From positions 1-64,000 of the IMG/VR virus record IMGVR_UViG_3300005719_000009: a DNA stretch of 64,000 nt; one strand, written 5' to 3'. Source of the stretch: a virus. Lineage: Duplodnaviria > Caudoviricetes. The position numbers and the translations under genes were made by a program. Shown here in pieces: positions 1 to 64,000 of the stretch. The notes below the pieces were generated by a model. It was not told where the DNA came from. It did no database searches and saw nothing but the letters and a program-made list of their open reading frames with translations. Numbering within the stretch: position 1 is the first letter of the stretch; the number at the start of each line of letters is the position of its first letter.

Positions 1-86
1 GTTTCAAGTCTTGTTATGAAATTTTCGATGGCTTATATTAAGCCGGATTTCCTCAAAAAGCCGGGCTGCATGGCTAACTAAGACCA

Positions 87-677
87 CTATTGCATAGGGG
101 GTGCCTTTATATTGAAGGTAAGGCTTATGAATGAAATATTATATATGAGTTCGTCGAAGTAGTCTGCCGACGCAGAGTGAATCGGGTTCAGATTCTTTGT
201 GTCGTCATCGACTATTATACCAGCCTCCTTCAGAACATCTTGTATGGTCTGCTGCTTATTTACTATATCTGTTACGTAACGATCCTTGAAGTACAACCTC
301 AGCGTTAAAGTAGATTTAGGTATCGGGAATGCAAGCCCTTTGTCTCCAAGCTTGCTCACCCACCATGCAGACTGCTCCTGTAGTATAGGCTTAACCTTAT
401 CAACAAACGCTTTGTAATCCTTATTTCCTATAACCTTCGAGTACACCATACCGATAGCCCTATGAACATCCGCCCACGTTGGCTGTCTACCTGATTTCTG
501 TTCTTCGTTTGCCCATTTACGTGCGTCTTTCCTTATAGCAACAGATTGATTATTGTTTTTTTTGCTCGGAATCTTGCCCGTTAACACGAATCTTATCGTA
601 GTTGATGCAGAGCCATACTTCTCTTCTTTCCACGGAGGCAGTGGAACCCCAAACCATGTCTGAAATCGTTTAGCCAT
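87..677 (-). CDS. rusA: RusA-like Holliday junction resolvase
   Basis: G.IPSKKN N-terminal motif and D-x2-N-x6-D-x-L-x3-GII-x-DD acidic cluster (DIVNKQQTIQDVLKEAGIIVDDD). Confidence 0.7.
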   Translation of the reverse strand: MAKRFQTWFGVPLPPWKEEKYGSASTTIRFVLTGKIPSKKNNNQSVAIRKDARKWANEEQKSGRQPTWADVHRAIGMVYSKVIGNKDYKAFVDKVKPILQEQSAWWVSKLGDKGLAFPIPKSTLTLRLYFKDRYVTDIVNKQQTIQDVLKEAGIIVDDDTKNLNPIHSASADYFDELIYNISFISLTFNIKAPPMQ

Positions 678-840
678 CCCCGTTTTTCCTCTTTCTTTTT
701 CGCTCCTTAACAGCGTTTTCTAACAAAATCGTCACCATTTCGGAAAAACTTCTTCGCTCACGGTCTGCCATGATCTCTATTTCTTCTATCAAAGAAACCC
801 TAACAGATGGGAATATTTGCTTTTTTGCCTCTTTAACCAT
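670..840 (-). CDS. Arc/MetJ-type ribbon-helix-helix protein, 56 aa (not in ORF track)
   Basis: Manual translation MVKEAKKQIFPSVRVSLIEEIEIMADRERRSFSEMVTILLENAVKERKRKRKNGDG; strand-helix-helix pattern; overlaps the rusA start. Confidence 0.7.
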   Translation of the reverse strand: MVKEAKKQIFPSVRVSLIEEIEIMADRERRSFSEMVTILLENAVKERKRKRKNGDG

Positions 841-845
841 ATAAA

Positions 846-890
846 TTACATATTTTACATAAATTTACATATTTTCATTGTTTCGACCAA
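846..890 (-). promoter_or_regulatory. Bacteroidota-type promoter with three TTACATA direct repeats (candidate operator)
   Basis: Minus strand TTGG-N19-TAaaTTTA (890-860); TTACATA at 846, 855 and 865. Confidence 0.5.
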
Positions 891-910
891 TTAAATAATG
901 AATTTGACAC

Positions 911-935
911 AAAAAAGCCCACATTTCTGTGGGCC
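911..935 (-). terminator. Intrinsic terminator after the Tad2-like gene
   Basis: GCCCAC-N6-GTGGGC stem followed by T6 on the minus strand. Confidence 0.7.
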
Positions 936-959
936 ATTCAGTGATGCCATCTGTTTGGG

Positions 960-1217
960 CTACTGAACTATCATCCAATCCTCAGCAAGCGAGTCTGAGC
1001 CACTTGGTGCCCATGTGGCCACGTCATTCTGAGCTGTTTTTAACGCCCAATATGCCCTGTATGGCACCATATCACCGAATTGATCCCTTGCGGCCTGTGT
1101 GACGGCGTTATACAGCCCAGCGGGTACGATATAAGCATACATTCCGGCTCCATTCCAGCCGATTCTGGCAATTTTGCCCCCGGCCTTAGCGTGTCTTATT
1201 GCTTCTCCAAAATCCAT
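960..1217 (-). CDS. tad2: DUF2829 / Tad2-like anti-defence nucleotide-signal sponge
   Basis: MDFGEAI..AK.G.KIAR.GWNG.GM ... ALKTAQN.VA.W.PS.SD.LAEDW signature. Confidence 0.8.
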   Translation of the reverse strand: MDFGEAIRHAKAGGKIARIGWNGAGMYAYIVPAGLYNAVTQAARDQFGDMVPYRAYWALKTAQNDVATWAPSGSDSLAEDWMIVQ

Positions 1218-1229
1218 TTTACGAAATTT

Positions 1230-1469
1230 TTACAGATTAAAGGTTAAATACTTGACAATAGCCATTTGCGCATGTAAAATGCACCTTATAGCGTCCCCTC
1301 TGAGGGTGTTTTGCAAATAAGGCTCTTTTGTTTCCCTTTGCAGATCGTTTACCATGTCTGCCAGTTTTGCGTTTATAGCTTTTGCTTCGTCTACATCAGG
1401 CCTTCCAGACGGATTAAAATTCAATCCTACCAGTTTTTCACCGAACGTTAGCTCTCTTTGTTCTTGCAT
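1230..1469 (-). CDS. Acb2/Tad1-like helical-hairpin protein (putative signal sponge)
   Basis: TFGEKLVGL.FNPS..P.V...K...A.L.D ... AI..I..AQM..VK..T pattern. Confidence 0.55.
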   Translation of the reverse strand: MQEQRELTFGEKLVGLNFNPSGRPDVDEAKAINAKLADMVNDLQRETKEPYLQNTLRGDAIRCILHAQMAIVKYLTFNL

Positions 1470-1644
1470 GTTTGTTTGATTTTATTTATTTGTGATTTTA
1501 CTGAACTAATTATCATTGGCATCATACAGCCATGTGGGCAGTACGGTGTGTGATTCAGCGGCTCATTACTGCTGTATTTTTTGTCTTTTTGCACTTTGGG
1601 CACTTGGCTGTAACTGTGATTAGTTGTTTTGACTTCTGTTTCAT
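1448..1644 (-). pseudogene. Zn-ribbon gene (CPKC...CPHGC) split by a -1 frameshift at AAAAAAT
   Basis: Frame 0 gives MKQKSKQLITVTAKCPKCKKTK then stops after 30 codons; the -1 frame continues KYSSNEPLNHTPYCPHGCMMPM. Confidence 0.45.
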
Positions 1645-1845
1645 CTACATTTCTTTTACTATCCCATTATCAATTAGCCAATTCTTGTAGCTACATAGGA
1701 AATAATCAAGGCTTATTATATGTTTGCCATTAGCACTGGTATACAAATAAACGCCATGCTCATTTGCTTCGCCGTAGCCTTCTTCTGATTTCAAGAAAGC
1801 AACCTCATTTTTTGTCATCTCTTTTAGTTGTTCTTCAGGAGTCAT
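1645..1845 (-). CDS. Hypothetical protein
   Basis: Tightly packed ORF overlapping its neighbours. Confidence 0.6.
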   Translation of the reverse strand: MTPEEQLKEMTKNEVAFLKSEEGYGEANEHGVYLYTSANGKHIISLDYFLCSYKNWLIDNGIVKEM

Positions 1846-2057
1846 TGCAGTTGATTTAAGAAGATTTTGTATAATTGTTCTGTTGTATCACACACATACT
1901 CCATATTACAGTCAACTGGCATCATCCATTCATTGTCAACCCTATAATACCCATTCGCTTGCACCCATTCTGCAAACGGCACAGCCATATTCATTGCATG
2001 TTGATCCATTGCGCCATGCATTGTTTCTCTGTAAACACTAAATAAGAAGTCTATCAT
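1842..2057 (-). CDS. Hypothetical protein with F..W...W...TTEQLY module
   Basis: Shares a C-terminal motif with 3041..3604 and 4626..5516. Confidence 0.65.
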   Translation of the reverse strand: MIDFLFSVYRETMHGAMDQHAMNMAVPFAEWVQANGYYRVDNEWMMPVDCNMEYVCDTTEQLYKIFLNQLQ

Positions 2058-2329
2058 TTATTAACTTTTGGGTTGCAAATTGGACATAGCAAGCGTGAAT
2101 TTTTCCTGTTTTTCAACTCCCTTTCTTGTGTTCGCGTATATCCGGGCCAGCAACGTGCGATAAAATAATCTATACCGGCACCATTAACTGCTTTTAGCAT
2201 CTTGCTACCAATCCCCTTTTTATGCTTTTCAAGGCGCTGCAAAACATCTTCGTCTTCTTCTACAAAGCCTATGTAATGATGGGCGTGTTTATATGGTTCG
2301 GATAAATGTATCAAGTATACCATAGTCAA
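2054..2329 (-). CDS. Small GIY-YIG nuclease-superfamily protein
   Basis: VYLIH...HYIG....V.QRL.KH..G.GS motif; C-terminal CPIC. Confidence 0.7.
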   Translation of the reverse strand: MTMVYLIHLSEPYKHAHHYIGFVEEDEDVLQRLEKHKKGIGSKMLKAVNGAGIDYFIARCWPGYTRTQERELKNRKNSRLLCPICNPKVNK

Positions 2330-2601
2330 AGTATTGCTTCTTTAATGTATACCCATCCGTTATTGCCAATGCCTACAGTGACTGGCTGCTCATCCAATAG
2401 CAACAAGAATTTCATCAGATTAGAAACCCCTTTAAACGGAACCACAAACCTACCGCCCCCTTGGCAACAACAGTCGATCGTCATCCCGTCAATGTGAATC
2501 TCTTCCTTTGCGGGGTATGTGTCAACTATATATTCCTCTTGGGCTTTAAGCTCTTTTAGCTTTTTCAAAAGATAGCCACTGCTTACTATTGCTTTTGTCA
2601 T
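2326..2601 (-). CDS. Single-domain homolog of DNA Pol III beta-clamp domain I (91 aa)
   Basis: IVSS.YLLK.L..L at the N-terminus and G...VP...L...L.EQP.T..I..N at the C-terminus resemble the Bacteroidota DnaN N-terminal domain. Confidence 0.5.
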   Translation of the reverse strand: MTKAIVSSGYLLKKLKELKAQEEYIVDTYPAKEEIHIDGMTIDCCCQGGGRFVVPFKGVSNLMKFLLLLDEQPVTVGIGNNGWVYIKEAIL

Positions 2602-2846
2602 TTACTTTCGGATTGTTGTTTAATGAATTGAGAGTATCGTTCTTCCATCCTGTCCTTTTCTACGCTTTCCGGGTCTGGGGTTTGCCGCAATGATTTAAGC
2701 CACGTCAACTTCCTTTGAGCGTAATCAATAGCAAATGCAATAGCTTGTTGTTTTGCGTATTCATCCATTGACTTTATTATAAATTCACGTGAATGGACAA
2801 TACTTCTCATGTCGCCGTTCTTTTGCAGCATTTCTTCTTTTGTCAT
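2598..2846 (-). CDS. Hypothetical protein
   Basis: Packed ORF with ATGA overlaps. Confidence 0.6.
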   Translation of the reverse strand: MTKEEMLQKNGDMRSIVHSREFIIKSMDEYAKQQAIAFAIDYAQRKLTWLKSLRQTPDPESVEKDRMEERYSQFIKQQSESK

Positions 2847-3034
2847 TTGCTTTTTGTTTTACCTATTTTCAATGAAACTTTCTTTCCGCACCTGAAGCAA
2901 TTGCATGAGGTTGGGCGCATATACTCCCACTCTAAATCATTGCCATAATTACAGTGAGGGCATTTAAAATATATTCTATATACCGTCCTTTCTTCTATAT
3001 CTTCCTCTTGTATTATTACTGCTTTAGTCGGCAT
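2843..3034 (-). CDS. Zn-ribbon protein
   Basis: CPHC-x16-CNCFRC. Confidence 0.6.
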   Translation of the reverse strand: MPTKAVIIQEEDIEERTVYRIYFKCPHCNYGNDLEWEYMRPTSCNCFRCGKKVSLKIGKTKSK

Positions 3035-3040
3035 TTGCTT

Positions 3041-3604
3041 TCATTTATTTGATTGTTGGTATAGTTGATAAAGTTGTTCTGTGGTGATACTATCTCCGGT
3101 TTCTGTATGAGTCCATTGATCTTCATCTGTTGCAGAATACATGCAATCTCCTTGTAATGTCCATTTCATGAAAGCCACCGCATCACTTTCCTTTGATGGT
3201 GATTCGTCGAGGTAGTAAACCGTAACATCTTTCTTTTGTGCTTCCTCTTTCCCTAATGTAGTTTTATTCAAAAATGTAATTAAAACAACCTCCCCTCCTA
3301 CCACTGACCCTACACCACGCATTACAATATTACCTAAATTCGATTCTACTTTCATGTTATAAATGCCATCTCTCATGCCAGTGAATGCCTTAACCCACAC
3401 TGCTCCTTCTGGCTTAAATTGCAATGATTCAAGCCACTGCCTGAACTTATACACAGCAGACGACGCGCTGCACTCCTTGCCGATATTTTCTTCGAACCAA
3501 TTTTGAACTGCATCATCGGCTGGTAGTGCGTAACTGCCTATGGGGTATTTGTTTTGCATTATCATGGTTTGATAAGTTCCAGTGAATATCCAAGATTTCC
3601 GCAT
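3041..3604 (-). CDS. Hypothetical modular protein with C-terminal TTEQLY module
   Basis: ORF; shared C-terminal module; true start possibly at the internal MIMQNK. Confidence 0.6.
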   Translation of the reverse strand: MRKSWIFTGTYQTMIMQNKYPIGSYALPADDAVQNWFEENIGKECSASSAVYKFRQWLESLQFKPEGAVWVKAFTGMRDGIYNMKVESNLGNIVMRGVGSVVGGEVVLITFLNKTTLGKEEAQKKDVTVYYLDESPSKESDAVAFMKWTLQGDCMYSATDEDQWTHTETGDSITTEQLYQLYQQSNK

Positions 3605-3804
3605 GGCGCTTTGCTAATAGCAGAGGCAAAAATATCGTCCATCAGAATGTAGAAGATAATTTTTGGCAATCCCTTCCATTTTGTCCCTTCTATGAATTGC
3701 TTAAAAAGTTCATGCTTCGGGATGCAAATATCTGATGGCTGAAAGTATTGCTCGATTTGCATTTCACTTTTTGCGCGTTCGATTAATTCAGGTGATAGTA
3801 CCAT
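3562..3804 (-). CDS. Hypothetical protein
   Basis: Co-directional ORF filling the gap. Confidence 0.5.
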   Translation of the reverse strand: MVLSPELIERAKSEMQIEQYFQPSDICIPKHELFKQFIEGTKWKGLPKIIFYILMDDIFASAISKAPCGNLGYSLELIKP

Positions 3805-3823
3805 TATTTATTGTTTGAGTGGG

Positions 3824-4078
3824 TTATACATTAATTTCTCTGAGTTGTTTTCGCGCCTCTCGCAATTGCTTAACTGCGCCTTCCAATGCTCTTGCTTTAT
3901 CAAATAGGCTTTTGATGTGTTTTTCATGTGGTTCTATGTAGTGCTTTCCAAGATTGCGCTTAAACCATTCTAAAAATTCTTTAGGCCCATAACCACAAAT
4001 TGCATCTAACGCCATTGCTTCTCCTTCCGTTAGTTCCAGATATATCTTAGATTCGAAGGTGGTTATTATCTTACTCAT
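3824..4078 (-). CDS. Hypothetical protein, paralog of 6255..6506
   Basis: Shared K.IT..E.K.YLELTEGEA.AL.AIC.Y.P..F.EWF...LGK.Y..P. Confidence 0.75.
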   Translation of the reverse strand: MSKIITTFESKIYLELTEGEAMALDAICGYGPKEFLEWFKRNLGKHYIEPHEKHIKSLFDKARALEGAVKQLREARKQLREINV

Positions 4079-4088
4079 TATCCATTGT

Positions 4089-4304
4089 TTAAATCGTTAG
4101 TGGGGAACAAAAAAGATGCTTCGTATTCTTCTTTGGTGGCGGGCAGTTTGCCTTCTGGTGCGGGTATTTATCAAGCCACTCGCATTTGCCCTTTACAAAC
4201 ATTGCCGTCCCTGTTATCGTGAGTATGTCACCCGTACAATGAGAACTCATTGGATATTGCGCAATTACTTTGTAGCGCGGTATTAGTAGTTCTTCTTTGG
4301 TCAT
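4089..4304 (-). CDS. Hypothetical protein
   Basis: MTKEELLIPRYKVIA.YP.S N-terminus; packed ORF. Confidence 0.55.
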   Translation of the reverse strand: MTKEELLIPRYKVIAQYPMSSHCTGDILTITGTAMFVKGKCEWLDKYPHQKANCPPPKKNTKHLFCSPLTI

Positions 4305-4645
4305 TGTTTATCCTCCTTTTTAATTTCATGCTGCTTTAATTTTTCAACCAGCTTTTGAAGGTTGTAAATCGGGCGGTGATAGGTAGCATTTGCCTTACCT
4401 CTTACATATTGTTCTTTCCATATTTGAACAGAATACCAATTAATATTAAACCAGTATTCCACATAATGGCATGAGCTATGCTTTGAAATATTGCACCGCC
4501 CGTAAATTGCAACCCCATTATTGGTATGGATATAAATATCAGACGCATGAGGGGTATGCCATTCGCCATCATCCATAGCAGTGTTAAGCAGGTCGGCGAC
4601 GTCCTCATCTGTCCACTTTTCAAATTCAATTACTTTTTCCGCCAT
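4301..4645 (-). CDS. Hypothetical protein
   Basis: Packed ORF. Confidence 0.6.
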   Translation of the reverse strand: MAEKVIEFEKWTDEDVADLLNTAMDDGEWHTPHASDIYIHTNNGVAIYGRCNISKHSSCHYVEYWFNINWYSVQIWKEQYVRGKANATYHRPIYNLQKLVEKLKQHEIKKEDKQ

Positions 4646-5516
4646 TTTTGTCTCCTTTTAGTTTAAAAAACACTTCATAAAACTCTTTCGTGGTAAACCG
4701 GAATTGATCGTTGATAGACTTGCCTTCCTCATAGAAATTCCAAAGGCGGTATTCATCATCAAAGTATGCAAGCTCCACAGCCCATTCAACAAAGTGGATC
4801 ATTTCGTCACTTATAATACTGGTATTGGCTTCCTCCTTCTCCCCTTCCCCTGCGGATAGGGCTTCGTTGGCTATCTCCTGCAAGTCTTCATGTATTCTGC
4901 CAGAGCCGCCACAGTTGCCGCAATTAACGGTAGGACCATCATAGGACGGAAGATGCGCGTTGCCATCAGCCCATAGCTTTGCGTTTCCCTCACAACGCAT
5001 GCAACACTCGCCTTCGTTTTCTGAAATTTGACGCAACGCTGCCTCCTGCCTATCACACTTAGCTTGTAGGGCTTTGTCGCTATCACTAAACGACATTAAT
5101 TCTTGCGGGAACTGAAGTCTTTGCATAGCCATCGGTATAAGCCATTCGAGGTTTGGAATATGAGCATATTCGTTAGCCAGCAACCTGTTGACTTCAATCT
5201 TTGCTATTTCCTCATCTTCTTTGGTCTCCACATACTCAAACTCATTCACTTTGCCTATTGCGCAAAAGAAGTATACTCGCCAATCTTCACCTTGTAACAC
5301 AATAAGGTCAACCCACTCGTTATGAAATATTCCAGTTTCTTCATGAAACTCCCTTCGCATAGCAGTTATAGGCAATTCGCCTTTTTCAATTTTACCACCT
5401 ACCCCGTTTAATTTCCCGGCCTGCCATTTGGGTTTATTTTTCCAAATCAGAACTACCTGCTCAAATGTGGAATCAAAATAGAATCCACACACGTAATTTG
5501 TTGTATTATTTTCCAT
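4626..5516 (-). CDS. Nudix hydrolase fused to a Zn-finger and a C-terminal TT-x-(E/Q)-x-Y module
   Basis: Nudix box GGKIEKGELPITAMRREFHEETGI; CMRCEG...CGNCGGSG. Confidence 0.85.
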   Translation of the reverse strand: MENNTTNYVCGFYFDSTFEQVVLIWKNKPKWQAGKLNGVGGKIEKGELPITAMRREFHEETGIFHNEWVDLIVLQGEDWRVYFFCAIGKVNEFEYVETKEDEEIAKIEVNRLLANEYAHIPNLEWLIPMAMQRLQFPQELMSFSDSDKALQAKCDRQEAALRQISENEGECCMRCEGNAKLWADGNAHLPSYDGPTVNCGNCGGSGRIHEDLQEIANEALSAGEGEKEEANTSIISDEMIHFVEWAVELAYFDDEYRLWNFYEEGKSINDQFRFTTKEFYEVFFKLKGDKNGGKSN

Positions 5517-6213
5517 CCAAAAATGTTTTTATTTCATTGATAAACTCCCATGACATAGTATCAGATTCGTGGCGGGAGATGAATTTTTCCAGTAGGGCGC
5601 GGGCGGCATCGAACTGCTTGCATCTTTCAAGAACCGTATCGGTGATACTTTGTCCTAAAGGAATACCCGCTTCTTTAGATTGCCCGTACTCTAAAATCGG
5701 GTTAAGCAATTCGGTGGCTTCACTTTTCCACTGCTTCAGTTCCTTTATCTCCTGCTCTGCCTGATGCAGCTTAGCGTCCTTGCCCCTTAATGCTGTGCTT
5801 AAATTCTTTATCTCGTCAATATTAATCTTGTTGTCTTCTTGTTCCATGTGCAGCTTAGTGGCGTATTCGGTGGCACCGGCTTGCCAGTCATTTGCCGCAT
5901 CTTCTTTAGCTCCGTCTCTTCTGTCAGTTGACCATGTGGAAGGCCATTGCAGTTTTTTTGCGTATTCTTTTGATTGCTGAATTATAATATCAAGCGCCTC
6001 AGCCGGTAATTGTGTGTTATTGCTCATTGGCTTTTCAGTGCCTTGCTTCGCCTGCTCTTCGGCTAACCTTTCTGCCCATGTTTTTCTTTTAGTCACTGGA
6101 ATATCCGGGTTTATTTCCCCGCGTTCCAAACCGCAGGTATGCTCCAGCGCGATTCTTGTTTTTACTCCATGTTCCTGTGTTGAACAAGCGGGGCAATATG
6201 CTATTCTGCTCAT
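5506..6213 (-). CDS. Hypothetical coiled-coil protein with N-terminal CxxC..HGVKTR..EHTC motif
   Basis: Motif shared with 12591..12806. Confidence 0.65.
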   Translation of the reverse strand: MSRIAYCPACSTQEHGVKTRIALEHTCGLERGEINPDIPVTKRKTWAERLAEEQAKQGTEKPMSNNTQLPAEALDIIIQQSKEYAKKLQWPSTWSTDRRDGAKEDAANDWQAGATEYATKLHMEQEDNKINIDEIKNLSTALRGKDAKLHQAEQEIKELKQWKSEATELLNPILEYGQSKEAGIPLGQSITDTVLERCKQFDAARALLEKFISRHESDTMSWEFINEIKTFLDGK

Positions 6214-6254
6214 CGTTAAAAATGTTTGTGTTGGGAGATGATTTCGACTTATAC

Positions 6255-6506
6255 CTAAATATCTCTGATGGCGTTCCGGGCTTCGTCTATTTTTCTAATC
6301 GCATGCTTAAGTTCACGAGCCTTATTAAATAAGGTTGGTATGCTTGATTCAAAAGGCTGCAAATATGCTTTGCCAAGTTTAGCATAGAACCATTCCGTGA
6401 AAGGTCTGGGGTTGTATGCGCATATTGCAGCCAATGCCCTGGCTTCCCCTTCTGTAAGTTCAAGATATACCTTAGCCTCTACTGTTGTAATTACTTTACT
6501 GCTCAT
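6255..6506 (-). CDS. Hypothetical protein, paralog of 3824..4078
   Basis: Direct protein similarity. Confidence 0.75.
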   Translation of the reverse strand: MSSKVITTVEAKVYLELTEGEARALAAICAYNPRPFTEWFYAKLGKAYLQPFESSIPTLFNKARELKHAIRKIDEARNAIRDI

Positions 6507-6789
6507 TGGTTACCTCCTTGTATTTAGTAAGGGCAGCAGTAATTGCATTATCAACAACTGGCTCTATAGGTGCATGCATTTGAATCCATTTAAGCGTATT
6601 GGCTAAGTCCTCTGCCTTACCCGCCCATTCGGTAGCGCCGTCAATACTGCCCTCTTCGTAACCATCCAAGAAGGCTATGTAGTTGGTTGAACGAGGCGCG
6701 AACTGAGTCTTAATTTCCCTACCCTTTGCTTCTGTTTTTACTTCGGCGTCTTTTACTATCTTATCAATAGTTTCCTGTGGTAGTATCAT
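6496..6789 (-). CDS. Hypothetical protein
   Basis: Packed ORF. Confidence 0.6.
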   Translation of the reverse strand: MILPQETIDKIVKDAEVKTEAKGREIKTQFAPRSTNYIAFLDGYEEGSIDGATEWAGKAEDLANTLKWIQMHAPIEPVVDNAITAALTKYKEVTNEQ

Positions 6790-7165
6790 TGGTGGTGGTT
6801 GATTGTTTATTGTATTCTGGATTCAGCTCAACTTCATTCGTCAAAACCATTACCATATGAAGTAGGTCAAACATTGCCTTTGTCATGTTATCTGTATTTG
6901 GGTCTACAGGGTAAGCTAATATTTCAGTAGCTATGGCTAAACTCCTGCATTCCCTTTTATATTTATGGTTGTAGACCCTTGACACGCCTTTTATTGGCAT
7001 CCATTGTTTGCCTATAATATTATTTGTGCCACCTGAATAATCGCCTTCAAGTTCTAACTCATTTTCACTAATCCCCACAATTTTAAGCGGCTCTTTATGA
7101 TCATAGATATCCCTATGGTAAACAGTTTGCCCGAGTTTAAATTCAGCTTTATTGTTTAGTATCAT
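6764..7165 (-). CDS. Hypothetical protein
   Basis: Packed ORF; SH3-like N-terminus (EFKLGQTVY). Confidence 0.6.
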   Translation of the reverse strand: MILNNKAEFKLGQTVYHRDIYDHKEPLKIVGISENELELEGDYSGGTNNIIGKQWMPIKGVSRVYNHKYKRECRSLAIATEILAYPVDPNTDNMTKAMFDLLHMVMVLTNEVELNPEYNKQSTTTNDTTTGNY

Positions 7166-7565
7166 TTGATTGTTGTTTATTGTGATACTCTGCTACTTCA
7201 TATACTGCCATATGAGCGGCTTCGATTAATGTTGGCGCAGTATGCAGGCTGAACCCACTAAAGCGAACCATGAGACGCTTACCATCTTCTGTGGGCATTC
7301 CGAAAGTTCTCGGGTAACATACATCTTGCGGGTCAGTGCAGAGTGTGTTGTCATTATCAATGAGGGGGAGTTTGGAAATCTTCTCAACCACCGGCATCAA
7401 CCAATCCCATGATGAATGGTACCGCAATGCATGTTTGCCAATTCCAATTAACCCAATACCATCGGCGGGTAATATAAATTTCACATTCCCATTGCCGTCG
7501 ATCACTGCTCCCGTAAACAAGGCTATCGCCTCATTCATCTGTTCTATTGTAGGCTCATTGCTCAT
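7149..7565 (-). CDS. Hypothetical phage protein (YHSSWDWLMPVVEKI family)
   Basis: Motif recalled from Bacteroidota phages; function unknown. Confidence 0.65.
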   Translation of the reverse strand: MSNEPTIEQMNEAIALFTGAVIDGNGNVKFILPADGIGLIGIGKHALRYHSSWDWLMPVVEKISKLPLIDNDNTLCTDPQDVCYPRTFGMPTEDGKRLMVRFSGFSLHTAPTLIEAAHMAVYEVAEYHNKQQSNDTKQ

Positions 7566-7792
7566 TGTTGATATTTTGGTTCGTCGCCATCAACCCATCC
7601 TTTTGAAAGTTGATTTAATTCTGTTGAAGCTCCTGTGTATTCTTCATACCTTTCCCACTCCCCATTGCAATGGTAAACCACAAAAGCAATATCTTTCTTT
7701 ACAGATTTTATTCGGCCATTTTCTTTTTGCCCATACATTGGCGTATAATGCACGAAATCCCCAGCATTAAATGTATTCTCTAAATCTACCAT
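7562..7792 (-). CDS. Hypothetical protein (SH3-like)
   Basis: GDFVHYTP..G.KENGRIKS pattern. Confidence 0.6.
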   Translation of the reverse strand: MVDLENTFNAGDFVHYTPMYGQKENGRIKSVKKDIAFVVYHCNGEWERYEEYTGASTELNQLSKGWVDGDEPKYQQ

Positions 7793-7794
7793 AT

Positions 7795-8679
7795 CTATTG
7801 TAAATTAATTTTCTGATATTGTTCATGAAAGTTATATAACCATTCCCGGCAAACATTAACGCGATCATATAGCCTTTGTCGTTCAAAATCACTGAATGGA
7901 TTTATTTTAATCTTATGCACACGCTTGTGCTCTGGTATTTTGCTGAATCGCATTGAATGCTCCCATGTAGGCCACACATCCAACACCTCTGGCGATTCAG
8001 GCGTAGCAGCCCCTAATTTACGAGTCAATGTCCATCTCATGGCCTCAATCATTTCTTCAGGGTAATCAACAAGTATGTTTGCAATATACCCTTCCGGCGC
8101 TCCCGTTATGTCCATATAACCCTGCACCTGTTCCTCTTGTCCGTTTTCAAGCCCAGTATGAATCTTAGAAAGAAAAATAGGGTAGTCGCTGGATTGTTTT
8201 ATATCTGTAATTATTTTAGCGTTCATAACGCTTTCGCCTACATATAAATCAATTTGCCCAGACAAATATTCGTTATATATTCTATCCTTATGAATCGAAT
8301 AAGGAACGCCGTCAACCTTTGTCAATAAGAACGCAGAAGTCAATTCTGTCTTATTCCCTTTCTTAATAGCAACCAAATCAAGCGCTTCTTTCCCGACTGG
8401 AATCATTCCTTCTGTTACAAAAGCGTAATCCTCCATAAGGTACTTGATACATGTGTCTGAAAGTATTATTTTCTTGCCATTTTTTTCTTTCACTTTTAAC
8501 TCGGCTAATTTCTCTTGTTGCTTTTCAGTTAAGCCCTTTTTTTGCAGCTTATCTTCAAGGTCAGCCATTTCCTTTTCTTGGTTCTCGGTCAGCACAGGAT
8601 TTGCACGACTATTTGAAAGAACCTTATTTATTGCAGAGCATCTAACCTTGAAGTCGTTAAAATTAATTTCCTTACCCAT
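7795..8679 (-). CDS. YqaJ/lambda-exonuclease-like PD-(D/E)xK nuclease
   Basis: VRCSAI; G...E; SGQID; ITDIK; QVQGYM motifs. Confidence 0.7.
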   Translation of the reverse strand: MGKEINFNDFKVRCSAINKVLSNSRANPVLTENQEKEMADLEDKLQKKGLTEKQQEKLAELKVKEKNGKKIILSDTCIKYLMEDYAFVTEGMIPVGKEALDLVAIKKGNKTELTSAFLLTKVDGVPYSIHKDRIYNEYLSGQIDLYVGESVMNAKIITDIKQSSDYPIFLSKIHTGLENGQEEQVQGYMDITGAPEGYIANILVDYPEEMIEAMRWTLTRKLGAATPESPEVLDVWPTWEHSMRFSKIPEHKRVHKIKINPFSDFERQRLYDRVNVCREWLYNFHEQYQKINLQ

Positions 8680-8682
8680 TGA

Positions 8683-9156
8683 TTATTTTTTGATGTAATA
8701 AATTCTCGGCCCCATATTATACAGCATATCATTTGTTACATGCTGTATTTGGTCTGAAATATGCTTTAACTTTTTGCCATGCTTCCCCCACATCGTAAGA
8801 CCTTTCAAATTTGCACTTACCATTTGTTTGACTAACTTATCCGGGTGCGTATTCCCTTTGTTGTTATTGCACCCAAAACAGCTTATTACGTATTTTTCTG
8901 TCTGCCCTAATGATAATGGCATCCAATGATCTACTGTAGGAAACAAATCACCAGTTGACCTAAATTTTTCACCACAATAATAACAGTGTGTTGCAATTGA
9001 TTTTGTGTGATCTATTGTTCCGGGGATTATATACGCATGCCGTCTGTGAAGAAATGTTTCAAACGACCAGCTACACGTTGGCCATTTATCTATCCAAAAA
9101 CTCATGTATTCTTTAAGAAGCTCTAATCTGCGGATAGGGTCTACTATTGCTATCAT
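8683..9156 (-). CDS. HNH endonuclease
   Basis: CYYC...TVDHWMPLSLG...SCFGCNNNKG. Confidence 0.85.
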   Translation of the reverse strand: MIAIVDPIRRLELLKEYMSFWIDKWPTCSWSFETFLHRRHAYIIPGTIDHTKSIATHCYYCGEKFRSTGDLFPTVDHWMPLSLGQTEKYVISCFGCNNNKGNTHPDKLVKQMVSANLKGLTMWGKHGKKLKHISDQIQHVTNDMLYNMGPRIYYIKK

Positions 9157-9614
9157 TGGGGCTTTATTTTTCTTTTCAAATCACAAATAGATAAATATCG
9201 TTGATTTAATACTGTTTTTTCTTTGACACCTAATTTAGCCGCGACCTCCTTATATGTCAGACCTTTCAAAAACAACTTAACGACATTTTTCTGCTTTTCC
9301 GGGAGTGATTCTATATGCCTATGCAACGAGGCTATCACTTCTGCATCGATAACCATTAGGTTTGATTCATCTTCAATATCAACCAATTCGCATGTGCTAA
9401 CCCGGCGCTTAACTATATTAATACACTGGTTCTTGATTGTTATCATCAAGAATGCTTTTGCCTTATACTCGGTATCGAAGTTGCCAAATCGCTCCCATAA
9501 TTTCACAAAAGCCTCCATGACTACATCTTCTGCTTCTGTCCTTTCAACAAAGGAAGAGGCTAAGTACATGCACTGCCGAACGTATTTTTCATATATAGCG
9601 GCAAAAGGAGGCAT
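9153..9614 (-). CDS. ECF-type RNA polymerase sigma factor (region 2 + region 4)
   Basis: AEDVVMEAFVKLWE...FLMITIKNQCIN; LPEKQKNVVKL..KGLTYKEVA.KLGV...TV.NQ. Confidence 0.85.
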   Translation of the reverse strand: MPPFAAIYEKYVRQCMYLASSFVERTEAEDVVMEAFVKLWERFGNFDTEYKAKAFLMITIKNQCINIVKRRVSTCELVDIEDESNLMVIDAEVIASLHRHIESLPEKQKNVVKLFLKGLTYKEVAAKLGVKEKTVLNQRYLSICDLKRKIKPQ

Positions 9615-9624
9615 TTACATGATT

Positions 9625-10020
9625 TTATTTTTTAGAATGGCTCTCGTTGGTTTTGTTCAATATATCCTGACTTTCTATTTCAACCAATTCCTCCCTGCGC
9701 TTCATATAAGCCTTTTCAAGAGTCTCGCTGCCCTTAATCAGCCCCTTGTAAATATCAATAGATTTCAGATCATTACACGAAAGAAGCACCTCTGTTGTAA
9801 TGCCTATATTCCTTTTTTCTTGATTAACCTGAATCACCGGGAGATCGTTTGATGTTGAGTTGCGATGTGTTGATGAGTGATACGAATGTATTATTTCTTC
9901 CAGCTTATGAAGTGCTTTTATTGGGTCATCGTCTTCTTCAACAGTAGCCTCAAAGCCAACCCATTTTTTGTCAAATTGAGTTTCCACTTGAATAGTAAGT
10001 TTTGCGCGATCAATTTTCAT
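9625..10020 (-). CDS. Hypothetical protein
   Basis: Co-directional ORF. Confidence 0.6.
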   Translation of the reverse strand: MKIDRAKLTIQVETQFDKKWVGFEATVEEDDDPIKALHKLEEIIHSYHSSTHRNSTSNDLPVIQVNQEKRNIGITTEVLLSCNDLKSIDIYKGLIKGSETLEKAYMKRREELVEIESQDILNKTNESHSKK

Positions 10021-10113
10021 CGGTTGATTTTTTATGTGTAAAAAAAAGGGCTAACAAAAATGAAAGCCCCGACATTATAAACACCTTAGACTATTGAGAA
10101 AATGTTAAGTTTT

Positions 10114-10142
10114 AAAAAATGCCCCGGTCAAGCTACCGGGGC
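10114..10142 (-). terminator. Intrinsic terminator closing the tRNA-like cluster
   Basis: GCCCCGGT-N6-ACCGGGGC stem plus T-run on the minus strand. Confidence 0.7.
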
Positions 10143-10181
10143 AGCACTAATCAAATACCATTAACCATTAAACCTTATCCG

Positions 10182-10253
10182 AGCCTCATGGGTCACTCGA
10201 ATACCCTTGTCATGATTACAAGTCGTGCGGATCACCATCAATCCTTATGAGGC
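10182..10253 (-). tRNA. tRNA-Thr(TGT)-like gene with non-canonical positions, no encoded CCA
   Basis: GCCTCAT/ATGAGGC acceptor; GGAT/ATCC D stem; CACGA-CTTGTAA-TCATG anticodon arm; GGGTA-TTCGAGT-GACCC T arm; A8 and A53.G61 deviate from consensus. Confidence 0.65.
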
Positions 10254-10478
10254 TGTTATTATTCCATGTCCATGTATCCAGCATGAAGTAAGGCTATCAG
10301 CACTCGAATGGGAGTTTTCTGTTGGCTTACGACGCCTTTACATCCTTACCCATCCATCAAGCAGCGCTACTGGTATAGCTTCGGCAAATGATTTTACTCA
10401 CTGGGCCTTTCGTGGTGCGAAGGTCTTGCCGATGTTTAAATTCAGGCAGGGAATAACTATTTAAAAGAACTTAAAAAC

Positions 10479-10549
10479 GCAGGTGTTCTGCCAATTTAAA
10501 CTACCACCCCCGTGCAGGGGGACGCGGGATTCGAACCACGGCTTCCTGC
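10479..10549 (-). ncRNA. Circularly permuted tRNA-like element (T arm, loop-closed acceptor, D arm; open anticodon stem)
   Basis: GCAGG AAGC CGTGG-TTCGAAT-CCCGCG TCCCCC-TGCAC-GGGGG TGG TA GTTT-AAATTGGCA-GAAC A CCTGC. Confidence 0.6.
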
Positions 10550-10566
10550 TGCTATTTAAAATAGCT

Positions 10567-10785
10567 TCATTGAACTTCATTTGTCTTAACAAGTATTTCA
10601 TCAGCCAACTCCGAACACTCATATTGATTTAACTTACCACTTGCAAAAAGAATATTCTCAATAACCTCTCTTCTTTTCCCTGAATGAACCGGGCACATGT
10701 CATAGCCCGCAACAACTGGCTCACCAACATTATTTAACTCGCATATACATCCAGTCAATCTATTGGCATTTAATTTGTCAGACAT
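10567..10785 (-). CDS. Hypothetical protein (CxC...CPVH)
   Basis: ORF between tRNA-like elements. Confidence 0.55.
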   Translation of the reverse strand: MSDKLNANRLTGCICELNNVGEPVVAGYDMCPVHSGKRREVIENILFASGKLNQYECSELADEILVKTNEVQ

Positions 10786-10868
10786 AAAGCATTAATTAAA
10801 AGTAAAAAATAAGAGTCCGCTATAAAGATAGCCATCTCCTTTTAATTCCCTCTAAACCTTATGAAGAG

Positions 10869-10940
10869 TGGAGCGGAATGGGTTCGAACCATTAACCTTT
10901 CGATATGTGCCGACTTCTCTACCAATTGAGCTACCGCTCC
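10869..10940 (-). tRNA. tRNA-Met/Ile(CAT)-derived gene with a shortened, aberrant anticodon loop
   Basis: Perfect GGAGCGG/CCGCTCC acceptor and AATGG-TTCGAAC-CCATT T arm; anticodon arm GTCGG-CACATA-TCGAA (6-nt loop, no U33). Confidence 0.7.
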
Positions 10941-11023
10941 AAGTAGTAGCTTACCTACCAGCAAGTTTTATATAATGTACGAATAAACTAAGTAAGCAAC
11001 AGGACGGAGATTCAATGACTTTT

Positions 11024-11052
11024 AAAAACGCCCCAATGTAGAAACATTGGGA
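11024..11052 (-). terminator. Intrinsic terminator after the GIY-YIG gene
   Basis: CCCAATGT-N4-ACATTGGG stem plus T5 on the minus strand. Confidence 0.6.
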
Positions 11053-11100
11053 CTATCTAACGATTGCTTGCCATATGAAAATTAGATTAACTTTAATATA

Positions 11101-11631
11101 TCAAATAGCGCTCTTAATATCATCCTCAGCCTCCACGTACTCGTTAAGAAATTGATGAATCCTTTCACTAACGGTAACCCATTCAGAAATCGCCCGCCTC
11201 ATGGCAGCTTCATATATAGAAGGGTATGTAGAATATGTACACGTGACCTTATGGTTAGGCTTAACAACGTCCATGCTTCTGCGTATATTAGGAACTTTAT
11301 TTTCGTAATTAAGATAATTTGGTGATTGAAAAAGACGAATGCCTATCGATACGTACTTTTCATAATAAAACCGCTCCCTGCTGCCTCCTTCATCAAGAGG
11401 AACAATTTCAAGTAAAACAATCCCAACATTAAACCCACTTTCTATAATCTCTTTTATATAGTTAGCCCTATCATGCCGATAACCTACCCTACACATGCCT
11501 TTAGATGAATTTAAATGCTCGCGCAACCTATGCAGCAATGGCTTACTCGTAACACCTACATAAAACAAAACACCTGTCCTTGTGTCAATAAGCCCATAAA
11601 CTCTTGCTCTATTTACTTTTTTCTTTGGCAT
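11101..11631 (-). CDS. GIY-YIG nuclease with a C-terminal RHH-like DNA-binding segment
   Basis: VYGLID...FYVGVTS..L..RL.EH; C-terminal TYSTYPSIYEAAMRRAISEWVTVSERIHQFL. Confidence 0.7.
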   Translation of the reverse strand: MPKKKVNRARVYGLIDTRTGVLFYVGVTSKPLLHRLREHLNSSKGMCRVGYRHDRANYIKEIIESGFNVGIVLLEIVPLDEGGSRERFYYEKYVSIGIRLFQSPNYLNYENKVPNIRRSMDVVKPNHKVTCTYSTYPSIYEAAMRRAISEWVTVSERIHQFLNEYVEAEDDIKSAI

Positions 11632-11752
11632 GATTGATGATGACTTTTTCCATGTACCTTTTTACCGGCAACCTGTCTTTTTTTGCAAGAGAAGATAATT
11701 TATTTATCACAGCCACCGGCAAACTAATCAGCTTGTTTTTATCTCCTTTCAT
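11609..11752 (-). CDS. Ribbon-helix-helix protein, 47 aa (not in ORF track)
   Basis: MKGDKNKLISLPVAVINKLSSLAKKDRLPVKRYMEKVIINHAKEKSK. Confidence 0.7.
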   Translation of the reverse strand: MKGDKNKLISLPVAVINKLSSLAKKDRLPVKRYMEKVIINHAKEKSK

Positions 11753-11756
11753 ATAC

Positions 11757-11787
11757 CAAAGATATATACATTTTATATACGGCCAAA
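11757..11787 (-). promoter_or_regulatory. Bacteroidota housekeeping-type promoter (near-leaderless)
   Basis: TTTG-N19-TAtcTTTG, with the ATG 4 nt downstream. Confidence 0.75.
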
Positions 11788-12181
11788 TTTATTTTGGCAT
11801 TTTTATGAATAAAATTTCATCTAACTGAAACATGATGTATTACATGTAATAAAAAAAGCTCAGACGACACTGAGCTTTAAAGTTATGAATAGTTTTCAAT
11901 GAATAATGGAACAGCCTGCCTGATAAGCGAGAGTAAATATAATGAAAAAAGGCTACCGAAGTAGCCGAAAACCTAACCCATGAAAAACCAACCCAGAGTA
12001 GAAACACAGGTTGGACTAAAAAGAAAATTGATAAGTATCCGGGGCAAACATACAATGTAACGCTCATGCGCCAAAATATTAATTACTAACCTTTAATTTA
12101 CAATATTAAAAAATAAAGCCCCGGCACTGCTAATGCAATTCAAACCGGGACTTTATGACGGAACTTTTCAAAAACCGTCAA

Positions 12182-12457
12182 TTAATTATCAGCAATGGAA
12201 TTTATTTCGTCCATAGCCGTTGACATTCCTGCACTCGCTTCTTCAAGTGCATTTATAACATCAACCAGAGAGTCTATTGCAGACTGCATCGCTTCGCCTT
12301 TATCCCCATTCTGAAGACTCTCTGGCATGTTATCGAATTTATTTTGTTCATTCTCTTGTATTTGCTCTATTTCGCCCTTCAGTTCTTCTATCAAATCCTG
12401 AATAGAGCCGCATCGTTCACTGAACTTAGTTAGTTGTTTGCGATCCTGTTTGTTCAT
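12182..12457 (-). CDS. Acidic helical phage protein (E..Q..FDNMPESLQ.G..GE family)
   Basis: Motif recalled from widespread phage hypothetical proteins. Confidence 0.75.
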   Translation of the reverse strand: MNKQDRKQLTKFSERCGSIQDLIEELKGEIEQIQENEQNKFDNMPESLQNGDKGEAMQSAIDSLVDVINALEEASAGMSTAMDEINSIADN

Positions 12458-12590
12458 GGTGAAAAGTTTTTTAATTATGAATTAATGACACGCAAGATAA
12501 CACCATCAACCAACAACCGCAAGCGTAAAAATACTCAATTTCAACAACGGCCTGCGAACAACAATCAATCATTCTATAAATTAGAATAAC

Positions 12591-12806
12591 TCACATCATA
12601 TTCCCGGCATCAGGAAGATGATCACGGTTACCCTCCATCAACTCCTTAAGCCGAGCAAGATATCTATCCAATTCTTCTCTGGTCGGGACATAGGGCACAT
12701 CCGGGCTTTCGGGTATATTACTACCATCGCAAGTATGCTCAATAGGGACGCGCGTTTTTACTCCATGACGGATAAATGAACACGCCTGACAAAAATTTCT
12801 TCTCAT
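12591..12806 (-). CDS. Hypothetical protein with CxxC..HGVKTR..EHTC motif
   Basis: Motif shared with 5506..6213. Confidence 0.65.
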   Translation of the reverse strand: MRRNFCQACSFIRHGVKTRVPIEHTCDGSNIPESPDVPYVPTREELDRYLARLKELMEGNRDHLPDAGNMM

Positions 12807-12829
12807 AAAATAGTTGCCCGCATTTGTGC

Positions 12830-13400
12830 GGCCTCCTATTAGTAATATCCATTCAGGTTACAGCCGGTCAACAAAATCCAAATCAATGTGGATAACTAAA
12901 GTTTAGGATTCTGTCACGCTTCGCCGGTAAACACCGCTAAAAATACGCCCGACAACCGATACGCCATTTCGTCACGGCCAACCAAAATCCACCGGCTACA
13001 GGTAAGACCAGCCCCCTTTACTCGCGTGTCGGCCAGCGAAGCACCCCCGTGGATAAACGACCCCGCGCGCCTTCGGGTTTCGCAAAACTGCTGACCGGGT
13101 AGGTATGCTTTCGACTTTTCGCGTTCATTATTAATGACTTATCGCTGGTTCGCGGGCGTTTTGGGCTTCGGATGAACTGTTTTTGCCGTTTGTAGCCGAT
13201 ATTGATCTGTTGCCGGGCGCTGTTGTGGCGTTGTTATAGCCTGTTTGCGGGGCTATTTGGGGTTTGTGCTGGGTTTGGTGTGTTTGTGTGGAGATCAGGC
13301 CCTTGGCGGGGGCGTGGGGGGGGAGGGGAGGCACACGTGGGCGAAGGTGTTAAAATATAGTTAAGGAGGAACTAGATTGAGTAGTTTTTGGGGGATTATA
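12830..13400. other. GC-rich divergent non-coding junction (candidate origin or genome end)
   Basis: Gene-strand switch; TGTGGATAA at 12887; CGTGGATAA at 13048; G/T-skewed 13140-13340; G-run cluster 13308-13331. Confidence 0.45.
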
Positions 13401-13451
13401 AAAAATAACCGGAATATTATTTGGTATTTATAACGTTACACCATACCTTTA
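13400..13451 (+). promoter_or_regulatory. Early promoter PE1
   Basis: TTTG(13420)-N20-TAccTTTA; about 40 bp near-identical to PE2. Confidence 0.8.
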
Positions 13452-13497
13452 CATAAACAAGCAAACAATATACAATAACAAGCTAAACGTTTAGCAA

Positions 13498-13899
13498 ATG
13501 TCGAACACATTAACAAACACCGAAGTATTAGTTACAGAATACCCTTCTTTTGAAACAGCATGGAGCGCAGCCACCAACACCGTTACTACATTCGCGGCCT
13601 TTCAAGGCATGGAAAGTAAAATTAAATACATTAAGCAGGCGCAACGTTGGTTTGTTACGGAAGACAATGAACTGTACTATTCATATATGACTAATGACGG
13701 CGTTCGTATCGTAACAAAAGCTGAGGTTCACAGTATGTTAAGCAATAGTGCCTTTCAGTACATACAAATAATGGTTAGCCCTGACACTGAATCGAACCCT
13801 AAGCGTACCGGTAAATTACGCTTCAGCGGTCAATTTACAGACAGGAAGGGAGCAATCAACCTGTCAAAGCAATCTGAAGTATTTGCTTTTGACAAATAA
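13498..13899 (+). CDS. First early gene, hypothetical
   Basis: Directly downstream of PE1. Confidence 0.7.
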   Translation: MSNTLTNTEVLVTEYPSFETAWSAATNTVTTFAAFQGMESKIKYIKQAQRWFVTEDNELYYSYMTNDGVRIVTKAEVHSMLSNSAFQYIQIMVSPDTESNPKRTGKLRFSGQFTDRKGAINLSKQSEVFAFDK

Positions 13900-13960
13900 C
13901 ATATCGCTGGCCCGGTTAAATGCCGGGCCACAATACCTAACGAAATAAACAACTTGTATT

Positions 13961-14185
13961 ATGAACACCTTCTTAAACTTGTACAACGAATTTAATTGCG
14001 ATCGTTACGAAATGATTAGGCAAATCACGGACATTAACACCACGCCATTAATCGCACGGATTTACGAACGCGGCATTCAGGAACAATACAACGCAAAATA
14101 CCGACCGCATTATTACGGCCAAAATGCAACAAAACGGCTATCGCGTCAATATGCGCACAATTCATTGCTTTTATCATTGCACTAA
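13961..14185 (+). CDS. Early hypothetical protein
   Basis: Co-directional ORF, A-rich start. Confidence 0.6.
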   Translation: MNTFLNLYNEFNCDRYEMIRQITDINTTPLIARIYERGIQEQYNAKYRPHYYGQNATKRLSRQYAHNSLLLSLH

Positions 14186-14197
14186 ACAATTAACATC

Positions 14198-14392
14198 ATG
14201 CGTACAATAGAATTATTAGAAGATATGAAGAGTTGTGTTACACAAGGGGAAAAGAATATACCAGCGGGAACTATTATGGTAGAATACTATTCACAACTTT
14301 CATGGGTTTACTTCAAAGACAAACAAGGCAACACCATGATAATTATGGGGCATAGTTCCACCGACTGGAATAAAGTTAAACAAATAAATTAA
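14198..14392 (+). CDS. Early hypothetical protein
   Basis: Co-directional ORF. Confidence 0.6.
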   Translation: MRTIELLEDMKSCVTQGEKNIPAGTIMVEYYSQLSWVYFKDKQGNTMIIMGHSSTDWNKVKQIN

Positions 14393-14403
14393 ACACTTAA
14401 TGT

Positions 14404-14640
14404 ATGAAACCAACAAATCATTACATAGATATGTTTCAGCCTGTTATTGACGCATGCAAAACCAGTGAAGAGTATGGGAAGGCATATATACGCATTTCGT
14501 CCTGTGTTGCTGGCATAATATTAGGTCGTGGCGTTAATCAATCACTGGAAGATTATTTGGCCGCAAACCCAGTAAAGAAAGTGTTTTTTGATTGGTGGCA
14601 TTCGGTTAGGCATGATATTAACGCAAAATCTACATTTTAA
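14404..14640 (+). CDS. Early hypothetical protein
   Basis: Co-directional ORF. Confidence 0.6.
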   Translation: MKPTNHYIDMFQPVIDACKTSEEYGKAYIRISSCVAGIILGRGVNQSLEDYLAANPVKKVFFDWWHSVRHDINAKSTF

Positions 14641-14650
14641 ATATACCTGT

Positions 14651-14944
14651 ATGGTTTACTACGAATGGAGTTTAGAATACACTGATAAAGACGGCGATAT
14701 AACAAACAGTGATTTTGCTGACAAGGTTGCAGATTTTGGCGCAGATGTTTTACAGGGGCGGCTGTGTCTTGTCAGAAATACAGGCAATGAAATAGACGGA
14801 TTACAGGAAAGACACTGGGCATATGTAAAAGATGGCAAGCTGCCGGTATTCTTTGAAGATAGCGCAGCCAGTGAAACCACTATTAAAGTACCTAAGCGTT
14901 TTCATGTAGAACTTGCGCATGCTGAAAAACATTTCCAAAAATAA
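14651..14944 (+). CDS. Early hypothetical protein
   Basis: Start re-assigned to the ATG after the upstream stop (MVYYEWSLE). Confidence 0.65.
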   Translation: MVYYEWSLEYTDKDGDITNSDFADKVADFGADVLQGRLCLVRNTGNEIDGLQERHWAYVKDGKLPVFFEDSAASETTIKVPKRFHVELAHAEKHFQK

Positions 14945-14987
14945 CTGGAATATTATTTGGTATTTATAACGTTACATTATATATTTA
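14937..14987 (+). promoter_or_regulatory. Early promoter PE2
   Basis: TTTG(14956)-N20-TAtaTTTA. Confidence 0.8.
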
Positions 14988-15007
14988 CAACATCAAATCA
15001 GAACAAC

Positions 15008-15205
15008 ATGAAACAGACTAAAGTATTACCTCAATTACGCTACAACCAACTGAATATAATTCAGAAAATAAACGCAAAATCTAATGTGTTGACTATTATT
15101 TTAAACCCTACTGTGAGGGTTAGCAAATTGGCTCATTTATACAGCTCGGTATCTTACATATGGCCACAATATTATACTATTCCTTTTGTGGATACTTATA
15201 AGTAA
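15008..15205 (+). CDS. Early hypothetical protein
   Basis: ATG start (MKQTKV); the track's TTG start lies inside PE2. Confidence 0.5.
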   Translation: MKQTKVLPQLRYNQLNIIQKINAKSNVLTIILNPTVRVSKLAHLYSSVSYIWPQYYTIPFVDTYK

Positions 15206-15206
15206 A

Positions 15207-15260
15207 GGTTAACTGATGAGCTGTTATTCAGCGAAACCGGTGTAATATCCGGTCTTAACC
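15207..15260 (+). ncRNA. Type I hammerhead ribozyme
   Basis: GGTTAA-CTGATGA-GCTG/CAGC-GAAA-CCGG/CCGG-TC-TTAACC; full catalytic core, GUC cleavage after 15254. Confidence 0.9.
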
Positions 15261-15277
15261 ACACAAACTGAAACAAT

Positions 15278-15382
15278 ATGAACACAACAACACACATTCA
15301 TCCGCTGTTCCAGCTATTAATAGGAGCTATCATAATAGGCATTGGATTTTATTTTGCATACTATAAAAAGTACAATAACTAA
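15278..15382 (+). CDS. 34-aa single-pass membrane peptide (not in ORF track)
   Basis: MNTTTHIHPLFQLLIGAIIIGIGFYFAYYKKYNN. Confidence 0.6.
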   Translation: MNTTTHIHPLFQLLIGAIIIGIGFYFAYYKKYNN

Positions 15383-15411
15383 TACAATCACCCTTTAATA
15401 ACCTTTTAATC

Positions 15412-15627
15412 ATGCCACAACAATCAGATAATCAAATAGGTATAAATTTTCGCTCCTTATTGGATGGCGAATTGTCCCAATTCATTCCTGATTACAATCA
15501 GCGTAATGAGTTCATTACACGGCTGGAAACCAGATTGATTCAAAACGACTGGATTACATTATCGGCTGGTACTACATTTGATCGCTCATTTATCGCTGGT
15601 CTTGACATAAAATTAATTAACCCATGA
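15412..15627 (+). CDS. Early hypothetical protein
   Basis: Co-directional ORF. Confidence 0.6.
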   Translation: MPQQSDNQIGINFRSLLDGELSQFIPDYNQRNEFITRLETRLIQNDWITLSAGTTFDRSFIAGLDIKLINP

Positions 15628-15860
15628 GCAATACAATTGATCAGCGCGAAAAAGATATTCAGGCGTTATGTGATGCCGTATTATATATGTCACCAAACTT
15701 TTACGACAACCCAAATGGTGGCTATGAAAGTACTTGCCCTATTTGTCAGGCAATGGAAAGTCGGGGTGGCAGTACAGATATATGGGCCTCAATGGGCGAA
15801 TTAACACACAAACCGAATTGCGCCTATCTTATAGCCAAAGATTTATCTACAGGACACTAA
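15624..15860 (+). CDS. Early hypothetical protein (CPIC...H.P.C metal-binding)
   Basis: Motif; ATGA overlap. Confidence 0.65.
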   Translation: MSNTIDQREKDIQALCDAVLYMSPNFYDNPNGGYESTCPICQAMESRGGSTDIWASMGELTHKPNCAYLIAKDLSTGH

Positions 15861-15889
15861 ATTGATTAACTAATAAACTGTATGTATTT

Positions 15890-16141
15890 ATGAAACTAAC
15901 ATTAACCCGTAGTAAATCATCCCTAGAAAGATACTACTTAATACCCGGCTCAATGGGATGCGCGGGAGAACCGTTAAATCATGCAAATCACAAATACCTA
16001 ATAGCTAATGGCGTTGATAATGGCAACGGATATCAGGGGTATATGTCAATATCTTATTTTTTAAAACAGGATTATATCCCAAAATCCGCAAAACAGAAAG
16101 TAATCAGATTATTATCGTCGGAGAATCTAATATTTGATTAA
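15890..16141 (+). CDS. Early hypothetical protein
   Basis: Co-directional ORF. Confidence 0.6.
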   Translation: MKLTLTRSKSSLERYYLIPGSMGCAGEPLNHANHKYLIANGVDNGNGYQGYMSISYFLKQDYIPKSAKQKVIRLLSSENLIFD

Positions 16142-16174
16142 ATCAAACACTATTCAATAACATTTAAATCATTA

Positions 16175-16384
16175 ATGATGGGAAACAATTATGAAGTAAT
16201 AGTAGGCAATGCCGGTACTATGCAATACGAAAATTACACCCTTGCTAAAGAGTGCTATGATACATATGTAAGACTTTCTAAGGATAGCGAAACAAGAGTG
16301 TCAAATGAGCCGGTAACACTAATGAAAGACGGTGAAATAATTGCCGAATATATTCCTGAGGACCGCAATAGTTTAATTGATTAA
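16175..16384 (+). CDS. Early hypothetical protein
   Basis: Co-directional ORF. Confidence 0.65.
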   Translation: MMGNNYEVIVGNAGTMQYENYTLAKECYDTYVRLSKDSETRVSNEPVTLMKDGEIIAEYIPEDRNSLID

Positions 16385-16541
16385 ATCAAACACTCTTCAA
16401 TCATGCCTCCTATACCATATACTTTAGTCTTAGGCCATACAGGCGGTTGGCACTGGCCAGCAAGCGATACAACCGTTATCAATACGCCTGATTATAATTT
16501 CTGGTTTACATTTCATTTCATAACAATAAACTGAAACCACA

Positions 16542-16829
16542 ATGAAAACACAAATTAAAATCAATGGGCAAATCGGTGGCAATCACAGATTAGCAAACCG
16601 AATTTTAGCAGTTGGTAGCCGAATAGAATCATGCGTAAATGGCATGTTTAATTCAAAGCTACTCACCTTTGAAACTAAACGGGCAGCAAAACAAGCGCTT
16701 TGGAAGTCCTATACTTCATTATGTGCCGAAGAGCCAACCGCCCGTGGTCATTTTGGCGGCATTAGGTATTCATCCGGATCAGCACTTTATTACGATGCCT
16801 CAGAAGCCGTTATTATCGATAATAAATAA
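16542..16829 (+). CDS. Early hypothetical protein
   Basis: Co-directional ORF. Confidence 0.65.
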   Translation: MKTQIKINGQIGGNHRLANRILAVGSRIESCVNGMFNSKLLTFETKRAAKQALWKSYTSLCAEEPTARGHFGGIRYSSGSALYYDASEAVIIDNK

Positions 16830-16867
16830 ACACAAGACTACAACCCTAACCTTCTAAACTCAAAATC

Positions 16868-16981
16868 ATGAAACGTTTATTCAAATCAATTTCACCCTTT
16901 TTCATTGGCATTCTTATTATGGTAGCCATATTCCTACTATTACACCATACCTCATTCAGTAACTTAAACTATTCGCGGTAA
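16868..16981 (+). CDS. 37-aa membrane peptide (not in ORF track)
   Basis: MKRLFKSISPFFIGILIMVAIFLLLHHTSFSNLNYSR. Confidence 0.55.
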   Translation: MKRLFKSISPFFIGILIMVAIFLLLHHTSFSNLNYSR

Positions 16982-17000
16982 AAACTAATTGAAACTTTTA

Positions 17001-17032
17001 TTTGGTATTTATAACCTCATTAAATACCTTTG
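17001..17032 (+). promoter_or_regulatory. Early promoter PE3 (near-leaderless)
   Basis: TTTG-N20-TAccTTTG, with the ATG at 17038. Confidence 0.8.
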
Positions 17033-17037
17033 TGTAT

Positions 17038-17280
17038 ATGGGACGAAAATCAACAAAACATTCAGGCGAAATGTACGCATTAGCTCAGACTACAATTGAA
17101 GGCATGCGAATTGGAGAAGTACGCATTATTGCATTGCCTTCAGATATGCCGTTTTTCAGAAAATATTTAAGCGAAATTGGCAAGCGCACAGACTGTAAGT
17201 ATACAACAAAAACAATGTCTGACAAGCTACACATAATGCGTATTAAATACTCAAATATCTATTCCAAAAAAGTAGAATGA
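17038..17280 (+). CDS. Small basic protein, possibly DNA-binding
   Basis: ATG just after PE3; basic, 80 aa. Confidence 0.6.
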   Translation: MGRKSTKHSGEMYALAQTTIEGMRIGEVRIIALPSDMPFFRKYLSEIGKRTDCKYTTKTMSDKLHIMRIKYSNIYSKKVE

Positions 17281-17321
17281 TTTTAGTTAACAAAGTTTTC
17301 ACTAAAACAATTGAAGTATTA

Positions 17322-17353
17322 TTTGGTATTTATAACGTTATGTATTATCTTTA
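17322..17353 (+). promoter_or_regulatory. Early promoter PE4
   Basis: TTTG-N20-TAtcTTTA with the shared GTATTTATAAC spacer. Confidence 0.8.
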
Positions 17354-17373
17354 CACTATCAAACTAAAAACAC

Positions 17374-17607
17374 ATGCTGTACTACAAAGTAAAACCACAC
17401 GCCGACCAAATAAACAAAGGAATCAGAACTAAAAAAGGATTTCTTATTAAAGATGAATTGTTTACGCCACGTGAAATAGAAAAAGCAATACAAGCTGGTA
17501 GAATTGATCACGAGTTCACAAAAAACCATTTTAGCCGTATAGAAATAAGCCCCAAACGAACCTATTTCTTTTTTGGTGCCAGAAAATCAGCAGCAGATAC
17601 TAAATAA
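17374..17607 (+). CDS. Early hypothetical protein
   Basis: ELFTP.E...TYFFFGAR motif. Confidence 0.7.
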   Translation: MLYYKVKPHADQINKGIRTKKGFLIKDELFTPREIEKAIQAGRIDHEFTKNHFSRIEISPKRTYFFFGARKSAADTK

Positions 17608-17626
17608 ATTTATTTAAAAAACACCT

Positions 17627-17791
17627 ATGCAACTACTTACAACATATTCATTCACAGCCAGTGACATTAACCTTATAACATTTGCGTTACGTCGGTTCGC
17701 TGAAACAGCTACCGTAGGCTCATTGGCGAAAGACGCAAAGAACTTAATTGAATACATAGAAGAGCAGAAAAAAGAAAAGGGCATTAAATAG
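17627..17791 (+). CDS. 54-aa early protein (not in ORF track)
   Basis: MQLLTTYSFTASDINLITFALRRFAETATVGSLAKDAKNLIEYIEEQKKEKGIK. Confidence 0.55.
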   Translation: MQLLTTYSFTASDINLITFALRRFAETATVGSLAKDAKNLIEYIEEQKKEKGIK

Positions 17792-17831
17792 CCGATGTTA
17801 CGTAACACTATAACTAATTAACTATAAACTT

Positions 17832-18029
17832 ATGGCACGCAGAAAATATCATACCGAAGCTACAGTTATACCGAAAACATTTGGGTCTGGGCATTCAGTA
17901 AATCATACTAAATACGGCAAAGGAAAGTGTGTTGGGTTTGTTCAGGGGAAATATTGGCGCATTCATTTTGACAGCGGGGATGTTCGAGATTTTTTACCCG
18001 CTAAATTATTTTCAAGTCTAATAAACTAA
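17832..18029 (+). CDS. Early protein, SH3-like (V.HTKYGKG.C)
   Basis: H..YG.G pattern. Confidence 0.6.
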   Translation: MARRKYHTEATVIPKTFGSGHSVNHTKYGKGKCVGFVQGKYWRIHFDSGDVRDFLPAKLFSSLIN

Positions 18030-18042
18030 TTAACTCTATTGT

Positions 18043-18300
18043 ATGAATCATTTTGCCGCTATAGAACATTCCGTAAAAACCTCTTTTAGAGAAAATTATT
18101 CACTGTATAAAGAAAAATACCCTTCGATTAATTCAATTCCAACAAACCGGGCGTGTGCTAATGCACTTGATTACGCCGACAGCATATATCATTTACGTGA
18201 AATAGAGCAGGAACAAAATGAAATAAAAGCCGGGGTCACATTAACACATTACGAAGACTGGGTTATTTCTGAATTAAAAGATTTAGCAAAAACAATATAA
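18043..18300 (+). CDS. Early hypothetical protein
   Basis: Co-directional ORF. Confidence 0.6.
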   Translation: MNHFAAIEHSVKTSFRENYSLYKEKYPSINSIPTNRACANALDYADSIYHLREIEQEQNEIKAGVTLTHYEDWVISELKDLAKTI

Positions 18301-18321
18301 CTAATTACTATAACACCTTAA

Positions 18322-18522
18322 ATGCCTTATATTATGATCACCACAAAAAACAGACAAGACGAAAACCTGCACACAGTTGAACAAATAAAAGCAGCAGGCA
18401 ATAAAATATACACAACCAAAGGAGACGAAGGGCTGCATACATCATACGGCAATACCCATACATTATGGACAGAAGCAGAGCCGGGACTATATAAGCCATA
18501 CCACGCATACACGCGCAATTAA
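18322..18522 (+). CDS. Early hypothetical protein
   Basis: Co-directional ORF. Confidence 0.6.
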   Translation: MPYIMITTKNRQDENLHTVEQIKAAGNKIYTTKGDEGLHTSYGNTHTLWTEAEPGLYKPYHAYTRN

Positions 18523-18556
18523 CAATGCATTATAACACCTTAAATACTTTACTATT

Positions 18557-18802
18557 ATGAACACAACAACACAACAACCAATAGAATTTACTAAATTAAA
18601 ACATGATCAAAATGGTAACCCGCGATATGTATGTAGCTGGCTGGCATTCAAAACAAAAACATACGCTGAAGCTATTAAGTTGGCAAATAAAATAGGCGGC
18701 AGAAAGTACAACAATAAAACGTTTGGTGGTGGTATCGTATTCACTTCATTTAATCCAAAAATAGAAGAAAAGCTGATTCGTGAAATTGCGGCAAAACAAT
18801 AA
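18557..18802 (+). CDS. Phage early protein (NGNPRY...GG.KY..K.FGGGIVF.S family)
   Basis: Motif recalled from widespread phage hypothetical proteins. Confidence 0.75.
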   Translation: MNTTTQQPIEFTKLKHDQNGNPRYVCSWLAFKTKTYAEAIKLANKIGGRKYNNKTFGGGIVFTSFNPKIEEKLIREIAAKQ

Positions 18803-18832
18803 AATTAACAAACACATTAAAAACACAACACA

Positions 18833-19747
18833 ATGAACACAACAACACAACAACCCGCATCAAACGACCTCCGCTATACCATCAATACACATGATGCAGA
18901 CGGAAATACAATGACTATAAAAATAAGGCTTAACGACGAATTCAAAAACGGTCATCAGGATTTTGCAATCACTGCCGACATATACCAAAAAGGGAAGCCA
19001 AAAACAGACCGCTACTTTATAGCCGGTGGTTGCTGCCATGATGAAATATTAGCCGCCCGCCCGGACTTGAAATTGTTTGTCGATCTTCACTTATGTGATT
19101 ATAAAGGCATCCCAATGCATGCAGTCCAAAATGGGTTTTATCATTTATATAATGGGTTTAATAACACAAAAGCTGATAACCCATCATTTGTTAGTGAGTT
19201 TTGCCAATACTACAGAATAACAACCATACAATTTGCTGCACTTTGCGAATGCGAAAATACAACTCAATACGCCTTACAGCTTCAGAATTTAGGCATATTA
19301 AAACAATGGGAAACACAAGCAAACGAAGCAATTAGTCTATTAGAAAAAATGACAGGTAAAAAGTTTTTGGTTGATAGTAAAAGAACACAATACAACGCCC
19401 CAACCCCCGAACAAATACAGGAAGAAAAAGAAAAACAGGCAAACGGGTACTATACACCCGCGGCCAAAGAACAACGAGAAAATGACAAAAAGAATGCATT
19501 GCACGCCAAAATAGATGCCGAATGGGATCAAAAAGTAAAAGAAATTAGCACAGAATACAGCCTTAAAAAACGCGTATTAGACATCGGGGGCGAAGCAGCA
19601 CTAAAAAATTGCATCTATTATAATCATACAAAACAATTAGCATTTAACTGGAAAGGATACGACCGCATAAGCGACGAGCTTATAAACAAAATAAAGGCTG
19701 AAATAATATTGCCTGACGGCGTAACAATTAGAGACGAAAAGAAATAA
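18833..19747 (+). CDS. Phage early protein (GGCCHDEI...FVDLHL.D..G.PM family)
   Basis: Motif recalled; function unknown. Confidence 0.75.
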   Translation: MNTTTQQPASNDLRYTINTHDADGNTMTIKIRLNDEFKNGHQDFAITADIYQKGKPKTDRYFIAGGCCHDEILAARPDLKLFVDLHLCDYKGIPMHAVQNGFYHLYNGFNNTKADNPSFVSEFCQYYRITTIQFAALCECENTTQYALQLQNLGILKQWETQANEAISLLEKMTGKKFLVDSKRTQYNAPTPEQIQEEKEKQANGYYTPAAKEQRENDKKNALHAKIDAEWDQKVKEISTEYSLKKRVLDIGGEAALKNCIYYNHTKQLAFNWKGYDRISDELINKIKAEIILPDGVTIRDEKK

Positions 19748-19776
19748 CTACTACCGAACCACTACAAGACTAAGGC

Positions 19777-20076
19777 ATGAAAATATACAAATATGAGCCC
19801 ACCTATTTTGTAAGATTGCAAATAGTAAAACAAAAAGAAGAGGCCGAATACTTGACTCTGCACGAAACCACCATTGAAGAAGTAAAAGAAATGTGCAAAA
19901 AAGTAGTAGTAAGCCAAAACATTACCCCATTTGAAAAAGGGTATAAAACAACTATCAACATAAGAGAAGCAACAGGAGGCACCAATGGAAAATCCACTTC
20001 TTTATCATTCAGGGGTATTAATCCAATCAAAGTAAAAGATCTTATTGTTGATTACATTGAATCTAATTATAAATAG
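19777..20076 (+). CDS. Early hypothetical protein
   Basis: Co-directional ORF. Confidence 0.65.
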   Translation: MKIYKYEPTYFVRLQIVKQKEEAEYLTLHETTIEEVKEMCKKVVVSQNITPFEKGYKTTINIREATGGTNGKSTSLSFRGINPIKVKDLIVDYIESNYK

Positions 20077-20155
20077 TTGTGTTGTTCATTAATGGCTGAA
20101 ACCTATCAGCACAACCAAATAGGGAGTAGGCCATTTAATTTAAATATTTAAAACT

Positions 20156-20374
20156 ATGCAAACAGAATTTACATGCGGGATATATCACGCGATACAGGTT
20201 GAAAGCAGATGGGAGATAACCGTAAATAAATATACATTAGCCGTAGTAACTATTGATGGCAAAAATGTAAAATTCTCTGATTTGCCAGTTCATTTGAAAA
20301 TTGACGATCTAATAGAAATAGTCGTATTAATGAACAACATTAAACGACAATACAAGCAATTTCACAATGCGTAA
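20156..20374 (+). CDS. Early hypothetical protein
   Basis: Co-directional ORF. Confidence 0.6.
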   Translation: MQTEFTCGIYHAIQVESRWEITVNKYTLAVVTIDGKNVKFSDLPVHLKIDDLIEIVVLMNNIKRQYKQFHNA

Positions 20375-20546
20375 ATTAACCTACAAACAAAAGCGCATCA
20401 TAGAGGCGCATCAATCAAACTCTTTAAAAAAAGACAACAAAGGGTACTACTATAGCGTACCCACGTCAATAAGACGTAGCGGCGAAATGAGAGTGCAACA
20501 AAAAGAAATTAACACATTAATAAAATTAGGACTATGGAACAAATAA
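20367..20546 (+). CDS. 59-aa basic early protein (not in ORF track)
   Basis: MRKLTYKQKRIIEAHQSNSLKKDNKGYYYSVP...; overlaps both neighbours. Confidence 0.55.
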   Translation: MRKLTYKQKRIIEAHQSNSLKKDNKGYYYSVPTSIRRSGEMRVQQKEINTLIKLGLWNK

Positions 20547-20830
20547 AGCCTTTATCTAAGGCGCTAAAAATAGCTGAAGAACAAATACCAATAACACCGG
20601 ATGATTCAGAATTATTAAAAGCAGGCAAATTATTGGCGCGAACTTCTTTTGTTTCTGGTGCTAAATGGCAGAAAGACGAAGACGCCGAAATATTAAAAGC
20701 ATTGTCTAGTGTATACAACGAATACATGCAGAGCACAAAAAAGAATGGCAAACAACCATACACGGTACTTGTTTCCATGAATTTTCAAACAATGCAACAC
20801 GTAGCAACTATTTTAAACAAACACCTATAA
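20534..20830 (+). CDS. Early hypothetical protein
   Basis: SFVSGAKWQK motif. Confidence 0.65.
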   Translation: MEQIKPLSKALKIAEEQIPITPDDSELLKAGKLLARTSFVSGAKWQKDEDAEILKALSSVYNEYMQSTKKNGKQPYTVLVSMNFQTMQHVATILNKHL

Positions 20831-20833
20831 TTT

Positions 20834-21070
20834 ATGTCTAAATCAATTTTGAAACTCGTTAAAACAGAAAACCTAAAAGGGGAAATATGGTATCACATTT
20901 ACCACAATGACACATGCCTTAAAGCTTTTGTTGACGACACGTGCATTGATAGCGGAACGCCATCAGAAAAGACACTAAATGAAGCCTTAGACTTTTTCAA
21001 TAAAATGAAGCTCCGCCAAAAGGATGGCTACCCGAAAGTAACAACACTTGAATCATACGGAATGGATTAA
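20834..21070 (+). CDS. Early hypothetical protein
   Basis: Co-directional ORF. Confidence 0.6.
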   Translation: MSKSILKLVKTENLKGEIWYHIYHNDTCLKAFVDDTCIDSGTPSEKTLNEALDFFNKMKLRQKDGYPKVTTLESYGMD

Positions 21071-21078
21071 TTTAACAT

Positions 21079-21372
21079 ATGAAACTTACAAAACAACAGA
21101 GGCGCGAAATATATAAAAAGGCTTTAAAAATGCTGCATAATGAAATAAGTAACGGAACACAATGCACAGCCGTTTGCCCTAACTTATTCGATGTTTCACA
21201 ACAAATGGGCATTGAAGAAGGGTTCCTATCGATTTCAGTAGATTTCCCCGAATTTTATTCGCAGAAACCAGCCGACCGAAAACTAATTGACGTGTGGTGG
21301 GATTATGACAAAAACGGCAACCTACAAAGGGAAGAAGCTTTATTAAAAGCAATAGAACTGACTAAAGACTAA
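21079..21372 (+). CDS. Early hypothetical protein
   Basis: Co-directional ORF. Confidence 0.65.
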   Translation: MKLTKQQRREIYKKALKMLHNEISNGTQCTAVCPNLFDVSQQMGIEEGFLSISVDFPEFYSQKPADRKLIDVWWDYDKNGNLQREEALLKAIELTKD

Positions 21373-21575
21373 GCCCTACAAAAATACTAACCAAAAAAAC
21401 ATCAGTATGCCCCACTGAGCTACGCGGTAGCAAAACGAGGGTTCACGAAATCAGTCGTTATGAAAAACTAAATGATGGTCAGATTTGCGTCGCACACTTA
21501 CTATATCGGTAAAGTCTGACTAATAGTTGTTCACAGTTATTGATTTGTTGTAACCCGGCCAACCACCGGGTTACA

Positions 21576-21617
21576 TGGGAGGCAATGGAAGCGTAGGTTC
21601 GACTCCTACCCCTCCCG
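21576..21617 (+). ncRNA. Minimal tRNA top-half mimic (acceptor stem + T arm, no D or anticodon stems)
   Basis: TGGGAGG-CAATGGAAGC-GTAGG-TTCGACT-CCTAC-C-CCTCCCG; preceded by a 9-bp hairpin at 21550-21574. Confidence 0.55.
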
Positions 21618-21653
21618 CTAAATATTTAAAACTAAAACCACGATCTAAAAATC

Positions 21654-21875
21654 ATGAATCCACAACAACTTATTGGAACCGCCTTTGAATATTCCACAAT
21701 TTCAAGCTTATCCATTGGCATATCAAACGACATGGTAACATTGATTTCTTTAATGCGTATGTACGACCGACCGCATGAAGAAATGAAACTCCTTTCTGAT
21801 GTGCGCCTATTGCTAACTCAATACCACTTCACATACACACAATCAGCACTTGAAAAAAGTCTATTAAACAAATAA
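21654..21875 (+). CDS. Early hypothetical protein
   Basis: Co-directional ORF. Confidence 0.6.
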   Translation: MNPQQLIGTAFEYSTISSLSIGISNDMVTLISLMRMYDRPHEEMKLLSDVRLLLTQYHFTYTQSALEKSLLNK

Positions 21876-21888
21876 ATATAATCAACAA

Positions 21889-22173
21889 ATGAACACCCCA
21901 CACAAATACAGAAGATCAGCAATTCACTTTTGGATACTGCTCCCTCTTGCTATTATCATTGCAGTTATATTATTGAGCAGTTGCCGCCCACAACGTGGCT
22001 GCAATGGCACACGCGGAATGTCCGGCTATTCCAGCGTTGACAAAAAAATATTCACCACATTACACCTCGCATGGCTGAAGTGTCGTGAAACCGGCAAAGT
22101 AATCGCAACTGATATGAATGGAAATATTATCTGTACATACTACGAAACCCCATCTATATGCAAGGAACGATAA
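21889..22173 (+). CDS. Putative lipoprotein
   Basis: Basic N-terminus, hydrophobic core, LLSS-C lipobox. Confidence 0.6.
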   Translation: MNTPHKYRRSAIHFWILLPLAIIIAVILLSSCRPQRGCNGTRGMSGYSSVDKKIFTTLHLAWLKCRETGKVIATDMNGNIICTYYETPSICKER

Positions 22174-22358
22174 CATGGATAAACTGTGATGACAAGTTGC
22201 CGGAAAATGAACACGGTCAACCTTGCTCTAATGACATTTTACTTATTGCACCGGGTCAGAGACCAACTACAGGGTCTTACTGGGCACTCGCAGATCAATT
22301 TTCTCATTCAGCCGGGAATTGGCGACCGACTCATTGGGCTTACATAAATTACCCATAA
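22158..22358 (+). CDS. DUF551-like protein
   Basis: WI.C.DKLP ... PTHWAYI.YP. Confidence 0.65.
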   Translation: MQGTITWINCDDKLPENEHGQPCSNDILLIAPGQRPTTGSYWALADQFSHSAGNWRPTHWAYINYP

Positions 22359-22370
22359 ACAAAAACAAAC

Positions 22371-22577
22371 ATGAAACAAAAAACAACCCAAGACCCACTA
22401 ATTAAAAAGTTCGGCGTTCCTAAATACAAGGAAGGCGACAAAGTAACTACTTCGGTTACCGGAAAAGAAGTACTTACAATAAAAGGCGAAGCATGGAACA
22501 ATGGCTTTAGCTGGATGTATAACTTTAAAGAAAAAACAATGTCTGCTGGTCAATCGTATATAAAACCAGCAAACTAA
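22371..22577 (+). CDS. Hypothetical protein (SH3-like)
   Basis: PKYKEGDKV pattern. Confidence 0.6.
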   Translation: MKQKTTQDPLIKKFGVPKYKEGDKVTTSVTGKEVLTIKGEAWNNGFSWMYNFKEKTMSAGQSYIKPAN

Positions 22578-22606
22578 ATCTCTAAACAAAATAAACAAAA
22601 TCAAAA

Positions 22607-23143
22607 ATGAAACATTTAATCTTTGCCCTATTAATGGGGATCGGTATTGCCAGCATGGCACAGAACGGTGGCCAATATCCCGAAAACAATACAGCCAAAC
22701 TTGAATACATGGGAGGCGGTAAAATTAAGATCATAAACAAACAATCTTTCCCATGCGACTTCAAAGTGAACGACAGCAAGACTGAGAGCGATATAACAAT
22801 CCCAGCCAATTCGAACTACCTGTATCAACTGCCTCCTGACTTATTAACAAATATCCACTTTAAGGTTAAGTGCGTTACAAACAATGGCATTACTGACTTA
22901 GGATGGATTGAACTATTCTTAACGTCACTACCATTGAAGTTTGTTAGCTTCAGCACAACGAGAATATCAGACACAGAGTTCTGGGTTGACTTTGAAGTAG
23001 CAGAAGTAACAAACGTGAAACAATTCAATATAAAAGCATCCTTAGATGCAAAGGTGTGGAAGGTTATTACTATCTTATTCCCTGATGAAATACAACCTAA
23101 TCGTAAATATTCGGTAAAAATAAATCTAAGTCAATGGAAATGA
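22607..23143 (+). CDS. Sec-exported protein with a Bacteroidota LP(L/V).F..F Ig-like domain
   Basis: Signal MKHLIFALLMGIGIASMA|Q; LPLKFVSF...F.I..S.D.K.WK.I. Confidence 0.65.
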   Translation: MKHLIFALLMGIGIASMAQNGGQYPENNTAKLEYMGGGKIKIINKQSFPCDFKVNDSKTESDITIPANSNYLYQLPPDLLTNIHFKVKCVTNNGITDLGWIELFLTSLPLKFVSFSTTRISDTEFWVDFEVAEVTNVKQFNIKASLDAKVWKVITILFPDEIQPNRKYSVKINLSQWK

Positions 23144-23532
23144 AACACACGCCGGGGCCGTGGAAATTCCCTTTCAATCAACTCCCGGAAACGACCACAA
23201 AGATTACTGTATTGCCTGAAAATGACCCCAATAACGGCATTGGTTGGGATTTTAAAACAATTTACATATCAGACAACGACAACAACGTATTAGCAGAGGT
23301 GAAGGCATTTACATGCAAAGGCTTCATTAACGACTTTAATCAATGGGAAGCGAACGCCAAGCTAATCGCCGCAGCACCAGCCATGTACGACGCCATTCAA
23401 TGCGCATTAAACATAAAAGACCTTTGGAGCGCTGACCCACAGGGTACTATATCTGCTGATCGCGAAGGCGAAATGCAAGCCCTTAAACTAATGCAAGAAA
23501 AGTTTGAAGCAATCATCAAAACTCTTGACTAA
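23134..23532 (+). CDS. Phage protein of the HTPGPW...ANAKLIAAAP family
   Basis: Signature motifs. Confidence 0.8.
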   Translation: MEMKHTPGPWKFPFNQLPETTTKITVLPENDPNNGIGWDFKTIYISDNDNNVLAEVKAFTCKGFINDFNQWEANAKLIAAAPAMYDAIQCALNIKDLWSADPQGTISADREGEMQALKLMQEKFEAIIKTLD

Positions 23533-23564
23533 CCAATAATAATTATCAATTAAATAAAAACAAC

Positions 23565-23741
23565 ATGAAAAAAACACTTTTAGCGTTAACTATTGTCTCT
23601 TTGGCTACTGCATGTAAAAAAGACTACATTTCCAAAGACCACAAAACAGAAACAACTGTTTATCTACAAATCGAAGCTCCTGACAATGACAACTTAACAA
23701 CAACGGTATCGGATATTAAAACCGTAAAAGTAAAGCAATGA
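23565..23741 (+). CDS. 58-aa lipoprotein (not in ORF track)
   Basis: MKKTLLALTIVSLATA-C-KKD. Confidence 0.7.
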   Translation: MKKTLLALTIVSLATACKKDYISKDHKTETTVYLQIEAPDNDNLTTTVSDIKTVKVKQ

Positions 23742-23846
23742 CGAAGTGGCCCGTAAATGCCATTACTAAATAGCTTCTTTGTAGTCACCACCAACCAAAA
23801 GCCGGGGTATTGGGCAGTGTGGCCCCGGCAATTTTAATTTAAAACT

Positions 23847-24329
23847 ATGCATACAGAAAAACACTTTCAATTCGCCACACTCCTACAACAACACACCGGC
23901 ATCGTATACAGCACCATATCGAAATATGGGCACGAAGGCATCAGCCATGAGGACTTGTTTCAGGAGGTAGCCCTTAGAGCGTGGCAGGCTTATGATAGAT
24001 TCAGGGGTGATGCAAAATTTAGCACATGGCTGGCATATATCACCCGTAACACATGCGTTGATGCGTGGAGAAGATTAAAAACAACCGTTCAAACTGTAGC
24101 CTTTAGCAACTGTTTGTTTGAGGTAGATTTAGCAGACAATACTGAGGAATATCAAGAGCCGGTTTCGCTACCCACAATCGACTCCTTTACTACTATTGAA
24201 AAAACAACCCTTAACTACATTTTAGAGGGTTTAAGCTATAAACAAATAAGCGCTCTTACAGGAGAACCAACTAATAGAATCGCAGTGAGAATGCACCGGA
24301 TCAAAAAAGAATTTGCAAAGCACTTATAA
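23847..24329 (+). CDS. ECF-type RNA polymerase sigma factor
   Basis: EDLFQEVALRAW..YDRFRGDAKFSTWL..ITRN.C.D; region 4 GLSYKQIS..TG....I..RMHRIKK. Confidence 0.9.
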   Translation: MHTEKHFQFATLLQQHTGIVYSTISKYGHEGISHEDLFQEVALRAWQAYDRFRGDAKFSTWLAYITRNTCVDAWRRLKTTVQTVAFSNCLFEVDLADNTEEYQEPVSLPTIDSFTTIEKTTLNYILEGLSYKQISALTGEPTNRIAVRMHRIKKEFAKHL

Positions 24330-24353
24330 CTATTTAGTTCGAGAAGGTAACAC

Positions 24354-24387
24354 AAAAAAGGGGCGATCACTCTTGATCTGGCCCCTT
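24354..24387. terminator. Terminator between the convergent early and lysis modules
   Basis: AAGGGGC-GATC...GATC-TG-GCCCCTT stem with A6 on the left. Confidence 0.55.
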
Positions 24388-24429
24388 ACTTACTCTTTAA
24401 GAACCCGCGAAACATCCAAAAATCGGGGT

Positions 24430-25053
24430 TTAGTTAATAATCGCCTTGCATCTTTCGTAAAACATTTCCCGTTCATCGAGCCCGTTAAAGCCGCCATTAA
24501 TCCTTAACGTTATATATTCAACAGGATGAATGTATTTTATTTTTTTCTGGTATTTAACTTTAATTAGAACATGATCCCCCATGTTGGCGATAGTGTTGAA
24601 ATCATGATGCGCCCAATAATCACAGGCGCTCCACACGGCATAATTTGGTTCAGCCAACAACGTAGGATTACCCCTGAAATCTACGTGTGATCGCCCTGAT
24701 TCATTCCACGATATAGTAGCCCTTGTATAATTAGCCGCTCCGGTTACCATAAATATCCCTCTCCCTTTATACAATCTACCATCCCCGTCTTTTTGAGGCG
24801 TATTACCTAAATCAACTCTTGTGTCGTATGCATCACCCGTAGCGTATTCTTGCAGAGAATTAAATGAATCCGTTTCGTACGCCGCCTGTGCTATAAAATG
24901 GCAATACTCCGATTTTGTATCTATGCCATAATGCGGGAAATAATCATTCATGCGATCTGCCAATGGTGCCAAGAGCTTGTACCCGCTTTTTTTACTCCCC
25001 GGTGCAATTTGTTTAAGTATATCTGCTGTAATGATCATAAAAATACCTTCCAC
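24430..25053 (-). CDS. Endolysin, glycoside hydrolase family 19
   Basis: HFIAQ..YET; DLGN....DG..YKGRG...TG..NY; IT.RINGG.NGL..R. Confidence 0.9.
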   Translation of the reverse strand: MEGIFMIITADILKQIAPGSKKSGYKLLAPLADRMNDYFPHYGIDTKSEYCHFIAQAAYETDSFNSLQEYATGDAYDTRVDLGNTPQKDGDGRLYKGRGIFMVTGAANYTRATISWNESGRSHVDFRGNPTLLAEPNYAVWSACDYWAHHDFNTIANMGDHVLIKVKYQKKIKYIHPVEYITLRINGGFNGLDEREMFYERCKAIIN

Positions 25054-25463
25054 GCAATAGTTATAGAATAAAACATCGAGTACCAGAATACGATTTTCTT
25101 GCCGTCATAGTCAATGCCAAATATCCTCCTTTCAACCTTGTCCCACCACGCCTTAGGTGGATTAGCCGCAGACTGATGATACCACGGCAAATGTCTGCGC
25201 AAATTCAACGGAATGTCAAAAGATAATTGCCGATTACAAAATGCAGACATACAATATACAATTACATCTATGTATGGAAATTTACACCACGTTATTTCAG
25301 GCTTATTTGCCAACCAGTAAAGAATAATTGAAAATACAGCATACGAGATGAAATTTACGCCATGCGCAATAGCCTTATCTTTTAATATTCGGTATGCATC
25401 AATACGAGAATTGATCAGATTGAACCCGACAAGACAGCATTGATTTACGAGATACGCAATCAT
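25035..25463 (-). CDS. Membrane protein (lysis module)
   Basis: Several hydrophobic segments. Confidence 0.6.
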   Translation of the reverse strand: MIAYLVNQCCLVGFNLINSRIDAYRILKDKAIAHGVNFISYAVFSIILYWLANKPEITWCKFPYIDVIVYCMSAFCNRQLSFDIPLNLRRHLPWYHQSAANPPKAWWDKVERRIFGIDYDGKKIVFWYSMFYSITIAWKVFL

Positions 25464-25681
25464 GACTTACTTTTGTCACCAAACCAAAAATAGCACCATC
25501 CAATAACGAGAGTAACCCCAGAGGCAATTGCGAGAATATCCCAGAACCTCCACCAGAAAGAATGGTTGGCGTAGTCACTAAGCCCCGGATATATAACAGG
25601 GCCAAACACGCAATTAAGCGCCGTAAACAACCAAAGCAAGTCTTTTAAGTTTTCTTTGAACCATGATTTTTGTGCTGACAT
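25460..25681 (-). CDS. Small two-TM protein (holin/antiholin candidate)
   Basis: Two hydrophobic helices. Confidence 0.5.
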   Translation of the reverse strand: MSAQKSWFKENLKDLLWLFTALNCVFGPVIYPGLSDYANHSFWWRFWDILAIASGVTLVIGWCYFWFGDKSKS

Positions 25682-25704
25682 ATAAATTGTTTTGATTAAA
25701 TTAA

Positions 25705-26475
25705 TTACTTACGCCTTCTTAATGACAGCGGTAAATTCATTTGTGTTTCAACCATTGTCCCATGTGTTCCCCAATAGCCCTTTACTCCATATTGCACCTT
25801 ATACTTAGTTTGATACATTAAACCAACGCCAGCCATTTCAGGAAATGGCGACCATAAAACGCCCCATGAAAAATAAAGCTGCCCCTTAACGCCGGAGGCA
25901 TTAACCGCATCCTTACTTATGTCCTTACTATCCTGAAGACTTTGGCCTAATTTTGATTTCTCTTGATCTTGTTGCGCTATCCTGTCTGTCTGTAGTTTTT
26001 CTTTAATACGTAACGAAAGTTTAAGCTGCTCATTATCTGACTTATATTGTTGCACTAATTTCTGCCCATTAGAAAGTTCAGTAAAACAACCATTACAATC
26101 AACTATAAATTCGTTTGGGACATATGTATGTGACGTATCTGTATCCGGCGTGATTTCTTTATGCTTTGCAAGTAGCAAACTAATTCTTATATTCGCCACA
26201 TCCAATTCATTGTTGATTCTTTCAACCTGATTTTCTTTTATTTCTAATTGCCCATTAGCGACTTCCAGAGCGACTTCATAGTCTCTTTTGTTTGCCGCAA
26301 ACTCAACGCTATCCCTTTTTGTTTTAGCAATAAGCGAATCATTTTTCGTTTTTAACTCATTACTTTCTTTAAAAGCATATTTTGCATTACCGCAACCTCT
26401 AAATAGCATAAATATCAATAAGGCCACACCAACAATTGATATTATAATAAGAACCGGACTAATTTTTATACTCAT
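25705..26475 (-). CDS. Spanin-like protein (N-terminal TM + coiled coil)
   Basis: TM residues 7-25, long coiled coil, next to the endolysin. Confidence 0.55.
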   Translation of the reverse strand: MSIKISPVLIIISIVGVALLIFMLFRGCGNAKYAFKESNELKTKNDSLIAKTKRDSVEFAANKRDYEVALEVANGQLEIKENQVERINNELDVANIRISLLLAKHKEITPDTDTSHTYVPNEFIVDCNGCFTELSNGQKLVQQYKSDNEQLKLSLRIKEKLQTDRIAQQDQEKSKLGQSLQDSKDISKDAVNASGVKGQLYFSWGVLWSPFPEMAGVGLMYQTKYKVQYGVKGYWGTHGTMVETQMNLPLSLRRRK

Positions 26476-26509
26476 ATTGTCATTGTTTTAACACGGCCAA
26501 ATATAATAT

Positions 26510-26959
26510 CTATTGTTTGAATATGTGTTTCTTGTTAGAAAATCCTATCAACATTGCACTAATAGTGCTTACGGTTAAAACACACATATATAAGATATAA
26601 GATGTTTTATAATTGTATATAAACATCGACAAATCAAATACATGATATGCAAAATAAATCAGCCACACTAAATACAAGCGAAAACTATACCGTTGCCATT
26701 GAAGATAATTTTCATAGTTTATAGAATACGCCTGACATGCGCCTGCATAAAGTATAGATGTTAGCAACATGCCGTCTTCGATCATTTTGAAATACCACAA
26801 AATATTCAGATCGGGCACTGAAAATCCCGGTTTAATAAACCACCCGGAAACTATATAATTTACAGACTTTGGGCTTGCCCACATTATCAATGTATGTAGT
26901 TCTGTTAACAGGTGTGCGCCTATTAACAGAACTATTATTGTATAGTATCTTTTCTTCAT
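26510..26959 (-). CDS. Multi-pass membrane protein
   Basis: About 4 hydrophobic segments. Confidence 0.6.
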   Translation of the reverse strand: MKKRYYTIIVLLIGAHLLTELHTLIMWASPKSVNYIVSGWFIKPGFSVPDLNILWYFKMIEDGMLLTSILYAGACQAYSINYENYLQWQRYSFRLYLVWLIYFAYHVFDLSMFIYNYKTSYILYMCVLTVSTISAMLIGFSNKKHIFKQ

Positions 26960-27153
26960 GGTGGAGTTCCGGGGCCATGTGGGGGATTGCTTCCTCCTTC
27001 ACTATTGATACTTTGTCTTTCTAACTTAACACACGCTTCACGGTGCAATACCTCTCGCGCCCGTTCCATTATAAGCCACGCGTCTGCATAAGTAATACCA
27101 TTTAATGAAGCAATCAATTCTCTCGCTTTTTGTAAAATTTGATCTGAATCCAT
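26956..27153 (-). CDS. Hypothetical protein
   Basis: Packed ORF. Confidence 0.55.
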   Translation of the reverse strand: MDSDQILQKARELIASLNGITYADAWLIMERAREVLHREACVKLERQSINSEGGSNPPHGPGTPP

Positions 27154-27173
27154 ATTGTTGCGTTATTTTTGTT

Positions 27174-27470
27174 TTATGCTGCTTTTTTTTTACGATTTTG
27201 TATCTTTCTTTTTATTGTCATGCGTTTCCACTTTGACTTTATCCAAAGCGCTAAATCGTTGCCAAGCACTGTTGCACATCCAGACACGATAGCACTCAGC
27301 CCAACTGCAATAATCTTCAATAACCCTTCAATGATAATAGAAGTAGCTCCATGTAATGAGCTACCAAACAGAAAAACACCAGAAATAAGGCCACCGCCAA
27401 AGCTTCCTTTAATAAATAGATTAATCTTCTCTTGCCATACAGCTTTGAGCCATTCATAGATACGGTGCAT
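27174..27470 (-). CDS. Holin candidate
   Basis: Two TM helices, highly basic C-terminal tail. Confidence 0.5.
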   Translation of the reverse strand: MHRIYEWLKAVWQEKINLFIKGSFGGGLISGVFLFGSSLHGATSIIIEGLLKIIAVGLSAIVSGCATVLGNDLALWIKSKWKRMTIKRKIQNRKKKAA

Positions 27471-27508
27471 TGTATATTTGATTTTTGGTTAATGTGCTGC
27501 ATGGTTTT

Positions 27509-27961
27509 TTAATTTTGACCGGGTAGTATTATTCCTTCCTTATCGGCTTGCGCCTTGAGTAGTTTTTCACTTTTACCGAAAATAAACCACCCTATATTTT
27601 GACACAAGTACCCGAATACTACTGCCACGACATTTAAAAAATTAATGAAATAAACCTTCCATTTAGCTGCCTCCATATTCTTTAGCTCTTCTTTGTTCAA
27701 CTCCATATTTATGAAATTAGGAAGAACAAACAACCCTATCAGCAAAATTACTACAGCGAAAGCAAAAGATGCCGTTTCTTTTGTAAAATGCATCTTTAAT
27801 GCATCTGAAAATGTTACCGTAGGTTTGTTCCTTTGTATCTCCCAGCTCTTTTTAAAGGCGTACGCTAATTGACCCAGAAACCAACCTATAACCAAGATTA
27901 CATAATTACTCATTTCATTTGAATTTATGTGATTATTTAATACTTCCTTATTAGCCTCCAC
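27509..27961 (-). CDS. Three-TM membrane protein (holin candidate)
   Basis: Three hydrophobic segments. Confidence 0.5.
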   Translation of the reverse strand: MEANKEVLNNHINSNEMSNYVILVIGWFLGQLAYAFKKSWEIQRNKPTVTFSDALKMHFTKETASFAFAVVILLIGLFVLPNFINMELNKEELKNMEAAKWKVYFINFLNVVAVVFGYLCQNIGWFIFGKSEKLLKAQADKEGIILPGQN

Positions 27962-30900
27962 GCAAGAGACTGATCAACCATGAAATCATATGTTTTCCCC
28001 CAATCAAGTGTTGTAAATGTCGACCCGGTAGCATTATCTGTTACAGCAGCGGACAAGCTATATTTGTTGCTGCCCGCTGAAAATCTCATAAGCAACGTCA
28101 CCGACTGACCATTAATTACAGCAGATGGCAATGTTAGTGTTCTCCCTGTTGTTAACACATCTGACACTTCTGCAATAATCGTATTAGACGCAACTGTGTA
28201 ATCAGCATCGGTATTGTTCGCATCTACATCATACGTAATGCCAGAAAACAGATTAACCCTTCCGCTGGATGTAACGGTAAAGGCCGAAACTGTGCTGCCT
28301 CCTGTCCCAACAGATAAAGAATTACCCCCGCCTGAAATAATTCTATTCCCCGCCAATGTTGCATCCCCGCTATACAATGTAGTTATAGATGAAGCGATGG
28401 AACTTTGTGCAACCTTTCTCACTATACTATCCGCGCCAAGCACTAATACAGAGTCTGTACTCAGCCCGTTCCCTCTCACCCTCATCAACTTAACCGTGTC
28501 CGATACTCTTAAGGCTGTTCCTATTATAGTTCCTTCTAAAGACGCATCCGTTTCCTGACCTATCCAAACCCTACTCGTACCGCCATTGCTTGAAGCTGCA
28601 CCTATAACAACATTACCGGCAATTGAACCCGTGTTTCTATTAAATCCGTATAAGTAAACCTTATTAGATGCATCCGACCTATATTGACCTATAAATCCCG
28701 TAGATGATGTAACGCCACCGGTTAATACGGACGCAGACGCAGATATATTATTATCGACAAAAAGTCCATTAGCCGTAGGGTTGGATGTTGAATTAATCAC
28801 AACATTGCTACCAAAAGCATTCAATCTAATTACACGCGTAGTTGAAAATGGAACACCACCTTGAACTTGTGCATCACCGTTATAAAATAAGTTTATTCCA
28901 GCGGTTGACATATTTGTTAAATCAATCCCCGTAGCTGTTACACTTGTTCCTGATTTAATATATCCGTCAGTTTGTATAAGACTCGATTTTATTCCGCCAT
29001 AAATGTTTATCGCCCCAAACTGTCTTTCGCTATTCGTAATTGGGGTATTCATTATAATAGAACTGTAAGGCATTTTAAGCAGCCTGCCAACACTATCTAC
29101 CCCTAATGGTATTGTTTGCCCGCTTCCGGTTTTCAAATTTCTTACCACAATACTATCGAATTCGGATTGCCTGTTTACTATTAGCTGCCGCCCATTATCG
29201 TACGCGCTATAATGAAAGCTATCTATGATAGCTTTCGTCCATATATCCTGCCCGGTAGAATCTGGGTGTAATGCATCTGGGATAATAGTAGTTCCATATT
29301 GTTGTGTTGCATTAAGCATATTAACGAAACTGGTGCCATAAACTGTATGTATAGAATCTATTCCATTTACGTATTGCTGAATGCGTGCTAACGGGGTACT
29401 GAAAATAGTAAAGTATGCGGGACTTACTAATAGTATATCCCGCATGTAAGAACCCCAGCCACGCGCAATACATGTATCTAATGTTCTTTTCCACCATACA
29501 ATAAAATTTACATATGTTAAGGTTGTTCCATTTTCATTAGTTATATCATTTGTACCAAACTCAAAAATTATACCTCTTAGCGAATCTGATTTAACCGGAA
29601 TATTCGACAGCATTGTTGTATTGTTCTGCACTGTAGTCCCTGATTGACATAAGTTTCGCTCCCGCATACCAAAAAACCTCGTAACCTTCCCACTAAATCT
29701 TTGAGTTAAGGGTACGGTTAAACCGGATGAACCTGCGCCAATGGAATTTCCAAAAAAATACAACGCCGTGCCCGTGTCGGCAGATTTCCTAAGATACATT
29801 GACCTATCGGTTGCATTGCCTATCCTAAGAACTGTATCGATATTGGCGTTATTGGCCCCAACTCCACTGCCACTTCCGACCCAGCTTGCCATTGGTTGAA
29901 TTAGCCCCGTTGTAGTGTTATACCCAATTGGTTTTATATTTGCAGTGTCTGTTTGTTGCGTTAAGGAAGGGAATCCATTAAATAATATTCTTCCTGTTGA
30001 TTTCTGAATTATTATTCCAGTATAAATGCCAGAAACATTTTCCCCGATTTGAATACCCGTCGTTGAGTCTATTAATATACGCCTTGAATTTAATGGCTGA
30101 GTAGATATCAACTGTATGTGATCTTGATTAGCATACACTGTATTTATGCTACTAAAATCCTCATATCTTCCAGACATAACCGCATTCGTGTTATCTATAG
30201 TAAATCTGGTAGTACTCGCCACCCCATTAGCTGCTATAATATCAAGTTCATTTGTTCCTACGGATATGTTTGTTGTTTTAACTAAAGGGCCACCTAATTG
30301 AATCGTATCAGCATCCTTAGATAGACCATTATTCGCATAAGAAGGGAATGACAATTGCGTTAAATCATATTGCGTTGCTATTTCTGTACTATCAACATCC
30401 GTAGTAATGGAGGTGGTAGTGGTAGTATGATTAATCCCAAATCCCGGATTCAATCTCTTAATTGTATCATTTATCAAAAGCGTATCTCCTGCCCCTGATG
30501 CATTTGCCAAAGGAGGCGTCAATGTCCCATTTGTTGCTGATGTGATTTGCCCTTTTGAATTAAAAGTAATATCACAATTCGTACAACTGCTACCAGTAAT
30601 TACATCTATCAACGAAATCAATCCACTCCCATTATCTGAAAAGTTGCTGGCACTGAATGTGGCGGCTCCTTTAGTTCCAGATGTATTTGCATTCGTTATG
30701 CCTATCGCACCAGTTGTTGAACTATACGTTATTGGAGAGGTGCCAGACAACAACCCTCGTACTTTTAAGTAAAAATTTGGTATCGCTCCCGTATCGAGTG
30801 TTGCCAGCGTTCCGTTGCCGCGAATATATTGCAGCGTAGTGCCAGCACCCGTAACCGAAAGAGTCCCGGCCCCCGTAACGGGAGAGTTGTTAACAGTAAA

Positions 30901-31401
30901 CGCAGAAGGCATTGACAACCCAACACTTGTCACAGTCCCAGAACCGCTCGTATTAAATACATGAATAAATGACTCTGAGCCATTTTTTTGCTTAAACAAA
31001 CTATCATTTCTGGAATAAACATTCTGAACCCATTTATTAGCAGTATCAATCTTTCTTAGGTACGGCAACAACATGGCTGTTGTATCAGAAATACTCAGCT
31101 TTAGGTTTATCCTATTACTTAATGAAGTCGTATCAATAGTAGTACCTATGCCATCTTGAATCCAGCGACTCCCAATCCAAATCCACTGAGTCGTGTCTAC
31201 TCCGGGACGCGGCCATGTAATCGTCATGCCGAATTTAGTTGGAGTCCAACTTGTATCCCTACGCGAAACAACCGTGCCGGAGTCAGGCACGGTATATGTA
31301 TTCTTAATCCATCCATTTATCGTTTGCGAAGGCACCCCGCTTTGAGATTGAGCGCTTAAATAAAACAAACAAAACAGTACTATATAAACTATATATCTCA
31401 T
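27937..31401 (-). CDS. Fibre/spike-like protein with Sec signal peptide and SGNH esterase domain
   Basis: MRYIVYIVLFCLFYLSA|Q; G/S/T-rich repeats (GSGTVTSVGLS); FFGNSI, GTND and DALHP SGNH blocks. Confidence 0.7.
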   Translation of the reverse strand: MRYIVYIVLFCLFYLSAQSQSGVPSQTINGWIKNTYTVPDSGTVVSRRDTSWTPTKFGMTITWPRPGVDTTQWIWIGSRWIQDGIGTTIDTTSLSNRINLKLSISDTTAMLLPYLRKIDTANKWVQNVYSRNDSLFKQKNGSESFIHVFNTSGSGTVTSVGLSMPSAFTVNNSPVTGAGTLSVTGAGTTLQYIRGNGTLATLDTGAIPNFYLKVRGLLSGTSPITYSSTTGAIGITNANTSGTKGAATFSASNFSDNGSGLISLIDVITGSSCTNCDITFNSKGQITSATNGTLTPPLANASGAGDTLLINDTIKRLNPGFGINHTTTTTSITTDVDSTEIATQYDLTQLSFPSYANNGLSKDADTIQLGGPLVKTTNISVGTNELDIIAANGVASTTRFTIDNTNAVMSGRYEDFSSINTVYANQDHIQLISTQPLNSRRILIDSTTGIQIGENVSGIYTGIIIQKSTGRILFNGFPSLTQQTDTANIKPIGYNTTTGLIQPMASWVGSGSGVGANNANIDTVLRIGNATDRSMYLRKSADTGTALYFFGNSIGAGSSGLTVPLTQRFSGKVTRFFGMRERNLCQSGTTVQNNTTMLSNIPVKSDSLRGIIFEFGTNDITNENGTTLTYVNFIVWWKRTLDTCIARGWGSYMRDILLVSPAYFTIFSTPLARIQQYVNGIDSIHTVYGTSFVNMLNATQQYGTTIIPDALHPDSTGQDIWTKAIIDSFHYSAYDNGRQLIVNRQSEFDSIVVRNLKTGSGQTIPLGVDSVGRLLKMPYSSIIMNTPITNSERQFGAINIYGGIKSSLIQTDGYIKSGTSVTATGIDLTNMSTAGINLFYNGDAQVQGGVPFSTTRVIRLNAFGSNVVINSTSNPTANGLFVDNNISASASVLTGGVTSSTGFIGQYRSDASNKVYLYGFNRNTGSIAGNVVIGAASSNGGTSRVWIGQETDASLEGTIIGTALRVSDTVKLMRVRGNGLSTDSVLVLGADSIVRKVAQSSIASSITTLYSGDATLAGNRIISGGGNSLSVGTGGSTVSAFTVTSSGRVNLFSGITYDVDANNTDADYTVASNTIIAEVSDVLTTGRTLTLPSAVINGQSVTLLMRFSAGSNKYSLSAAVTDNATGSTFTTLDWGKTYDFMVDQSLAWRLIRKY

Positions 31402-32009
31402 AATGCAATATATTGTAATCCTTGTATAACAAATAGATCGTTGTTTTGGAATGAGGTTCCCGTTGGCCCTATTGTAATCGTAACAGATGTTGGCGTATAT
31501 ACGGGCGTAAATGAAACTCTATCAGTTGCGCCAATAGGCAACTCAACGCCATCCTTGATCACAAATATAGATTTATCAATAATCCCGCTCAACGACAAAA
31601 CAATTTGCGTTTGCCCATTAGTTGGCAATGTTACATTAACGCCATTTACACTCTGAGGCGACGATGTGACCCCAACGGTAAACTGCAAGTATACTTGCTG
31701 AATTGTAGAAATAACGCCTGTTGCCGGATTCACGATTGTGCCACTGCCGCCACTTCCTATTATTTGCAATGCCTGTCCGACAAAAGGCTGACACAATGAA
31801 AAAAGATAATTCATCCTACCGGCTAAAGAGCTACTTGATGGGTTGTAACTATTCAGCCAGTTAACAGCACTCTTTACAATGTATATTAATCTGGATAATC
31901 CAGTACGTTCATATTTGCCGCGAAACAAATACCCTTTGGATTCTGAATCTTTAGCCAGAAACTGACACACATCCGCTATTTGCAATATTTCCGTTACAGT
32001 GTATGCCAT
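31398..32009 (-). CDS. Putative tail-associated structural protein
   Basis: Position; beta-rich C-terminus. Confidence 0.5.
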   Translation of the reverse strand: MAYTVTEILQIADVCQFLAKDSESKGYLFRGKYERTGLSRLIYIVKSAVNWLNSYNPSSSSLAGRMNYLFSLCQPFVGQALQIIGSGGSGTIVNPATGVISTIQQVYLQFTVGVTSSPQSVNGVNVTLPTNGQTQIVLSLSGIIDKSIFVIKDGVELPIGATDRVSFTPVYTPTSVTITIGPTGTSFQNNDLFVIQGLQYIAL

Positions 32010-32518
32010 TAGAAATATTTATTTTGATTTACAATCAAATTTTGTATTCTCGAAAGAGCAGCCTGCGCTGATGCTTGTTGCCCCTTTGAAGCAGCCTGAA
32101 TAGAATTATCTATCTCAGTTTGTAAAACTCCCAAATAATGGTAGAAAGTAGAATCATTCAAAATACTTGGATTTGATTGAATGGCTCCTATTTGCTGATC
32201 TTCAAACTGCCGAGAATTACCAATAAAATTAAACAAATCAGATGCGCTATACGCAGAAGGGGGCGGCAATGGCGAAGATGATTGCCAAGTCAAAACAATT
32301 AATAAGCAAAGATCAACATTAAGAACATTCAATGTAATCGATGCGCCTGAAGATAATGGGAAATCAATCGTATCACCCCCAACCAATGTGCCATCCGCCT
32401 GATATAAACTTATTGTTCGACCAGTCAAGTTACCATCTGATCCGGTGCTTGTATCTGTAATCACAAAACTGCCGGGGCTTATCAAGCTGCTAACCGTAAA
32501 TGCTCCGTTAAAGGCCAT
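32009..32518 (-). CDS. Putative tail-associated structural protein
   Basis: Position; ITDTSTGSD motif. Confidence 0.5.
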   Translation of the reverse strand: MAFNGAFTVSSLISPGSFVITDTSTGSDGNLTGRTISLYQADGTLVGGDTIDFPLSSGASITLNVLNVDLCLLIVLTWQSSSPLPPPSAYSASDLFNFIGNSRQFEDQQIGAIQSNPSILNDSTFYHYLGVLQTEIDNSIQAASKGQQASAQAALSRIQNLIVNQNKYF

Positions 32519-32543
32519 GGTAAATATTAATTTTTAATATGCA

Positions 32544-33062
32544 TTATTGATTTTTAACCTTAATCATTATTTTCTTTTGCCCATCCGTAGGGGCAACATT
32601 AACATCCATCGGCACTCTTCCTGCTAATTGTTGATTAATTTGACTAATAGAGGTTCTGAATCCGGGGCCAACGCCATACCCAAGTGCCTTTGTTTTTGAA
32701 AGAACATCTTTGATATATGGATCACTTGACCCAATGTCATAAAAGGCGTTTAATTTTTCCTCTACAGGAAGTTTCTGCACATCCGGTCTGGTGTTAAATA
32801 TATAAGCGTGGTTCATTAATTTTTGCGCAGCATCATTGCCAATCAAACGAGTTAAGCTACCGTATATCCCCGCCTTATCTTCAGGCTTTAATATATTCCC
32901 CTTGCCTACCAACTCCATCAACCTATCCCTAATGTCTAAATCCCTATCAATGGTTGTTCCTCCGGCAGCATGATATGTAGCTCCTTTTACGCCCCCTCCG
33001 CTATTTATTGGATCACCAGTTGCGGGATTAGCTATTCTCAATACTATTTTTTTGTTTTCCAT
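32544..33062 (-). CDS. Putative internal virion protein
   Basis: Follows the large ejection protein; KKI(V/M)(L/I)(R/K) at both termini. Confidence 0.5.
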   Translation of the reverse strand: MENKKIVLRIANPATGDPINSGGGVKGATYHAAGGTTIDRDLDIRDRLMELVGKGNILKPEDKAGIYGSLTRLIGNDAAQKLMNHAYIFNTRPDVQKLPVEEKLNAFYDIGSSDPYIKDVLSKTKALGYGVGPGFRTSISQINQQLAGRVPMDVNVAPTDGQKKIMIKVKNQ

Positions 33063-36000
33063 TATTGGTGTGGTTTATGTGGTTTACTTATTTTTGTTTT
33101 TGATACTTTTGTTGGCTTCGTACCGGAGTTTACACTTCCACCTCCACCACTTTCATACGTTGTTGTACCAACGCCCACAAAGCTCGGCAATCCAGTATAC
33201 AGTAGCGACATTGGGCCTTGCTCCTGCCACGCGTCTTTCACGTCGTTTATGATCATTGGTGTTAAGTGTTCCTTTACCTCGTCCGTCAGGTTAACATCTG
33301 CACCTACTGCTGTTCTTCCAGATAGAACATCTAATCCTATTGATGGAACTGGTGCTAATTTGCCACGGAAAAAACTAAACAACTTATCGGCTTTTGTATG
33401 TTGACCAAACCCACTGCCAAGCGGAACGATATTCCCATTGCTTTTCTTTTCCACCCCAGACATTAATTGTGAAGCAACCCTTATGTATTGCTGAAACCCG
33501 CCCCATATGTCCCATCTGGTATCTCCTGCATGTATTTTCCCGAAATCAGGGCTATTTGGGTTAGCCTCAACTTTAACGCCCGGAATCATTGCAAACAAAG
33601 TTAACGTTGTCGTGCCAGCCATAATCAAATTAGCCATATCATTCAACGCCATTAATCTCACCTCTTTAGGCAATGACGCATACCATACTGGATTTAGTAG
33701 ATTTATTCTTGATGCTATCAATCTGGGTGAGAAGAACATACTATTTAAAACTTTTGCCGCAGGCTCTAAATCTCCCAACTCGCCTCTACCAGTAGCTGCA
33801 TTTATAAATGCCCCCAGACCCTCGTATACATCCGGCCTCGTTTGTGGAGTTATACCTCGATCCGCCAAATCCTTAGCATACATAGTAAATACATCAACTC
33901 TTAACTTATTCAAATACGCCACATAAGCACGTTCACTTTTAGAAATAAGACCAGCCCCCGGAATTAATTTCTTGCCTCCCACTTTAAGGGTTTCTCCTAT
34001 TATTGGTATTTTCTCAGCAAGATTCGTCATAAATGCTTCCTCTTTCGCTGACAAATGTAAATTGTTTGGATCGGCTATGTATAATCCGAATTTAGATAAA
34101 ACATTTTTATAGTAATCACTTTCCTTTAAATCATAAAGCCACTTATCAAACCTATCTGGATTAATTGCCTGTCTAATGCTTTCCGCAAACGCCTTAGCGG
34201 CCATAAGCGGATGCGAAGTAGTAAGCACCAGCCCCTGCCTTAAAGGTGCTGATAAATCCACAGAAGCCATAAGCGTACGCGGGATGCCCAAAAATTCCCT
34301 AAATCGATCCCATCCCTTTTGCCCTCTTGTTCTGTTATTATACGCATTCTGCGCTATCTGCTTTTGCCATTCAATTTTCTTTTTAACATAAGCCTCTTTT
34401 AGCGTTTGTGCTTCCTTATCAAGCTCAATAGTGTTTTTTTCTTCTGGTTCAAAATCACCGGCATCTATTTTTCGCTGTATTTCCTCTGTCATTTTTTTAT
34501 ACCTTGACTTCAATGCTATCAATTTCTCTGACTCTGCTTTCTCTGGCCTGCCTTGCAATTCTTTTATTTGTTTTCGCAAATCCTCTATTTCCGCACTACG
34601 AAGCAATCTCGCTCGATTGCTTTTGGGTTGCGGCCCAGCTTTCAAAGCTTCCAGCCTATTTATATACTTTGCCTGAAGGTGTATTTCATAAGCCTTTTCT
34701 TGGAGGTCGTTTTTTGTTTGCTTTTTTGAATATTCCCCTGCTATTATATCGTGAATGTTTTTTTCACTTATCCCTTCAACTACGTCCTTCAGTTGCTCAT
34801 GTATGTTATTTATTATTTCAGGCAATTTCTCAATCCCCTCTTCAATTAAACTCTTAACCAATTTAGCCACATGAGGCGCTATTGCCGCCAACTGCGCAGT
34901 GCCGGGCAGGCTTATCATTGCTCCCTTTTCTCCCTTCGCTACTTTAAGCAAATCATCCCTCATTTTTGCTATAATATCTTTCCGTTCATTTACATAGTCT
35001 TCGTGAGTTCTTGATTTTGACGTTTGCTTCTTCTCAGATACCGCCTTCTTTAAAACACCTTCCGCCTTTAGTTTTGCATTTTCTGCGGCAAGCTTTTCAA
35101 CTCTTGCTCGATACGCGTCCCTGCTTGCCTGCATATCATCATATCTTGCCTTCACTCCTGCCGCCTGTTCTTCCGTCAATGGAACACCTAAATTTGCGTC
35201 TTTTGCCTGCTGGAAAAACGACGAAAGCGTTTCATCATTAAGCATAAACATTCTTCTGGCTCTAAATGCGGCCCCTTCTTCCGATCCGGCCTTGTCGCTG
35301 GCCCGGCTAAGTCGTTCAATTGCATCAAGCGTAGAATTAAATTCAGGAGTATTAACTTCTAAATTTTTCAACTTCACGTTTAACGCTCCCACCATTTTTG
35401 CAAACGCTACCTGCTCTGTATCTGTCATTGATTTGTCTCTGCCAGATAATAGCCTATCGGCTTTACCTTCAAAATCATACCCGTCTCTTATTAGGCTGTC
35501 GGCTTCTCTTTCAAGCGTTATATCGTCTTTTGTTGCGCGTGGTATCCTGTCAGTAAGCCCTAACTCACTGTATATTTTTTCAGTATCAGCATGAGCCAAT
35601 CTACCAACATCCCCATCTTCTGGATTAAATGGCAAATCAAACATATTTGGAGGTATCCCATCGCTCATTTTTGTTTCACTCTGACCAGCACTTTCTCCTT
35701 CGGTTGCACCTTGCGCTCCGGCAACTTCACCTGAATCGGGTATTCCTTCGCCCATCTGCTGGCTATCTCCGGGTGTTTCGCCCATAGAAACTTCCTCTGG
35801 GCCTCCGATTTGAACGGCATTTTCTTCTGGTTTTGTTTTAAATTCTTCAAAATCTATATCTTCGGCATTGATTTTTTTGCCCTTATTCTTATTTAATAAC
35901 ACATTAGCCCATTTATCAAAATCTCCATTTTTTATATCAGCAATATCAACATGCGTATATTTGGATATTTCACTTTCACTCATGACCCCTTGCTTATACT

Positions 36001-38146
36001 GCCTATATAAAATTCTTTTTTCTTCAGCCGACAATACTTTAGAAGCCTTTAGCATGCCCAAAACATCCACTTCTTGTTGATTAATTTGCTCTGTGTAGGA
36101 TTGCGGATATAATTCTTTTGCCTTATTCACTATCTCTTCGCCAAATGTCTCAATAGTTTGATTTAATGAATTTGGATCAGCAGCCTGTTCTGCTATATCT
36201 TTAAAATACCCCTCCAATTCCTTTTCGGTAGCATTCCTTAATGTATCAGTAACGAACCCCTCAATATTTCCTTTCTTAAATTCCTTATCAACGACTTTTT
36301 GCAATTCGCCTCGATCAGCCCCTTTCGATATATTTACAATTTCCTCATCCAGTTTTTTTATATCCTCTTTAATATCCGGATGATATGCTTTGTCTACTCT
36401 TTCAAGTTCTTCTTGAAGCAAATTCCTTTCTTTTATTTTTGCCTGAACCTTCAGGCGATCTAATTCAGGAATGTCTTCCGGAATGGAAGCATTTAATTGT
36501 TTTTGATCTCTTATTGCCTTTTGTGCTGCTTGTAACTCCTCAGTACTTATATACCCTGTCTCTTGGAGATTATTAAACTCCTGATCTATCACGTGCTCCG
36601 GCAATTTAGCCACACTGTGCACTATTTCATTGTATGTTGATTTTTTCAACAACTTAGGCGCTTTCGCAAGCATAGCAATACCTGCCGTCATAGTCACACC
36701 GCCTACCAGTTGAGGCAAAGTTCCTTCCATTGTATCAACAGGTATCCCAGCTTTTTGCGACATTAAATTCTTAACAACTTGCCCGCTGGCCCCTATTGCG
36801 CCAACTCCTAACCCTTCCATTATTTTCTTTGCGCCCTCTTCCCCAATTTGCTTCAACCCGCTACGAACCGAATTTTGTAGCAATGGAGTTGCTATATTAG
36901 TTGGCTTCAATGCCGCCTCGCCGCCTACAAAACCCATTGCGGCCCCGGTTGCAGCATCTACTGTTGCCTGTTTTTCGGCTAACTCCTTCGCTTGCTGATA
37001 AGCGGTGTAATCGGCCATTTCAGGATGCGTCCTTTTTATTTCAGCATAATTCATTTGCAACGCAGAAGCATAACCTAACTTATACATTTCATGCGCAGAT
37101 ATCCCAGACGCAGCAGCAGCCCCGGCGATAGGAGTGCCTAAGTAATTAGCTATCGCTCCCCCAACAATTGGCTTTATGGGTTGACCGCCTATCATAGCCC
37201 CGGCCTCTCCTGAAGTTCCAACAGGCACATCAATCGGGGTGTCCGGGTCTTGCTCTTTTATTTTACTATTTAGTTCTGATATTATTGCCGATTCGTTATC
37301 CGTTTTAGTGTACAATTCGTAATCCTTAAACAATTCATTCTTCTGCCTAAACCCTAAAGCCAAACTCCCCAAAAAACCATGTGGGGTATACAATACCCCT
37401 CTCAATGGGTCATAGTCAACATCACCTTTTATTATCTTGTCTACATTTTTACTTATTTTATTTTCCTTATCAGGATTATCTTGTCGATCTAACCTGTATA
37501 TGTCAGCTTTTAGTCTATTTGCTTCTGATGGATTTGTTTTGCTTAAATCTTTAACCCGTTGATTGATGGCAGTTCTTACCATGCCGGGGTTTTCTGCCAT
37601 TTCTGCTTTAAACTGCTGTATCTCATCATTGGTCACAGTAGTTTGCGGCCTTAGCTTACTTTCAATTTCAGCAACCTGCGGGCTTACCGGCATACCCTCT
37701 TTTGGATTACCCCCCAACAAAATGCTTTTCGATCTCCCCTCAATATCTTTTTTGTTATTATATATAAGATTGCCAATATTCCTATCAATATCTTGTATAT
37801 GCGCATTAACTCTATCAGAGGCCTGTGCCGTCTTTATTGTATGATCATCGATAGGCACCACATTCGCCTCTACCATCGGCTTGTATTTCTGACTTGGCAC
37901 ATTCAACCAATCTGTCATTGGCTTGAATTGGACTTGCGTTTGCTCTTGCTGTTTTGGCTTAGGCTGCTCCTGAACAGCTTCTTCTGTTACAACAGGATCA
38001 TATGTTGCCTTTGGGTTGAAAGTTGGTTTTTTACCTTTAGGCGTAGGCGTATCCTGAACGGCTTCGTAAGAAGCATTCGGATCAAACGATGGCTTTTCGC
38101 CAGTAGAAGGAAATGTTCTGCTACTCATACTGCCCAGTTTTTTCAT
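33062..38146 (-). CDS. Large DNA ejection / internal virion protein (1694 aa)
   Basis: Helical; Gly/Ala-rich hydrophobic stretches; LPD38-like C-terminus (RGKLAP...DVLSGRT..G); position after the tail genes. Confidence 0.6.
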   Translation of the reverse strand: MKKLGSMSSRTFPSTGEKPSFDPNASYEAVQDTPTPKGKKPTFNPKATYDPVVTEEAVQEQPKPKQQEQTQVQFKPMTDWLNVPSQKYKPMVEANVVPIDDHTIKTAQASDRVNAHIQDIDRNIGNLIYNNKKDIEGRSKSILLGGNPKEGMPVSPQVAEIESKLRPQTTVTNDEIQQFKAEMAENPGMVRTAINQRVKDLSKTNPSEANRLKADIYRLDRQDNPDKENKISKNVDKIIKGDVDYDPLRGVLYTPHGFLGSLALGFRQKNELFKDYELYTKTDNESAIISELNSKIKEQDPDTPIDVPVGTSGEAGAMIGGQPIKPIVGGAIANYLGTPIAGAAAASGISAHEMYKLGYASALQMNYAEIKRTHPEMADYTAYQQAKELAEKQATVDAATGAAMGFVGGEAALKPTNIATPLLQNSVRSGLKQIGEEGAKKIMEGLGVGAIGASGQVVKNLMSQKAGIPVDTMEGTLPQLVGGVTMTAGIAMLAKAPKLLKKSTYNEIVHSVAKLPEHVIDQEFNNLQETGYISTEELQAAQKAIRDQKQLNASIPEDIPELDRLKVQAKIKERNLLQEELERVDKAYHPDIKEDIKKLDEEIVNISKGADRGELQKVVDKEFKKGNIEGFVTDTLRNATEKELEGYFKDIAEQAADPNSLNQTIETFGEEIVNKAKELYPQSYTEQINQQEVDVLGMLKASKVLSAEEKRILYRQYKQGVMSESEISKYTHVDIADIKNGDFDKWANVLLNKNKGKKINAEDIDFEEFKTKPEENAVQIGGPEEVSMGETPGDSQQMGEGIPDSGEVAGAQGATEGESAGQSETKMSDGIPPNMFDLPFNPEDGDVGRLAHADTEKIYSELGLTDRIPRATKDDITLEREADSLIRDGYDFEGKADRLLSGRDKSMTDTEQVAFAKMVGALNVKLKNLEVNTPEFNSTLDAIERLSRASDKAGSEEGAAFRARRMFMLNDETLSSFFQQAKDANLGVPLTEEQAAGVKARYDDMQASRDAYRARVEKLAAENAKLKAEGVLKKAVSEKKQTSKSRTHEDYVNERKDIIAKMRDDLLKVAKGEKGAMISLPGTAQLAAIAPHVAKLVKSLIEEGIEKLPEIINNIHEQLKDVVEGISEKNIHDIIAGEYSKKQTKNDLQEKAYEIHLQAKYINRLEALKAGPQPKSNRARLLRSAEIEDLRKQIKELQGRPEKAESEKLIALKSRYKKMTEEIQRKIDAGDFEPEEKNTIELDKEAQTLKEAYVKKKIEWQKQIAQNAYNNRTRGQKGWDRFREFLGIPRTLMASVDLSAPLRQGLVLTTSHPLMAAKAFAESIRQAINPDRFDKWLYDLKESDYYKNVLSKFGLYIADPNNLHLSAKEEAFMTNLAEKIPIIGETLKVGGKKLIPGAGLISKSERAYVAYLNKLRVDVFTMYAKDLADRGITPQTRPDVYEGLGAFINAATGRGELGDLEPAAKVLNSMFFSPRLIASRINLLNPVWYASLPKEVRLMALNDMANLIMAGTTTLTLFAMIPGVKVEANPNSPDFGKIHAGDTRWDIWGGFQQYIRVASQLMSGVEKKSNGNIVPLGSGFGQHTKADKLFSFFRGKLAPVPSIGLDVLSGRTAVGADVNLTDEVKEHLTPMIINDVKDAWQEQGPMSLLYTGLPSFVGVGTTTYESGGGGSVNSGTKPTKVSKTKISKPHKPHQ
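35665..35820 (-). CDS. Overprinted 51-aa gene (MPFKSEAQRKFLWAKHPEIASRWAKEYP...) nested in the +1 frame of the ejection protein
   Basis: Resembles a widespread stand-alone phage small-protein family; A at -3, -6, -12 and -13 fits the Bacteroidota TIR. Confidence 0.65.
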   Translation of the reverse strand: MPFKSEAQRKFLWAKHPEIASRWAKEYPIQVKLPERKVQPKEKVLVRVKQK

Positions 38147-39668
38147 TCCAAGTATACGTATAACCGCCCTGCTTAACGACTCTTGGCTTACCGGCTGGCA
38201 ACGGGTGTGATTCCGTTTTTGTCGCCCCTTTCATTGTCCCGCTTAATTGTTTTTTTGTTTGCCCTTTATACCCCAATGCCAAATATGCCTGATCCAAAGA
38301 TATCGGCTTACTAAAATCTTCGTCTATTACCGGATTGCCACTTTCGTCCTTCGCTACGCTTACGCCTATCTTTTTACCGCTTTTATCGTGTTCCTCTTGA
38401 TATTTATAAAATATCGGCAACACCTTATCATCCAGCGTAACGAATAACCTATCTGGCTCCTGCCCATTTCTTGACAAAGATTTAGCAACTACTCCATCTA
38501 ATTGTATTTCATGCGCTCCTTTAATTGTAAGTGGATTGTTTGGGTCTTGAAATGTTGTTGGCTGTCCCTGTCTTGCTTCATCAATCCGCTTGCTCCAATA
38601 ATTATCAACCCACGAATCATTCAATTCTGCATCATTTGGATTTAATTTTTTCCTTAATGCTATCAAGTCTTTTGCATCCGCTTGTTTTATTGCCTGCATT
38701 TGTTTTTGCCTATTGAACTTCAAATCCTCAATGGCCTTTAGATTTTGTCTGAAGGCAGGCGCTACCTCGCGTGGCGCATTGTCAATAGCATACTTCATTG
38801 CCTGATATGACGCAAAATTTTCTGCTTTACTGTCTGGATTTTTAGGCAACAACTCTTGTGGCTCTTGCAACCCTATTTTCTCCCAATATTCCTTTGGCAA
38901 TGATTGGTATTTTTTTATAGTGCTTGCAATTTCTTCTTCTGGCAAATGATCCCATTGATATGCAGCATCTCTCCCGGATTGACGCATAGCCATTGCCCCC
39001 AACAAATAATCCTTCACCTGACCCGGAGTGTTCCCATATTCGTGCATTGGTGTTTTAAACTGTAACCCATCATCAACCAACACCTCTTTACCTGCAATCT
39101 TTCTCGGAGTACCCACCGCCTCTTTTATCATTTTACCAAAATCAGTGCTCATCCCTTTATATCTGTAGTCGTCAAAATTAGTCAAGTCCCCATATTCAGG
39201 ATGATTCCCGACTGCACTTAATGGCGTATTCATCAAAGTTGCTATTCTTTTCCCATAGTCATCCGCCATTCCATTTGGATTTCGCATAGCCTCAGATACA
39301 AGATTTTTTTGCAATTCCTTTAACTCTTGACTTTTATTAGAAGCAGAAAACACATTCTGATATGCCCTTTGGGCGGCTTGCTGTAATTGATTATACGCAA
39401 GCGGGTCTTTCTGCAAATCTTTATTAAATAATAACTGTTGTTTTAACCCTTTATAATCCTGCCATGACTTTATCACTTCAGGAGTATCTACGGCCCGAAC
39501 CTTGCCTATTTCCTTTTGAATGCTGGCATCCAAAGCAGCATTTTCTTGCTGTTGCCTAACTTGCCTTATCTTTTGCTCCTGATATAATTGTTGCGCAGCC
39601 CGATCTAAATAAGGCGTAGTTACCGCTACAATATCCCCATACGGAGCGTTGATTCTTTGTGTTGCCAT
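38121..39668 (-). CDS. Ejection / internal virion protein
   Basis: Q/A-rich helical N-terminus; position. Confidence 0.5.
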   Translation of the reverse strand: MATQRINAPYGDIVAVTTPYLDRAAQQLYQEQKIRQVRQQQENAALDASIQKEIGKVRAVDTPEVIKSWQDYKGLKQQLLFNKDLQKDPLAYNQLQQAAQRAYQNVFSASNKSQELKELQKNLVSEAMRNPNGMADDYGKRIATLMNTPLSAVGNHPEYGDLTNFDDYRYKGMSTDFGKMIKEAVGTPRKIAGKEVLVDDGLQFKTPMHEYGNTPGQVKDYLLGAMAMRQSGRDAAYQWDHLPEEEIASTIKKYQSLPKEYWEKIGLQEPQELLPKNPDSKAENFASYQAMKYAIDNAPREVAPAFRQNLKAIEDLKFNRQKQMQAIKQADAKDLIALRKKLNPNDAELNDSWVDNYWSKRIDEARQGQPTTFQDPNNPLTIKGAHEIQLDGVVAKSLSRNGQEPDRLFVTLDDKVLPIFYKYQEEHDKSGKKIGVSVAKDESGNPVIDEDFSKPISLDQAYLALGYKGQTKKQLSGTMKGATKTESHPLPAGKPRVVKQGGYTYTWNEKTGQYE

Positions 39669-39671
39669 TTA

Positions 39672-40391
39672 TTAATACGGATTTTCAAAACCAGAGTAAT
39701 CTGAACCAGCCCCATATCCATTATAATACGTAGGATCGCCTGTTGATCCTGCGTTCATTTTCTTTTGCCCCCCCGCGCCTCCGCCTCCTTGCCCAAACAA
39801 TAACTGAGCACCACCGCCCAATAATCTGTCCGCACCAGACAACAAATTTTGATTTCCCTGCCCGAGTAACCCCATATAGTAATTCTTATCCTCTTGGTAT
39901 GGCTGCATTTTGTTTACACTAAAAGCCTTATCTCTGTACTGGGCTGTTTGCGCACCTATGCCATACAGCGTTCTTTGATTTTGCATCCTTGCCTGTGCAT
40001 CTGCGGCATCTAAGTTCAATGTCGCATCATTTGATTGACGCGCTAATTTAGGTAGCGCCATTAATGCGGAGCGCCTATCAGCAGCCCCGGCCAATAATGA
40101 ATTTTGTGTTCTTTGGATGTTCTGCATAGCATTGTTATACTGCTGAGAAGGCAACCCTTCATTAGCCGATAGCTCTGCCATCTTTTGATTCCGAAGAATC
40201 TCCTGCGGTATATCATACTGAGGTCGGCTTAGTTTTGCCAACTCCTTTTTCGCTTTCCTCCTTTGAAAAAAACCTACCGCCCCAGACAATAGGCCTCCCG
40301 CAATGTTTGACGTTGCCTGAGCGAGACCACCGCCTCCCTGCCCTCCGCCTGAAGAACCCATACTGCTCATTAACATGCTTGCAACTGGCAT
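39672..40391 (-). CDS. Small ejection (pilot) protein
   Basis: Gly-rich hydrophobic ends with a central Q-rich helix. Confidence 0.6.
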   Translation of the reverse strand: MPVASMLMSSMGSSGGGQGGGGLAQATSNIAGGLLSGAVGFFQRRKAKKELAKLSRPQYDIPQEILRNQKMAELSANEGLPSQQYNNAMQNIQRTQNSLLAGAADRRSALMALPKLARQSNDATLNLDAADAQARMQNQRTLYGIGAQTAQYRDKAFSVNKMQPYQEDKNYYMGLLGQGNQNLLSGADRLLGGGAQLLFGQGGGGAGGQKKMNAGSTGDPTYYNGYGAGSDYSGFENPY

Positions 40392-40393
40392 AA

Positions 40394-40810
40394 TTAAATA
40401 CTTAAAAGTGTTATTAAATTATTCGACTTTTCCACCCTCATCCCAAATCTTTTTAGAAAATTTATGGCCCTTGTATTAACATTGAAAAGGAAACATTCAA
40501 AATGCTCCCCCACGTTGTCTTTAATAAATTCAGAAAAAAGAATAAGATTCTCCTTGTTTCTAAATTTCGGATTTAGACAGAAACTTATCAACAGTCGTTC
40601 CGAATAAAATACATACCCAATTTCCGAATTTACAAAAATACATTTCCTATCACGTGAATGTTCAACTATTTTTCTATACACATCTTCAGCCGCCTCTTCT
40701 ATAGTTGTGACCATACTTGTCGGGTCGTAGTACCTTAAAAGATCAACATCTTCTTTGAAATGATTGTATATATCTTCTTTCATCATAAATTTCTCGGATC
40801 GGCCTTCCAC
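40394..40810 (-). CDS. GNAT-fold-like protein (T7 gp13-like position)
   Basis: N.RAINFLKRFGM motif B; located between tail and ejection genes. Confidence 0.5.
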   Translation of the reverse strand: MEGRSEKFMMKEDIYNHFKEDVDLLRYYDPTSMVTTIEEAAEDVYRKIVEHSRDRKCIFVNSEIGYVFYSERLLISFCLNPKFRNKENLILFSEFIKDNVGEHFECFLFNVNTRAINFLKRFGMRVEKSNNLITLLSI

Positions 40811-43800
40811 GTTACATATGGCGCGTATAAATACGAGTCAGTATTTCCAGAATAAGACAACTTGACTATGATAATATTCCCCGTCATATAATCGCCTTCC
40901 CATAATGCAACGGCTTCGTCCGACATGCTATTTTGATCTCTATTAAAGGCGGCATATCTACTTGGGTTTTCAAGAATATCAAAATCCTCTTCCATAATCA
41001 GGCTTTCCTGCTGAACCAACGTTTGACTATTTACCCTATTAGTTGCAATATCCCCTTTCGTTGGCGCGGCCCATGTTTTATTACTCTGATAAGAAATGGC
41101 ATTGAATACCTTCTTTACCGCCTCCGATTCATTAAACACGACCGTTATGCTTGGCGTATATTGTACTCCAAAAAAATTAGAAACAAATGCATCACTACTT
41201 TGCTCCCACAATTCGCCATTCTTAAACGCATATAATTTGTTTTCTGCACAAATTATACTATCTGCATCAATGTCTATTTTCGAATAAAATGAATTATATG
41301 ATTCTTCGAAAGCGAAAACCTCACCCGGAGCATCTTGCGTACCTTGCGCCAAAAGCAAATATTCGGCAACATTATCCGGTCTTATATTAAACGTTCCAAG
41401 CACCTTTTGTTTACCTCCAAATTCGTAATCTCCCGGATTCAAGTATTTTGGCAGATTGTCAGAAGCCCATGTTTTCACTTTATACAGCTCCGAGAGGTCA
41501 GTCATGCCATCCCTCGACAGCCTCCATATAACGTTTTTAATTGGGTCAACCCCATAATAAACAAAGCCACTTTGCACAACGCTCATCGGCAAAGACCCAA
41601 CCCCATATTCTCCTGCATAATATTGGACATTATTTTTCGTAATTATACCATCAGTAGTTACAACTTGATTATTGCCATCATTACTCGCGATATACTTAGA
41701 ATATATTCCAGTTTGCCCACATTTTCGTTCTTGGAAAAACGTAAGCACCCTATCCCATACACTCATACGCATAATGCCTCCCTTAGATCGATCCACTGTG
41801 TCAAAATTCTCCGGGTAAAACCGGCTTGTTTGATTGACGTTAGTATCCTCCTGATATGGCATAGACCATCTGTGCATTGTAGGGTATGTTACCCGGTTTG
41901 CATTTTCATCAAATATCCACTCCCTCCCATTTGAGTTTACCGCAGACTGATAATAATCGGAAAAATTCGGGTCAATGCATTTTTGACTTATAACATGGTC
42001 AATGGTAAATGTTAATTCTGATGCCGAAAACGTTATGCTTCTTTTTTTGCTCCCTACGGATGCAGCAATTAAAAATATCCTGTCGTTTTCTAATGTAATA
42101 GAACTATTAATTGTAAACGTATGCGCCCCTTCAGAGGCATCAAACGCCCCTACTAAATTCAATTGATCAGTATATATATTCTGCAAATAAATTCGCCATG
42201 CATCACCCCCCGGATTCACTTCCCCAAAAGTCAGCGTTATTGTTCCTGAAATTTTAAATGTTGTAGAAGCTACTGCCTTTAAAAACCACCGGGAGTCCGC
42301 TGGCGGATCAAAGCTGCCGCCTAAATTTGCTAAAGGAGCGCTTTGCGCCGTTACATTAGAATCAGTATATGTTGACCCGGTAAAATTCAATCCTATTAAA
42401 AACGTATCGCTTTGGCTCCCAGTGCTGCCTTGCGTTACAGAATATCTATATACATTCCCTGTTTGTATAGCTCTGTTTTTAATGTAAAAATCCCCTTTAA
42501 AAAATTCGTACGTAGCCGGTGTGGCATAATTCGATGTTTGATTTTGAAGCATGCCTTGATGAAATCTATTGCTTAGTGTCGGATTGGCAATGGCATATCT
42601 CTGACCAAATTCATAATACAAATTAAGATTATTTGCTACCGGGCGCGCTGGCGTATAAATCTCAATAAAATAATTATCGTACCCAGTTCCAAAATCAAAA
42701 GACCCGTCTGTTGGCGGTAGTATGATTTTAATAAATTGACCGGATTTCGCTTCCCCATTTATTGCCGGGTTTATTACTGATGCGACCACTTCATAGTCCC
42801 GTACATCGCCATATATATTCGCTGTTGACCCGTCTCCATTATAACGCTTCATTACCTTTACACGGTCCCCCGGCGTGAACCCATAGGCAAGTGGACTTCC
42901 GGGATTTAAATTAACAAACGCATTCAATGACTCAATACTGAAATATGCGTATTTCACAATCCCCGTTATATCTACTGTATCCTTAAATGTTCTATCTGAA
43001 ATCCATTGAACAAAAGTTTGCTTACTAAGGTCTTTTGTCCGAACCCATTGAAAATAATAAGCCCAATCAGGTGGCTGATGATAAATACTGGCCAAAAAAC
43101 GCTGAATAAACGGCGACGTAGGAGATGCCTCCAAATACGCCAAAGATGTGACAGAAAAACCAGATGTATATACGGCACCATTTGTCCTGTATTTTTCATC
43201 AAAATACACAATCGCATAGCCATGCCTGCTCGACCAATCATACGCGGGGAAAGATGTGTTGATAGTCGAATTGTATGAATAATCTGACAATATATTAGTT
43301 CTTGCCAAACTAATTCCGGCCTTAGAAATATACAAATCATTAGGCCCACTACTTATTATGGTGTACCCTTGCGAAAGAGCGTCTACCCTTAACCCCTCAA
43401 TCACCGCTGCGGCATCATCCCCGGTAGAAAGAGAATACGATACCGTTGATCCGTTTGTTAAATAAACCACATAATCATCAAGAGAAGACGATGGGGATTG
43501 AACTGTGCCCCTCACAACTATATGTATAACCCCCGTCCCAAACCCACTTTTCCCGTCTTGATTTGCTATCAAATTACTGAACAATACCCCGCTGTAGTAC
43601 GGCGTCACATCGGATTGCGTTATGTTGCTTGTGTTGCCATTAAATGAAAAATCCGTTAAATTAGGGTACCCCTCTGTTACGTTACCGTAATCAAGCGTGT
43701 TGCCGTTTAATAGGGCTTGCGCTATACAAGCCTGTGGCACGTAGTCCTGCAACTGATCGCTTTCCGCAATTAAAATATTATTATACCCTTTGTCATTATA

Positions 43801-44682
43801 GAATAGATATGTTGCTATGTCATTATCCGGTATCCCTTCTGCGTCTTTATCAATTGAGGCTATAACATACCAATCACTCATTACATTCCCGAAAGAATGT
43901 GCTGCCATTAATTCCACCTTTCTCACATTAGCTGGCCCTGTTTGATATGTTATTGCAATCCTACAATTTTTTGTAGGATCGGCATCGGTAGTCTGATCAA
44001 ATGCATTGTATGGTATTGGCATTTCACTTTGACTACTTGTTATTGACTTATCGTGATCGTCGAAATCCCACCTTGTTTTAAAGCGAAATATTTTTTTTCT
44101 TAAATTATTTACAATACTTGATGCATCATTTTCATAAACAACGTACGGCGGTATGTCTGCTGGCTCTTTTGCAACATCTATATAAGATCGCTGTATACTA
44201 CCATACCCAGAAGCTAATGCCCGATCTATGTTTATTTTAGTCGGCCTCCCAATAGAATCTACAAAATACAATATATCCCCCTGCGTACTATCCCCATATA
44301 TAACATCGATATTGTACAAGATATTAGCCGTAAACGCAAGAGGATCGCCGGTTGTATTTATACCTACCTCTATTAACCTTTGAAATGTCTTGGGGATGGT
44401 GTTATATACATAAATACCGTGATTGCCACTTGAATTATAGTTAAAAACATAAATACGCTTTGATATTGTATCGTACTTGTTTCCTATGTTTTTATTCACC
44501 CCAACTATAGGAAGTAAAGGGTTGGCCAAAAGTAAGTTGCCAGCCTTAACCTTTACGCGCCTGTTTGGGGGCACCCCATCAAACTCAACATTCCTTGCAT
44601 CTCGATGCAATACCTTCCCTATCGATTCCAGTGGAGAATCCAAATCAAGTGTGCCTGCTAATTGTTTTAATTCCGTTGGCAT
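40783..44682 (-). CDS. Tail stabilisation / muzzle-like protein (1299 aa)
   Basis: R.A.N N-terminus; beta-propeller-like repeats; RLSRDG.T..S; crAss-like position. Confidence 0.65.
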   Translation of the reverse strand: MPTELKQLAGTLDLDSPLESIGKVLHRDARNVEFDGVPPNRRVKVKAGNLLLANPLLPIVGVNKNIGNKYDTISKRIYVFNYNSSGNHGIYVYNTIPKTFQRLIEVGINTTGDPLAFTANILYNIDVIYGDSTQGDILYFVDSIGRPTKINIDRALASGYGSIQRSYIDVAKEPADIPPYVVYENDASSIVNNLRKKIFRFKTRWDFDDHDKSITSSQSEMPIPYNAFDQTTDADPTKNCRIAITYQTGPANVRKVELMAAHSFGNVMSDWYVIASIDKDAEGIPDNDIATYLFYNDKGYNNILIAESDQLQDYVPQACIAQALLNGNTLDYGNVTEGYPNLTDFSFNGNTSNITQSDVTPYYSGVLFSNLIANQDGKSGFGTGVIHIVVRGTVQSPSSSLDDYVVYLTNGSTVSYSLSTGDDAAAVIEGLRVDALSQGYTIISSGPNDLYISKAGISLARTNILSDYSYNSTINTSFPAYDWSSRHGYAIVYFDEKYRTNGAVYTSGFSVTSLAYLEASPTSPFIQRFLASIYHQPPDWAYYFQWVRTKDLSKQTFVQWISDRTFKDTVDITGIVKYAYFSIESLNAFVNLNPGSPLAYGFTPGDRVKVMKRYNGDGSTANIYGDVRDYEVVASVINPAINGEAKSGQFIKIILPPTDGSFDFGTGYDNYFIEIYTPARPVANNLNLYYEFGQRYAIANPTLSNRFHQGMLQNQTSNYATPATYEFFKGDFYIKNRAIQTGNVYRYSVTQGSTGSQSDTFLIGLNFTGSTYTDSNVTAQSAPLANLGGSFDPPADSRWFLKAVASTTFKISGTITLTFGEVNPGGDAWRIYLQNIYTDQLNLVGAFDASEGAHTFTINSSITLENDRIFLIAASVGSKKRSITFSASELTFTIDHVISQKCIDPNFSDYYQSAVNSNGREWIFDENANRVTYPTMHRWSMPYQEDTNVNQTSRFYPENFDTVDRSKGGIMRMSVWDRVLTFFQERKCGQTGIYSKYIASNDGNNQVVTTDGIITKNNVQYYAGEYGVGSLPMSVVQSGFVYYGVDPIKNVIWRLSRDGMTDLSELYKVKTWASDNLPKYLNPGDYEFGGKQKVLGTFNIRPDNVAEYLLLAQGTQDAPGEVFAFEESYNSFYSKIDIDADSIICAENKLYAFKNGELWEQSSDAFVSNFFGVQYTPSITVVFNESEAVKKVFNAISYQSNKTWAAPTKGDIATNRVNSQTLVQQESLIMEEDFDILENPSRYAAFNRDQNSMSDEAVALWEGDYMTGNIIIVKLSYSGNTDSYLYAPYVTWKADPRNL

Positions 44683-45420
44683 TTATGCTAATAATTTTTG
44701 CCCATTAGATTCTCTAATCACGGCATTTATATTCTGTAAATTCACTTTCTTCTTCGGCATCCTTCTCCGAGCATTTATCTTTTCTGCTATATATTCATCC
44801 CGCGTCCCCTGTTTAGACTTCCATTTTATAAATGCGATAACAGCCTCCTGACATGCCGTTAATATTTGATAATCGCCGTTATTTTCAGGGCTACTTATGT
44901 ATTCAAGGATTATACTATCAAACCTAAATTCAGGCGAAAGTATAATCAAGTTATTTGCTTCATCCACCTTACACTCACCGTATTGCACAAGCCCACCACC
45001 AACACCAAATAATGGCTGATATTGACCGTTATAATAATAATTCAAATAATATGGATTATTTAATAATGATGGGAAGGCATCTGTAATGTCAGATGACAGT
45101 TTAGATATCCTATTTGGATTTGTATCGGCATACGTAGTTATGGCATTATTTATTTTAAGGGTACTAACTTCCCCGTTGTTATTCAAAATTCCTATTTTAA
45201 CCCATGAAATGTAATCATGTGGGAATGCCACGGTTTTATTTCCTCCAACCGGCAATCTCACCGTAATTGTTTCAGCGGTAATATCAAATAATAAATCAAC
45301 AAGCGCCCTGAACCCGAGAACCCACGCTCTATCAAACTCGCCACCAGATTGATTGTTTTCGTCGAGACAGTATGAAACAACTGTTTTCAAAGGAACATAC
45401 TTTGCTATATCTGTAGGCAT
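44683..45420 (-). CDS. Tail ring / tubular protein
   Basis: LPVGGNKTV.FP.DY..WVK; ILEYIS; position. Confidence 0.6.
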   Translation of the reverse strand: MPTDIAKYVPLKTVVSYCLDENNQSGGEFDRAWVLGFRALVDLLFDITAETITVRLPVGGNKTVAFPHDYISWVKIGILNNNGEVSTLKINNAITTYADTNPNRISKLSSDITDAFPSLLNNPYYLNYYYNGQYQPLFGVGGGLVQYGECKVDEANNLIILSPEFRFDSIILEYISSPENNGDYQILTACQEAVIAFIKWKSKQGTRDEYIAEKINARRRMPKKKVNLQNINAVIRESNGQKLLA

Positions 45421-45425
45421 TTAAT

Positions 45426-46091
45426 TTATGATTTTTGTGTTGTATTACCAGCCCCTATATTATCTTCAATAACATCTTTAGGCATCTTATATCGCTGCGT
45501 CAATTTTTGATACGCTAAATTATAAATGCCTTCTATGGCATCATCTGGCAGATTTAACCGTTCCGTCATAGACGATGTTCGCGTATTCAACATTTCTACA
45601 TATACTGGCATATCAAATAACGGAGTTCCATCGTTCGCGGTAATATAAATAGTCTCACCTCTTATTATGGCCTCTGCCCCTGCCGGTCGAGGCATGTTTT
45701 TTCTATACCCAGCCCTCTTTGTTTTTATAAGAGCTATCTCTTGCCCGATGCCATTCGCGGCATTCGCGAAATATACCCTGCTTATGCTATATCCTAATGG
45801 TAAAGACACAGGCGGCTGAGGCAATGTAGCATACCATTCCCCCGTAACCGCATCTTGAACGAGCGCAGACAAGGCGTATCTTGTCATATATCCATCCGGC
45901 ACTTCCAATGTTCCCAACACCTTAGCCCCGGCGTACACTTGCCCTACTGCATTGTAAGCTAATGCCTGATCAATATGCAACAATGCTTCTTTTTCAGAAA
46001 ACGAAAACTCATCATCTGGGAAATCATTTGCAATGTCTTGTCTCAGCCTTTGAACAAGTAACTTTTTTGTATATGGTATTAATGATGCCAT
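45426..46091 (-). CDS. Tail ring / adaptor protein
   Basis: LP..P..LP.G; position. Confidence 0.55.
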   Translation of the reverse strand: MASLIPYTKKLLVQRLRQDIANDFPDDEFSFSEKEALLHIDQALAYNAVGQVYAGAKVLGTLEVPDGYMTRYALSALVQDAVTGEWYATLPQPPVSLPLGYSISRVYFANAANGIGQEIALIKTKRAGYRKNMPRPAGAEAIIRGETIYITANDGTPLFDMPVYVEMLNTRTSSMTERLNLPDDAIEGIYNLAYQKLTQRYKMPKDVIEDNIGAGNTTQKS

Positions 46092-46762
46092 TAGTTTCCT
46101 GTATTAATTACGCTTTTGCCGTATTGAGTAAAGTCATTGTCGTGGTACGAAACACCAAATGAATCAAGTGTTCTTTTGGTTATTTCAAGGATATCTTCTT
46201 GCATCCATTGCGGCTGCACACTTGCCCCGGAACTATACACTTGCCTTCCTGATACTATCGTGTACCCCCAAACTACATCTGTAGGTGTAGCTATGTAGTC
46301 TATCTCCGCCTCGGTTACAGTTGATGGAAAGAAGGTGTACTTATTTAAGTAAGGCGTATAATAATAACAGTCCTCCGAAATTAATGGCGGATCAATTACA
46401 TTGTCGTTAACAGTAGCTATCTGGTTTTTATTTATATGTAAAACGGCTTTGCCATTTATCCTAAGAGCAAGTAAGTATGAAAAATCAGAAGGTTTAGGCC
46501 CATCACCAGAAGTTATTGTAATAGTGTCATTTTTTGTAAATGGCGATAACTTGGTCTCTATTGTTTCGTTTTCAATTAACCCTGTATTCGCCCCCGACTT
46601 GCCATTGCTCCGGGCCTGAAATCTCCCTTTTAAATCCATAAAATACGCCAACTGCTCACTATTCCACGCATAAAAAAACTCAGTAGCCGACACGCTGCCG
46701 CTTTGATTTTTTCTTAGTAAGAATCTAAGAAACCCATAAAGTTGATCAACATTCCATGCCAT
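46091..46762 (-). CDS. Tail ring / adaptor protein
   Basis: KNQSG.VS..EF; IDYI..P.DV.WGY; position. Confidence 0.6.
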   Translation of the reverse strand: MAWNVDQLYGFLRFLLRKNQSGSVSATEFFYAWNSEQLAYFMDLKGRFQARSNGKSGANTGLIENETIETKLSPFTKNDTITITSGDGPKPSDFSYLLALRINGKAVLHINKNQIATVNDNVIDPPLISEDCYYYTPYLNKYTFFPSTVTEAEIDYIATPTDVVWGYTIVSGRQVYSSGASVQPQWMQEDILEITKRTLDSFGVSYHDNDFTQYGKSVINTGN

Positions 46763-46772
46763 AATAAAGAAT

Positions 46773-46800
46773 AAAAGCCTACCACTATAGGATAGGCTTT
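46773..46800 (-). terminator. Intrinsic terminator
   Basis: AAAGCCTA-N11-TAGGCTTT. Confidence 0.6.
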
Positions 46801-46826
46801 ATTTTAGATGATATTTATGAAAGAAC

Positions 46827-47810
46827 TTAATCAAACAACGCCTTCAGTTGAACCGCAAAATCTTCTCCTTCCTGCAATTGCGAGAACTCGAACAATTTTT
46901 GCCCAATCGCCTCATTTGATTTCATGCCAGAAATATCACAAATCACATTATTGCTACCTCTCCATGTCGCTTTATTAGGATTAAATTTATTTGAAATCAA
47001 CCCTTCTGTCAACGCCTTTTCAATGTAATATTTCATCTCAATGCTCTTATTGCCATAGCTCTCTATAAAATTGGCTGCATTTTTAATTGCTTCCTTCTTA
47101 TAAAGAACCCGCACTTCTTCTGGTGTCAATTCGTTTTCAGAATCAAAATCAAAAAGAGGTATTTCAAGATATGATGCATGAATCATCATTTTCTTAACCG
47201 TAGCTTCTTTTGCCAGTTGCATTGCTTTGTCAATCTCTTCGAGTTTTTTATTTTCTTTTGACATTCTCAAAGTAGGATCAACTGACACAAAGATGGCATC
47301 TGCCGATCTGGTTCTAAACGGGCTGTTGGCGTTCCAGCTACAAATATTCAAATACAAAAGCAACATGCGCTCGTCCCCATAACATCCGAACTTGCCTTCA
47401 AGAAAATTACGAGGCTTTGTTGATTTTATAAATATTTCAATATCCTCCCTCTCCTTTGGTTGCTCGTCTGCAAATATTGAGCTACACCCATCATAATATC
47501 TCACTATCCGACGCTGGCCCTTCCAAATCACTTGCGATGTGAATACTATGTTCTGAAAAGGCTTAAACCGTTTGTGAGGCTCAGGACGGGCTTTCTGCCC
47601 AACTATGCCAATTACAGGCAATTCTCTTTCAATGTTTTCCGTAGCCAACTCAAACACATATTTCTTAAATGGGTCAAATTCCATTCTTAAGTATTCCGCT
47701 TCAAGTGGATATCTTTCTTTTTCAATTGTTTGCTGTTGAGCTATAGGCGGTGTTGCAGATAGCCGCTTTTTCTCTTTTTTTGGGGCTAACTCTTTATTAG
47801 CTTGTGCCAT
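46827..47810 (-). CDS. Conserved capsid-module protein immediately downstream of MCP (crAss-like)
   Basis: RY....SSIF.DEQ...F..G pattern; synteny. Confidence 0.55.
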   Translation of the reverse strand: MAQANKELAPKKEKKRLSATPPIAQQQTIEKERYPLEAEYLRMEFDPFKKYVFELATENIERELPVIGIVGQKARPEPHKRFKPFQNIVFTSQVIWKGQRRIVRYYDGCSSIFADEQPKEREDIEIFIKSTKPRNFLEGKFGCYGDERMLLLYLNICSWNANSPFRTRSADAIFVSVDPTLRMSKENKKLEEIDKAMQLAKEATVKKMMIHASYLEIPLFDFDSENELTPEEVRVLYKKEAIKNAANFIESYGNKSIEMKYYIEKALTEGLISNKFNPNKATWRGSNNVICDISGMKSNEAIGQKLFEFSQLQEGEDFAVQLKALFD

Positions 47811-47824
47811 ATTTTTAAATTATA

Positions 47825-47860
47825 TAAGGGGCAATACATGTCATCATGCATTGCCCCTTA
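47825..47860 (-). terminator. Strong hairpin after the MCP stop (terminator or stabiliser)
   Basis: TAAGGGGCAAT...ATTGCCCCTTA. Confidence 0.55.
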
Positions 47861-47864
47861 CGGA

Positions 47865-49271
47865 TTAAGAAATCAAACCTTTTAATATAGAAAATTGCTC
47901 GGCTGCTGTTACACGTGATCCAACATATGCGATTTGTTCATATTTGTTAGATGCCTCTGTTGTTTTTGTAGGCTTTGTATAACCTAAATCCCAACTGTAA
48001 ATACGCTGTGAAGTTGGTATATCCGGGTTTTGCTGATATACCCATTGCATATAAGGACGCGTAGAACTATCTTTTGCATCCTGTGTCATGCCCTGTGGAA
48101 CGCCAAACCCGAAGTTTGCCCGATAATCGCCTACCGTTGGAGTATACCCGAAAACCGCCTGTGCGGTAAACCCTTTGTAACGGTGAAAGTGGAAGTCAAA
48201 AGTATCAGTAGAGAAACTCTTGAAGCCGTAGCTTACAGAAGCTTCTGCACTTTGCCCTACGCTGCCATAACTTATTGCTCCGTTACGATAAATACCAAAC
48301 AGCAAGTTGTTTATATCCTGCCGTTGCTTTAAATCCTGAAGGAAGTGGTATTCACGTGGGCCACCATTCGCATCTAATACATTGGTGAAATTCTGAAAAT
48401 CGCCAATCATGAAGTTATTTGTCACATAATCCACTTCAGAGCCACGTGCAATTACATCAGGCAAAACCCCCACCGTACCAACGGTGCCGGAAATGTTCGC
48501 GTAAGGCACCCCTTCCATTACAGCATCTTCAATATTCAGCATCATTTGGTCATTCATGGTCTTAACCGCCAAATATGGCAGGTAATAATTACCACCACCA
48601 AAATCAATCTGAGTTTTGTTCATGCCAGCCAAGTCGCTCGCCTTAACAGAAGCACGTGCAACTGTAGCAGTGTTGTCATAACGATACAACTTCTGCTGCT
48701 GTGTGCCCTGACTGTCGGACGCCTCCCCAGCTAACTGATTACCGAAGGTTTCCAGCCCCTCACCAGCCAATACAGTTGTGCCGGTTCCAGAGTGCACAGT
48801 ATATGCCCCCATTGGGGTAAGCTCCAATACAAAGGCACTTGTGGTTCGCGTTACATTGGTAACCTTAAACTTCAAACCATTTGAGCGGAATTTTACCGTC
48901 TGGTTCAAAAGGAACGGCGATTGTGTCCCGGCAGTTCCATCATTATAGGATTGGGGGCTTTTAAGTGTCACATTCACAGCAGCACCACTTGCTCCCTGCG
49001 CAACAGTTGTAGCCACTAAACCAGAACCATAAGGACGGCCCTTTTCAAAATGCGAAAAAGTATTAGTAGTTGTATTTGTTTCCTCGATATTGGTTCTGCC
49101 CAAAATCTCCATTGCCAACATGTACGAGTTGTTACCGTACTTAGCAATAAGACCCGGAATATAATCAGGGATAACAAAATTCAAGTCATTAAAAATACCG
49201 GTTGTTAGCCCGAGTGGATAACCCACCGGGCCGGGCTGACCGGTTGCGCCTCTTACTATAGCACTTGGCAT
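47865..49271 (-). CDS. Major capsid protein (crAss-like type)
   Basis: 468 aa; N-terminal P.....KYGN.S helix; G..GT.G....V..RG; synteny with scaffold, terminase and portal. Confidence 0.8.
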   Translation of the reverse strand: MPSAIVRGATGQPGPVGYPLGLTTGIFNDLNFVIPDYIPGLIAKYGNNSYMLAMEILGRTNIEETNTTTNTFSHFEKGRPYGSGLVATTVAQGASGAAVNVTLKSPQSYNDGTAGTQSPFLLNQTVKFRSNGLKFKVTNVTRTTSAFVLELTPMGAYTVHSGTGTTVLAGEGLETFGNQLAGEASDSQGTQQQKLYRYDNTATVARASVKASDLAGMNKTQIDFGGGNYYLPYLAVKTMNDQMMLNIEDAVMEGVPYANISGTVGTVGVLPDVIARGSEVDYVTNNFMIGDFQNFTNVLDANGGPREYHFLQDLKQRQDINNLLFGIYRNGAISYGSVGQSAEASVSYGFKSFSTDTFDFHFHRYKGFTAQAVFGYTPTVGDYRANFGFGVPQGMTQDAKDSSTRPYMQWVYQQNPDIPTSQRIYSWDLGYTKPTKTTEASNKYEQIAYVGSRVTAAEQFSILKGLIS

Positions 49272-49301
49272 ATTAAAAAATTAAAAAATTAGGAGTTATT
49301 G

Positions 49302-50501
49302 TTAATACCCTCCGTACCCCTTCAACGAAGCCCTCATTTGCTTATCTAATTCACTTGGCTCTTGCGTTTGCGCTATTTGCCTTACTAAGCCGCCTTGTGT
49401 ATTATCTGGCAAACTTGCCTTTATAGCTGCGTTTTTCCCCTGATTGATTGCTGCCATAATAATTTTATCCTTATTATTGGCATAATAGATGGCATCCAAA
49501 AACAATTGTCTATTCGGGCTTCCATCCGAATTAGTAAATGTCTGCCAAAACTTATCAGCGTCACACGCAGTTTCTACAGCTTTTGAAAATCCTTCCGCAT
49601 CTGGCTCGTAATGAAACTCGAAGGCAATTTTATTGGCTTCATCATTAAAATTGATCTTAGTTTCGATAGCCTTTGGGGTCAAAGATTTATAAGCTTCTTT
49701 TGTCTCCAAATCCGACTTAGCTTTTTCTTCCAACATTTTCTTATATTGGATATAGCCTTCATCGGTAGGAGTTTCTATATCTGGGATGGAGAATTTCGTT
49801 CTTGCTTTTTCGAGATCGGGCCTTGTTAATTTAGCCTCAATCATCAAGTCCATTTGTTTTTCCGTAACCTGATCCTGCCAGTTGGATATTCTTTCCTGAT
49901 ACTCGGCATCTTCCTCTCCAACATTCTGTGCGGGTTTTGGCGGGATTGAAAATTGCTTACCAAACCGGTAGTTTATTTCATCGGGGGTGAGGTCTTTGTA
50001 TTTTAGCTGCATCCCCATTTTCACAATGTCTGCTGCCGTTTCCTTTGTCACTTCGCCGGTCATGAGACTTTCAAGCCTCATTTCGCGATCCAAGTGCTGC
50101 CAAACTTCTTTTCTATCCCCCTTAGCAATAGCTCTCAAAAAAGCTGCACTTTCATCATCGGGCACCTGAAATTCTTGTGGCCGAGGCGCTGCCCTGAAAG
50201 CTCGCAAGTCCTCTATGTCTTTTACTGCTGCTTCCGGGGTGTCATATCCGAATTTCTCCTTAAAAAGATCGAATGGATTAGACGCAACGGTTGTTGCGGA
50301 AGCGCCTGCGCCATCTGTTGACGAAGTGGCGCTTTCTATTCCACGTGAAACATCTGAACTTTCTGAATTTTCAGTAGAAGCAGGGGGCATGCCGCCATTA
50401 AGGCTTAATGCCATTTGCTGTGCTAATTCCGTCTTAAAATCTGGTTGTACTGTTTCCGTAGACTGATGTACTACTACAGGTTCATTAACATTGTCTGCCA
50501 T
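49302..50501 (-). CDS. Putative scaffolding protein
   Basis: Acidic, helical, directly upstream of MCP. Confidence 0.55.
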   Translation of the reverse strand: MADNVNEPVVVHQSTETVQPDFKTELAQQMALSLNGGMPPASTENSESSDVSRGIESATSSTDGAGASATTVASNPFDLFKEKFGYDTPEAAVKDIEDLRAFRAAPRPQEFQVPDDESAAFLRAIAKGDRKEVWQHLDREMRLESLMTGEVTKETAADIVKMGMQLKYKDLTPDEINYRFGKQFSIPPKPAQNVGEEDAEYQERISNWQDQVTEKQMDLMIEAKLTRPDLEKARTKFSIPDIETPTDEGYIQYKKMLEEKAKSDLETKEAYKSLTPKAIETKINFNDEANKIAFEFHYEPDAEGFSKAVETACDADKFWQTFTNSDGSPNRQLFLDAIYYANNKDKIIMAAINQGKNAAIKASLPDNTQGGLVRQIAQTQEPSELDKQMRASLKGYGGY

Positions 50502-50613
50502 ATTGATTGGGAATGTTTTATGGCAGTAAAATTAGTTTTATATCCAGCAGTTTCTTTTGGAGTAATAAGCATAGGGTATCAAAGTGATACCCTCATTGTA
50601 TATAAACGTATAA

Positions 50614-52701
50614 TTAATTGAGTTTCGCCCTGTATGTGCGTAGTATTTGCTTTGGTTTTGTCTTTGGCTTGTCGCCGCCTCTGGGTCGCGGCCTGCCTAA
50701 CATTGGCAATAAGCTCATCATAAAGCTAACGGTAAGGTGAAATGGCGTTCGTTCGGAGTGGTTATAATGCATCGAGTCTTCAAGTAAAGGAATATATTCG
50801 ACCCTGTGTACATTTCCGTTGTACACCACCATGCTATCTCCGTCGTAATACTTTTTGGCAACCTCCAATTGCTTTGCAAGCTCAAATGGGTTGCCAGATT
50901 GGGTTCCGGGAAGTATTTTTTGTTTTGGCTTTGTAAGATCGACTGCCGGAGTCCATTCAAGGCACTGCAACGCATCCCATTCTAAAAAATCTTCATAGAA
51001 CCATGTCCCTGCATCAATTTCAACATTCATTTTACACCCAAAAAACAAACAAGTCAGGAACATTTGTCGGTTGAATTGCTTTATTAATTTTGGCCTATCT
51101 AAGAAAAAGAAAACAGGCCTTAGCCCGGTTTCTTTGCCATCTATAATGCATGATTTTTTAGTCACACATATAGCCCCATCCGATCCCCCGTCCGCAAAGA
51201 TGTTTTTATATGTATCTGCCCCGCCGCTATACATCAGCGTATTTTCAGGTTCTATGGTGCCGTTGCTATCCCTATACAAATTAGGCTCTACTGGAAGCTC
51301 TTTGATCCAACAAGGCCCACTTTTATCGTCAACCCATTTTACAATTATTTTCTTTTCTTCGTTATCATAATCTTCATCCCATCTTCCTTGTCTCCAAAAC
51401 GCCACCTCTGGATTCTTTTTTAAAAACTCTATGCGCTCTATGAAGTTTTCCTCATTAAATTCACATGTTCCTGTTTCGAACGCGAACATGTCGTATTCAT
51501 CGAGTGGGTAATCCCTTCGATGATCCATTAGCTCTTTATCCTTTAGCCCTTCTCGTTCACGTAATATTATTGTCCGTGAGCCTTCGGTAATCCAGCAACC
51601 ATCGTTACCCAATACAGGCTCGACAGGATCATCAATAACACTTTCGCCAAATTTATCTATACACCCATCGTACCCTTCAAGGGCAGTGTCGAATATCCTT
51701 ACAACCTTACTTGGTGTATGTATACCATATGGCTTGCCTGTTTTAGGGTTTATTTCATTCTGATCGGCGGCATCCCAAAATTTCCTGAAATTCTCGCCGC
51801 CTTTTTTCTTTGGATTAACTGTTGTCGGTATATACGCAAAGCCTACCTTTTTCTTACCTCTTCTTAGACATGACTTTACTTTACTCCAATATGTATTAAC
51901 ATCTACTTTCTCCCATTTCCCCCACTCATCTCCTAAGAAATAAGATAAGCGACCGCTATCATAACTATTGAGTGTTGTTGGCTGGTAGTCGATGTAGCTA
52001 TTAAGCCCTTCCCTTTTTATGTTAGCGCCTTTTTTCTTTTTTTCTGTGGGCTTAATGAATTTCACGTATGTATCACTACTACCATCCATGTCTTCTACAA
52101 AGCAAGGCAACATGGCCCTGAAACCGCGAAGAAAAAGCATTTGGAATATTTTCTTAATGGATTCATCATTATATGAAACCATCCCTCCAATCATCTCTTT
52201 ATTGCGGCCACATATCCACCACTCAAAAAACGTACCCTCCGTTGTGGCCCCTTTACGGCGAGACTTACCGCGTGTCATTGCTAACACCGGTATATCATCT
52301 CTTAATAAATATTCTTTTAAAATGAAAATTTTTCTTGTGCAGTTTCTGTAGTCAGGCCTATCCCCGGTTTCAAGAGTCCAATAATTAACATACCCATACA
52401 TGGAGCCGGGAATAAACGTCAATACTCCATTTATCATGGCATAGATGCCATGCGTCATTCTGTCTTTTTCTCTTTCAACCCATTTTTTCTGTACGTCTGT
52501 ATATGTATGTTCTTTGTTTACGATAGCTACAATATCGTCATCAGTAAATGGGACTTCCGTTCTGCGGAAAAATTGCTCCGATTGAGGGAGGTCAGAATAC
52601 ATTATTTCTTCCCCTTCAATGTACTCGCCATCTTCCGTAACCGAAGCCTTTCTTAATTCTCTGTACTCTGCATCTATTCCCTGTATGTGTAATACTCCCA
52701 T
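50614..52701 (-). CDS. terL: Terminase large subunit
   Basis: Walker A KSRRKGAT; Walker B YFLGDEWGK; nuclease GADTY and SDGA motifs. Confidence 0.9.
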   Translation of the reverse strand: MGVLHIQGIDAEYRELRKASVTEDGEYIEGEEIMYSDLPQSEQFFRRTEVPFTDDDIVAIVNKEHTYTDVQKKWVEREKDRMTHGIYAMINGVLTFIPGSMYGYVNYWTLETGDRPDYRNCTRKIFILKEYLLRDDIPVLAMTRGKSRRKGATTEGTFFEWWICGRNKEMIGGMVSYNDESIKKIFQMLFLRGFRAMLPCFVEDMDGSSDTYVKFIKPTEKKKKGANIKREGLNSYIDYQPTTLNSYDSGRLSYFLGDEWGKWEKVDVNTYWSKVKSCLRRGKKKVGFAYIPTTVNPKKKGGENFRKFWDAADQNEINPKTGKPYGIHTPSKVVRIFDTALEGYDGCIDKFGESVIDDPVEPVLGNDGCWITEGSRTIILREREGLKDKELMDHRRDYPLDEYDMFAFETGTCEFNEENFIERIEFLKKNPEVAFWRQGRWDEDYDNEEKKIIVKWVDDKSGPCWIKELPVEPNLYRDSNGTIEPENTLMYSGGADTYKNIFADGGSDGAICVTKKSCIIDGKETGLRPVFFFLDRPKLIKQFNRQMFLTCLFFGCKMNVEIDAGTWFYEDFLEWDALQCLEWTPAVDLTKPKQKILPGTQSGNPFELAKQLEVAKKYYDGDSMVVYNGNVHRVEYIPLLEDSMHYNHSERTPFHLTVSFMMSLLPMLGRPRPRGGDKPKTKPKQILRTYRAKLN

Positions 52702-52702
52702 G

Positions 52703-55207
52703 CTACTGTGCCATTTCTTGTTGCTGCATTTGTTGCATAACCTGTTGCTGTTGTTCGGGTGGCATTTGTGCTAATTGTTGCTGCATCTGCGCCTGTTGTT
52801 GCTTTTCTTGTTCTTCTTCAATCAGGGCTTCCTCCATTTCCTGATTCTCTTTGGCAAGAGGTATTGTTATATTAGGAACCAATTGCTGAATAGCAGGCAA
52901 GAACATTTTTATCATTTGACCACTTTCGTCTTTAGCTGCACTTGCTAACACGCCTTTAAGCAATTCCAGTTCTTTTTGCTTAGACACCCTGAAATCCTCC
53001 ATGTCCTTTTCGGCAGATAATTTTTCAGCCTGCAATTGCTTATCCGAATCTGCTTTCATTTGCAAACTTTGCTGCTGAATCTGGGCGTTTTGCTGCTGCA
53101 ACTTTTGACTATCCTCAATCGCTTTTCTGCGATTGCTTTCATATGTAGTGGTTAAATACCAATTAGCCAGCTTGTAATTATATTCATCCATTATCTCACG
53201 AATCATCAAAGCATCCTTCAGTGTAATTGAAGGGTTGCCTTGCGCATCTGGCATTTGACTGAACCGATCAATATCCCGCTCTAATCGTTGTCTCTCATAC
53301 TCAGTAGACTTGGTTTTAACTTTTAAATCAAATCTGGTATTAATCATGTCATTTTCAGACTCAGGTTCTTCCTTCACAATATCATTCCATTTCAAAAGAC
53401 ATAACTTATAAAATGTTTCTTCCCAAAGCTGATTATTTGCGTTTAATATAAAATCTGTTACGTTAAATGAGCTTTCGTTTTGCCCTTCAGCAAGTTTGGC
53501 AGGCGTTCTATCGCCAACGTCGCTACCATCTCTGTATTGTGGCACACCCCAAAGTTGCCTAAGCTCCATTATTTGACCGGCCAAGACATTTGTTAGCCCA
53601 ATAATCTTGTCAATACTTTCGTCACGAACCGTATTGCTAAGTGGCGGCGTTTCCCGCTGCAAAGGATCGACTCCTTTACTACTCCACAATTCATTCCCGG
53701 TTTGATCATATATGCGAACAACTTCTTCCCACTCAATCGTATCCCCATTGCCAAAGTCTAAATTACGAGCGCTTTCAACGTCAATGCGTATCCCAGATGG
53801 CTTTACCTTTGCAACAAGTTGCTTTCTTTTTAATTTAGTTGTTTGATATTCCCGCAGTACTTCCATGCCGCGCTCAAACAACCCCGGAACGTATTCACCA
53901 TCATTGTTTGGGATATTAACAGTGTACGAAGACAGCGGCTTTGATACCTTTGTATATGGTGTAATTATTATATCGGGTTGGCCCCAATACAGCATTTTAT
54001 CTCCGTAAGGAGCATATATGCCCCTCATCCATGTATTCTTCTGCCTCTTTAAAATCTCTACATTATCCGGCTTCGGCTGCTCAATAGTTTGACCATCCTT
54101 TGTGGTCTGCTGATAAGGGATTGATTTTTTCTGGGTTATATTTGTCTTCCCGTAGGCATCTGTTTTTTCAACATAATAAACATCTTCCCCACAATTTATT
54201 TCGCAGTCGAATACAAGTATTGAGCAATCGTCATAAGGTCTGCTTTGATTGTATGTAGTGAACGCGTAATTATCATTCCACATGTAATTAAATGTGCCAA
54301 TATTCTTATTTGTTGACAGCTTTGCAAGCTCGTATATTTCCTTCTCTGTTAGGCCATTTGGATTCTCGGGAGATTTACCCAATCTATATCTCGCATCCTT
54401 TACTTTTAAATTATAGAACTCTCCTATTTTTGCTATTTCATGCTCCCCGCTATCGTTAAGAAAAAAGTCATACACCATATTTGTTGGAATACATTTCCTA
54501 ACAGTGTATTCTTTTGGCGCACATCGTTCAATTTTTGTACACCCGAAGTTGAGTACCGTTAAGTCGAATAACGTTTTCCTGTTAAGTATGCGTTCGAACT
54601 TAATATCATTTTGAACTTTATTAAGAAATTTTTCAAACTTTATTTCTTTTGGCAATCTGTCTTCCAATTCAAAATGCACTTTAGCAGACATTTCATCATC
54701 CGGAACATACGCGTTTGGCGGCTCTAAAATAAGACCGGTGGCTTCCTGAGCCTGATTGATATTATCAACATCATGCATCCGGTATAATGCCTCAAACACT
54801 CGTTGCTCTTTTTCGGTCATAGACCCATCATCAATAGCCGTAACGCATGGATAAGTTTTATTCTTGGCCATGCTTTCTATTAAAGTCCCCATGAACTGGG
54901 CCGCAATCCTGCTCTGGGTATAATCGATATTAATATATGATTTGTTTGCGTCGGATACATTTATGTAGTCAAGAAATTCATTCATTTTTTGACTACCCTT
55001 GCACCAAAGAAGCAGTTCAATCCACCGGGCGTTACGCATCTTGAAATAGTTAAGACTCGTATCATCCGATGTTTGCTGTGAGTGAAAAGCTTTAACAATT
55101 AGCTTTCCTTTTTCCTTATTTCTTTTTTCTTCCGGGGATAAAAAAAACCTACCTAAGAGCGGATCGGTGAACTGGGGATTGGACGTGTCATTATATATAT
55201 CGGGCAT
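52703..55207 (-). CDS. Portal protein
   Basis: 834 aa with Q-rich C-terminal coil; adjacent to terL. Confidence 0.8.
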   Translation of the reverse strand: MPDIYNDTSNPQFTDPLLGRFFLSPEEKRNKEKGKLIVKAFHSQQTSDDTSLNYFKMRNARWIELLLWCKGSQKMNEFLDYINVSDANKSYINIDYTQSRIAAQFMGTLIESMAKNKTYPCVTAIDDGSMTEKEQRVFEALYRMHDVDNINQAQEATGLILEPPNAYVPDDEMSAKVHFELEDRLPKEIKFEKFLNKVQNDIKFERILNRKTLFDLTVLNFGCTKIERCAPKEYTVRKCIPTNMVYDFFLNDSGEHEIAKIGEFYNLKVKDARYRLGKSPENPNGLTEKEIYELAKLSTNKNIGTFNYMWNDNYAFTTYNQSRPYDDCSILVFDCEINCGEDVYYVEKTDAYGKTNITQKKSIPYQQTTKDGQTIEQPKPDNVEILKRQKNTWMRGIYAPYGDKMLYWGQPDIIITPYTKVSKPLSSYTVNIPNNDGEYVPGLFERGMEVLREYQTTKLKRKQLVAKVKPSGIRIDVESARNLDFGNGDTIEWEEVVRIYDQTGNELWSSKGVDPLQRETPPLSNTVRDESIDKIIGLTNVLAGQIMELRQLWGVPQYRDGSDVGDRTPAKLAEGQNESSFNVTDFILNANNQLWEETFYKLCLLKWNDIVKEEPESENDMINTRFDLKVKTKSTEYERQRLERDIDRFSQMPDAQGNPSITLKDALMIREIMDEYNYKLANWYLTTTYESNRRKAIEDSQKLQQQNAQIQQQSLQMKADSDKQLQAEKLSAEKDMEDFRVSKQKELELLKGVLASAAKDESGQMIKMFLPAIQQLVPNITIPLAKENQEMEEALIEEEQEKQQQAQMQQQLAQMPPEQQQQVMQQMQQQEMAQ

Positions 55208-55245
55208 TTTTGCTGAAATTTAATTAAAATTAGTTAAATTTCTAA

Positions 55246-55785
55246 TTAAATCATCCCCACTACCATGTCCTCATGAACTTTGGTTACCCTTTTCTCTATA
55301 CCATTCCAGTTATACACAATGTCGTAGGCCGCGTTTGGGCGATGGAAAATTAGCTGTTCAAATTGATATGGCGCTCGGCCAGCATTAATTACTTTTACCC
55401 GGTTTATATGCGTTTTCATTTGCTCTACCGGGATCGGTATTTCGTATTCTATGGGAACTCGCCTGCAAATTATATTCCCACACATAGGCTTTATGTTGCC
55501 AAATGTATCCAAAACACCGAACAGGGTTTTATTAAACGGCACACTGTAAAGGTCATCCATAAGGTAGTATGGAGATGGAGGATAGAAGTGATTATGATGA
55601 AAAATCGCAATGTCCCCCTCCTTGATATACGTGTTGCCTTGCACTATAACGCCAACTACCGGGCTTTTTTCCCGGTAGTTGTGTTCAAAAGGAAGGGCTG
55701 TTCTTACTGTTATACCTCCGATTGATATGCGATCCTTCTGCTTCATATCAACCCGAACAATTATCTTGTTATTTACTGGTTTCAT
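55246..55785 (-). CDS. Tandem two-domain GroES-like co-chaperonin
   Basis: Two KP..N.I..R ... G..IF ... repeats (MKPVNNKIIVR and IKPMCGNIICR). Confidence 0.6.
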   Translation of the reverse strand: MKPVNNKIIVRVDMKQKDRISIGGITVRTALPFEHNYREKSPVVGVIVQGNTYIKEGDIAIFHHNHFYPPSPYYLMDDLYSVPFNKTLFGVLDTFGNIKPMCGNIICRRVPIEYEIPIPVEQMKTHINRVKVINAGRAPYQFEQLIFHRPNAAYDIVYNWNGIEKRVTKVHEDMVVGMI

Positions 55786-56080
55786 ATACGATACCGATTA
55801 TTTCTTCGCCTTGTAAGACTAAATATGTTTGACCTTCGTACTCTATTTCAAAACCGCACCCTTTATGAAATAGCGCTTTCTTGCCTTTCCCATTCTTTAT
55901 ATTATGGTCTTTCACCAAAGACCCGATACTGAATATCGTTCCCTTGTTAGGCTTAACCTTCCCTTCAGATGGGAGCAATAAACCAGATGTTTCTGATTCT
56001 GTCTTGTCCCTAAGTACAAAAACGCAATTATTTGTTGCTTTTGGTTGATTGTTCATATTATACAGATTACATTGTGTCAC
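55769..56080 (-). CDS. groES: Co-chaperonin GroES
   Basis: V.V.R...E.ETSGLLLP...G.I.SIG...YEG..YLVL..EEIIGIV. Confidence 0.8.
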   Translation of the reverse strand: MTQCNLYNMNNQPKATNNCVFVLRDKTESETSGLLLPSEGKVKPNKGTIFSIGSLVKDHNIKNGKGKKALFHKGCGFEIEYEGQTYLVLQGEEIIGIVYETSK

Positions 56081-57629
56081 AAATAAGGCATTCGGAGGTA
56101 AGGATCATCCCAGCAGATGAGGCTGCATTCTGTAAAGCGCACCTAAGCACCTTGGTTGGGTCGATTACACCAGCCTCAACCAAATCCTCAATAACATCTG
56201 TCTTTGCATTATATCCGAAACTTCCGGCCAACCCTTTAACTTGTTTTAATATTTGCTCTGCATCTGTTCCGGCATTAAGGCAAATTTGCTTAAGAACCAT
56301 TTCCATTGCAGAATCAACAACTTCATTCCCAGATTTAACCCTTAACAATGTTGTTCCGCCGCCTGCCACATACCCTTCAGAAATGGCTGCTTTGGTGGCC
56401 CTTACTGAATCATCAAACCGATCTAATCTTTCTTTCATTTCGGTTTCCGTAGCAGCGCCAACCTGAATAACAGCAACGCCCCCAGTTAATTTTGCTATTC
56501 GCTTTTCAATTGGAAATTTTTCGTCTTCGTTTTTAGCTTGTGCTAAATTCATACGCAATTCATCCAGCAAATTTTGAAGCAAATCCTTATCTGTATCGCC
56601 GCCAATTATAACAGTTTCTTCTTTGTTAACGATAACCTTTTTCGCGAAACCTAAATTAGCTGGCTCTATTTCTTTTATATTGACACCACGCAAATCGCTA
56701 ACATAGGAGCCCCCTGTTAATAATGCAATATCTTCCATTTCCAAGCGTCTCGCCTCGCCAAAAGCAGGAGCCTTAACAACACAAACCCGTACCCGACCCT
56801 GAATAGTATTCATGGCCAAAAAAGCAAGACCCTCATCAACAGCATCTTCGCATATTATCAACAACGGATGCCCTTGTTTCATTGATATTTCAAGCGCTCT
56901 TTGAATTTGAGTATGATGATTTATCCTGTTTTGGTAAATCAAAATCAATGCTTCCTCAAACTCGCATATTTGCTTTTCCTTGTTGTTTACAAATAAAGGA
57001 GAAACCCAACTCTGCTCCCACTTATACCCATCAGAGATTTTTATTTCAGTGTCAACACTTTTACTTGGCTCCAAATCAATTATACCCTCATCCCCGATCT
57101 TTTCAAACGCCTTCGCAATCCACTCCCCGATTTCCGGGTCATTATTGGCTGAAATGGTGGCTATTTGTCGAATACGATTTATATCCCCCTTTATTGGCGT
57201 GGAAACATCTTTTAGCCTATCAACAACAAGCCCAACAGCTTTGTCAATTTCTTTTTTCAATTCCATTGGATTAGCTCCTTGATTTATCAAGGCGATACCC
57301 TTTTCAGCAATCGCCTCGGCTAAAACAACGGTAGTCGTCGTCCCATCACCGGCCTGATCAACTGATTTCTGGGATGCTTCCTTTATCATTAAAACTCCCG
57401 CTTGCTCAAATGGATCATCATGCACTTCAAATGCCTTGGCAGTAGTATACCCATCTTTGGTAACGTGTATTGGTAAGTTATGTACCCCATAATCAACAAC
57501 CATGCTTTGTGATATTAATACATTTCTGCCCATTGGTCCTAATGTAACCTTCACAGCAGCCGCGATCTTCTTAATGCCAGATAGCAATTTTGCACGAGCA
57601 TCAGGCCCGTACAACGTCTTTTTGTTCAT
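56067..57629 (-). CDS. groEL: Chaperonin GroEL (no GGM tail)
   Basis: TLGP.GRNV; TKDG; AGDGTTT; KAPAFG; KLTGGVAVI.VGA.TE; GVIDPTKV.R.ALQNAAS. Confidence 0.97.
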   Translation of the reverse strand: MNKKTLYGPDARAKLLSGIKKIAAAVKVTLGPMGRNVLISQSMVVDYGVHNLPIHVTKDGYTTAKAFEVHDDPFEQAGVLMIKEASQKSVDQAGDGTTTTVVLAEAIAEKGIALINQGANPMELKKEIDKAVGLVVDRLKDVSTPIKGDINRIRQIATISANNDPEIGEWIAKAFEKIGDEGIIDLEPSKSVDTEIKISDGYKWEQSWVSPLFVNNKEKQICEFEEALILIYQNRINHHTQIQRALEISMKQGHPLLIICEDAVDEGLAFLAMNTIQGRVRVCVVKAPAFGEARRLEMEDIALLTGGSYVSDLRGVNIKEIEPANLGFAKKVIVNKEETVIIGGDTDKDLLQNLLDELRMNLAQAKNEDEKFPIEKRIAKLTGGVAVIQVGAATETEMKERLDRFDDSVRATKAAISEGYVAGGGTTLLRVKSGNEVVDSAMEMVLKQICLNAGTDAEQILKQVKGLAGSFGYNAKTDVIEDLVEAGVIDPTKVLRCALQNAASSAGMILTSECLICDTM

Positions 57630-57778
57630 ATTGTTTTTTTAAAAAATTGATTGATAATAAATCTTACCGCAGCCCGAATAGACATGCCATTATCATCTGC
57701 GTAGAGTTTTAGTTTTTCGTATATCCACCAATTGAGGGATATGCCGAATTTCTTGTGGGTACTATTCTTATCTGCCAT
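57626..57778 (-). CDS. Ribbon-helix-helix repressor, 50 aa, coupled to groEL (not in ORF track)
   Basis: MADKNSTHKKFGISLNWWIYEKLKLYADDNGMSIRAAVRFIINQFFKKTI; ATGA overlap with groEL. Confidence 0.75.
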   Translation of the reverse strand: MADKNSTHKKFGISLNWWIYEKLKLYADDNGMSIRAAVRFIINQFFKKTI

Positions 57779-57779
57779 T

Positions 57780-57850
57780 GATACCTATTTGGTATCCAAA
57801 GATATTTGAAATCTTAATTATACACAAAAACTGATAGAATTTTACTATCA
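57780..57850. promoter_or_regulatory. Leftward promoter flanked by two GATA-N9-TATC palindromes
   Basis: Minus strand TTTG(57828-25)-N20-TAtcTTTG(57804-797); GATACC-N5-GGTATC at 57780; TGATAG-N7-CTATCA at 57832. Confidence 0.7.
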
Positions 57851-57881
57851 ACATTAGATAACTTTTTAATATATACCTAAA

Positions 57882-58145
57882 ATGGCAAGTAATGTAACCG
57901 CGTTGTTGAACGTGTACCAAATGGATCAATCAGTAATGGATCGTAATGCTCCTAAGAAATTCGCATTCCCAACACAAGGATGCCTGCTTAGTGATTGTTC
58001 CGATTCACCTGCTCGAAGTTTAAGTTCTGGTTATAACGTTTATTCGTTAATAACCGTTCCTTCCAGTGCTGCCGCCAATTCTACCGGGCACCTTTATTAT
58101 GTGGCTGAAACATTGGCCCAATTGGTTACCATCTTCAACGCTTAA
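57882..58145 (+). CDS. Divergent small protein, possibly a virion decoration protein
   Basis: C-terminal YYVAETLAQLV..FNA; has its own terminator. Confidence 0.65.
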   Translation: MASNVTALLNVYQMDQSVMDRNAPKKFAFPTQGCLLSDCSDSPARSLSSGYNVYSLITVPSSAAANSTGHLYYVAETLAQLVTIFNA

Positions 58146-58149
58146 AATT

Positions 58150-58178
58150 AAAAACCGCTCTACTGGGCGGTTTTTTTT
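58150..58178. terminator. Bidirectional intrinsic terminator
   Basis: A5-CCGC-N8-GCGG-T8. Confidence 0.75.
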
Positions 58179-59014
58179 ATTCTTTCCCTAACCTTTTCAT
58201 AGTACTGTTTCGATGTTCCATTTAATTCATGGAAGTAACTCTCTAATCCCTCCTGTGCAAAAAAATCATACGCCTTTTCACCAATAGGAATACAGTTAGG
58301 AGCAGCCCCGCACAATTCTAATATTCTGGGAACCTTTTGCCCTTCCGATAATTGAAATGCCTGCGTTTGGTTTGTAATATGAAACTTGCACTGCTTAATA
58401 GCCTGTGCAAGCTCTAAAAAGTTATTAACATTCAGCTTCCTTATGTTCAGATCATGGGTCATGGTGAACACATTGTATTCGCGCATTGTGCCACAAAACA
58501 ACAAATCGTCTTCATAAGGCTTCAGGAATGAATAGTTGATGTTGTGGTTCAAATACCGCTCTGACCGGGTAATGAGGATTTTACCTTTTGCGAAATCTTT
58601 TTCAGCATCAGGTACATTTAACCATACGCCTGAAAGATCACATGCCATGTCTGGATATACGTAGAAATACCACCGGTTAATCGAAAAAGAAGGCATACCC
58701 ACGTATGTATCTCTGAATGCCCCTAATGGCACTTCAATTTCCTCGCCATCCCATGTTTTAACATCGGCTATACAAGGCTGTTCCATTAGCAGGGGGATCA
58801 TCATATCGATCATTTTTTGATTTAGCATGACCTGCTTACCGTCTTCTGATTTTGTCGGATGCACGGCCCCTTCGTAATATAACGCTGGTATATCCTTGAC
58901 TAAATAAAGAATTATCCTCCTTTTTGTCTTTCTATAAAACTCATTCATTGCTGGTATACTCGCGTGTACGTCACCGATATTTCCCGTGTGGGAGAATGTG
59001 GCTAATTTTTCCAT
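58160..59014 (-). CDS. Glycosyltransferase-like protein (GT-B / GT9-like)
   Basis: H.G.IGD..A.IPA at the N-terminus; L.ELAQAIK.CKF.I.NQ. Confidence 0.55.
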   Translation of the reverse strand: MEKLATFSHTGNIGDVHASIPAMNEFYRKTKRRIILYLVKDIPALYYEGAVHPTKSEDGKQVMLNQKMIDMMIPLLMEQPCIADVKTWDGEEIEVPLGAFRDTYVGMPSFSINRWYFYVYPDMACDLSGVWLNVPDAEKDFAKGKILITRSERYLNHNINYSFLKPYEDDLLFCGTMREYNVFTMTHDLNIRKLNVNNFLELAQAIKQCKFHITNQTQAFQLSEGQKVPRILELCGAAPNCIPIGEKAYDFFAQEGLESYFHELNGTSKQYYEKVRERIKKTAQ

Positions 59015-59637
59015 TTCTTATTTTGCTTTATTTTTTTAATATGTGAAATGCTTACTTTGTATCTTTCTGAAAGTGCCTTATCCGATTCTAATGATGCTCT
59101 TATGTTGTATGCTTGTTGTATCGATAACTTAGTGCTGCTCCTGTTTTGATTATTAACAGAGGCGGTAACAAATGAACATCTTTCAGGAGAGTATAAGTCG
59201 GGCGTTACCCCTAACTGATTAGCTTTAATGTCTTTATCCAATTGAAGTCCTTCCTTCCAGCCGTTTTCTATAGCCCAATTAAAAAACGAAACAAAGTTTT
59301 TATCCCATATATCACAAACACGAACTCCTTTGTCTACGTAATTTTTATGTGATGCATGATTTTTGCTCCTGCATCTTGCCTTCATGCCCTTCCAGACATC
59401 GTACAAGGGATGTTCCCTGTACTCGAAAGTAGTTCTTGGCGTTCTATTACAACCGCAACTTTTCCAATGCCCCCTATTCAACTCATAGCCAACAACTATC
59501 TTTTCATTCCCACAATCGCATAAACAAAGAAACCTTGTTGCCTTGTTATTTGATGGCATCTTTTCTTTTACTAAAAGCATTCCGAATCTTTGGCCGATCA
59601 GGTCAAGTCTTTTGGGGCCTCCCTTATTCACCATCAC
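59002..59637 (-). CDS. HNH-type homing endonuclease
   Basis: GQRFG.L.V; CLCDCG; SCGC; W..MK.RC; LDKD..; YSPE.C..V....N..N. Confidence 0.8.
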   Translation of the reverse strand: MMVNKGGPKRLDLIGQRFGMLLVKEKMPSNNKATRFLCLCDCGNEKIVVGYELNRGHWKSCGCNRTPRTTFEYREHPLYDVWKGMKARCRSKNHASHKNYVDKGVRVCDIWDKNFVSFFNWAIENGWKEGLQLDKDIKANQLGVTPDLYSPERCSFVTASVNNQNRSSTKLSIQQAYNIRASLESDKALSERYKVSISHIKKIKQNKKWKN

Positions 59638-59870
59638 TGAATATCTTTAATCAGCCACAAATATATTTCTTCTGCGTTTTCCAATAACGTACTTGTTACA
59701 TGAGCCTGACCGGTGCTTTGGGCGTACTGAACAGCTAATTTTCTACAGGCAATTTTTTCTATATTAACCCATAATTCGTGTTGTGCTTTTTGGTTGCTTT
59801 TTGAAATTTCTTCTGGTGTCATATTTTTATTTTTTGATGTTCTTAATTTCCGTTGCCGTCTTTGAAACAC
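59634..59870 (-). CDS. Hypothetical protein
   Basis: Packed ORF. Confidence 0.55.
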   Translation of the reverse strand: MFQRRQRKLRTSKNKNMTPEEISKSNQKAQHELWVNIEKIACRKLAVQYAQSTGQAHVTSTLLENAEEIYLWLIKDIQ

Positions 59871-60106
59871 TCATATAATTTAGGATTTTCTGTTTTGTCT
59901 TTTTTTAATAATTCATATTCATCTGTCCAATTAATATTACCATACTTTTCAATCAGCTTAGGCATATAATCTGGCACAATAAAATTCATGTTCTGAAGTA
60001 GATTCCTTGTGTTTGGTACTCCCGGTGGCTTTACCTGAAGCTGAGTAATAATATCTGGTGCCACCACAATCATAACTATTTGCCTCAAAAAACTACCTCT
60101 ATTCAT
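59843..60106 (-). CDS. 87-aa protein with an MCP N-terminal motif copy and a Tat-like N-terminus
   Basis: NMNFIVPDYMPKLIEKYGN versus MCP DLNFVIPDYIPGLIAKYGN. Confidence 0.7.
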   Translation of the reverse strand: MNRGSFLRQIVMIVVAPDIITQLQVKPPGVPNTRNLLQNMNFIVPDYMPKLIEKYGNINWTDEYELLKKDKTENPKLYECFKDGNGN

Positions 60107-61140
60107 GCTGGTATTTTTTGATGATTAGGTAATGTTTCGTAAAGTTGTTCCGGGATGGTTTGCTTTATTTTAGCAACATCCGAATCATTAAGCTGCGTAT
60201 CGTGATATGCAGATATTGCCCATAAATGCGTTAACCCATTCTCCATAATCGTTCTTTCCTGTTGTTGTCTTTCTTTTCCCGGCAACCATCTAACCTCTGT
60301 TGGGATATTATAAATCTTTTTATTATTTGCCAATAACCAATAGTTAAACCATTGGCCCGGTTCGTACCCAATTCTGTATATTATTTTTGCCCGATTATCC
60401 AATAGTAAATTCGGAACATCATCAGAGTATGTTCGTTGCCCATATGTTCTTACTGATTCCTGTAATCTTCCCATGCCGTTATGCATAGGCCCGACAACAG
60501 GCATGTAGTGAGTAGCCTTTTGCTCTGCCTTCTGCGGGAAATATGGTTTATATCCTTCAGACAACTCAATATAATCTTCCGGGCAAATCAAAAAGTTATT
60601 GACTATGCTTTTATGAACCATAATATGGCAAGCAAAAGACTCCTTCATAGCCATATTCGGGAAATAAAAATACTCTATATTTTTGCAATACAAAGCTGCT
60701 TCAAGCCATGCGCCTCTTCTGTATAATGCACCTGCCGGATGCATATAAGCGCCACCAGATAATTCAAGGTGAGAACCAGCAGCATCACAACCAGAGTCTA
60801 TGAATTGCAAATAATAATCCAGCCAACCTTCCTTAGTTGGGAAGCTATCGCTCTCCATGCATATAACCCATTCATTGGAGGCCATTTCAAATAGCACATC
60901 ATACCCTATGCCATGTGATTGCAGCTTATCTTTAGGATACGGGAACACGGTTATTTGATCTTTGAATGGTTCAAGATATTTTATACTCCCATCATCTGCG
61001 TTGTTGTCGCATATGAGTATTTCAATGTCATGATCGCCTTTATACTTTAATATTTGCGCAACAGTATAGGCTGTCATTTTGCCTGTCTTCCAGTGGCATA
61101 AAATTATGCTAAACTTCATTTTATGTTTATTTTTTTTCAA
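60103..61140 (-). CDS. Glycosyltransferase family 2 (GT-A)
   Basis: FSII.C....; EILICDN..DDGS; ESD (DxD-like). Confidence 0.8.
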   Translation of the reverse strand: MKKNKHKMKFSIILCHWKTGKMTAYTVAQILKYKGDHDIEILICDNNADDGSIKYLEPFKDQITVFPYPKDKLQSHGIGYDVLFEMASNEWVICMESDSFPTKEGWLDYYLQFIDSGCDAAGSHLELSGGAYMHPAGALYRRGAWLEAALYCKNIEYFYFPNMAMKESFACHIMVHKSIVNNFLICPEDYIELSEGYKPYFPQKAEQKATHYMPVVGPMHNGMGRLQESVRTYGQRTYSDDVPNLLLDNRAKIIYRIGYEPGQWFNYWLLANNKKIYNIPTEVRWLPGKERQQQERTIMENGLTHLWAISAYHDTQLNDSDVAKIKQTIPEQLYETLPNHQKIPA

Positions 61141-61438
61141 CTACCCATTTGTACCCGTCATAATCAAATGTAATAGCAGTTACATCTGGCCATGAAACAA
61201 CCTTATACGTGTTTAACGATTCAGCATATTTAACAAACTCTTCATATTCTATGCCTGTAAGATACAATCTCGACATGAATGAGGCCGGAGCGCCAGCATA
61301 GTCCAATATTCTCGCATACGCTTTCAATAAACCAGAGCAACTAATTTCACCAGTAAATGAATTATCTGTGTATAAATCATTGCTTTTAAAGAATGCCAAC
61401 AATCTTCTGCAATTTTCAATAATTGTCTCTCTGGTCAT
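61127..61438 (-). CDS. Hypothetical protein
   Basis: Packed ORF. Confidence 0.55.
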   Translation of the reverse strand: MTRETIIENCRRLLAFFKSNDLYTDNSFTGEISCSGLLKAYARILDYAGAPASFMSRLYLTGIEYEEFVKYAESLNTYKVVSWPDVTAITFDYDGYKWVVEKK

Positions 61439-61439
61439 T

Positions 61440-62261
61440 TTAATTTTTTTTGCCTAAAAAAAGAGGGTTCCCTTGATACTCAATTCCAATATTGCTTTCA
61501 AATCTTTGTTTTTCAAATTCGTTATTTGAATAAATGTCTTTTAGATACATATTCTTATCTCGTCTCTCAAACGCAGCATATCTATCCCCTTTTTTAAGCA
61601 AGCGTTCCTTCATGCTGTTATAGTTTTCAGTTGCGAATTTTACCCACCCCGGATCGGTACCCCCTAAGTTATCTATATCATCTACAATAGACATGTAATT
61701 TTTAAAATACACAATCTCCTTTACATCGTTAAAAACTTGCGCTTTAAATGAATTATCCATGTCTTTTTCCAAATCTGCCATACGAAACGCCGCCTTATGG
61801 TATGGCCTAAAATCGCTGTACCCTATAGGTACCAAAGATTCATGTATTCTGCCTGACCATTTCAATTCGTGTCTGTTATAGAATCTAAACCATCTATGCG
61901 GATCGGTAGCGTGATCAAAGTAATAACAATTGTAATCAGGGCATACAATATTCAAAATGCCATTATCTTTTTCAATAATTTCACTTGTATTCAAATACAG
62001 GATAGTACTATTAAATGCCCACCCTGCCAAAATATTAAGTATTGAGCTAAACCCGTTATGGAAGATATAGTCGAATGGAACTGGTATTATTTTCAAGTTG
62101 AATATGTGACGATAAGATTGCAATATCTCTCTATCTTCATCAAAAAGAAGCATATCGCCATATACTATTTCGTCGCATATTGTTGACAATGATTCGAATG
62201 TTTTCCTTAGAACCTTAACATTGCCACATCCCATCGTAATTCCAGTAATACCTGTTTTCAT
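61440..62261 (-). CDS. GT2-like glycosyltransferase
   Basis: L.K..ES...ICDEIV..D; R.Y......W.G.IHE.L. Confidence 0.65.
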   Translation of the reverse strand: MKTGITGITMGCGNVKVLRKTFESLSTICDEIVYGDMLLFDEDREILQSYRHIFNLKIIPVPFDYIFHNGFSSILNILAGWAFNSTILYLNTSEIIEKDNGILNIVCPDYNCYYFDHATDPHRWFRFYNRHELKWSGRIHESLVPIGYSDFRPYHKAAFRMADLEKDMDNSFKAQVFNDVKEIVYFKNYMSIVDDIDNLGGTDPGWVKFATENYNSMKERLLKKGDRYAAFERRDKNMYLKDIYSNNEFEKQRFESNIGIEYQGNPLFLGKKN

Positions 62262-62908
62262 TTTACATCTTTAAATTTAACGTATAAACGACAATTGTCA
62301 TCAAAGTGCCTTTTGGGAATAAACCCCTTCATGCACATCAAAAGGTCAAATGAATGGTGCGAGAAGATAGTGCTATGACCGGCTTCGGGGGCCAAATATA
62401 CATAATCTTCAAGTTCAACATTATCTCTTTTTGCTACATCCAGAAAGCCGGTTTCAAAATATGCGAGGCCACCCATAACCAATGAACGATTAATAACATC
62501 CAACTCCATGAACGGGCTGCTGCAATGTTCAATACACTCTACGCAAGTAACAACATGAAATTTGTTTTTTTCGGGCAGCTTTATGAAATCTTCATTGTAG
62601 GCATCATATCCAACGGCATTATATCCAGCTTTATTCAAGTCATTAACAAGCCATCCATAACCGCAGCCAAAATCAAGAACATGAACATCTTCTTTTTTTA
62701 TGCCGTTGGTCATAGTAGCTATACGATCTATGCGTATTGGATTTTGGGTTACATTTCTGCCTTCGTGATGTTGCCCACCTACTAACCCTGTTTGATCAAT
62801 AGGGTCACTAAAAACAACCTTACAGGATTCGCATTGGCAATACTCTGTGTTTTGTTTTACAATTCTTAAAGGGGCCGGATTATTGCAAATAGGACAATTT
62901 TTTTTCAT
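62258..62908 (-). CDS. Class I SAM-dependent methyltransferase with N-terminal Zn ribbon
   Basis: CPIC...CESC; VLDFGCG.G; FHVVTC.E.IEH. Confidence 0.85.
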   Translation of the reverse strand: MKKNCPICNNPAPLRIVKQNTEYCQCESCKVVFSDPIDQTGLVGGQHHEGRNVTQNPIRIDRIATMTNGIKKEDVHVLDFGCGYGWLVNDLNKAGYNAVGYDAYNEDFIKLPEKNKFHVVTCVECIEHCSSPFMELDVINRSLVMGGLAYFETGFLDVAKRDNVELEDYVYLAPEAGHSTIFSHHSFDLLMCMKGFIPKRHFDDNCRLYVKFKDVK

Positions 62909-63152
62909 GTTTTATTTTTTATATCTCCGTGTTCTTATATCATTTAACATCAAGAAGTGATCTCATTTTATTTTAGTGTTTGTAATTGTTTTGAAAATGA
63001 TTTAGGAGTCCATTTTGAGTGCCCGTAGCGTTCTCTACTTTTCATCATTGAATGCCAAAAATAAAGCGCTGCATCATACATCCGGATATTTCTATTGAAA
63101 TAGATCGGTTATTTTTAAGGTACCACCATTTTCTTTTATTAAATCCCATAAC

Positions 63153-63413
63153 TTAGTTTATTTGAATTGACTCTTTTGATTTAATACTTAAAATGCAAAA
63201 TCCCTTCTTGCAAAATCTATCATCTGCAAGAATGTGCGTTATTGTGCCATACCATTCTTCCCCTGAATATTGCTTCAGTTCAGTATCCCATTCCTGCAAG
63301 CAAACATCATCGCCAACCATAAACGGGCGATCATGTTTTCTAACTTCAAATGTTTTTTTGTTCGAAATAATTTCAGCGAAAAATGGCCTTTCTGTTTTTA
63401 ATGCGTGTAACAT
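63153..63413 (-). CDS. DUF3850 / ASCH-like protein
   Basis: H.LK....FF..I....KTFEVRK.DR.F.VGD...L.EW. Confidence 0.85.
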   Translation of the reverse strand: MLHALKTERPFFAEIISNKKTFEVRKHDRPFMVGDDVCLQEWDTELKQYSGEEWYGTITHILADDRFCKKGFCILSIKSKESIQIN

Positions 63414-63414
63414 T

Positions 63415-63648
63415 TTAACTTTGTTTTTTTATTTCAATATTAATTTCTCTCGGGTCTTTATGTACTCCGACTTTTAGTTTTTCAATTAATTCATCGGCCT
63501 TTTTCTCATAATATTTTTTTTGCTGCTTCAGAACTACGCCATAATTTTTCTCCCATAGTAAAGTAAACTTACGCAAGTTGGTTATTACATGGATTAGTTC
63601 TTCAGCAACCTGAATAAGTTCTTCTTCTGAATTTATTTTCACAATCAT
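63415..63648 (-). CDS. Hypothetical protein
   Basis: Packed ORF. Confidence 0.55.
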   Translation of the reverse strand: MIVKINSEEELIQVAEELIHVITNLRKFTLLWEKNYGVVLKQQKKYYEKKADELIEKLKVGVHKDPREINIEIKKQS

Positions 63649-63666
63649 TGGTGTGGTTTTTAAATA

Positions 63667-64000
63667 TCAAAATGGCAAGTCAGAGTCATCCGTGGATGCA
63701 TTTGGGGGATCGCCAAACGGCTTATAACCTTGATCACTGCTTGCCGGTGCTGATTGTGCTTGTGATTGGTTCTGCGTACTATCGTCTCTTCTGCCGCTAC
63801 TCAATAACTGAAGAGAGAATACTCTTAAATTCAAATACGGCTGCGGCTCCCCTTCTTTCTTTTTCCATATCTTAGCTTCAGGTATTCCCTCTACGTACAC
63901 CAGAGTACCTTTCCTCATATATTGAGCAATATTTGTATTTTCTACCCACCAAGAGCAGCTTACCCATGTAGTTTTTTCTTTTTGTATGCCGTTGTCTCTC
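63667..64000 (-). CDS. ssb: Single-stranded DNA-binding protein, 5' end outside the window
   Basis: Frame open to the window edge (KEKTTWVSCSWW...IAQYMRKGTLVYVEG); acidic DDSDLPF tail. Confidence 0.9.
   Translation of the reverse strand, partial: RDNGIQKEKTTWVSCSWWVENTNIAQYMRKGTLVYVEGIPEAKIWKKKEGEPQPYLNLRVFSLQLLSSGRRDDSTQNQSQAQSAPASSDQGYKPFGDPPNASTDDSDLPF

Follow-up and report, generated by a model that had tools for sequence, protein, structure and literature searches.

A stretch of 71 nt on the minus strand of a phage genome carries the 3' half of a tRNA in front of the 5' half. Is this element an RNA in its own right, a tRNA gene in permuted form, or the remains of two tRNA genes that once lay side by side? 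The window analyzed here (64,000 nt) comprises the first 64 kb of a 76,124-nt phage genome from IMG/VR which is rated complete. No close relative of this genome was found among cultured phages, and database searches with its exonuclease matched only Flavobacteriia-type phages at less than 30% identity. The sole clear relative in IMG/VR is IMGVR_UViG_3300026078_000022 (referred to as G001), the exonuclease of which is 65% identical. The window also contains a gene for a full-length GroEL-type chaperonin (56067-57629, minus strand), which shares about 40-43% identity with the chaperonins of large phages of Vibrio, Bacteroides, and Flavobacterium.

The element is located in a gap of 550 nt extending from an ORF of 72 aa (10567-10785) to an ORF of 131 aa (9625-10020), and everything in this region lies on the minus strand. 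Two terminators bracket a minus-strand RNA operon: the intrinsic terminator predicted at 11030-11053 belongs to the preceding unit and marks the upstream limit, and the one at 10120-10143, which consists of a 9-bp GC-rich stem and a T run, closes the unit. The order within the unit is a tRNA with a 6-nt anticodon loop, the 72-aa ORF, the element, approximately 230 nt of non-coding DNA, a weak tRNA-Thr gene, and the terminator. No tRNA-binding Pfam or PHROG family was found in the neighboring ORFs.

The first tRNA of the unit (10868-10940, minus strand) was reported by ARAGORN as tRNA-???(ca) and reached 46.8 bits with the Rfam tRNA model. Its acceptor, D, and T arms are perfect; the anticodon loop comprises only 6 nt (CACAUA), and therefore a normal anticodon cannot be read. 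The short loop may reflect recent inactivation of a Met/Ile(CAU) gene, or the variant may be deliberate. The tRNA-Thr(UGU)-like gene downstream of the element (10181-10253, minus strand) was called by ARAGORN at the 95% threshold only, shows several defects, and remained without a match to the Rfam tRNA model at E ≤ 10; the strong terminator at 10120-10143 follows directly.

Three further interpretations of the locus were discarded. ARAGORN proposed at the 85% threshold a tRNA with a 265-nt intron, which we consider spurious because the position of the intron is non-canonical. A group I intron within a split tRNA found no Rfam intron match across 9800-11200. An attP site or tRNA 3'-half integration site was dropped because the 5' half accompanies the 3' half and the location is deep within the genome.

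Anatomy and predicted fold of the element

The core module (10479-10549) was recognized by its sequence, by ARAGORN after re-permutation, and by the covariance model R1 introduced below. Read on the minus strand from 10549 to 10479, the order is closing stem, variable region, T arm, acceptor-like hairpin, U8-A9, D arm, and closing stem, so that the permuted layout from GCAGG to CCTGC given in a preliminary description of the locus is indeed what the sequence contains. The closing helix takes the place of an anticodon stem; its 5' strand GCAGG (10545-10549) forms five of five Watson-Crick pairs with its 3' strand CCTGC (10479-10483). The variable region AAGC adjoins GCAGG on the 3' side. It is followed by the T arm (10523-10540), composed of CGTGG, the canonical loop sequence TTCGAAT (10535-10529) plus C, and CCGCG. 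The acceptor-like hairpin (10504-10522) consists of the C-rich 3' strand (10522-10516), a loop of 4-5 nt (TGCAC or GCACG), and the G-rich 5' strand (10510-10504). U8-A9, the D arm, and position 26 occupy 10484-10503; the D arm, GTTT/AAATTGGCA/GAAC, spans 10501-10485 with four of four stem pairs and is followed by A and then by CCTGC.

Two of the four stems are imperfect, as had been noted before. Only two of five pairs form in the T stem when the loop is 7 nt long, all five form with a loop of 8 nt, and four together with a bulged U appear in the R1 alignment. The acceptor-like stem has five or six of seven pairs, i.e. one or two mismatches, depending on the register. The D stem and the closing helix are intact. 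All nucleotides that build the elbow of a tRNA are canonical in the element (U8, A14, G18, G19, A21, T54, T55, C56, and A58), and neither CCA nor G3:U70 is present in any register. A second CCTGC at 10515-10519 is also complementary to GCAGG at 10545-10549, and this pairing is favored in the predicted structure of minimum free energy (MFE).

In its native order the element was called neither by ARAGORN nor by Rfam. When the 5' half, any 7-nt loop, and the 3' half were joined, ARAGORN called a tRNA at the default threshold. The likeness is more than chance and points to a derivation of the element from tRNA. The mutual fit of the two halves goes only modestly beyond that of ordinary tRNA-tRNA junctions; 2 of 55 real junctions match the complementarity of the element, with at least six of seven acceptor pairs and a closing run of at least five.

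Thermodynamic prediction for the 71-mer did not yield a cloverleaf as MFE structure, and the stability was unremarkable (z-score -0.68). The tRNA-like fold was calculated at -17.5 kcal/mol as compared to -24.3 kcal/mol for a fold with two hairpins, a gap of about 7 kcal/mol; the latter uses GCAGG paired to the second CCTGC within the acceptor strand. Twenty-two modules, namely the element and 21 from other phages, were compared in this respect. The element alone has a broken T stem, each of the other 21 showing at least four of five T-stem pairs, and it alone still misses the four-way fold when the T and D stems are forced.

Elsewhere in the window, at 21567-21612 on the plus strand, a "top-half" tRNA-like hairpin was observed in the order GGGAGG, a 10-nt linker ending in AAGC, a perfect T arm (loop TTCGACT), and CCTCCC. 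R1 matched its T arm alone, with 10.5 bits. Its plan is shared by the alternative first hairpin of the permuted element.

The element is flanked by direct repeats, CTATTTAAAA on the plus strand at 10457-10466 and 10552-10561, which are 95 nt apart and, when extended, identical at 14 of 16 positions. On the minus strand, the upstream copy of this AT-rich motif of 16-17 nt (AAGCTATTTTAAATAGC, 10551-10567) overlaps the stop codon of the 72-aa ORF, and the downstream copy (AAGTTCTTTTAAATAGT) is located at 10456-10472. The downstream 16-mer (AAGTTCTTTTAAATAG) occurs exactly at two places in a non-coding, RNA-like region of G001 (L006:1501-1516 and 1836-1851), where a third, looser copy was seen by eye at about 1983-2000. 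In both phages, the motif occurs within the non-coding RNA locus only, at the borders of RNA-like units; in G001, a T arm forms the end of one such unit. Furthermore, a block of 24 nt adjoining the motif (10433-10456 in the window) is 83% identical in G001, where it is found on the opposite side of the motif. The repeats reported earlier thus exist, but they do not belong to the element in particular: as judged by the exact copies bounding RNA-like units in G001, they are a lineage motif of the RNA locus and not a target-site duplication. The motif may be a punctuation, promoter, processing, or recombination signal. Because it is near-palindromic, its two copies can pair at 12 of 14 positions around the element (null P about 0.01-0.02). 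This AU-rich outer helix is also present in the predicted MFE structure of a 119-mer and could represent an outer stem like that of Y RNAs or a mere by-product of the motif.

Stem-closed modules in phages and their relation to YrlA

IMG/VR was searched for a T loop followed by a D arm at the distance found at tRNA-tRNA junctions, and at least 121 matches were obtained. Sorting of the 121 listed matches with ARAGORN assigned 68 to true tRNA-tRNA junctions; one half lay within a tRNA in 31 cases and neither half in 22. The members of this last class are closed by stems, with an almost always perfect T stem and a closed acceptor hairpin of 6-9 bp, and 21 of its 24 distinct junction sequences among the listed matches are clearly structured modules. 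Across 18 aligned modules, the acceptor hairpin is 93.7% paired and six of the seven pairs vary on both sides. The covariation score of this hairpin was reached in none of 500 shuffles and was far lower in slid registers as well. The tRNA-like four-way fold of the phage modules is mostly predicted within 0-2 kcal/mol of the MFE (range 0-4.6).

Some of these modules share their contig with a gene for a Ro60-type protein. A TROVE (Ro60) gene is found at a distance of 0.15-2.7 kb from five of the 22 listed, and the Ro60-like DUF2828 on three further module contigs; altogether, 8 of 19 module host contigs encode Ro60 (TROVE) or DUF2828. Well-formed modules also occur in complete or near-complete phages devoid of both, namely Phass-1, G020, and G003. 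Both a circular permutation of the tRNA order and a closed acceptor stem have been described for YrlA (PMC4201824; 10.1101/312249). Its structure was reported by Wang et al. (2018, 10.1101/312249), it has been assayed in vitro with TruB, DusA, and RNase P (M1 RNA) (Chen et al. 2014, PMC4201824), and YrlA RNAs are known to occur also in phages and beside tRNA genes (PMC4201824; 10.1101/312249). From the shared layout and the proximity of TROVE or DUF2828 genes it follows that the stem-closed phage modules are the tRNA-like module of YrlA-type Y RNAs. The layout of the element is hence not new in kind, since the YrlA-type architecture has already been described.

The covariance model R1 was built from 18 foreign modules, with the present genome left out. 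It aligned with the element from end to end over 10469-10554 at 38.3 bits (E = 1.8e-8 in the window), and 18 of the 21 model pairs were formed. The order T arm, acceptor, D arm had been likened to the tRNA domain of YrlA in the preliminary description; this assignment is backed by the 22 listed phage modules and by the R1 match. Real dimeric tRNA junctions reach up to 39 bits with R1; therefore, the score cannot separate a mimic from a relic. The caveat that dimeric tRNAs mimic YrlA in model searches was raised previously (Chen et al. 2014, PMC4201824).

The search with the Rfam YrlA model (RF02553) that had been proposed left the element unmatched at E ≤ 10, whether 191 nt, 1.4 kb, or the whole genome were searched. 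The gathering score of this model, 69 bits, was not attained by the Phass-1 module (25.6 bits) or by the phage copies next to Ro genes (about 30 bits) either. The absence of a Ro-binding stem was borne out insofar as the motif GNCGAA (GNCGAAN0-1G) was not found within 70 nt upstream of the element; most phage modules, including Ro-adjacent ones, are likewise without GNCGAA, which makes it a poor discriminator. No partner for the element is encoded by the phage: TROVE, DUF2828, and RtcB genes are absent from the complete genome of 76,124 nt, which extends the earlier statement about a missing Ro gene beyond the window and answers the proposal to look for Ro60 and RtcB in the rest of the genome. 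A TROVE gene was present in the genome of Bacteroides thetaiotaomicron that served as control. The element has the module order closed by an anticodon-stem-like helix, with an imperfect T stem and acceptor, and it has the elbow nucleotides; a match to the Rfam model, a GNCGAA Ro-binding helix, and a Ro60 gene within about 4 kb were not found. By the criteria of the family itself, the element is not YrlA as far as can be read from its sequence; at the level of architecture, it does belong to this class.

Searches for an orthologue gave negative results throughout. The relative phage (G001/G002) with the 65% identical exonuclease yielded no counterpart of the element. It has no tRNA, and a lone T-arm fragment is the only tRNA trace in G001. 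Similarity between the downstream non-coding stretch of about 230 nt and a non-coding unit of G001 did not exceed that of shuffled sequences. No orthologue was obtained by megablast and blastn of 1.2 kb against phages or with exact junction patterns in IMG/VR, no orthologous locus with the neighboring proteins in IMG/VR, and nothing by alignment of the 131-aa neighbor in JGI metagenomes or with the Phass-type pattern in GTDB genomes. Two homologues of the 131-aa neighbor, P0002 (75% identity) and P0003 (62%), came from Logan assemblies only.

Competing readings of the element

We favor, at a little less than even chances, the reading that the element is a weakened orphan tRNA-elbow mimic of the YrlA class. 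It would be a tRNA-derived, stem-closed "inside-out tRNA" with the architecture of that class, in which the T arm and the D arm are predicted to be able to build a tRNA elbow. As the acceptor-like stem is sealed by a loop, there would be no CCA end and the molecule could not be charged; a short helix would replace the anticodon stem, and an anticodon loop would be missing. The element would presumably be co-transcribed with the other RNAs of the operon and perhaps be released at the flanking AT-rich motif, unless the motif copies pair as an outer helix. As an uncharged elbow mimic it might then occupy a tRNA-binding factor of the host, for which Ro60/Rsr, RNase P, and enzymes modifying the T and D loops are candidates. 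The copy described here is a weakened example and may be marginally functional only. Its origin is probably the junction of two neighboring tRNA genes.

The same origin underlies the reading that we place only just behind the first and regard as quite possible, namely that the element is a dead relic without function. It would consist of the Pro-like 3' half of one tRNA gene, a spacer of 5 nt, and the Ala-like 5' half of the adjacent gene, the outer halves having been lost or overwritten. Two tRNA genes separated by 5 nt would show the spacing observed here. Each half of the element was compared with 1,040 phage tRNAs. The 5' half proved to be closest to tRNA-Ala(UGC), which supplied the top two matches and 10 of the best 40, and the 3' half to tRNA-Pro(UGG), with 13 of the best 40. 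The anticodon stem CCTGC/GCAGG and G/C-rich acceptor ends are common to phage tRNA-Pro and tRNA-Ala; therefore, a Pro-Ala junction would pair likewise automatically. The equal complementarity of 2 of the 55 real junctions and the R1 scores of real junctions are in line with a relic, and so is a Ser-Ala junction (L113) that resembles the element more than the Phass-1 module does. Furthermore, the tRNA-like genes of the locus are all defective (the 6-nt anticodon loop, the sub-threshold tRNA-Thr, and the top-half fragment at 21567-21612), G001 is without any tRNA and keeps a T-arm fragment only, the element has flawed stems, and prediction assigns it a more stable alternative fold. Dimeric tRNAs, finally, are known to be mistaken for YrlA by model searches (PMC4201824).

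Several observations are difficult to reconcile with a relic. The missing outer halves have left no trace that ARAGORN or Rfam would detect, and the likeness to tRNA stops exactly at the ends of the 5-bp stem on both sides, which two random deletions would rarely achieve. Together with the lack of a complete tRNA in the flanks, these exact ends of the closing helix support a discrete mimic. Loop and tertiary nucleotides are unaltered, a conserved motif is present on both sides as for a discrete unit, and most of the distinct junction sequences in which neither half belongs to a tRNA (21 of 24 among the listed matches) are structured modules.

A broader version of the mimic reading, which we regard as doubtful, would unite the element with the well-formed modules of complete phages lacking Ro60, such as that of Phass-1, in a Ro60-independent class of phage tRNA-elbow mimics. 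Once freed from their tRNA operons, these RNAs would engage a protein or enzyme of the host that binds tRNA, for instance Rsr, RNase P, or a defense nuclease directed against tRNAs, and either hijack it or act as a decoy for it; in this setting, the element might toggle between its tRNA-like and its two-hairpin fold.

It appears rather improbable that there is no tRNA-like fold at all and that the element forms merely two hairpins between AT-rich motifs, a T-arm minihelix closed by GCAGG and the inner CCTGC, and a D-arm hairpin. Both hairpins would then punctuate the RNA operon for processing or stability, in the manner of the element at 21567-21612. Such a fold is the MFE structure of the 71-mer, a 77-mer, and the 119-mer, lies 7-14 kcal/mol below the specified tRNA-like structure, and survives forcing of the T and D stems. 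Its first hairpin has the plan of 21567-21612 (stem, linker ending in AAGC, T arm, and C-rich strand), and the flanking motif recurs around RNA-like units in G001. However, the energy model omits the tertiary contacts of the elbow, the z-score is unremarkable, comparative support is lacking, and the second CCTGC may be due to chance.

Two readings are of very low probability. In the first, the element would be the tRNA-like domain of a two-piece tmRNA in circularly permuted form, the coding piece of which would reside in the downstream 230 nt. The order would fit (P2 3' strand, T arm, acceptor 3' strand, intervening loop, acceptor 5' strand, P2 5' strand, and about 230 nt up to the next tRNA), the 5' half is Ala-like, and in one of the downstream frames a stop codon is preceded by SSAA, but ARAGORN found no tmRNA in five arrangements (including the native one, the un-permuted one, and one with CCA added) at three thresholds down to 80%, the Rfam tmRNA families matched nothing beyond an 11-nt T-loop hit, G3:U70 and CCA are missing, the full D stem of the element would be unusual in a tmRNA, and the candidate tag is unlike tmRNA tags, so that this reading is largely refuted. 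Equally improbable is a true permuted tRNA gene of the kind known from Cyanidioschyzon merolae, the transcript of which would be circularized and then cut open within the acceptor loop to yield a functional tRNA: the halves do stand in the appropriate order and the re-permuted sequence passes ARAGORN, but the flanks consist of the AT-rich motif without anticodon-loop halves and without a bulge-helix-bulge motif, the genome has no RtcB gene, CCA is absent, and the stems are imperfect. Bacteria are not known to possess the splicing endonuclease, which also counts against a permuted tRNA gene. The idea of maturation by circularization put forward earlier found no support, anticodon-loop halves being absent from the flanks and no ligase or endonuclease gene being present.

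If the element is active as a mimic, phages without a Ro60 gene would still carry sealed tRNA mimics, which would point to a use of the tRNA elbow during infection of Bacteroidota that is independent of Ro or dependent on the Ro of the host. If it is dead, it would provide a snapshot of how a mimic originates from, or decays to, the junction of two tRNA genes.

Comparison with known systems

In the permuted tRNA genes of Cyanidioschyzon merolae and in two-piece tmRNA genes, the 3' half precedes the 5' half. Both mature into a chargeable molecule with a CCA end. The element differs from them in that it has neither an anticodon loop that could be restored nor CCA, G3:U70, or a tag frame.

Junctions of dimeric tRNAs have the T arm, the acceptor 3' strand, a spacer, the acceptor 5' strand, and the D arm at the same spacing as the element, and their R1 scores are equal (up to 39 bits). 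In contrast to these junctions, neither half of the element extends into a complete tRNA, as ARAGORN (down to 80%) and Rfam (E ≤ 10) called none in the flanks, and its two ends form a helix of five of five pairs.

With YrlA (RF02553), the element shares the whole series of closing helix, variable region, T arm, acceptor closed by a loop, UA, D arm, and closing helix. Both lack CCA and an anticodon loop, and both have kept the elbow nucleotides. Unlike YrlA, the element has no Ro60 gene, no GNCGAA helix, no Rfam match, and a defective T stem; furthermore, an alternative fold is preferred in prediction.

When 50,697 phage records were compared with the 71-mer, the best alignment came from Phass-1 (OQ749652.1, about 106,395-106,498), where an unannotated module within a tRNA cluster matched it without gaps over 54 nt that span the junction, at 76% identity. 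Both agree in order, in spacing, and in the D stem GTTT/GAAC, and the Phass-1 module is likewise located upstream of a tRNA-Thr(UGU) gene, at a distance of 20 nt, in a phage without Ro60 and DUF2828. Unlike the element, the Phass-1 module has a perfect acceptor hairpin of 8 bp and a closing helix of 8 bp, its tRNA-like fold lies within 1.3 kcal/mol of the MFE, and the Rfam YrlA model recognizes it with 25.6 bits, whereas the element gave no match. Homology between the two is not established because the Ser-Ala tRNA junction (L113) matches the element at least as well; indeed, this junction is closer to the element than the Phass-1 module is. The Phass-1 module recurs in another 13 contigs of gut phages, where its acceptor shows a compensatory change.

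Three observations were made on other phages during this comparison. In Phass-1, a GC-rich non-coding stretch of about 490 nt extends from a tRNA-Val gene to the stem-closed module (OQ749652.1, about 106,355-106,970; L013:1010-1570). It gave no Rfam match at E ≤ 1, a gap of 470-490 nt is also present in at least one close relative (L128), and the stretch could be an undescribed structured RNA with the module as its 3' end. On one IMG/VR phage contig, a GOLLD RNA (250 bits; L057:3961-4386, minus strand) is located about 430 nt upstream of a stem-closed module (3486-3528, minus strand). A tandem pair of tRNA-like modules occurs at L064:1944-2068 (plus strand); the first has no acceptor hairpin, and its T arm almost abuts the D arm.

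As the architecture is already known from YrlA, the single copy described here adds little to it. More is gained from the well-formed orphan modules that the comparison brought to light in complete phages without Ro; the Phass-1 group is their clearest example.

Follow-up and report, generated by a model that had tools for sequence, protein, structure and literature searches.

We found that a 51-residue protein of a conserved phage family is encoded out of frame inside a gene for a 1694-residue virion protein, and that the same hidden arrangement recurs across dozens of uncultured phages. The stretch of DNA analysed here (the window) comprises 64,000 nucleotides, positions 1 to 64,000 of the IMG/VR record IMGVR_UViG_3300005719_000009, a genome of 76,124 bp. 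The small gene lies on the minus strand in the +1 frame of the larger open reading frame (ORF). Comparative evidence indicates that it is a real overlapping gene under selection, a conclusion in which we have high confidence, although its translation is inferred from sequence comparison without expression, ribosome-profiling or proteomic data. The features of the locus are collected in Table 1.

Table 1. Features of the nested gene and its host ORF in the window
Coordinates	Strand	Feature	Supporting observations
35665..35820	minus	Nested gene, 51 codons plus TGA (ATG at 35820-35818, TGA at 35667-35665); basic protein with a predicted two-helix hairpin (residues 6-15 and 17-26) and a Lys-rich disordered tail	Family profile E = 1e-24; net charge +9, pI 10.4; AlphaFold2 model with mean pLDDT 74, and 80-91 over residues 1-20
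35821..35845	minus	A-rich, unstructured region just upstream of the nested ATG; presumed Shine-Dalgarno-independent initiation context	70% A in the 20 nt upstream, no Shine-Dalgarno-like core; fold no stronger than shuffles (z = +1.1)
33062..38146	minus	Host ORF of 1694 aa; large virion-module protein, putative cargo or ejection protein by position only	Downstream of a gene carrying a crAss muzzle C-terminal domain (PF25729, E = 1.7e-13); continuous homologues of 1271-1901 aa in L003-L012
35665..35823	minus	Dual-coded stretch read in the host frame (residues 776-828); acidic Gly/Glu/Pro/Ser-rich disordered linker between the variable N-terminal part and the conserved C-terminal part	Net charge -9, pI 4.1; no host-frame stop in any nested copy; synonymous-site bias favouring Gly/Asp/Ser/Glu in the host frame
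35666..35668	minus	In-frame host ATG (Met827) overlapping the nested TGA in the sequence ATGA; possible restart site for a C-terminal isoform, specific to this window	Not conserved: L003 has TAGTG with an in-frame GTG; L012, L006, L009 and the scaffold-type copies have no such start
33137..34363	minus	Conserved C-terminal core of the host protein (residues 1262-1670)	Also occurs in 627-810-aa proteins in other phages

First, we asked whether the nested ORF exceeds chance expectation. Its length alone is not remarkable, since other +1-frame ORFs of 45-56 codons occur within the same gene. In contrast, its homology is. A search against 5.8 billion proteins returned 49 stand-alone homologues of 41-91 aa, with E values down to 2e-12 and an invariant N-terminus starting at Met-Pro-Phe-Lys-Ser. 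A profile search then revealed a large phage family, with the N-terminus MPFKSEAQRKFLWAKHPEIA..W, of 3584 clusters at 50% identity (E <= 1e-3), 658 of them at E <= 1e-10. Members are stand-alone genes of 40-90 aa or the N-terminal module of longer proteins; about 65 of the top 150 are long proteins with the module at or near the N-terminus, and most of the long proteins sampled share DUF6321. The window peptide shares the nearly invariant positions M1, P2, F3, K4, S5, Q8, R9, H16, P17, I19, A20 and W23, and is the only clear copy in the 76-kb genome.

The family had no Pfam or PDB match and no fold match. The peptide gave nothing in Pfam and only a weak match to phrog_1375 (E = 0.013), a PDB sequence search gave only chance-level hits, and a Foldseek search with the predicted model found nothing with E <= 0.001. 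None of 73 family members matched a relevant Pfam model, including DUF3008 (PF11450) at E <= 1, for which the only hint was a feature-space neighbour at 0.82 in which 15% of members carry the family. Full-text literature searches for the motif and for embedded genes in such phages returned only a chance string match.

Next, we examined whether the nested arrangement is kept in relatives of the host gene. In the loci L003, L012 and L006 and, weakly, in L009, the homologue lies in the +1 frame of a continuous 1562-1901-aa homologue of the host gene, at the aligned linker position and with a conserved ATG. The host proteins of these relatives are 36-49% identical. The stand-alone copy in another locus, L001, has 8 stops across its stop-to-stop ORF in the frame corresponding to the host's. 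However, the gene is dispensable. Five relatives of the host gene lack it or carry a decayed copy, and no copy was found elsewhere on their contigs, one of which is 95% complete, although several of these records are fragments. In one of them, L004, a different +1 ORF at the same site has no homologues and is read as a decayed copy.

We then extended the analysis to the family as a whole. The gene was nested in 64 of 123 family loci examined, including 47 of the best 80 IMG/VR loci and 14 of 36 MAG-contig loci, and the host frame was always the nested frame minus one. With the shared stretch masked, 19 sampled host genes fell into five BLASTP-unrelated groups. The genomic context is that of head, packaging or virion modules. 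In L028 the order is portal, small gene, scaffold and major head protein, in L022 and L026 the gene lies just upstream of the large terminase gene, and in about 45 loci it is nested in the gene between the portal and the capsid-like protein. The giant protein next to a stand-alone copy in L024 is not similar to the host protein. Gene callers forbid long same-strand overlaps, so this gene is invisible in standard phage annotation, and indeed no identical protein appeared among the called proteins searched. As more than half of the family's loci in the sets examined are nested, this represents a systematic blind spot in viral metagenomics for one of the more widespread small phage proteins.

To determine which of the two frames is constrained, we compared substitutions by codon position. 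Differences at the three nested codon positions were 7/5/18 for the window against L012 and 6/5/19 for the window against L001. Entropy by codon position was 0.45/0.44/0.78, and amino-acid entropy was 0.67 in the nested frame and 1.19 in the host frame. Over 44 unique nested copies, pN/pS was 0.32 in the nested frame and 1.28 in the host frame. These results indicate that the nested frame is the constrained one. However, pN/pS estimates are biased in overlapping frames and many nested copies are phylogenetically related, so that the statistics overstate independence. The host frame is also under selection. No host-frame stop occurred in 50 of 50 nested copies, whereas stand-alone copies averaged 3.0 and N-fused copies 3.6. 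Furthermore, Phe3 is TTC in 43 of 44 nested copies against 12 of 27 stand-alone copies, Pro17 is CCG in 43 of 44 against 6 of 27, and Ile19 is ATA in 38 of 44 against 8 of 27 (Fisher p values from 1e-11 to 2e-6, uncorrected for relatedness). Synonymous sites are thus biased in a way that keeps the host frame stop-free and acidic, and the stretch is therefore dual-coding.

The sequence around the start is consistent with independent initiation. The ATG is conserved in every copy, and a nested-frame stop lies only 4-14 codons upstream. Across 50 nested copies the mean A fraction upstream of the ATG was 0.60 and an SD-like core occurred in 4 of 50, against 0.33 and 14 of 28 in stand-alone copies. 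We infer that ribosomes translating the virion protein read the stretch as a linker, and that ribosomes starting at the internal ATG read it one base later to make the small basic protein.

The earlier note, which had proposed that a widespread stand-alone phage small-protein family is represented by a constrained frame hidden in this gene and missed by standard annotation, is supported in each part that could be tested, with three corrections. It called the gene overprinted, which suggests that the small gene was born inside the large one. The evidence points the other way: the small gene family is broad and probably older, and the host linker is probably the reading laid over it, tolerated because the -1 frame of this Lys/Arg/Glu-rich gene translates into Glu/Gly/Asp/Ser/Pro-rich sequence. 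The note also called the host an ejection protein, which is only a positional inference, as the host protein has no Pfam, PHROG or PDB match and only one distant GenBank phage hit. Finally, the phenomenon is much wider than this gene. As for its origin, the upstream reading frame likely ran across a leader-type gene into the downstream coding region, and L084, a natural one-indel frame-swap variant, shows how easily the two layouts interconvert. This suggests one way that giant virion proteins grow, by fusing across small genes.

We considered three other explanations, all of which appear unlikely. Ribosomes starting at the nested ATG might move into the host frame, by a -1 slip or by termination and restart at the ATGA overlap, and so make the C-terminal half of the virion protein with, or directly after, the small module. 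The constant frame relation in all 64 nested cases is in the direction that a -1 frameshift would need, in-frame fusions of the module to large proteins are common, and L084 encodes exactly such a fusion with the scaffold-position protein. In addition, the window has A AAA TGA with the overlapping in-frame ATG, L006 has A AAA AAG TAA, L003 has G GGG TAG followed by an in-frame GTG, and a subclade of seven carries an in-phase G GGT TTT heptamer. However, in-phase canonical slippery heptamers were no more frequent in nested copies (12 of 46) than in stand-alone copies (9 of 27), and their position is not conserved. Most nested ORFs end in AAG TAA or AAG TAG, produced by a host Val codon, with no slippery run and no host-frame start nearby. 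The frame preference has a simpler explanation, in that the -1 reading is acidic and linker-like, whereas the other frame is Arg/Cys-rich and contains stops. We therefore rejected frameshift fusion and coupled restart as general mechanisms.

It is similarly doubtful that the nested ORF is an untranslated relic of a gene swallowed by a gene fusion, its conservation being a by-product of constraint on the host frame or on the nucleotide sequence. The dispensability of the gene, the absence of expression evidence, and the decayed copies in relatives such as L004 and L007, which still have the ATG and an open frame, would fit this view. Yet substitutions concentrate at nested third positions, which are host first positions, and the nested protein is 71-82% identical between phages whose host proteins are 36-49% identical. 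Moreover, start codon and open frame are kept in 64 of 64 nested copies in AT-rich genomes, while the L004 copy shows what loss of constraint looks like. Least likely is that the host ORF is really an N-terminal gene, the small gene and a C-terminal gene starting at Met827, with the host frame across the small gene open only incidentally. The ATGA overlap does look like ordinary translational coupling, and the C-terminal core exists as separate proteins in other phages. Nevertheless, the host frame is stop-free in all 64 nested copies, synonymous choices avoid stops and basic residues in that frame, the coupling signal is absent in L012, L006 and L009, and relatives without the small gene still have one continuous ORF through the aligned linker.

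The function of the small protein can only be guessed at. Our best, but tentative, guess is that it is a free copy of a portable head-morphogenesis module used in head assembly or capsid loading, which would bind the portal, the capsid interior or the DNA and act as a small assembly factor or internal protein. It is also possible, though somewhat less likely than not, that the stretch is a portable dual-coding cassette, one frame encoding a conserved basic helical-hairpin module used in head assembly or cargo loading and the -1 frame being pre-adapted as an acidic flexible linker. Such a cassette would have been captured by, or moved between, at least five unrelated virion-gene families, namely scaffold-position proteins and several giant internal proteins. 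Hundreds of phage genomes would then carry an unannotated gene, and large virion proteins would grow by reading across it. In an 81-nt tree all nested copies clustered together, which could reflect shared ancestry or convergence forced by stop avoidance.

Drawing on what is established for phage lambda, the layout resembles that of the Rz/Rz1 spanin genes, in which Rz1 is wholly embedded in the +1 frame of Rz on the same strand and both are translated from the same late mRNA by independent initiation, as we infer here. However, Rz and Rz1 are two subunits of one complex and their embedded layout is restricted to spanins, whereas the present gene belongs to a family that is mostly stand-alone or N-terminally fused, and no interaction with the host product is shown. 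As in the overprinted genes of small viruses (phiX174 A/B/K/E and RNA-virus accessory genes), one DNA stretch is read in two frames, one well conserved and the other compositionally biased and disordered. In classical overprinting the short, novel, disordered protein is the newcomer inside an old gene; here the short protein is probably the old, conserved one and the disordered reading belongs to the large host protein, in a genome that is not under extreme size pressure. Within its own unnamed family, of which gene 48 of Streptomyces phage FlowerPower is a stand-alone member, the window gene shares the conserved N-terminus and the basic tail and differs in being nested out of frame. By functional analogy only, a short N-terminal module, which may be shared by many otherwise unrelated proteins of the head module and is predicted here to be a basic helical hairpin, recalls the capsid-targeting sequence of phage T4 internal proteins and the helix-loop-helix coat-binding domain of P22 scaffolding protein, but there is no sequence or fold match to either, and here the module would also be made on its own, without cargo.

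We first examined the ORF itself, for which the earlier note had given no strand. It lies on the minus strand, runs from an ATG to a TGA and encodes 51 aa in the +1 frame of a 1694-aa ORF. The two readings are opposites: the nested peptide has a net charge of +9 and a pI of 10.4, whereas the overlapping host stretch has a net charge of -9 and a pI of 4.1 and is rich in Gly, Glu, Pro and Ser. The third frame is Arg/Cys-rich and contains stops. The segment is also a local G+C spike, with 52.6% G+C compared with 38.8% for the genome and 41.3% for the host gene, and such spikes inside large AT-rich phage genes might serve as a search cue for other hidden overlaps. ORF length alone is unremarkable, since other +1 ORFs of 45-56 codons occur in the same gene, and the case rests on homology and comparison.

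Positions of the nested gene, its host gene and related features
Feature	Sequence	Position	Strand
Nested 51-aa ORF (dual-coded segment), ATG at 35820	window	35665-35820	-
Host ORF, 1694 aa	window	33062-38146	-
Host stretch overlapped by the nested ORF	host protein	residues 776-828	
Conserved C-terminal core of the host protein	host protein	residues 1262-1670	
1154-aa protein with GDSL-like lipase/acylhydrolase domain	window	27937-31401	-
GroEL-type chaperonin	window	56067-57629	-
Frame-swap variant of the scaffold-type locus	L084	5860-7044	
+1 ORF read as a decayed copy	L004	5423-5575	
+1 ORF read as a decayed copy	L007	2522-2650	
In-phase G GGT TTT heptamer	L044, L066, L080, L081, L082, L088, L100	nested ORF codon 36	

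Next, we asked whether the peptide belongs to a protein family. A search of 5.8 billion predicted proteins found 49 small proteins of 41-91 aa, with E down to 2e-12, whose N-terminus is almost invariant and starts exactly at Met-Pro-Phe-Lys-Ser. A profile search of 1.84 billion cluster representatives found 3584 clusters at E <= 1e-3 and 658 at E <= 1e-10. About 65 of the best 150 are long proteins of 164-1051 aa, of which nearly all carry the module at residues 1-50 and a few carry it within the first 85 residues, while none has it in the middle or at the C-terminus. Nine of ten long forms sampled carry DUF6321 (PF19846), at variable positions, which links two domains of unknown function. Three long proteins (P0071, P0078 and P0083 from the profile search) share the small module plus about 330 N-terminal residues and then diverge completely, a polymorphic-tail architecture in which one tail has two HExxH-like motifs and a weak Peptidase_M91 match. 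The family has no Pfam model, no solved relative and only a weak PHROG match. AlphaFold2 predicts two helices, at residues 6-15 and 17-26, with pLDDT of 80-91 over residues 1-20, followed by a disordered Lys-rich tail, and Foldseek found no meaningful match to this model. Together, these results indicated that the peptide belongs to a real and large family.

We then examined where the free gene sits. In the locus L001 it lies two genes downstream of a protein of more than 1472 aa whose C-terminal part is 29% identical to host residues 941-1668. In the loci L022 and L026 it is just upstream of the large terminase gene, and in L022 it follows a small-terminase-like gene. In L024 it comes directly after a 2612-aa protein, and in L028 it lies between the portal and the scaffolding protein. 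In Streptomyces phage FlowerPower it is an annotated 72-aa hypothetical protein next to the holin. Most of these positions are in head, packaging or virion modules.

To determine whether the nesting is conserved, we compared relatives of the host gene. The window is from a 76,124-bp virus record with crAss-like features: it has a muzzle-protein C-terminal domain in the 1299-aa gene, a large terminase of phrog_6681 and a capsid-like protein of phrog_13704. The record also encodes, at the end of the virion module, a protein with a GDSL-like lipase/acylhydrolase domain (PF13472, E = 8e-8) that is probably a tail-associated esterase, as well as a full-length GroEL-type chaperonin (phrog_5725, E = 7e-131). 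IMG/VR holds 19 relatives of the host protein at 36-49% identity. In L003, L012, L006 and, more divergently, L009, a family member starts at a conserved ATG in the +1 frame of a continuous 1562-1901-aa ORF, at the aligned linker just before the conserved C-terminal region. By contrast, the free copy in L001 has 8 stops across its stop-to-stop ORF in the frame corresponding to the host's. At the aligned site, the relatives L004 and L007 keep an ATG and a +1 ORF of 42-50 codons, but with a different sequence. The L004 peptide has no database homologue, and we read both as decayed copies. On a tree of the C-terminal core the carriers are scattered, and L006, with an intact copy, is sister to L004 at 100/99 support, which fits an old gain followed by repeated loss. 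Relatives without the gene have no copy elsewhere on their contigs, so the gene is accessory. Furthermore, the conserved C-terminal core occurs in proteins of only 627-810 aa in other phages (L013-L017 and L021). The large protein is therefore modular, with variable N-terminal additions.

The findings above were extended by examining loci of the family at large. Of the best 80 IMG/VR loci encoding the family (more than 541 exist), 47 have the small ORF inside a longer same-strand ORF. Of 36 loci on MAG contigs, 14 do; these bins are assigned to Flavobacteriaceae, Cytophagales, Planctomycetaceae, Saccharimonadales and others, although binning of phage contigs is unreliable. With three of the host-gene relatives counted as well (the window itself excluded), 64 of 123 family loci are nested, and in all 64 cases the host frame is the nested frame minus one. 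When the cassette was masked, 19 sampled host genes fell into five BLASTP-unrelated groups: the window's clade; a family of 1.3-3.1-kaa giant proteins, homologous on both sides of the cassette; two further giants, L031 and L130; and a protein of about 400 aa encoded between the portal and the capsid-like protein, which is the scaffold position. Between the window's host and these others the only significant similarity is the cassette itself, apart from one weak match to the locus L030 at E = 0.006.

To determine which frame is selected, we compared substitutions in the two readings. Differences between copies pile up at nested third positions, with counts by nested codon position of 7/5/18 for the window against L012 and 6/5/19 for the window against L001. 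Over 44 unique nested copies, nucleotide entropy by codon position is 0.45/0.44/0.78, and amino-acid entropy is 0.67 in the nested frame and 1.19 in the host frame. Pooled Nei-Gojobori pN/pS is 0.32 in the nested frame and 1.28 in the host frame. The nested protein is 71-82% identical between phages whose host proteins are 36-49% identical. In addition to the constraint on the nested frame, the host frame is also selected. It has no stop in any nested copy, whereas free copies average 3.0 stops and N-fused copies 3.6. Nested synonymous sites are strongly biased: Phe3 is TTC in 43 of 44 copies, because TTT followed by AAR would create a stop, Pro17 is CCG in 43 of 44, Ile19 is ATA in 38 of 44 and Arg9 is AGG in 35 of 44. 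Each of the last three choices gives Gly, Ser or Glu in the host frame rather than Arg, Cys, Lys or a stop, and in free copies these codons are mixed. The statistical tests of these biases ignore relatedness, so they are indicative only. From these sequence comparisons, in the absence of direct evidence of translation, we conclude that both frames are probably read.

The locus L084 is informative about how the layout may arise. It has the same terminase, portal, X, capsid layout as the scaffold-type loci, but there the module is in frame with the body of X (347 aa) and is preceded by an AGGAGG-like motif, and a 75-codon upstream ORF overlaps it in the -1 frame and stops just after it. One indel separates this natural frame-swap variant from the nested layout. 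The likely route is that an upstream reading frame runs across a leader-type gene and an indel joins it to the downstream body, leaving the small gene nested. The breadth of the family argues that the small gene came first, although this direction is an inference. In an 81-nt tree all nested copies, together with L084, form one group apart from free and fused copies. This is compatible with a single origin and later spread, but it could also be convergence forced by stop avoidance.

As for expression, independent initiation is the economical reading. Every nested copy keeps the ATG at the position where free homologues start, and a nested-frame stop lies only 4-14 codons upstream. In the window, the 20 nt before the ATG are 70% A, lack a Shine-Dalgarno-like core and are unstructured. 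Across nested copies the upstream region is likewise A-rich, with a mean A of 0.60 and an SD-like core in 4 of 50, against 0.33 and 14 of 28 for free copies, a context that appears to fit translation in Bacteroidota. We also considered whether the small ORF might instead be joined to the host frame by recoding. Frameshift fusion was tested and is not supported. A subclade of seven scaffold-type nested copies carries an in-phase G GGT TTT heptamer near the end of the small ORF, which could be a local -1 frameshift site, but it is not general. The nested stop overlaps host Met827 in an ATGA sequence, but this overlap is not conserved. The constant frame relation does not require recoding either, as the -1 reading of this Lys/Arg/Glu-rich gene is acidic and flexible, which suits a linker, and this explains the frame preference.

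Several features together, namely the position in head and virion modules, the use as the N-terminal module of many large proteins, the fusion to a scaffold-position protein and the predicted basic helical hairpin with a Lys-rich tail, make a head-assembly or capsid-loading module, or a small DNA-binding internal protein, our best guess for its function, though a doubtful one.

Collectively, the finding is real, and the reading in the earlier note, that a member of a widespread stand-alone phage small-protein family is encoded in the +1 frame of the large gene and would be missed by standard annotation, is essentially right. Overlapping genes in phages are already known. What is new here is that an old, widespread small gene, whose translation is so far inferred, is embedded out of frame in the linkers of several unrelated virion genes, is under dual constraint, and is missed by annotation.

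Follow-up and report, generated by a model that had tools for sequence, protein, structure and literature searches.

The internal proteins of phage T4 share a short conserved N-terminal capsid-targeting leader that precedes different payloads, with head-protease sites of the form hydrophobic-x-acidic, and the N-terminal arms of major capsid proteins (MCPs) bind the scaffold in P22, 80alpha and SPP1. Competition at the scaffold/MCP N-arm interface has been described for CpmB of SaPI1, a small accessory protein that shares a motif with a capsid-assembly protein, the 80alpha scaffold (PMC5744158). CpmB copies the C-terminus of the scaffold, is encoded by a satellite and redirects capsid size. RiPP precursors, for example the GT2-modified glycocins, are small peptide genes among tailoring enzymes and join a conserved leader to an exchangeable core. 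Tat signal peptides begin with RRxFLK, followed by a hydrophobic stretch and a proline.

Here we describe a small gene in a 64,000-nucleotide stretch of Caudoviricetes DNA (positions 1 to 64,000 of IMG/VR record IMGVR_UViG_3300005719_000009; hereafter the window) whose product resembles parts of these systems. Like CpmB, it shares a motif with a capsid-assembly protein and could compete at the N-arm interface. Unlike CpmB, to which it has no sequence relation, it copies the MCP arm itself, is encoded by the phage, carries a separate leader and lies in a sugar operon. As with the T4 targeting sequence, the leader is common to several small proteins with different payloads and often has a hydrophobic-x-acidic end. 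It is however longer and more hydrophobic than the T4 sequence, and the payload is an MCP copy rather than unrelated cargo. The conserved leader, the variable core and the position of the gene among tailoring enzymes are all as expected of a RiPP precursor, whereas the core keeps an MCP motif under purifying selection and most relatives have the operon without the peptide. No leader peptidase, exporter or leader-recognition element was found by Pfam scans of the neighbouring genes, which returned kinase, nucleotidyltransferase, epimerase, glycosyltransferase (GT) and methyltransferase (MT) domains only and left several neighbours unassigned.

Homology of a small gene to the MCP N-terminus

A 468-residue protein of the window matches phrog_13704, a virion structural protein, and the head genes are ordered portal (phrog_6547), large terminase TerL (phrog_6681), a 399-aa scaffold-like gene and then this gene. 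The nearest cultured relatives, at 25% identity, are capsid or structural proteins of the Cellulophaga phages Calle_1, phi38:1 and phi40:1 (Pervagoviridae), and the Calle_1 protein is annotated as a major capsid protein. From the PHROG match, the gene order and these homologues, the 468-residue protein is likely the MCP. Its sequence found no match in the PDB.

The small gene lies about 10 kb away on the same strand (Table 1). Residues 24–69 of its product align with MCP residues 12–59 (19 of 48 identical, BLASTP E 7e-10), and within this segment the core motif NMNFIVPDYMPKLIEKYGN agrees with DLNFVIPDYIPGLIAKYGN of the MCP (residues 29–47) at 12 of 19 positions. This confirms the motif copy reported by the first-pass annotation and extends the homology well beyond it. 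Profile-profile comparison with hhalign aligned columns 35–115 of the small-protein family with MCP residues 21–104 (98.8% probability, E 4.5e-17), and the family profile found the MCP N-terminus in 38 of 38 related phage records with E values of 1e-14 to 1e-18. By these sequence and profile comparisons the likeness is real and beyond chance.

Of the 12 identical residues of the motif, 5 are encoded by different codons, and of the 19 in the full alignment, 9 are. The earlier statement that most shared codons differ synonymously is thus overstated, while its conclusion of selection at the protein level holds: the two copies are 54% identical in nucleotides, and phage L096 gives a similar picture, with 23 of 30 residues identical between small protein and own MCP and 11 codons identical. 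Recent gene conversion from the MCP gene is ruled out because nucleotide identity is 54% in the window (54–77% overall), and about half of the shared residues have other codons.

Table 1. Positions in the window of the small gene, its operon and the related structural genes (strand given as + or −; a dot marks a feature without strand)
Feature	Position	Strand	Basis or remark
223-aa virion structural protein	46091–46762	−	phrog_14543
MCP gene, 468 aa (likely)	47865–49271	−	phrog_13704, gene order, cultured homologues
MCP residues 12–59, the stretch copied in the small protein	49095–49238	−	BLASTP, profile, hhalign
GC-rich hairpin, 11 bp, T/A runs on both sides	58150–58175	.	consensus match only
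284-aa protein, conserved operon partner	58160–59014	−	homologues beside the small gene in L026, L090, L138, G025
Inserted 78-aa ORF and HNH endonuclease, between small ORF and 284-aa gene	59002–59870	−	phrog_374, E 2.8e-47
Small ORF, 87 aa, leader and MCP-N-arm family member	59843–60106	−	ORF reading, family profile
MCP-like segment, residues 24–69, homologous to MCP 12–59	59900–60037	−	BLASTP, hhalign
Core motif, residues 39–57	59936–59992	−	12/19 identical to MCP 29–47
Leader, residues 1–23 (MNRGSFLRQIVMIVVAPDIITQL), conserved, exchangeable N-terminal helix	60038–60106	−	column counts, AF2
GT2 gene, stop overlapping the small ORF start	60103–61140	−	PF00535, E 2.2e-8; same neighbour in L026, L027
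Upstream operon genes: SAM methyltransferase (216 aa), 273-aa protein, 103-aa protein	61127–62908	−	Methyltransf_23 (PF13489), E 8.6e-17

Two relatives were found first by a word-based search. Their gene calls omit the leader, which a six-frame reading locates in frame as MKRASFLKS in one and, with a GTG start, as VKRSSFLKS in the other. A six-member profile was then searched against 1.84 billion representative proteins, and 118 clusters were recovered at E 1e-3 or better, 59 of them at 1e-10 or better; the members of this family are nearly all 60–115 aa long and align from residue 1. Column counts were taken on 83 members. The 23-residue leader has the consensus M-x-R-x-S-F-h-K-S-L-h5-A-P-K-h-h-A-E-h (in short, MxRxSFxKSL-hydrophobic-APKxxAE), with R3 and K/R8 in all 83, F6 in 72, S9 in 68 and P17 in 81. 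After a variable spacer the payload reads L-F-x-D-L-[NQ]-h-h-x-P-x-Y-Y-x-x-h-h-E-K-Y-G, in which K is found in 79 of the 83 members, Y in 81, G in 76 and P in 73. Many members run on into F-x-H-[FY]-E and some into E-P-V-T-I-T-I, corresponding to TFSHFEKGR and VSVTLKSP of the MCP. The ratio dN/dS is 0.18–0.27 for the window gene against its orthologues, 0.20 for the unsaturated pair G008/L102 (dS 0.41) and 0.18–0.28 for other pairs. The small gene is thus, on its substitution pattern, a selected protein-coding gene under purifying selection (dN/dS about 0.2).

The family is widespread and undescribed. Searches of Pfam and NCBIfam gave nothing significant. PHROG 33011, of unknown function, was matched by 10 of the 83 members (best E 3e-5), the window protein not being among them. 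No member was found in a 50,697-record collection of cultured phages, phi38:1 gave a weak MCP match only, the genomes of bacterial and archaeal species scanned by pattern yielded none, and scans of IMG/VR and JGI with sub-alignments returned few loci. A 72.7-kb phage-like contig, binned with a genome of Agriterribacter (Bacteroidota), encodes one member, which the deposited record calls a hypothetical protein. The first-pass annotation knew of no described equivalent, and we likewise found none in Pfam, NCBIfam, the PDB or the literature searched; the sole PHROG matched has no named function.

The small protein covers MCP residues of about 21–104 alone, and its 87 residues do not amount to a complete HK97 fold with N-arm, E-loop, P and A domains. 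AF2 with the family alignment modelled it as all-helical without a compact fold (pLDDT 75, pTM 0.26), the most confident part being the leader, a helix with a block pLDDT of 86. The model of the MCP (pLDDT 46) was too poor to place the arm in the fold.

The leader and its payloads

The leader has the n-h-c organisation of a signal peptide, with basic residues R3 and K8, a hydrophobic core and Pro17, and in 56 of 83 members the sequence agrees with P-x-[IVLAM]-x-[ASGT] plus a polar residue, as a Sec-type cleavage site would. In the window copy the putative cleavage site reads T-Q and lacks a small residue. The longest uncharged run in the leader is 7–11 residues (median 8), at the lower length limit for a signal-peptide core, and the best 19-residue hydropathy window falls below 1.6 in 69 of 83 members.

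The start of the window protein, MNRGSFLRQ, had been described as a degenerate Tat-like or amphipathic leader. It turns out to be the start of the conserved family leader, and its likeness to Tat signals is one of resemblance only. In a minority of members (e.g. MNRRSLIKS...) the leader start does fit RRxFLK, followed by the hydrophobic stretch and the proline. The family mostly has a single arginine: position 4 is R in 13 of 83, S in 32, G in 18 and K in 13, the window protein having R-G. The hydrophobic region of a Tat signal spans roughly 12–20 residues, compared to 7–11 here. The Tat_signal model PF10518 was touched by one of 83 members at E 0.11, the NCBIfam Tat models, TIGR01409 among them, gave no match, and language-model neighbours with Tat signals scored 0.80–0.83, within the chance range. 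A true Tat signal is thus unsupported, with the second arginine rare, the core short and the Tat models unmatched.

The leader is not derived from the MCP. An origin in another phage protein was also considered, and a regular-expression search of all loci returned this family only. The same leader stands in front of unrelated payloads, in a 97-aa ORF in G005, a second ORF in L092, cluster P0113 and others. In three clusters (P0098, P0118 and P0121) it precedes a copy of a different part of the MCP, residues of about 260–310 (GLIPTIL...PGxFTLKDFND, compared to GVLPDV...FMIGDFQNF in the MCP). These payloads matched both MCP types described below by pairwise BLASTP at E 2e-6 to 7e-4, and in each of three proteomes the MCP was the top match of a profile built from the three sequences, each time at one and the same place, with E values of 0.003–0.03. 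Conversely, the arm motif occurs behind other N-termini, namely a beta-rich module in G004, P0107 and P0111 and basic stretches in G028, P0059, P0100 and P0110. A proteome-wide search with the payloads gave 452 real hits, of which all but a few fell on MCPs or family members, against 8 hits in a shuffled-payload control run with five times the queries; the payloads did not match the 399-aa scaffold-like protein in this search but matched the MCP instead. On these sequence arrangements the leader is a module in its own right.

Three further observations concern leader and tail variants. In L092 a second small ORF (L092:2147-2425) lies 1.3 kb downstream of the family member and joins a truer Tat-like leader (MDRRNFFRSLMGGALAGSF) to an unrelated payload. 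In L133 and L134 (genomes G032 and G031) a 38-codon ORF just before a GroES-like gene consists of leader and spacer alone (MNRRFLIKGILTLVAAPKILSEIDFKPPLVMKAGATIL) and forms its own cluster, P0108; from its sequence it may be either a truncated member or a leader-only peptide. The tail of the G025-type protein (LTADQFQNTWNKSQLEYFDKLKSNGNENKNI; L025:6001-6282) weakly resembles residues 19–59 of the 223-aa virion protein of Table 1: with a profile, the top-ranked proteins of three genomes were its orthologues, matched at one and the same place (E 0.004), and BLAST scores were at the noise level of the shuffled control. This weak likeness, which could be due to chance, was the only payload signal to a virion protein other than the MCP.

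Operon context, distribution and cassette exchange

In 14 of 16 independent contexts a sugar/glycosyltransferase/methyltransferase operon located between the replication and head modules encloses the small gene. In the window the head module follows shortly downstream, on the same strand. The exceptions to operon membership, G008/L102 and L092, carry the small gene among small ORFs without recognisable enzymes. The phages that have the operon are divergent, with MCPs about 30% identical, and gene order varies among the contexts; in most of them the start or stop of the small gene overlaps an enzyme gene by 1–30 nt. The link to flanking glycosyltransferases drawn by the first-pass annotation is thus stronger than could be told from the window alone, the small gene being found inside such operons in very different phages.

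The window operon runs methyltransferase (PF13489), 273-aa gene, 103-aa gene, GT2 (PF00535), small gene, the inserted 78-aa ORF and HNH gene, 284-aa gene and hairpin. The ATG of the small gene overlaps the TGA of the GT2 gene as ATGA, and the synteny of the methyltransferase, 273-aa and 103-aa genes is kept in relatives. GT2 followed by the small gene is also found in L026 and L027. L094/L103 have DUF5672/GT9, a 111-aa gene, a 63-aa gene, the small gene and Methyltransf_24, and L096, L097 and G026 have the same gene families in shuffled order. The small gene is flanked by two weak GT2-like genes in G022. In L137 the order is PfkB kinase, small gene, 100-aa gene, cytidylyltransferase-like, cupin, GT34-like, GT_PLOD and two methyltransferases, and in L138 it is a 284-aa homologue, small gene, NAD epimerase, DUF5672/GT9, methyltransferases and GT2. 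The 284-aa protein itself gave a sub-threshold PS_pyruv_trans match (E 0.014); its assignment as a GT9 enzyme was unsupported by Pfam and by a PDB profile search.

No terminator-like site was found inside the window operon on the minus strand. The hairpin, placed where the 284-aa gene and a plus-strand ORF (57882–58145) converge, is the only terminator-like site closing the operon and, by consensus, is likely a two-way terminator. In relatives, HNH genes are found elsewhere in the same region (before GT2, before GroEL or before the portal), and from this placement they look like freestanding homing endonucleases moving within the module.

The small gene is an accessory gene. Its full form is found in the window and in 2 of 24 related IMG/VR records, in one of seven complete genomes of the window's clade, and in 3 of 13 records of a second clade, where truncated, leader-only and payload-only variants occur as well. 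Between GT2 and the 284-aa gene, phages of the window's clade have the small gene, unrelated ORFs of 95–98 aa, a 209-aa gene, an HNH gene or nothing. Its middle cassette is swapped between phages. G025 and G027 have MCPs 99% identical and flanks 99–100% identical in DNA, and leader and tail of their small genes are near-identical, whereas a middle cassette of about 160 nt, containing spacer and motif, is about 50% identical. A related observation comes from L104 (G005:35800-37519) and L105 (G004:1-2400), in which the position ahead of the 273-aa gene is occupied by different small ORFs although the flanks are 96–99% identical: in G005 the family leader with an unrelated 70-aa payload, in G004 a beta-rich N-terminus followed by the MCP-arm motif (LMADLQQMTTQYLDNLSKKYG).

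Two MCP lineages about 30% identical were sampled, and ten genomes gave both genes. The first MCP type, that of the window, reads DLNFVIPDYIPGLIAKYGN..Y.L..E.LG and the second NLQLLTPQYYKQFVEKYG..W.WWL. Payloads of the window, G008 and G022 match the first type and those of G026, G027, G028 and L096 the second. G025 and L103 have a second-type MCP with a first-type payload, and L139 is intermediate, so that payload type equals own MCP type in 7 of 10 pairs with three mismatches. The summed score against the own MCP exceeded that of permuted pairings (p ~0.02, from ten pairs that are related to one another), and a 2x2 test on nine pairs gave p 0.12. By this comparison the payload tracks its cognate MCP by type, in a real but loose manner. 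The expectation that the motif follows the cognate MCP is therefore borne out at the level of type in the seven pairs and fails for G025, L103 and L139, whose payloads are nearer to another MCP lineage.

Candidate roles of the small protein

We tentatively suggest that the small protein is a mimic of an MCP segment that serves the co-transcribed sugar-modifying enzymes, an explanation we rate as possible and still short of probable. The protein would be a two-module accessory factor, a conserved hydrophobic leader joined to a selected copy of the MCP N-terminal arm, and would substitute for the MCP segment within the sugar-modification operon. It might do so as a leader-tagged surrogate acceptor, or as an adaptor through which the glycosyl- and methyltransferases of the operon reach the MCP arm or an arm-binding surface. 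On this view the partners of the real MCP segment would also bind the payload, the leader would serve either to engage the enzymes or to localise the protein, and virion proteins would be the substrates of the operon. A role in the sugar pathway is ranked first because operon membership is the one feature kept across all lineages and gene orders. The MCP homology preserved by selection under different codons, the modular build and the agreement of payload with MCP type in 7 of 10 pairs also speak for it. Against it, most close relatives have the GT/MT operon but no small gene, which is missing from six of the seven complete genomes of the window's clade, and therefore the enzymes can do without it. 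G008/L102 and L092, conversely, have the small gene without recognisable enzymes around it, and the payloads of G025, L103 and L139 fit another MCP lineage better than their own. The operon is also the usual occupant of this genome region, so part of the linkage could be inherited synteny. As to candidate glycosylation residues, 44 of 83 members have a Thr or Ser shortly before the motif, and no other residue stands out; N-x-S/T sequons after KYG, read by eye, are not conserved.

Several other explanations bear on the same observations. The arm copy may bind the N-arm site on the scaffold or on a neighbouring MCP subunit as an assembly competitor or docking peptide, and so either tune assembly or deliver the leader, as a targeting tag, to the procapsid. 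What is copied is the MCP arm, conserved at the same residues as in MCPs, and long forms extend to MCP residue 104; payload type agrees with that of the MCP in most pairs, the gene lies next to the head module on the same strand, and both the scaffold binding of MCP N-arms and the competition by CpmB (PMC5744158) set out above fit with such a role. The leader often ends in [IL]-x-[ED], as at T4 head-protease sites, with E or D after [IL]-x in 54 of 83 members, but no prohead protease was recognised among the head genes. Near-identical phages moreover do without the small gene, the 99% identical MCPs of G025 and G027 go with different cassettes, and the MCP model is too poor to locate the arm, and we consider a role in assembly unlikely. 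The sporadic distribution, the replacement of cassettes between phages that are otherwise about 99% identical and the presence of several different MCP segments behind one leader would be expected if the protein were a decoy or blocker of a bacterial immune sensor, or of a competing phage, that recognises MCP segments, with the leader holding or localising the complex. Many defence systems are triggered by MCPs (reviewed in PMC13728456). A copy of the trigger is however expected to activate the sensor rather than silence it, no such decoy is described in the literature searched, the gene lies in an enzyme operon and not in an early or anti-defence island, and the mismatched payloads of G025 and L103 would not shield their own MCPs. 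A decoy of this kind is in our judgement improbable.

If the leader were instead a short Sec- or Tat-type signal, the protein would be exported or membrane-associated, with an envelope role such as superinfection exclusion or lysis control. Its n-h-c organisation, the P-x-[IVL]-x-[ASGT]-polar pattern in 56 members, the RRxFLK-like form of a minority and the weak language-model neighbours with Tat signals are consistent with export. The short uncharged core, low hydropathy, rare second arginine and all but unmatched Tat models (a single member at E 0.11 to PF10518) argue against it, as do the missing small residue at the putative cleavage site of the window copy and the absence of any apparent reason for an MCP arm in the periplasm. 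We therefore regard export as quite improbable. A non-functional remnant of a duplicated MCP 5' end, or a fragment carried along by the HNH endonuclease, might be suspected from the HNH gene 206 nt downstream of the small gene in the window. The latter is ruled out by L026, where the small ORF occupies the same slot and abuts the 284-aa homologue without any HNH insertion. The 118 clusters with full-length architecture, the dN/dS of about 0.2 and a conserved leader that is not MCP-derived make a remnant of any kind extremely unlikely. The comparisons thus exclude a dead fragment and fit a modular stand-in for MCP segments.

More broadly, phages of this group may carry exchangeable, leader-tagged mini-copies of their own virion proteins, taken from the MCP arm, from an internal part of the MCP and perhaps from the N-terminus of the 223-aa protein. 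These would act as capsid stand-ins, be it to decoy capsid-sensing immunity or rival phages or to give a glycosylation machine a handle on its target, with cassettes swapped in an arms race; we hold this wider proposal to be doubtful. If the small proteins do stand in for the capsid protein, annotation would have missed a piece of phage biology in which small, fast-evolving genes are built from parts of structural proteins. A partner in the phage's own sugar pathway would, to our knowledge, give the first clue to how Bacteroidota phages choose the virion proteins to be modified, and a partner in the host or in a rival phage would make the small protein a decoy for capsid sensors. With 118 clusters and an easily recognised leader, the family can also be used as a marker, and it leads to a prediction on what binds the most conserved stretch of the MCP.

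Two contigs bear on the phages that carry the family. On the 72.7-kb Agriterribacter-binned contig (L137/L139) the operon, which includes Methyltransf_21 and Methyltransf_24, lies just before the terminase, portal and MCP genes, and this contig suggests Chitinophagaceae as hosts of some phages of the group. L103, of the second MCP clade, has downstream of its head genes a gene (L103:16482-20357) for a 1331-aa protein whose C-terminal domain is of the crAss muzzle type (PF25729). By this domain the phages are placed near the crAss-like and Pervagoviridae podoviruses.
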